This document shows positions 1 through 17,071 of a stretch of 17,071 nucleotides of DNA, in pieces. Numbering within the stretch: the stretch's first letter is position 1; every line of letters begins with the position of its first letter. The notes under the pieces are model-generated. The model had not been told where the DNA came from. It saw only the letters and a program-made list of their open reading frames with translations, and ran no database searches. This DNA comes from Breznakia blatticola (GTDB taxonomy: Bacteria; Bacillota_I; Bacilli_A; Erysipelotrichales; Erysipelotrichaceae): NCBI RefSeq assembly GCF_004365815.1, contig NZ_SODD01000049.1:1-17071 (forward strand), given 5' to 3'. Both the position numbers and the translations under genes were made by a program.

Positions 1-147
1 AAAAAGTCAATTTATAGTTTCCAAGATTATCTCAATGGAAATAATAAAATGACTTTTTCTTTGTTTTTCTAGTCATATCTATTTGATGTTTAACACTTTG
101 CCAATTTCCATTGCAGTTTGAGGACTATATGCATGACTGCCCGTCAC

Positions 148-179
148 ACAAAAAAATATGGCGTAATTGCCATATTTTT
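148..179 (-). terminator. Rho-independent terminator after the C-S lyase gene (hairpin usable in both directions)
   Basis: Inverted repeat AATATGGC (155-162) / GCCATATT (169-176) with a 6-nt loop. It is flanked by an A-run (150-156) and a T-run (175-179), and starts directly after the stop codon at 178-180. Confidence 0.6.
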
Positions 180-1344
180 AATACTCTTGATCAATGTTTT
201 GTAAGATTGATACAACTTTTTGAATGGTTGCTTTTGTTGTCCCTATATTGAAACGGAAGAAGACATTACCAGGTTCTCCAAACTGTAAGCCCATTTGCAT
301 ACCAAGTTTGTGAGAAATTAAAATATCACGCATTTCTTCAGTTGTTTTATGAAACTTCTCAAAGTTGATCCATAATAAATAGGTACCTTCATTTACATAA
401 GTTGTAAATTTCGTATTTGCTAATCCATCACGAACAATTTCATAGTTTTCTTTTAAATATGCATTTAATTCATCTACCCAATATGCTCCATTTTCATAGG
501 CAGCTTGCATAGCCGTTAACCCAAATACATTTACATGAGATCCACCAACTTCATCTAATTTTTGCGTAAATTGTTCTTTAGCTGTTGTTGCTGTTGGTAA
601 AAGCGCATAACTGATTTGAATTCCAGCTAAGTTAAAGATCTTAGTTGGAGCAGATAATGTATATATATGATCTGCATATGTACCTGCTACTTTTGCAATT
701 GGAGTATATGTATATCCTTCAAATACTAAATCTTTATGGATATCATCACTTATAATTGATACATTATACTTTTGACAAATAGCAATAAGTGTTTCTAGTT
801 CATCAGCTGTCCAAACACGACCACCTGGATTATGTGGATTACATAAAATAAAGACGGATGGTTGATGTTGCTTAATCTTTTCTTCGAAATCTGTAAAATC
901 CATTTCATAACGATTATTATTTGCGACTAAATCACTGAAGATAGGTACACGACCAAGTGCTTCACTGATTTTAAAGAATGGGGTGTAAATTGGTTGAAAC
1001 ATGATAATGGCATCATTAGGTTTACTTAACATCAACAATAATGCTTTAATCGATGAAAGTACATTAGTTGAAAGAACGATATCTTCCTTATTGATTTCAA
1101 AGTCATGGCGTTGTTTATTCCAACGTACAATTGAATCTAAAATTCTTTCACTTGGAAATGCATAACCAAATACACCATGACGTGCACGTTCAATTAGTGC
1201 ATCCAATACTTCTGGTGGACTTTGAAAATCCATATCAGCAACCCATAAAGGTTGTACATCTTTTGTGCCAAAAACAGCTTCACGCTTATCCCATTTGATA
1301 CTATTTGTATTTTCTCTAATTATTTCTTGATCAAAACGACTCAT
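178..1344 (-). CDS. patB: MalY/PatB-type PLP-dependent C-S lyase (cystathionine beta-lyase, class I/II aminotransferase fold)
   Basis: 388-aa ORF. The N-terminus MSRFDQEIIRENTNSIKWDK...LWVADMDF is the typical MalY/PatB start. The PLP-lysine context is SAPTKIFNLAG. SD GAGGTGA lies 6 nt upstream of the ATG. Confidence 0.85.
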   Translation of the reverse strand: MSRFDQEIIRENTNSIKWDKREAVFGTKDVQPLWVADMDFQSPPEVLDALIERARHGVFGYAFPSERILDSIVRWNKQRHDFEINKEDIVLSTNVLSSIKALLLMLSKPNDAIIMFQPIYTPFFKISEALGRVPIFSDLVANNNRYEMDFTDFEEKIKQHQPSVFILCNPHNPGGRVWTADELETLIAICQKYNVSIISDDIHKDLVFEGYTYTPIAKVAGTYADHIYTLSAPTKIFNLAGIQISYALLPTATTAKEQFTQKLDEVGGSHVNVFGLTAMQAAYENGAYWVDELNAYLKENYEIVRDGLANTKFTTYVNEGTYLLWINFEKFHKTTEEMRDILISHKLGMQMGLQFGEPGNVFFRFNIGTTKATIQKVVSILQNIDQEY

Positions 1345-1364
1345 ACTTAATCACCTCATTTTCA

Positions 1365-1393
1365 ATTGTAGTATGAAAAGAAGATAAAGTAAA
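1365..1393 (-). promoter_or_regulatory. Candidate sigma-A promoter of the C-S lyase gene
   Basis: On the - strand: TTTACT (1393-1388), 17-nt spacer, TACAAT (1370-1365), about 20 nt upstream of the SD/ATG. Confidence 0.5.
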
Positions 1394-1400
1394 ATTATGT

Positions 1401-1416
1401 ACCTGTACGTTTAGGT
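1401..1416. promoter_or_regulatory. Degenerate copy of the tre operator in the patB/treR divergent intergenic region
   Basis: ACCTGTACGTTTAGGT matches 13 of 16 positions of the exact operator ACCTGTACGGACAGGT found twice at the treP promoter. It retains the outer ACCTGT...AGGT arms. Confidence 0.5.
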
Positions 1417-1452
1417 GTTTATTTATGAATTGTTTTCCGATACAATATAGGT

Positions 1453-2160
1453 ATGACAAAATATCAAAGAATCTATCAAGAACTGTTAGATAAAATTAAA
1501 ACAAAAGAATATAAAACGGGCGATTATTTACCAAGTGAAAACGAATTGATGAAAACATATGGTTCATCACGTGATACGATCCGTAAAGCTTTGCAACTGC
1601 TCTTACAAAATGGATACATTCAAAAAGTAGTTGGTAAAGGATCGGTTGTTCTTGATAGTGAAAGAATTGCTTTTCCGGTTTCTGGAATTTCAAGTTTTAA
1701 AGAATTAAAAGAATCAATGGATGGAACAATTGAAACAATTGTTGAAGAATTTACGGTTGTACCAGCTGATGATAAATTAAAAGATGAGCTGCATATGGAT
1801 GATGGTAATGTATATATTATTGAGCGTGTGCGTTCAATCAATGGTGAAAAAATCATCTTAGATAAAGATTATTTAAATGGAAATATTATCCAAGGACTGA
1901 CAAAACAACATGCACAAGATTCTATTTATGAATATATTGAAAATGAACTGAACTTAAACATCAGTTTTTCACGCAAGGAAATTACGGTCATTCCAGCCAC
2001 AAAACATGATAAAGAAGTACTTGATATGTTGGATTATGATCTACTTGTTTGTGTAAAAAGTTATTCGTATTTGGAAGATGCAACATTATTTGAATATACG
2101 ATTTCAAAACATCGACCGGATAAATTTAGATTTGTTGATTTTGCTAGAAGAAGCCAGTAA
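1453..2160 (+). CDS. treR: GntR/HutC-family transcriptional repressor, trehalose operon repressor TreR
   Basis: 235 aa. N-terminal GntR winged helix (PSENELMKTYGSSRDTIRKALQLLLQNGYIQKVVGKGSVV) plus a UTRA-type C-terminal effector domain, the same architecture as B. subtilis TreR. It shares a locus with treP/treC and palindromic operators. Confidence 0.85.
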   Translation: MTKYQRIYQELLDKIKTKEYKTGDYLPSENELMKTYGSSRDTIRKALQLLLQNGYIQKVVGKGSVVLDSERIAFPVSGISSFKELKESMDGTIETIVEEFTVVPADDKLKDELHMDDGNVYIIERVRSINGEKIILDKDYLNGNIIQGLTKQHAQDSIYEYIENELNLNISFSRKEITVIPATKHDKEVLDMLDYDLLVCVKSYSYLEDATLFEYTISKHRPDKFRFVDFARRSQ

Positions 2161-2187
2161 ACTACTCTTTTTGGGTAGTTTTCTTTT
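2159..2187 (+). terminator. Rho-independent terminator after treR
   Basis: Stem AAACTACTC (2159-2167) / GGGTAGTTT (2173-2181) including one G-U pair, loop TTTTT, followed by the T-rich tail TCTTTT. Confidence 0.55.
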
Positions 2188-2205
2188 ATGTAAAATGAAA
2201 ACGTG

Positions 2206-2234
2206 TTGATTCTATAGTAGCTAGCAGCTATAGT
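2206..2234 (+). promoter_or_regulatory. Sigma-A promoter of the HAD gene pair with an embedded palindrome
   Basis: TTGATT (2206-2211), 17 nt, TATAGT (2229-2234). The spacer plus the -10 form the near-palindrome CTATAG-TA-GCTAGC-AG-CTATAG (2212-2233), which differs from the tre operator. Confidence 0.6.
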
Positions 2235-2265
2235 AAAACTATATACTTTCGTGTAAAGGCAAAGG

Positions 2266-3096
2266 ATGGAAAAGAAAATGAAGAATAACCCAAATAATAT
2301 TAAATTGGTGGCAGTGGATGTAGATGGTACATTTGTTCGTACGGATTATACGTATGATAAACCAAGATTTCTTGCCATTATGGAGCGTATGAAAAAAGCA
2401 GGATGTGAATTTGTTGTTGCTAGTGGTAACCAATACTATCAACTACGTTCTCTATTTCCTGAATTTAAAGATACGATTAGCTATATTGCTGAAAATGGAG
2501 CACTTGTAAAAGCAAAAGATACAATCCTATTTACGACAGATATTCCTAAAGATGTAATTCATAAGACACTAGAAATTTGTAATCAATATCCAGAAATAAA
2601 AAATACAATGTGTGGACTTGAAAGTGCATATTGTGAAAGAGGAAAAGTAAGTGAGAAATTCTTTAAACTAACCAATCATTACTATCACAAACTACAATGG
2701 GTAGATGACTTTGCTGATGTAAATGATACGATTTTAAAATTTGCACCAATGGTACCCGTAGAAAAAACAGATAAGTATATGAAAATATTTGAAGAACAAC
2801 TTGATGGAGGATTAGTTCCAACATCGAGTGGTCATGGATCCATTGATTTAATCGTTCCAAATTGTCATAAAGCTTCGGGTATTGAACGACTCGCAAAACT
2901 ATGGAACATTACACCTGAACAGTGTGTTTCCTTTGGTGATGGTGGAAATGATATAGAAATGTTAATGTACTGTGGTCGTAGTTATGCTATGGATAATGCA
3001 CCTGATCATGTAAAAGCATGCGCAAAAAATGTATGTCCTTCAAATAATGAAGATGGTGTACTAGTAATATTAGATCAACTATTTCCAGTTGAATAA
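2266..3096 (+). CDS. Cof-type HAD-IIB sugar-phosphate phosphatase
   Basis: 276 aa. HAD motif I is VAVDVDGTF, motif IV is FGDGGNDIEM, and a cap domain sits between them. The alternative start ATG 2278 (MKNNPN...) is possible because the SD spacing for 2266 is very short. Confidence 0.8.
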   Translation: MEKKMKNNPNNIKLVAVDVDGTFVRTDYTYDKPRFLAIMERMKKAGCEFVVASGNQYYQLRSLFPEFKDTISYIAENGALVKAKDTILFTTDIPKDVIHKTLEICNQYPEIKNTMCGLESAYCERGKVSEKFFKLTNHYYHKLQWVDDFADVNDTILKFAPMVPVEKTDKYMKIFEEQLDGGLVPTSSGHGSIDLIVPNCHKASGIERLAKLWNITPEQCVSFGDGGNDIEMLMYCGRSYAMDNAPDHVKACAKNVCPSNNEDGVLVILDQLFPVE

Positions 3097-3111
3097 GAAT
3101 GAGAAAAGACA

Positions 3112-3900
3112 ATGAAAGATATAAAAATAATATTCTTTGATATTGATGGTACGTTAATTGATATGCAAAGAAAGCAAATTTCAGAACATATGTTGTATAC
3201 ATTACGTAAATTAAAAGAAAATGGAATTGTAATTTGCATTGCAACAGGAAGAAGTCCAATTTCTTTACCACACTTTGAAGGTATTGATTTTGATGCATAT
3301 TTAACGTTTAATGGTTCGTATTGTTATAACGAAAAGGAAACGATATTTAAAAACCCAATCGATCCAAATGATGTAAAGGTTATCGTCGATAATGCAAAAA
3401 ATATTGCAAGACCTGTTTCTGTTTCGACGATTCAAAAAAACATTGCAAATGGAAAAGATGATGATTTAGTTGAGTACTTTTCTTTTGCTCACCAAGAAGT
3501 GTATGTATCAACTAATTTTGATGAAGAAATTCATAATGAAGATGTATATCAGTTGATGGTATCTGCTACACCAAAAGAGTATGATGTGCTTATGAAGCAT
3601 ACAAATCATACAAAAATTACTGCATGGTGGAATCGTGCAGTTGATATTATTCCAGCAAATGGTGGTAAAGGAAAAGGAATCGAAGAAATACTAGCTTATT
3701 ATGGATTTGATGCATCCCAAGCGATGGCTTTTGGTGATGGAAACAATGATATTGAGATGCTACAAACCGTTGGTTGGGGACTTGCCATGGAAAATGCATC
3801 TGATGATCTAAAAGAGATTGCAAATGAAATCATCGGACATGTTTCTAAGGAAGGAATTTATCACTACTGTGTGAAACAGGGATTCATTGAAGCAAAATAA
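3112..3900 (+). CDS. Cof-type HAD-IIB sugar-phosphate phosphatase (second paralogue-like copy)
   Basis: 262 aa. Motif I is IFFDIDGTL, with ATGRS, and motif IV is FGDGNNDIEM. It lies 15 nt downstream of the previous HAD gene. Confidence 0.8.
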   Translation: MKDIKIIFFDIDGTLIDMQRKQISEHMLYTLRKLKENGIVICIATGRSPISLPHFEGIDFDAYLTFNGSYCYNEKETIFKNPIDPNDVKVIVDNAKNIARPVSVSTIQKNIANGKDDDLVEYFSFAHQEVYVSTNFDEEIHNEDVYQLMVSATPKEYDVLMKHTNHTKITAWWNRAVDIIPANGGKGKGIEEILAYYGFDASQAMAFGDGNNDIEMLQTVGWGLAMENASDDLKEIANEIIGHVSKEGIYHYCVKQGFIEAK

Positions 3901-3907
3901 ATAAAAT

Positions 3908-3967
3908 AACTAGCATTAACTATGTGTTACACGATACAAAGTGATACATAATATGCTAGTTTTTTTA
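3908..3967 (+). terminator. Terminator-like long hairpin after the HAD pair
   Basis: 9-bp stem AACTAGCAT (3908-3916) / ATGCTAGTT (3953-3961) followed by a T7 run (3960-3966). The loop is large (36 nt) and contains small internal repeats. Confidence 0.5.
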
Positions 3968-3995
3968 TATACAACAAAAAAAGTTTCAATTCATA

Positions 3996-4024
3996 TTGAC
4001 ATACCTGTACGGACAGGTTATAGT
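3996..4024 (+). promoter_or_regulatory. Near-consensus sigma-A promoter of treP-treC
   Basis: TTGACA (3996-4001), exactly 17 nt, TATAGT (4019-4024). An A-rich tract lies upstream (3975-3983). Confidence 0.8.
4003..4018. promoter_or_regulatory. tre operator O1 (candidate TreR binding site) filling the promoter spacer
   Basis: ACCTGTACGGACAGGT has inverted arms ACCTGT/ACAGGT. It lies entirely between the -35 and -10 hexamers. Confidence 0.7.
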
Positions 4025-4038
4025 GAAGATAGAAATAA

Positions 4039-4054
4039 ACCTGTACGGACAGGT
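4039..4054. promoter_or_regulatory. tre operator O2 (exact repeat of O1) in the treP leader
   Basis: Identical 16-mer ACCTGTACGGACAGGT, 36 bp downstream of O1. It sits between the predicted TSS and the SD (GAAAGGA) of treP. Confidence 0.7.
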
Positions 4055-4072
4055 TGAAAGGATGAGAATAAT

Positions 4073-5527
4073 ATGAAAGATTTTACAAAGGATGCAACTT
4101 CTTTATTAGCGTATGTTGGTGGAAAAGAAAACATCAAAGCAGTTAGTCACTGTATTACAAGAATGCGTTTTGTTTTAGTTGATGAAAGTAAAGCCGATAT
4201 TAAGAGAATTGAAGCATTGCCATCAGCAAAGGGAACATTTACCCAATCAGGACAATTCCAAGTCATTATTGGAAATGATGTAGCAGACTTCTATAAAAGT
4301 TTTGTTGAAGTAAGTGGTATTGAGGGTGTAGATAAAAATGCCGCTAAAGAAGCTGCAAAAGACAATCAAAGTCCAATTCAAAAATTCATGAGCAATATCG
4401 CCGAAATATTTGCTCCATTAATTCCAGCACTTGTATGTGGTGGTTTGATCTTAGGATTTAGAAATGTAATTGGTGATATTCAATTTGGTGGACAAACCAT
4501 TGTCGAAGGAAGTCAATTTTGGGCTGGTGTACATAGTTTTCTTTGGTTAATTGGAGAAGCGATTTTCCACTTCTTACCAGTAGGGATTACATGGTCAATC
4601 ACAAAGAAAATGGGAACTACGCAAATTCTAGGAATTGTTTTAGGAATTTGTTTAGTATCTCCTCAATTATTAAATGCATATGCAGTAAGTGGAGCTACCG
4701 ATATTCCATTCTGGGATTTTGGTTTTGCCAAAATTGATATGATTGGATATCAAGCACAAGTTATACCAGCAATACTAGCCGGATTTACTTTAGTCTACTT
4801 AGAAAGATTCTGGAAAAAAGTGATTCCAAGTGTTGTACAACTTGTAGTTGTTCCATTCTTAGCACTTGTTCCTGCAGTATTAATTGCACACGTAGTATTA
4901 GGTCCAATTGGATGGGCAATGGGTGATGCAATTTCGAATGTTGTATATACAGGGTTAACATCTCAATTTGGTTGGTTATTTGCTGGAGTCTTTGGCTTCT
5001 TGTATGCACCACTAGTTATTACTGGATTACACCACATGACAAATGCAATTGACTTACAGTTAATGGATAAATATAGTGGAACGATTTTATGGCCAATGAT
5101 TGCCCTATCAAATATTGCTCAAGGGTCTGCAGTACTTGCAATGGTTTTCTTACAACGCAAAAACGATGCAGCAAAACAAATTGCAATTCCATCAATGATT
5201 TCTTGTTACTTAGGAGTTACTGAACCAGCAATGTTTGGGGTAAACATTAAACATGGATTCCCATTCATTTCAGCAATGATTGGTTCAAGTATTGCAGCTA
5301 TGTTATCTGTAGCAACAGGAGTTATGGCAAACTCAATTGGAGTTGGAGGAATCCCAGGATTCTTAGCAATTCAAGTACAACACTGGCCAATGTTCTTTGT
5401 TTGCATGGCAGTCGCAATTGTAGTTCCATTTGGACTAACATATGTGATTGGACTTAAAAAATTGCCAGAAAGCGATCGCGTAAATCACGAAGAAGTAAAC
5501 TTAGATGAAATAGCAGAATTGGCATAA
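4073..5527 (+). CDS. treP: PTS trehalose-specific EIIBC component
   Basis: 484 aa. N-terminal EIIB domain with the phospho-cysteine motif AVSHCITRMRF, followed by a multi-TM EIIC of the glucose/sucrose superfamily. There is no EIIA domain. It is followed by phosphotrehalase after 14 nt. Confidence 0.85.
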   Translation: MKDFTKDATSLLAYVGGKENIKAVSHCITRMRFVLVDESKADIKRIEALPSAKGTFTQSGQFQVIIGNDVADFYKSFVEVSGIEGVDKNAAKEAAKDNQSPIQKFMSNIAEIFAPLIPALVCGGLILGFRNVIGDIQFGGQTIVEGSQFWAGVHSFLWLIGEAIFHFLPVGITWSITKKMGTTQILGIVLGICLVSPQLLNAYAVSGATDIPFWDFGFAKIDMIGYQAQVIPAILAGFTLVYLERFWKKVIPSVVQLVVVPFLALVPAVLIAHVVLGPIGWAMGDAISNVVYTGLTSQFGWLFAGVFGFLYAPLVITGLHHMTNAIDLQLMDKYSGTILWPMIALSNIAQGSAVLAMVFLQRKNDAAKQIAIPSMISCYLGVTEPAMFGVNIKHGFPFISAMIGSSIAAMLSVATGVMANSIGVGGIPGFLAIQVQHWPMFFVCMAVAIVVPFGLTYVIGLKKLPESDRVNHEEVNLDEIAELA

Positions 5528-5541
5528 AGATAGGAGGTTCT

Positions 5542-7194
5542 ATGCATAACTATGGGAATAAAGTCATTTATCAAATCTATCCTAAATCATATAAAGATAG
5601 TAATGGTGATGGAATTGGTGACTTTCAGGGAATTATCGAAAAACTAGACTATCTTGAACAATTAGGAATTGACTATATTTGGTTAAATGCATGTTTTGTA
5701 TCGCCACAAAACGACAATGGTTATGATGTACAAGATTATTACAATATTGATCCTGTATATGGAAGTATGGAAGATTTTGATGCATTAGTAAAAGAAGCAA
5801 AAGCGCATCACATTGAAATTATGTTGGATATGGTATTTAATCATACCTCAACCGCACATGAATGGTTTCAAAAGGCATTGCAGGGTGACAAGAAATATAA
5901 AGATTATTATATTTGGCGAAAAGGTAAGGAAGATGGTACACCACCAACCAATTGGGTGAGTAAGTTTGGTGGAAATACCTGGGAATATGTAGAACGTTAT
6001 GATGCATATTACTTACACTTATATGATGTAAGTCAAGCAGACTTAAACTGGGATAATCCAGAAGTACGTGATGAGATGGCAAAGATTGTCAATTTTTGGA
6101 TGGATAAAGGAGTTAGTGGATTTCGCTTTGATGTTGTCAACTTGATTTCTAAACCAGAAGTACTCGAAGATGATTATCAAGGAGATGGACGCCGTTTCTA
6201 TACAGATGGTCCACATGTACATGAGTATTTACGTCAACTGAACAATGCATCTTTTGGAAAAATCGATGCACTTACGGTAGGTGAAATGTCATCAACGTCA
6301 CTAGAAAACTGTGTAAAGTATGCAGGAGAAAATCGTCAAGAATTAAGCAGTGTCTTTAACTTTCACCATTTGAAGGTCGATTATAAAAACAAAAACAAAT
6401 GGGATATTCAAGAATTTGATTTCCAAGAGTTAAAAGATTTACTTGTTACATGGCAAGTAGGAATGCAAGAGTATGATGCATGGAATGCTTTATTCTGGTG
6501 CAATCATGATCAACCTCGTGTGGTATCACGTTTTGGAAATGATCGTACTTATCCAAAAGAAAGTGCCAAGATGTTAGCAACCGCAATACATATGTTGCGT
6601 GGAATTCCTTACATTTATCAAGGTGAAGAAATTGGAATGACTAATGCGTACTTTACCGATATTAAAGAATACCGTGATGTTGAATCATTAAACTACTACA
6701 AGATTCTTAAACAAACAGGAATGAGTGAAGCAAAGATTATGAAAATATTGCAAGAGCGTTCACGTGATAATGCAAGAACGCCAATGCAATGGGATGATTC
6801 GATACATGCTGGATTTAGTGAAGCTACTCCTTGGATTCAAGAAATAAAGAATTATAAAGAGATCAATGTCAAACACGCATTAGCTGACAAAGATTCCGTA
6901 TTTTATCACTATAAAAAGTTGATTGAATTACGAAAAACATATCCAGTGATTCAACAAGGAAGCTTTGAAGTCATTGCTAAAGATCATCCAGAACTATTTG
7001 TATATAAACGAATTCTTGGTGATACAGAAGTACTAGTTATTAATAATTTCTATGGTAAACAAGTCGATTATAAAATCGAACAAGCACGAAACTATGAACT
7101 ACTATTATCAAATTATGGAGAACGTCCATATACAGATAATATGCAATTACAACCATATGAATCGCTTATTTATATTACAAAACCCCAAGACTAA
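5542..7194 (+). CDS. treC: GH13 alpha,alpha-phosphotrehalase (trehalose-6-phosphate hydrolase)
   Basis: 550 aa. N-terminus VIYQIYPKSYKDSNGDGIGDFQGIIEKLDYLEQLGIDYIWLN. GH13 catalytic signatures are GFRFDVVN, VGEM and NHDQPR. SD AGGAGG. Substrate assignment comes from the treR/treP context; an oligo-1,6-glucosidase cannot be excluded from sequence alone. Confidence 0.8.
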   Translation: MHNYGNKVIYQIYPKSYKDSNGDGIGDFQGIIEKLDYLEQLGIDYIWLNACFVSPQNDNGYDVQDYYNIDPVYGSMEDFDALVKEAKAHHIEIMLDMVFNHTSTAHEWFQKALQGDKKYKDYYIWRKGKEDGTPPTNWVSKFGGNTWEYVERYDAYYLHLYDVSQADLNWDNPEVRDEMAKIVNFWMDKGVSGFRFDVVNLISKPEVLEDDYQGDGRRFYTDGPHVHEYLRQLNNASFGKIDALTVGEMSSTSLENCVKYAGENRQELSSVFNFHHLKVDYKNKNKWDIQEFDFQELKDLLVTWQVGMQEYDAWNALFWCNHDQPRVVSRFGNDRTYPKESAKMLATAIHMLRGIPYIYQGEEIGMTNAYFTDIKEYRDVESLNYYKILKQTGMSEAKIMKILQERSRDNARTPMQWDDSIHAGFSEATPWIQEIKNYKEINVKHALADKDSVFYHYKKLIELRKTYPVIQQGSFEVIAKDHPELFVYKRILGDTEVLVINNFYGKQVDYKIEQARNYELLLSNYGERPYTDNMQLQPYESLIYITKPQD

Positions 7195-7210
7195 CATCTT
7201 GGGGTTTACT
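7179..7210. terminator. Strong hairpin terminator between convergent treC and the DUF3783-like gene
   Basis: 11-bp perfect stem AAACCCCAAGA (7180-7190) / TCTTGGGGTTT (7197-7207). The treC stop codon (7192-7194) sits in the loop, and a T-rich tail follows. Confidence 0.7.
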
Positions 7211-7213
7211 TTC

Positions 7214-7771
7214 TTATAGTGCTTCGTTTCCGCTAAAGTAAGGTAATAATGAAGCAATGGCTTGATCAATCTCATCAGCTGAACTTTGTTTCTTTAATAC
7301 ATCATATGCTTCAACAACCGCTTTTTGAAAAACAGGACGAACATCTTCAGGAACGGTATCTGGTTTTACTTTCATAGCTAGTTGTAATAACATATTCAAT
7401 CGATTCCGTTTCAGAAAGTAATGATGTTCTTCATCGAGTTCTACGAATAAATCAATTGCTTTCCATTTTTGATTGTGTTCAGTTAACATCGCTTTTCGAT
7501 CAATCATCACATCATGTTCTTTTAATATTTTAGCAACCTCAGAAATAATTGAAGGATCTACAACTGAGAAAACAATAACTTCGTGTGCAAAAGGCTCAAT
7601 GTTTTCTTTTGGATTTGCTTCATATCCTTCATAACCAAATAGATAACCTACAGTTTCATGTAAGTTCTCAGGATCTAAGACCAAAATATCAAAGTCTTCT
7701 TTTAAAGCATCAATGATTTTAGCTTCTTTCTCACGATTTTTATTTGTATATAATAAAATGGTACCTAACAT
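7214..7771 (-). CDS. DUF3783-like protein with a C-terminal helical extension (function unknown)
   Basis: 185 aa. The pattern ILLY...IIDALK...VGYLFGYEG...EVIVFSVV...IDRKAMLTEHNQKWKAIDLFVELDEEH resembles, from memory, the DUF3783 family of Firmicutes. SD AAGAGGA. Confidence 0.5.
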   Translation of the reverse strand: MLGTILLYTNKNREKEAKIIDALKEDFDILVLDPENLHETVGYLFGYEGYEANPKENIEPFAHEVIVFSVVDPSIISEVAKILKEHDVMIDRKAMLTEHNQKWKAIDLFVELDEEHHYFLKRNRLNMLLQLAMKVKPDTVPEDVRPVFQKAVVEAYDVLKKQSSADEIDQAIASLLPYFSGNEAL

Positions 7772-7842
7772 AACAATTCCTCTTCTTTTCTTACCATTCT
7801 AATATAGCACAAATTCATACAAACAACCTATGAATATAATCC

Positions 7843-7871
7843 TTTACAGGATGACATATTGTTGATACAAT
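7843..7871 (+). promoter_or_regulatory. Sigma-A promoter (extended -10) of the riboswitch-ATPase transcript
   Basis: TTTACA (7843-7848), 17 nt, TG-n-TACAAT (7863-7871). The predicted TSS is about 7878, just before the riboswitch P1. Confidence 0.65.
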
Positions 7872-7879
7872 AGCAAAGT

Positions 7880-7967
7880 AATAAGGGAGTAGTCGCACAA
7901 ATCTGTGTGATTTAGTCAACATCACGAAACGAAAGTTTCTGGCTGAATTTTAAAGACAAGACTTATT
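7880..7967 (+). promoter_or_regulatory. yybP-ykoY (Mn2+) riboswitch aptamer
   Basis: P1 is AAUAAG (7880-7885) pairing with CUUAUU (7962-7967). Conserved cores are GGGAGUAG (7885-7892), GUCAACAU (7915-7922) and ACAAGAC (7956-7962). Hairpins are UCGCACA-AAUC-UGUGUGA (7893-7910) and GAAAC-GAAA-GUUUC (7926-7939). This layout parallels the published L. lactis yybP-ykoY element (AAAGGGGAGUAGC...UUGACAUACGAAAGUAUGU...AGCAAGACCUUUCC). Confidence 0.8.
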
Positions 7968-7997
7968 GAAAGTTGTTTTCAATGAGTCTTTTTTATT
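7959..7997 (+). terminator. Riboswitch expression platform: intrinsic terminator competing with P1
   Basis: Stem AGACTTATTGAAA (7959-7971) / TTTCAATGAGTCT (7977-7989) with one G-U pair, loop GTTGT, then a T-run (7989-7995). The 5' arm contains the P1 3' strand, so P1 formation excludes the terminator (ON-switch logic). Confidence 0.75.
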
Positions 7998-8018
7998 ACT
8001 AGACTCCAGGAGGATTGC

Positions 8019-10622
8019 ATGAAACAATATACAAATTACAATTTGAAAGATGTGTTTGAGGAATTTGAAACCTCACGGGATGGATTAAAAGATAGTGAAG
8101 CAAGTGTCCGTTTAGAACGTGATGGGAAAAATGAACTAGAAGCAGAAGCACAGGAAAGTGTTTTAAGTATTTTCTTATCACAGTTTAAAGACTTACTCGT
8201 TATCGTCTTAATTGTGGCAAGTATGATTTCCATTGCTGTAGGTGAATTAGAAAGTGCGATTGTTATATTAATCGTAATTACACTAAATTCAATTTTAGGT
8301 ACTGTACAAACCGTGCGTGCACAAAAATCACTTGATTCCTTAAAGCAATTATCAACACCGTTTACCCGTGTTATGCGTGAAGGTATTGTAAAAGAAGTAC
8401 CTTCAAGTGAACTAGTTGTTGGAGATATCGTACTTGTAGAAGCAGGTGATGTCATTAGTGCAGATGGACGTGTTGTTGATTCCTTTACACTACAAGTTAA
8501 TGAAAGTTCATTAACTGGTGAGAGCGAAAGTGTTGAGAAATTCCCAGATCAAATTATTGAAGAAGGAATTCAAATCGGTGATCAACGCAATATGGTATTC
8601 TCAAGTAGTCTAGTTACTTATGGACGAGGAAAATATGTAGTTACAAGTACTGGAATGAAAACCGAAATTGGTCGAATTGCCCAAATGATGAATGCCACAA
8701 AAGAAAAACGTACACCATTGCAATTAAGCTTAGATGACTTTTCAAAGAAATTATCCTTTGTGATTATCGCTATTTGTTTGGTTGTACTTGGATTAAATAT
8801 GTTACGTGGAGGAAATCTACTTGATTCCTTTATGTTTGCGGTTGCTCTAGCTGTTGCAGCAATTCCTGAAGCATTAGCTTCTATTGTAACTATCGTATTA
8901 TCAATTAGTACACAAAAAATGGTTAAAGAACACGCGATTATGAAAAACATTAACGCAGTGGAAACCCTAGGTTGTGTATCCATTATTTGTTCGGATAAAA
9001 CAGGAACCTTAACTCAAAATAAAATGAGTGTTGAAAGTATTTATCTGAACCGTCAATTGTATTTAAAAAATGCAGAATATAAAGACAATCGCGATATTCG
9101 CTTACTTACTATGATTGGAATTTTATGTAGTGATGCAACTATCAACGGAGAACAACGAATTGGAGATCCAACAGAACTTGCATTTGTGGACCTTGGACGT
9201 TTCTTTGAGATGAATGAAAGTGAATTACGCGAGAAGTATTACCGTGTCAAAGAATTACCATTCGACTCGGTTCGTAAATTGATGACTACCGTATGTAATG
9301 TACATGATAAAAAAGTAATGTATGTAAAAGGTGCACCGGATGAATTATTACGTGTATGTACAAAGTATTACTTTGAAGGTAAAGAGTTAGATATGACAGA
9401 TGAAGTTCGTGAAGAAATTCTACTTCAAAATGGACTATTTGCTACACAAGGACAACGTGTTCTAGCTTTCGCTTATAAAGAGTTTAATCAAGATGAACTA
9501 ACTTTAGAAGATGAAAGAGATTTAGTCTTCACTGGTCTAATTTCAATGATTGATCCACCTCGTGAAGAAAGTGCACAAGCAGTTGCTGATTGTTATACTG
9601 CAGGTATTAAACCAATTATGATTACTGGTGACCATAAGGTTACTGCAACAGCAATCGCGAAACGTATTGGTATTTATAAAGATGGAGACTTAGCATTAGA
9701 AGGTCGTGAACTAGCAGTGATGAATGATGATCAACTTCACGAAATTATTGAAAAAGTAAGTGTATATGCGCGTGTTGCTCCTGAGCATAAAATCCGTATT
9801 GTTGAAGCATGGCAAAGTCGTGGTCACAATGTGGCAATGACAGGAGATGGTGTAAATGATGCTCCTGCATTAAAACAAGCAGATATTGGTATTGCTATGG
9901 GAATTACAGGAACAGAAGTAAGTAAAGATGCAGCAAGTATGATTCTTACAGATGATAACTTCTCAACAATTGTAAAAGCGATTGTGACAGGACGTAATGT
10001 ATATGACAATATTAAAAATGCAATTGCATACCTATTAAGTGGAAACTTCTCAGGAATCTTAGCCGTACTATACTGTACACTATTTGCTTTACCACTTCCA
10101 TTTATGCCAGTACACTTATTATTTATTAACTTGGTGACGGATTCACTGCCAGCTATTGCGATTGGTATGGAACCATCAAATGCATATTTACTATATGAAA
10201 AACCAAGAAGTAAAAAAGCAAGTATCTTAAATAAAGCAACCCTTCAACAAATTGGTTACGAAGGATTACTAATTGCCATTGCAACACTTGTTGGATTCCA
10301 CTTAGGACTTCAACAAAGTACAGGGCATGCAATGACATATGCTTTTGCTGTATTATGTATGGCACGTTTATTCCATGGATTTAACTGTCGTGGAAAACAG
10401 TCAATATTCAAACTTGGCTTAACAACAAACAAATATTCTATTTACGCATTTATTGTTGGATATATTCTTATCATGGGAATCATGATAATTCCAGCATTCC
10501 ATGGTGTATTTAAAATTGCAGATATCTCAGCTATGGATATTGCAATAATTAATGCCTTAGCATTTGCACCAACGATTGTCGTACAAATTACGAAAATCAT
10601 TATGGGACGTAACGAAAAATAA
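8019..10622 (+). CDS. P2-type cation-transporting ATPase (Ca2+/Mn2+ exporter class)
   Basis: 867 aa. Motifs: TGES (SLTGESESV), phosphorylation site CSDKTGTLTQN, KGAPD, MITGDH, TGDGVNDAPALK. SERCA-like ion-site motifs are AAIPEAL (TM4) and NLVTDSLPA (TM6). SD AGGAGG. The upstream Mn2+ riboswitch implies a Mn2+-responsive role. Confidence 0.9.
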   Translation: MKQYTNYNLKDVFEEFETSRDGLKDSEASVRLERDGKNELEAEAQESVLSIFLSQFKDLLVIVLIVASMISIAVGELESAIVILIVITLNSILGTVQTVRAQKSLDSLKQLSTPFTRVMREGIVKEVPSSELVVGDIVLVEAGDVISADGRVVDSFTLQVNESSLTGESESVEKFPDQIIEEGIQIGDQRNMVFSSSLVTYGRGKYVVTSTGMKTEIGRIAQMMNATKEKRTPLQLSLDDFSKKLSFVIIAICLVVLGLNMLRGGNLLDSFMFAVALAVAAIPEALASIVTIVLSISTQKMVKEHAIMKNINAVETLGCVSIICSDKTGTLTQNKMSVESIYLNRQLYLKNAEYKDNRDIRLLTMIGILCSDATINGEQRIGDPTELAFVDLGRFFEMNESELREKYYRVKELPFDSVRKLMTTVCNVHDKKVMYVKGAPDELLRVCTKYYFEGKELDMTDEVREEILLQNGLFATQGQRVLAFAYKEFNQDELTLEDERDLVFTGLISMIDPPREESAQAVADCYTAGIKPIMITGDHKVTATAIAKRIGIYKDGDLALEGRELAVMNDDQLHEIIEKVSVYARVAPEHKIRIVEAWQSRGHNVAMTGDGVNDAPALKQADIGIAMGITGTEVSKDAASMILTDDNFSTIVKAIVTGRNVYDNIKNAIAYLLSGNFSGILAVLYCTLFALPLPFMPVHLLFINLVTDSLPAIAIGMEPSNAYLLYEKPRSKKASILNKATLQQIGYEGLLIAIATLVGFHLGLQQSTGHAMTYAFAVLCMARLFHGFNCRGKQSIFKLGLTTNKYSIYAFIVGYILIMGIMIIPAFHGVFKIADISAMDIAIINALAFAPTIVVQITKIIMGRNEK

Positions 10623-10623
10623 C

Positions 10624-10657
10624 AAAAGGTTCGCTTCAATTTGAGGCGAACTTTTTG
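10624..10657. terminator. Bidirectional rho-independent terminator (ATPase on +, toxin cassette on -)
   Basis: 9-bp GC-rich stem GTTCGCTTC (10629-10637) / GAGGCGAAC (10643-10651) with one G-U pair and loop AATTT. It is flanked by AAAA (10624-10627) and TTTTT (10652-10656). Confidence 0.75.
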
Positions 10658-10709
10658 TTTGAGTATTAGTGTTAACAAGAGGTTTGAGATGGAAATCTAT
10701 ACTTCTTAA

Positions 10710-11327
10710 TTACACGTTTGTTTTTTGTTTGTAAAATTCAAATCCAATCCAATTATTGTCATCAATAATGTTCTTTATTTTTTGGGAGACATAAATTCCA
10801 ACAAAGTCTTTTTTGCATCTAAAAATGTCATAATCTTTGCATACTTTTTCATCAAGTACGATATCTTGAGGCAGAAAACTGTATACATTATATTTTTCAT
10901 TGTAGGTATATTTTGAAAGGTTCATATCATATGCTTCAATAAAATTCATTATATACATAACGACATAATTATTATTTACTTTTCCAGTAACTACATCTAT
11001 TAACTTAATTGGTAAATACTGGAGTCCTTTAATTTTATTGTCATTAAATTTTTCCATGACTTTCTTATGGATAATAGGCCATCTATTAACATTTATCAAA
11101 TATTCATTCTCTAAGTCAGATGCTTTTGAGCTATAGTAAAATTCAACCTCTGGCCAAGTGTCTGACAATTTCTCAAATGACTTGTAAATAATATTACTAA
11201 AAAAACCTACTTTCACATCTTTGTAGACAATTTCACCCAAATTGGATTTTTCTGCATATATCGTATTTGTATTACTTTTTATTGAATCATCGATTCTATC
11301 CATATCCCATGTTAATCTATAAAACAT
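10710..11327 (-). CDS. Candidate cognate immunity protein, Imm11/DUF1629-like
   Basis: 205 aa, 18 nt downstream of the toxin gene with SD AGGAGG. The C-terminal pattern KGLQYLPIKLID...NYVVMYIMNFIEAYDMNLSKY...DYDIFRCKKDFVGIYVSQKIKNIIDDNNWIGFEF resembles, from memory, Imm11/DUF1629 immunity proteins of polymorphic toxin systems. Confidence 0.6.
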   Translation of the reverse strand: MFYRLTWDMDRIDDSIKSNTNTIYAEKSNLGEIVYKDVKVGFFSNIIYKSFEKLSDTWPEVEFYYSSKASDLENEYLINVNRWPIIHKKVMEKFNDNKIKGLQYLPIKLIDVVTGKVNNNYVVMYIMNFIEAYDMNLSKYTYNEKYNVYSFLPQDIVLDEKVCKDYDIFRCKKDFVGIYVSQKIKNIIDDNNWIGFEFYKQKTNV

Positions 11328-11345
11328 ACTAAGTCCTCCTATTTA

Positions 11346-12764
11346 TTATTTTAAGTTTTTCCAATATTCAGAATATAACATATCCGGATTGTTTATAATT
11401 GGAACCTTTACATTTTGATCAAATAAATCTAAAAACATTTCTACATTTCCATTTGAAAGTGAATCAGCCTTGATCATTTCATTTAGTACAAAATCATGAT
11501 ATGCATTTGGATGTCTTCCTTGATGAGGTAATAATTTCTTATTCCACTCTGCATCTAAGTCTAATCCATACTTATTAGAAATATCTTTGAATTGATCAAT
11601 ATATTTCTTGTTTTTATTTGTGGCAAAATGATGTATTTGATCTGGTTTTACTTTTTTGTTATCTATGATTTCATCAAACTCTAAACTTTGTGTATTTGTT
11701 TTTTCTTCAGGGACAATCTTAGTGTTTTGTTTTTGTATTTTCGCACTATAGCCAGACCAGTACATTCCAATACCAATGTTTGCCAGTCCGCTTAATAATT
11801 GTGCTCTTCTTTGAAGTATCTGTGTATCTGTTAGTTTAATACCAGTATTATAGTCAATACCTTCTCTTGCTTCCCATGCCGCTCGCGACAATGGATCAAT
11901 ATCTTGTACTTCCCCAAAGACTGCTTCTTTTCCATATACTTTTGCCATTTTTTTGAGCCATTCTTCATAGGCTTCGTTAAATTGTAAATCTTCTTGATCC
12001 CAATATGGCGGATTATTTAACCACATATCTCTTTTTTGTCCATATATATCTACAGTAACATAAGATTTCGCTTTTAATGCTTCGTTAAAAGCGGTTTCTT
12101 GAATCTGTAGTTCTTGCTCCAATAATGTAGTATTGTTTTTTCTTTTTTCCGCATATTCTGTAATTTTATCTGCCCAACCTAAATCAAGTCCTTTAATATT
12201 AAACTGTTTTGTCTTTTCATCATAGCAGTTACCACTCTCGACAATTTCAAGTCCTTTTTCAACTAATGAAATAAGATGTTTAACATCATTGAATATTATT
12301 GGAGATGAACTATCAAACCAATATAAATTATCTAGTCTACGTTTAAGTATTCTTTTTATTCGTTCCATTGCTTGAATGTTTATTTCCAAGTACCAATCAT
12401 AATATGGCAACTCTTCCTTTTTCTGTTCCATCGTTGTAATAAGATATTTGACTTGACGTATTTCTTCATCTAATTTATTCTCAAGTACATCATTGGTTGA
12501 GACCTCTGACTCAAATATCTGTATATATCTATAATGGGCATCCATTAAAGAGTCACTTACTAATCGTAGTCCTTTAGTAAGTGGTAAATAGACACGTTCA
12601 AAATATTGTTTACTGTTTTTATAAGCAATTCCTGATAACCAAGATTGTAAATATGATTGAATTGTAGCATCAATAGTATCGGCATAATTCCGGTAGGAAA
12701 TAGCTAATCGATATGTATATTCTGCTTGTTCTCTTACTTCTCCTAAATACATATTAATAGACAT
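11346..12764 (-). CDS. LXG-domain polymorphic toxin (T7SSb-type effector) with C-terminal AHH/HNH-EndoVII-like nuclease module
   Basis: The N-terminal ~200 aa show the LXG-domain pattern (YLGEVREQAE...LSGIAYKNSKQYFERVYLPLTKGLRLVSDSLMDAHYRYIQIFESEV...LENKLDEEI...LDNLYWFDSSS). The C-terminal 96 aa carry IHH (11628-11636) and LPHQGRHPNAYH. Start moved from the track's TTG (12779) to ATG 12764 (MSINMYLGEV), which has GGAG 9 nt upstream. Confidence 0.8.
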   Translation of the reverse strand: MSINMYLGEVREQAEYTYRLAISYRNYADTIDATIQSYLQSWLSGIAYKNSKQYFERVYLPLTKGLRLVSDSLMDAHYRYIQIFESEVSTNDVLENKLDEEIRQVKYLITTMEQKKEELPYYDWYLEINIQAMERIKRILKRRLDNLYWFDSSSPIIFNDVKHLISLVEKGLEIVESGNCYDEKTKQFNIKGLDLGWADKITEYAEKRKNNTTLLEQELQIQETAFNEALKAKSYVTVDIYGQKRDMWLNNPPYWDQEDLQFNEAYEEWLKKMAKVYGKEAVFGEVQDIDPLSRAAWEAREGIDYNTGIKLTDTQILQRRAQLLSGLANIGIGMYWSGYSAKIQKQNTKIVPEEKTNTQSLEFDEIIDNKKVKPDQIHHFATNKNKKYIDQFKDISNKYGLDLDAEWNKKLLPHQGRHPNAYHDFVLNEMIKADSLSNGNVEMFLDLFDQNVKVPIINNPDMLYSEYWKNLK

Positions 12765-13092
12765 AGTGAGTATCTCCAATATCTACAGAGTTTCTTTGTT
12801 TTTCATATATACTTTCTTCTTTTTGAAGTAGCTTTTTCTTTTCTGCTTTTAGGTTTTCTTGATAGTCATCTACTTTATTAAGACTATCTTTTTGAGCACA
12901 CATAATCTCATTTACTAAATCATCCACTTCTTTGTTGTAGTCACTAGATAGCAACTCATCAAAAAAGTGCTGTTGTTGCTGATAAATTTTCGATAAATCT
13001 TCTTTGTTCTCAATGAGTATTTTCTCTTGAATATCTAATTCATTACATGAAGAATGTATAAAGTGAAGCTGATTTAATATATCTTCATTCAT
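12754..13092 (-). CDS. Small coiled-coil LXG-associated helper, Lap2/DUF3958-like
   Basis: 112 aa, predicted all-helical and rich in Glu/Lys/Gln (QQQQHFFDELLSS...ENLKAEKKKLLQKEESIYEKQRN). Its ATG overlaps the upstream stop (ATGA at 13089-13092) and its 3' end overlaps the toxin start by 11 nt. The position immediately 5' of an LXG gene matches the Lap1-Lap2-LXG arrangement described for Streptococcus intermedius. Confidence 0.55.
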   Translation of the reverse strand: MNEDILNQLHFIHSSCNELDIQEKILIENKEDLSKIYQQQQHFFDELLSSDYNKEVDDLVNEIMCAQKDSLNKVDDYQENLKAEKKKLLQKEESIYEKQRNSVDIGDTHYVY

Positions 13093-13391
13093 TTATTCAC
13101 CTTGCTGCTAAGTTCTTTGTTCAATCTATATTTGAATTCCGTATCAAGATCATCAAATTTTTTTCCAAGAGTTGAAATTTTCTTACTATCCTTTTTAAGT
13201 GATTCAGCTAAACGATATACACTTTTTGCGGTTCGTTTGATACTATCAATTGCTTCTATATTCCCCTTTACGGTCGTTTTTTTAGCTAGTACACTTTCAT
13301 CAATTGTTCCTTGTTCTTTTCTTGCAACATGTACAAGGTCACTTGCATGTCTATTAGCTATTTCCTTGTTGCTTTTAATTACATTTGTCAT
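13089..13391 (-). CDS. Small helical LXG-associated helper, Lap1/DUF3130 (TIGR04197)-like
   Basis: 100 aa from ATG 13391 (MTNVIKSNKEIANRHASDL...KISTLGKKFDDLDTEF). SD-like GGGGAAAG lies upstream. The track's longer ORF (start 13490) would begin upstream of the operon promoter and inside the hcp terminator, so it is rejected. Confidence 0.55.
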   Translation of the reverse strand: MTNVIKSNKEIANRHASDLVHVARKEQGTIDESVLAKKTTVKGNIEAIDSIKRTAKSVYRLAESLKKDSKKISTLGKKFDDLDTEFKYRLNKELSSKVNK

Positions 13392-13416
13392 TTCTTTCCC
13401 CATTTTTCTTTGCATA

Positions 13417-13445
13417 ATTATATCAATATTGAGCACTCGTATCAA
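13417..13445 (-). promoter_or_regulatory. Near-consensus sigma-A promoter of the lap1-lap2-LXG-immunity operon
   Basis: On the - strand: TTGATA (13445-13440), exactly 17 nt, TATAAT (13422-13417). The predicted TSS is about 13410, upstream of the ATG at 13391. Confidence 0.7.
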
Positions 13446-13466
13446 ATTACTTTTATTAAAAGATAG

Positions 13467-13493
13467 AAAAAGATATCTCAGATGAGACATCTT
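13467..13493 (-). terminator. Rho-independent terminator of hcp
   Basis: On the - strand: AAGATGTCTCA / TGAGATATCTT inverted repeat (13493-13470, one G-U pair) followed by TTTTTCTATCTTTT. It lies 22 nt after the hcp stop. Confidence 0.65.
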
Positions 13494-13514
13494 TGGTTCA
13501 GTAGGTTATTTGAA

Positions 13515-15053
13515 TTATCCGAATGTTGTGATATCTTCAACTACACTTTGAATACCGCTAATTCCATAGTGTTCAACTAAATAACTAGCTGTAGTTTCAC
13601 TTAAGTAACTTGGTAAACTAGGACCAACTTTTATATCTTTAATTCCTAAATGTAATAAAGACAGTAAGACAATAATTGCTTTTTGTTCGTACCATGCGAT
13701 ATTAAATGAAATTGGCAATTCATTGATGTCATTAAGTTTGAAGATTTCTTGCAGTTTCATTGCAATTACAACCCATGAATAAGAGTCGTTACATTGCCCT
13801 GCATCAAGTACGCGCGGTACTCCATTAATATCACCAAGATTTAGTTTGTTGTAACGGTATTTGGCACAACCTGAAGTAAGAATAATTGTATCATCTTTTA
13901 ATGTTCTAGCAAAATCAGCATAGTATGTACGATCACGTTTACGACCATCACAACCACTCATAACGATAAATTTGCGAATACTTCCATTTTTAATGTTTTC
14001 TACAACAGTATCTGCTAATGCAAGAACTTGATTATGGGCAAATCCACCGACGATACTTCCTGATTCAATTTCTGTAGGTGAACTGCAAGATTGAGCTTGT
14101 TTAATAATTTCACTAAAGTCTTTTGTTCCATCTGGATTTACAGGTATACGTTTGAATCCAGGATAGTCACAGTTACCAGTAGAGTATAAACGATCTACAT
14201 ATCCTGCATTTGCTTTTGGTGGCACAATACAGTTAGTAGTAAATAAGATAGGACCATTAAATGTTTCAAATTCAGTAGTTTGTTTCCACCATGCATTTCC
14301 ATAGTTTCCTTTTAAGTGTGAATATTGTTTAAATTTCGGATAGTAATGTGCTGGAAGCATTTCACTATGCGTATAAATATCGATACCACTATCTTTACTT
14401 TGTTCAAGAAGTTGCGCTAAATCAGCTAAATCGTGTCCAGAAATAAGTATTCCTGGTCGAGTTCCCACACCAATGTTTACATTAGTTATTTCTGGATTTC
14501 CATAAGATGAAGTATTTGCAGTATCAAGGAATGCCATTACTTTTACTCCATAAGCCCCTGTTTCATCAACAACACGTAAACATGTTTCAAGATCATGCAT
14601 TTCATTGAAACCAGCTAATGTTTTTACCATGAAATTATGAATATCTTGATCTTCATATCCTAAATGAGTTGCATGTGAATGATATGCAGCCATTCCCATT
14701 AAACCACCCATAATTAGTGATTTTAGTGCATTGATATCTTCGTTTTCTTCATAGAAAGCAACTACATCATTACGTTTTGTGTACGTTTTTGCTTCTTCAA
14801 TTTGGTGACGAATGTTTTCCTTGTTAAAGTTTGCATTTGTAATAAGTTTGAATAATGAATCCATAATGAAACGTTTTTCTTCATTGTGTCCTTCTGTATC
14901 ATTTTCAATTTGTTTACTTAATACTTTTAGGTATTCTTTTAATTCATCAAGTAAGTTAGCTAGTTCACTATCTTTACCACACACTCCTTGAATGGTACAA
15001 GCTTTGTTACCTGCAGCTTCCTCACATTGATTACAAAACATTTTTGTGTTCAT
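13515..15053 (-). CDS. hcp: Hybrid-cluster protein / hydroxylamine reductase
   Basis: 512 aa. The N-terminal Cys motif [23 protein letters not shown] is typical of Hcp. Conserved internal blocks include NAWWKQ, TNCIVPP, MSGCDG and [18 protein letters not shown]. Confidence 0.9.
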
Positions 15054-15084
15054 ATATCGGTTCTCCTTTGTTATCTACAGGATT

Positions 15085-15127
15085 ACTATATCGATAATGA
15101 ATCGAAAAGAATGTGATAGTTGCAACA
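15085..15127 (-). promoter_or_regulatory. Candidate hcp promoter with class-II-positioned Crp/Fnr-type site
   Basis: -10 TATAGT (15090-15085 on -) with no recognisable -35. The 16-mer TGTGATAGTTGCAACA (15112-15127; TGTGA-N6-CAACA, containing the perfect palindrome GTTGCAAC) lies 21 nt upstream of the -10. That places it at about -41.5 if the TSS is 7 nt after the -10. Confidence 0.4.
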
Positions 15128-15129
15128 CT

Positions 15130-15762
15130 TCAGAAATATTTTGGATTTAATGTGAATACATCTTTTTGAATCGAGAATATGTTTTCAGTTTGCATTGTTT
15201 TTAACTCTCTAGACAAACTACTTCGATTCACACTTAAGTATTCTGCAAGTTGTGTTTTGTTGTAGGGGATACGGACTGTATACGATTTGTCTTTTAGATG
15301 ATAGAAGTTTAACATCTCAAAGATACGTTCTCGAATGGTTGTCTTATTGAGAATTTCTAGTTTGTGTGTAAGAAAAACATTCTTTGTTGAAAGTATCGTA
15401 AGTAGATTTCTAAGTATCGGCTTAGGAAAATCAAAAACATCATCACGTGAAAAGAAAATAACATGTAGTGAACTTTTTGCAGTGATTTCAAAAGGTGTGA
15501 TATTCTCATTTCCTAGAGCTACACTTTCTGCAAATAATTCGCCTTCACCTAAGACAGTGACAAGTTTCTTATTTCCGTGAATATCATAACTACTGATTTC
15601 CATCGTACCACTTACAATAAGATACATATCATGAATCGTATCACCAATGGAAAAAATTTGTTCGTTACGAGCAAAGTGTTTATGACTGGCTTGTTGTAAT
15701 ACTTGATCAATGATATTTTGATCGACATTTGAAAACATCGAGATGGTTGTATGATTTTGCAT
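15130..15762 (-). CDS. Crp/Fnr-family transcriptional regulator (HcpR-like by context)
   Basis: 210 aa from ATG 15762 (MQNHTTISMF...), which has SD AAAGGAG 6 nt upstream. N-terminal cNMP-binding-like beta-barrel (FSIGDTIHDMYLIVSGTMEIS...GEGELFAE) and C-terminal HTH (KTQLAEYLSVNRSSLSRELKTM). The track start (15792) adds MCYICQKEFF without an SD. A possible extended -10 is TGCTACATT (15789-15781). Confidence 0.8.
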   Translation of the reverse strand: MQNHTTISMFSNVDQNIIDQVLQQASHKHFARNEQIFSIGDTIHDMYLIVSGTMEISSYDIHGNKKLVTVLGEGELFAESVALGNENITPFEITAKSSLHVIFFSRDDVFDFPKPILRNLLTILSTKNVFLTHKLEILNKTTIRERIFEMLNFYHLKDKSYTVRIPYNKTQLAEYLSVNRSSLSRELKTMQTENIFSIQKDVFTLNPKYF

Positions 15763-15874
15763 AAAGAACTCCTTTTGACAAATGTAGCACATTGAAAAGG
15801 TAAAGGATGTTGTTATTCAAACAAAAAAATAAATAGAATAATAGTTAGTAAAAGGTATATTTACGAGAAGCAAG

Positions 15875-15902
15875 TTGTATATTTGATAAATGTTGATAGA
15901 AT
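15875..15902 (+). promoter_or_regulatory. Candidate promoter of the orphan membrane-protein gene
   Basis: TTGTAT (15875-15880), 16 nt, TG-n-TAGAAT (15894-15902). Confidence 0.5.
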
Positions 15903-15931
15903 ATTTATGTTTTAAGAAAGGTAAAGGAATA

Positions 15932-16747
15932 ATGAAAATATTAAACATAGTAGTAACGATAGGAAGCAGTTTATTAATTACATTGCTTATTACGTATTTT
16001 GCAGTAAATCTGAAGAAAAAACAAAAACTTAAGTTTGATATATTTATGGATATTTTTTCTAAAGTATTTATATCGGTAATCATGATTTTAGTAGCAGTTG
16101 AGGCAAATACCATATCAGAACAACAATACGAAAGAGATATGAAAGAGAGTTCTCCAATATTTGAAATAACAAGAAACAATGATTTTGCACAAAAAGGTTT
16201 TGATGAAACATATAAACTTACAAATAGTAAAGGAATTGCACAATATGTAGATTTTTCACGCATTGATACAGTTGAGTTCTATTATCATGACATGCCAGTT
16301 CATATGACTATAATAAATGCGAATGAGGAAAACATTAAATATGAAAGTAAAGAAAACGAATGGTACTATATACCAAAAACGCAGAATATATCAACAAAAA
16401 GCATGAAAGAATTATTTGAAAGAAAAGTAAAAGAAAAAACTGATGAAAACACAGATGTATATTTTGAAAGATATTATAAAGTTTCATTTGTAGATTATAA
16501 AAATGAAAAATTCACATTCTATTTTATAGAAAGTGATGATGAGTATATCTTAAAATATACCGATGAAGAATCATATAACAATAAAATTAGCTTTCTGAAT
16601 AATGAAAAGAAATGGGGAGGAGGAATGATGTTTAACAATAAAAATGAAAATGTGGAAAGTAGAGTTGATCAAATGCTGGTAAACATAGAAAAAGGGTATG
16701 ATAATATGAAGTATATTGAGGAAAATTTTAGTGGTGTTAGTTACTAA
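15932..16747 (+). CDS. Hypothetical 2-TM membrane protein with Asn/Lys/Glu/Tyr-rich extracytoplasmic or soluble domain (no family recognised)
   Basis: 271 aa from ATG 15932 (MKILNIVVTIGSSLLITLLITYFAV), with SD AAAGGTAAAGGA. The second hydrophobic helix is FSKVFISVIMILVAVEA, and the remainder is predicted soluble. The track start 15890 lies inside the predicted promoter. The gene is very AT-rich. Confidence 0.6.
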   Translation: MKILNIVVTIGSSLLITLLITYFAVNLKKKQKLKFDIFMDIFSKVFISVIMILVAVEANTISEQQYERDMKESSPIFEITRNNDFAQKGFDETYKLTNSKGIAQYVDFSRIDTVEFYYHDMPVHMTIINANEENIKYESKENEWYYIPKTQNISTKSMKELFERKVKEKTDENTDVYFERYYKVSFVDYKNEKFTFYFIESDDEYILKYTDEESYNNKISFLNNEKKWGGGMMFNNKNENVESRVDQMLVNIEKGYDNMKYIEENFSGVSY

Positions 16748-16813
16748 TATGTTAAGCTAAGAAAAAAGTTTGATTTAGCATATATTTATAAAACGCATAA
16801 TATGTAGTTTATC

Positions 16814-16842
16814 TTGATAAAACTATCAAAATAGGATAAAAT
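16814..16842 (+). promoter_or_regulatory. Candidate sigma-A promoter at the right edge
   Basis: TTGATA (16814-16819), 17 nt, TAAAAT (16837-16842). The -35 is part of the inverted repeat TTGAT-N6-ATCAA (16814-16829). Confidence 0.55.
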
Positions 16843-16857
16843 TTCGTAGATAATAAA

Positions 16858-16930
16858 CTTGCGCCTAGCGTGTGTATTTATGATCGTTGTCGTGTGTGGT
16901 GAATGATCATTTTTATATTGCGAGGTGCAA
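16858..16930 (+). other. Locally GC-rich structured leader candidate (unclassified)
   Basis: TTGCGCCT (16858-16865) can pair with AGGTGCAA (16923-16930) over 8 bp with one G-U pair. This encloses an inner ATGATC...GATCAT repeat and a G/U-rich stretch GTTGTCGTGTGTGGTG. It lies between the promoter above and a short ORF. Confidence 0.3.
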
Positions 16931-16955
16931 ATTTTCTATATAAGGGGAAAGACGA

Positions 16956-17027
16956 ATGAAGCAAATTACAATACTATTACTTTGGCTTAATTCAACCAGT
17001 GCATACCAAGTCTCGATAAATCACTGA
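16956..17027 (+). CDS. Speculative 23-codon ORF (MKQITILLLWLNSTSAYQVSINH)
   Basis: ATG preceded by AAGGGGAAAG with a 5-nt gap, downstream of the structured leader. There is no homology basis, so it may be a leader peptide or noise. Confidence 0.2.
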   Translation: MKQITILLLWLNSTSAYQVSINH

Positions 17028-17071
17028 TAAGTACTGAATAATTTATGTGTCTTTAAAGCATTTCTTGTGAT

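Follow-up and report, generated by a model that had tools for sequence, protein, structure and literature searches.

The window analysed here, which is the entire 17,071 bp contig of the cockroach gut bacterium Breznakia blatticola (Erysipelotrichaceae), carries a compact operon of four genes (lap1-like, lap2-like, LXG toxin and immunity gene) on its - strand between positions 10710 and 13445. This cassette is probably a single operon that encodes a polymorphic LXG toxin system directed against other bacteria and served by type VIIb secretion. It is ordinary for its kind and already named so in public databases; the NCBI annotation has gene 1 at 100 aa as a type VII secretion protein and names the toxin as one too.

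We regard the cassette as a compact operon because successive genes overlap by 4 and 11 nt, ribosome-binding sites precede the genes, a promoter lies in front of them and terminators flank the whole (Table 1). The candidate promoter matches 11 of the 12 consensus positions and is the top-scoring site of the region, within a class of promoter-like sites that overall is without enrichment (15 found, 20.8 expected); it would be expected to function as a promoter, and the four genes are likely to be transcribed as one unit. Upstream, a terminator-like hairpin belonging to hcp shields the cassette from read-through of that gene. At the other end, gene 4 is followed by a strong hairpin that the cassette shares with the P-type ATPase gene running towards it; the 95-nt stretch has a minimum free energy of -19.5 kcal/mol (z = -4.43), and none of 200 shuffled sequences was equally stable. 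The near-consensus promoter, the four tightly coupled - strand genes and the overlaps and gap between them, all of which the original prediction had described, lie where it placed them. A start that would lengthen gene 1 to 133 aa, the length of the mechanically called ORF, was rejected, because the gene would then contain both its own promoter and the terminator of hcp.

Table 1. Features of the LXG toxin cassette and its borders in the 17,071 bp window.
Feature	Position	Strand	Details
Terminator-like hairpin of upstream hcp gene	13469..13494	-	11-pair stem, then T-run
Candidate sigma-70-type promoter	13417..13445	-	TTGATA 13445-13440, 17-nt spacer, TATAAT 13422-13417, TG extended -10
lap1-like gene (gene 1), 100 aa	13089..13391	-	TIGR04197/DUF3130-type targeting factor
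lap2-like gene (gene 2), 112 aa	12754..13092	-	DUF3958-type helical hairpin; ATGA overlap with gene 1
Toxin (gene 3), 472 aa	ATG 12764, stop 11346	-	overlaps gene 2 by 11 nt
LXG trafficking domain, toxin residues 1-210	12135..12764	-	LxG = L43-S44-G45
Conserved central (pre-toxin) module, toxin residues 215-370	11655..12122	-	no family match
Tox-AHH (HNH/EndoVII, beta-beta-alpha-metal) nuclease domain, toxin residues 371-472 + stop	11346..11654	-	
Imm11 (DUF1629) immunity gene (gene 4), 205 aa	10710..11327	-	AGGAGG 7 nt 5' of ATG
Hairpin terminator 3' of gene 4	10621..10659	.	GUUCGC/GCGAAC core, U-rich tail

In a profile search the Lap1-like protein matched TIGR04197 at 45.8 bits (cut-off 26; E = 6.9e-12). 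It gave no match to Pfam DUF3130, whereas its Listeria counterpart matches that family at 4.5e-26. Near the C-terminal end of its second helix lies the FxxxD motif (F79-D83, FDDLD), which in Lap1 of Streptococcus intermedius is needed for export (PMC9600955). The corresponding residues are FDAVD in Breznakia pachnodae and YAQKD in Listeria, and all four sequences compared have the Asp. Residues 39-44 (T39-T-V-K-G43-N44) retain the TxxxGN part of the DxxTxxxGN motif, its Asp being replaced by Ala. The Lap2-like protein matched DUF3958 (PF13125) over profile positions 9-105 of 107 at 24.3 bits (E = 4e-5), slightly under the gathering score of 26.3; four of the five members of its alignment, the window protein included, match this family, the best at E = 3.8e-25.

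The N-terminus of the toxin matched LXG (PF04740) at 25.1 bits (E = 1.9e-5), slightly under the gathering score of 26.5, and PF04740 is also given for this protein in the precomputed Pfam list. Seven of the 12 alignment members, again counting the window protein, match the LXG profile, with a best E-value of 1.3e-11. G45, the glycine of the conserved Leu-x-Gly that lies in the loop behind the first long helix, is invariant in an alignment with LXG toxins of B. pachnodae, Cytobacillus and Listeria.

Structure prediction gave a helical bundle for toxin residues 3-177 (helices 3-39, 46-87, 91-118 and 120-177) and two long helices, 2-48 and 54-103, for the Lap2-like protein (pLDDT 87). The top PDB fold matches were the LXG domain of TelA for the former (8GMH_B; probability 1.00, 222 aligned columns, TM 0.39 on target) and LapD2 for the latter (7UH4; TM 0.62-0.64), although fold matches of long helical proteins discriminate weakly, the E-values being 0.049 and 0.24, respectively. 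The TelA-like elongated fold predicted for the LXG region is supportive, not decisive. PDB sequence searches with the Lap1, Lap2 and LXG profiles returned only non-significant or coiled-coil noise matches, among them 8GMH at E = 0.36 and 7UH4 at E = 3.4.

The C-terminus of the toxin matched AHH (PF14412) at 46.2 bits (cut-off 22.3; E = 5.2e-12), and the domain model has a pLDDT of 84-98. It contains I377-H378-H379, N383 and P413-HQGRHPNAYH-423. Across 48 sequences there is almost no variation at H378, H379, H414, H418, N420, Y422 or H423, which include the predicted catalytic histidines. The toxin carries the Tox-AHH signature of Zhang et al. (2012), [AG]HH, N, H, H, Y, and the domain is probably a DNase. 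The first position of the 'AHH' triplet is Ile in place of Ala or Gly, a minor variant; the nearest relatives have Asn or Met there. Between the LXG and AHH domains, the central module gave no Pfam match, pre-toxin families included. It is rare: a search of 1.84 billion representative sequences returned 14 relatives, and it is common only to a handful of LXG nucleases of Enterococcus and Carnobacterium, in which it occupies the same position in front of different nuclease ends. That this module is specialized for bringing nuclease cargo into cells is conceivable but improbable.

Gene 4 starts 18 nt past the toxin stop codon, with its AGGAGG inside the gap. Its product matched Imm11 (PF07791) at 44.4 bits (cut-off 22.1; E = 1.5e-11) over profile positions 42-193 of 194, and it aligns, at 22-24% identity, with the Imm11 proteins encoded downstream of LXG-AHH toxins in Listeria and Cytobacillus. 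Imm11 has been listed in association with AHH, HNH and SHH toxin genes (PMC3482391), and by family and position the 205-aa protein would be expected to neutralize its cognate toxin. With these profile matches, the earlier assignments of gene 1 as Lap1-like, gene 2 as Lap2-like, gene 3 as an LXG-domain protein and gene 4 as a candidate immunity gene are all supported.

We propose an export mechanism modelled, by analogy, on TelC and TelD of S. intermedius. From its own promoter the cassette would produce Lap1, Lap2, toxin and immunity protein from translationally coupled genes, and within the producer cell the C-terminal AHH DNase would be bound and blocked by Imm11. The helical hairpins of Lap1 and Lap2 would pack against the LXG domain at the N-terminus of the toxin and form a rod-shaped pre-secretion complex with it, in which the Lap1 FxxxD beside the LxG motif may form the export signal read by the EssC ATPase, which would be encoded elsewhere in the B. 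blatticola genome. Assembly of this complex and export of the toxin would follow by likeness to the streptococcal systems. Once exported, the toxin would enter nearby Gram-positive cells that have no cognate Imm11 and degrade their DNA.

The exporter is assumed to lie outside the contig. No gene for EssC, EssB/YukC, EsaB/YukD, EssA, EsaA or EsxA was found within the 17,071 bp window: with the exception of one 285-aa ORF without assignment, the other ORFs of at least 90 aa outside longer genes belong to unrelated Pfam families (aminotransferase, GntR, two HAD hydrolases, PTS EIIBC, alpha-glucosidase, DUF3783, P-type ATPase, Hcp and Crp), and the intergenic gaps are too short for a WXG100 gene. 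The cassette is therefore to be classed as an effector module rather than as a T7SS locus. The original prediction was right that core genes are absent from these 17 kb, but the weight that it gave to remoteness from a T7SS is not supported, because such remoteness is usual for LXG cassettes: in Bacillus subtilis, six tested chromosomal LXG toxins, three of them on prophage-derived elements, depend on the T7SS (PMC8321402). A look-up of the exact toxin protein returned nothing, and a Logan assembly of the strain's sequencing run yielded the same contig (16.9 kb) without extension. A scan of a genome collection with the LXG alignment returned five loci, none from B. blatticola (masked or absent there); a metagenome scan returned one 1-kb contig and a viral scan nothing.

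The lack of core genes on the contig would also be expected if the cassette were an orphan, a recently acquired remnant in a genome without a functional T7SS, from which the toxin is not exported. Such a remnant might persist through addiction-module behaviour of the toxin-immunity pair or through protection against the toxins of neighbours. Several observations are compatible with this: the GC content of the cassette (29.5%; 26.5% in the immunity gene) is slightly under that of the flanks (32.9%); the two closest relatives examined have no such cassette after hcp; the B. pachnodae homologue adjoins an integrase, a MobL relaxase and a T4SS coupling-protein gene, together with phage-like genes; and the open literature searched holds no description of a T7SS in Erysipelotrichales. 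The B. blatticola cassette itself lacks flanking direct repeats, and neither an integrase nor a transposase is annotated around it, so that it cannot be assigned to a defined mobile element; the window contains no Rfam families. Nevertheless, all four genes are intact, with their coupling overlaps and ribosome-binding sites preserved, and a truly decaying copy looks otherwise, as in the locus L004, a split gene beside a transposase. Furthermore, FxxxD, LxG and both helper genes are kept between two Breznakia species whose proteins are only 36-54% identical. Such export-specific features would be purposeless without a T7SS, yet they are conserved, which argues for continued selection on export. 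We therefore consider an orphan cassette unlikely.

Export could in principle proceed by a route other than the classical T7SSb, such as one of the variant T7SS types (T7SSc-j) of Bacillota. Garrett et al. (2024; PMC11217815) describe seven of the variant types as restricted to Bacillota and name LXG-domain proteins as candidate substrates of the variants, and the type of T7SS in Erysipelotrichales is undocumented in the literature searched. Such a route is nevertheless very unlikely, since experiments have so far linked helpers of the Lap1/Lap2 type (DUF3130/DUF3958) to T7SSb (PMC9600955), and the nearest relatives of the LXG and central modules occur in Enterococcus, Carnobacterium, Listeria and Streptococcus, where the core genes at the one such locus examined are those of a classical T7SSb. 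In Streptococcus rupicaprae, a distant LXG relative is encoded next to EssC, YukC, YukD and EssA.

That the cassette only resembles a secreted toxin system, and acts inside the cell as a toxin-antitoxin or anti-phage (abortive infection) module, we hold to be extremely unlikely. To judge by the titles of PMC6562991 and PMC7033585, some LXG pairs, YeeF/YezG among them, have been catalogued as B. subtilis toxin-antitoxin systems, and HNH-type nucleases are common in defence systems. However, none of the four proteins gave a meaningful match to a PADLOC defence family, an LXG domain and two secretion-helper genes would be superfluous in such a module, and the B. subtilis LXG pairs act between cells via the T7SS (PMC8321402). 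The type VIIb effector operon remains our preferred reading.

The cassette neither changes nor tests an open question about T7SSb. Its small practical value is to put on record an LXG/Lap effector module from an insect-gut bacterium of the Erysipelotrichaceae, for whose order no account of type VII secretion exists in the literature searched. The cassette would matter further only if the genome lacked a T7SSb, which is unlikely. A still broader proposal, that B. blatticola and perhaps Erysipelotrichales as a whole lack a classical T7SSb, the cassette's toxin being exported by an undescribed or variant machine, or the cassette moving between genera on mobile elements as a self-sufficient toxin-immunity addiction module, is distinctly improbable.

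The closest known parallels include TelC-LapC1-LapC2 and TelD-LapD1-LapD2 of S. intermedius (Klein et al., 2022; PMC9600955), which have the same order of lap1, lap2, LXG toxin and immunity gene. As there, Lap2 is a (predicted) helical hairpin and the LXG domain a long helical bundle, although identity to the solved S. intermedius proteins is very low (14-20% in fold alignments). The Breznakia cassette differs in its AHH nuclease, which stands in place of the TelC or TelD toxin domain, in its Imm11 immunity protein and in having no DUF4176 gene, and its Lap1 keeps the DxxTxxxGN motif only in part. [quoted passage not shown] Their toxin domains differ from the Breznakia AHH domain, and their operons have no WXG100-type helper genes, a single WXG100 protein, YukE, being used. 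The AHH-Imm11 pairs of Myxococcus xanthus belong to the same two families (PF14412 and PF07791), with the immunity gene immediately downstream and neutralization demonstrated experimentally (PMC12077181); these pairs are from a Gram-negative bacterium, are delivered by T6SS or SitA outer-membrane exchange and have no LXG/Lap module.

The original suggestion that this combination of helpers, toxin and immunity protein may be uncharacterized is not supported. The combination is not new, because Listeria booriae has an annotated cassette in the identical four-gene order (DUF3130, small helical protein, LXG-AHH, Imm11), a 2012 catalogue already lists Imm11 as the immunity partner of Tox-AHH domains on LXG proteins (PMC3482391) and the AHH-Imm11 pair has been tested in Myxococcus. 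Cytobacillus sp. Hz8 carries a shorter, three-gene version (DUF3958, LXG-AHH, Imm11). In both, Imm11 lies directly downstream of the toxin, as in Breznakia, and the Listeria cassette is also without T7SS core genes inside 10 kb. Toxin lengths are 471-485 aa. The two toxins have AHH domains 55-57% identical to that of Breznakia (Cytobacillus 55%), whereas their LXG domains are only 20-29% identical and the central module is missing; compared with their Imm11 proteins, that of Breznakia has a 17-residue insertion near the N-terminus.

Gene order and overlaps recur in the LXG-HNH cassette of B. pachnodae, with identities of 53% for Lap1, 36% for Lap2 and about 51-54% for toxin residues 1-345. Alignment of the two toxins gives 51% identity over residues 1-405, fading past about 345, with a break in homology at about residue 345-360. 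Beyond this point the B. pachnodae toxin ends in an HNH endonuclease, followed by an unrelated immunity gene of 150 aa. This exchange of ends is classic polymorphic-toxin behaviour. The toxin is modular: its N-terminal 340 residues, the LXG and central scaffold, are common to both species, and the toxin end and the immunity gene have been exchanged by recombination. The pair provides a clean case, from two species, of toxin ends being swapped while the LXG-plus-central-module scaffold is conserved.

The window is an entire contig (17,071 bp) from Breznakia blatticola, a member of the Erysipelotrichaceae. Four genes on the minus strand form a tightly packed cassette at 10710–13445, with promoter, overlaps and gap exactly as the original prediction had placed them. 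The predicted promoter is the top promoter-like site of the region (11/12); the class of promoter-like sites shows no enrichment. A mechanically called ORF of 133 aa was rejected as gene 1, because its 5′ extension contains both the hcp terminator hairpin and the cassette promoter; the NCBI call is the 100 aa form, and the alignment with the Breznakia pachnodae orthologue begins at Met1. A 21-nt inverted repeat, 90% complementary, has its arms in the 5′ part of lap1 (13346–13366) and the 5′ part of the toxin gene (12695–12715), 630 nt apart, and may have arisen by chance.

Features of the LXG cassette and its immediate surroundings
Feature	Position	Strand	Remarks
Hairpin of the hcp terminator	13494–13469	-	inside the 5′ extension of the 133-aa ORF
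Predicted promoter (TTGATA, 17 nt, TATAAT; TG extended -10)	13445–13417	-	11/12 consensus matches
Gene 1 (lap1-like)	13391–13089	-	100 aa
Gene 2 (lap2-like)	13092–12754	-	112 aa; ATGA overlap with gene 1
Gene 3 (LXG-AHH toxin)	12764–11346	-	472 aa; 11-nt overlap with gene 2
Central module of toxin (residues ~215–370)	11655–12122	-	conserved; no Pfam match
Gene 4 (Imm11)	11327–10710	-	205 aa; preceded by an 18-nt gap with AGGAGG inside it
Stable hairpin with U-rich tail	10621–10659		operon end, common to the convergent P-type ATPase gene

Profile searches agree with the two helper assignments. The gene 1 protein matches TIGR04197, the ‘SACOL2603’ T7SS effector family and equivalent of DUF3130/Lap1, at 45.8 bits (cut-off 26), and it carries the FxxxD motif as F79-DDL-D83, the Asp of which is invariant in the aligned B. 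pachnodae and Listeria counterparts. Complex formation proceeds without this motif, whereas export of the LXG toxin needs it (Klein et al., PMC9600955). The gene 2 protein matches DUF3958 (Lap2) at E = 4e-5 with nearly the whole profile covered, although its 24.3 bits fall just under the Pfam threshold of 26.3; in the alignment, four of five proteins, the window's included, match DUF3958 (best E = 3.8e-25). This protein is confidently predicted to be a two-helix hairpin (pLDDT 87), and the top PDB fold match of the model is LapD2 (7UH4), although fold matches of helical hairpins discriminate weakly.

NCBI already lists this toxin, at 100% identity, under the name ‘WXG superfamily protein probably secreted by type VII secretion system’. 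[quoted passage not shown] At the C-terminus is an AHH nuclease domain, part of the HNH/EndoVII superfamily (46.2 bits against 22.3; pLDDT 84–98); among 48 homologues, its catalytic histidines and its PHQGRHPNAYH block hardly vary. The gene 4 protein belongs to the Imm11 (DUF1629) immunity family (44.4 bits against 22.1), as had been proposed. An intracellular toxin–antitoxin or defence role is one that we consider extremely unlikely. The suggestion that this combination of helpers, toxin and immunity protein might be uncharacterised does not survive at the family level, because the catalogue of Zhang et al. (2012, PMC3482391) already has Tox-AHH on T7SS (LXG) toxins, with Imm11 as the neutralising partner in Firmicutes, and the neutralisation of AHH by Imm11 was put to the test in Myxococcus (PMC12077181).

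Between these two ends of the toxin lies a central module with near-invariant residues W248, P252, D259, N263, Y266, E298, G302 and T307-G308. Among 1.84 billion representatives, a full HMMER search with residues 215–370 recovered 14 relatives in total. These have the module at the same position and end in differing nucleases (LHH, WHH, EndoU and colicin-DNase); in the alignment of 12 proteins, 7 match LXG, counting the window toxin. The named relatives are from Enterococcus and Carnobacterium, several of them labelled ‘T7SS effector LXG polymorphic toxin’. We take the T307-G308 pair to be reminiscent of the ‘pre-toxin TG’ domains that polymorphic toxins carry; the module has no match to such a family in Pfam. 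A role in the delivery of nuclease cargo is our guess.

The family matches, the motifs and the gene order all agree with the original reading of a Lap1, Lap2, LXG toxin and immunity cassette. What the analysis shows is the structure of the genes, their families and motifs, and an architecture shared with other loci; we believe it likely that the cassette is a T7SSb-dependent antibacterial effector module, the best-supported reading. By homology, the four genes would be transcribed as a single unit and Lap1 and Lap2 would bundle with the LXG domain of the toxin, the FxxxD and LxG surface directing the complex to an EssC encoded elsewhere for export. The AHH domain would then act as a DNase that kills neighbours without cognate immunity, while Imm11 would protect the producer cell.

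The earlier statement that no T7SS core gene lies in these 17 kb was upheld: none was found among the ORFs of the window (17,071 bp). Outside the cassette, ORFs of at least 90 aa not inside a longer gene have unrelated assignments, except for one unassigned ORF of 285 aa, and no gap between genes is large enough to hold a WXG100 gene. Such remoteness from the secretion system is not unusual, because the six chromosomal LXG toxins of Bacillus subtilis NCIB3610, three of them on prophage-derived elements, are all T7SS-dependent although the T7SS is in the separate yukE operon (PMC8321402), and the Listeria booriae cassette likewise has no T7SS core gene within 10 kb. In contrast, a distant LXG-domain relative in Streptococcus rupicaprae adjoins EssC (1488 aa), YukC, YukD and EssA. 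An orphan cassette in a genome without a T7SS would also fit the lack of core genes in the window, but we judge it improbable. No description of a T7SS in Erysipelotrichales was found in the literature searched. Export by a variant T7SS seems very improbable. Dependence on a T7SSb encoded elsewhere is the reading that we retain.

The 285-aa ORF (15890–16747, plus strand) has an N-terminal hydrophobic segment, lies where the contig is richest in AT (GC 25.8%) and has no Pfam or PADLOC match; a 148-aa minus-strand ORF overlapping it is probably spurious. A sugar-utilisation cluster at 1453–7194 (plus strand), comprising a GntR/UTRA regulator, two Cof-type HAD phosphatases, PTS EIIBC and a GH13 alpha-glucosidase, is unrelated to the cassette.

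The crp–hcp pair upstream of the cassette (13515–15792) is kept in the two closest examined relatives (L013 and L014; Hcp 89% and 78% identical). The LXG cassette is absent downstream of hcp in both, and the gene that follows hcp differs: one relative has DUF438/hemerythrin/PAS there, the other peptidase M19. The site is therefore variable. The GC content of the cassette is 29.5%, against 32.9% in the flanks, with the immunity gene at 26.5%. Because of this lower GC, the absence after hcp in relatives and the position of the B. pachnodae copy beside mobile genes, we conclude that the cassette is accessory and probably horizontally acquired. Neither flanking repeats nor an annotated integrase or transposase was found around it in the contig, so that we assign it to no defined mobile element.

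The B. pachnodae counterpart is 53% identical in Lap1, 36% in Lap2 and 51–54% over toxin residues 1–~345. Homology ends at a junction near residues 345–370, beyond which the B. pachnodae toxin has an HNH endonuclease in place of AHH, followed by an unrelated 150-aa gene in place of Imm11. This is the signature of a polymorphic toxin, in which the trafficking scaffold is conserved while the toxin and immunity ends can be exchanged. In the surroundings of that copy (L001 1061–9142 and 12175–21488), a tyrosine integrase gene and a block of MobL relaxase and T4SS coupling-protein genes immediately precede it, and phage-like genes (DUF5131, Lar, SNase, DNA methyltransferase) come after it; an integrative element probably carries it as cargo. 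In a third copy (L004 6196–8939; Logan SRR31341437), the B. pachnodae-type LXG gene is broken into pieces of 55 aa and 352 aa, its short C-terminus is a different one, and a DDE transposase gene abuts it on the downstream side; this is how a cassette in decay looks.

Our finding is an ordinary one, in that the cassette, already annotated correctly, joins a well-known kind. The same order occurs in L. booriae, with DUF3130 (94 aa), a 122-aa protein, LXG-AHH (471 aa) and Imm11 (188 aa), downstream of which an orphan 66-aa LHH fragment and a SUKH immunity gene (L003 12376–13019) are the usual reservoir of spare toxin ends; Cytobacillus sp. Hz8 has DUF3958, LXG-AHH (485 aa) and Imm11. The Breznakia AHH domain is 55–57% identical to those of Listeria and Cytobacillus, whereas the LXG domains share merely 20–29%.
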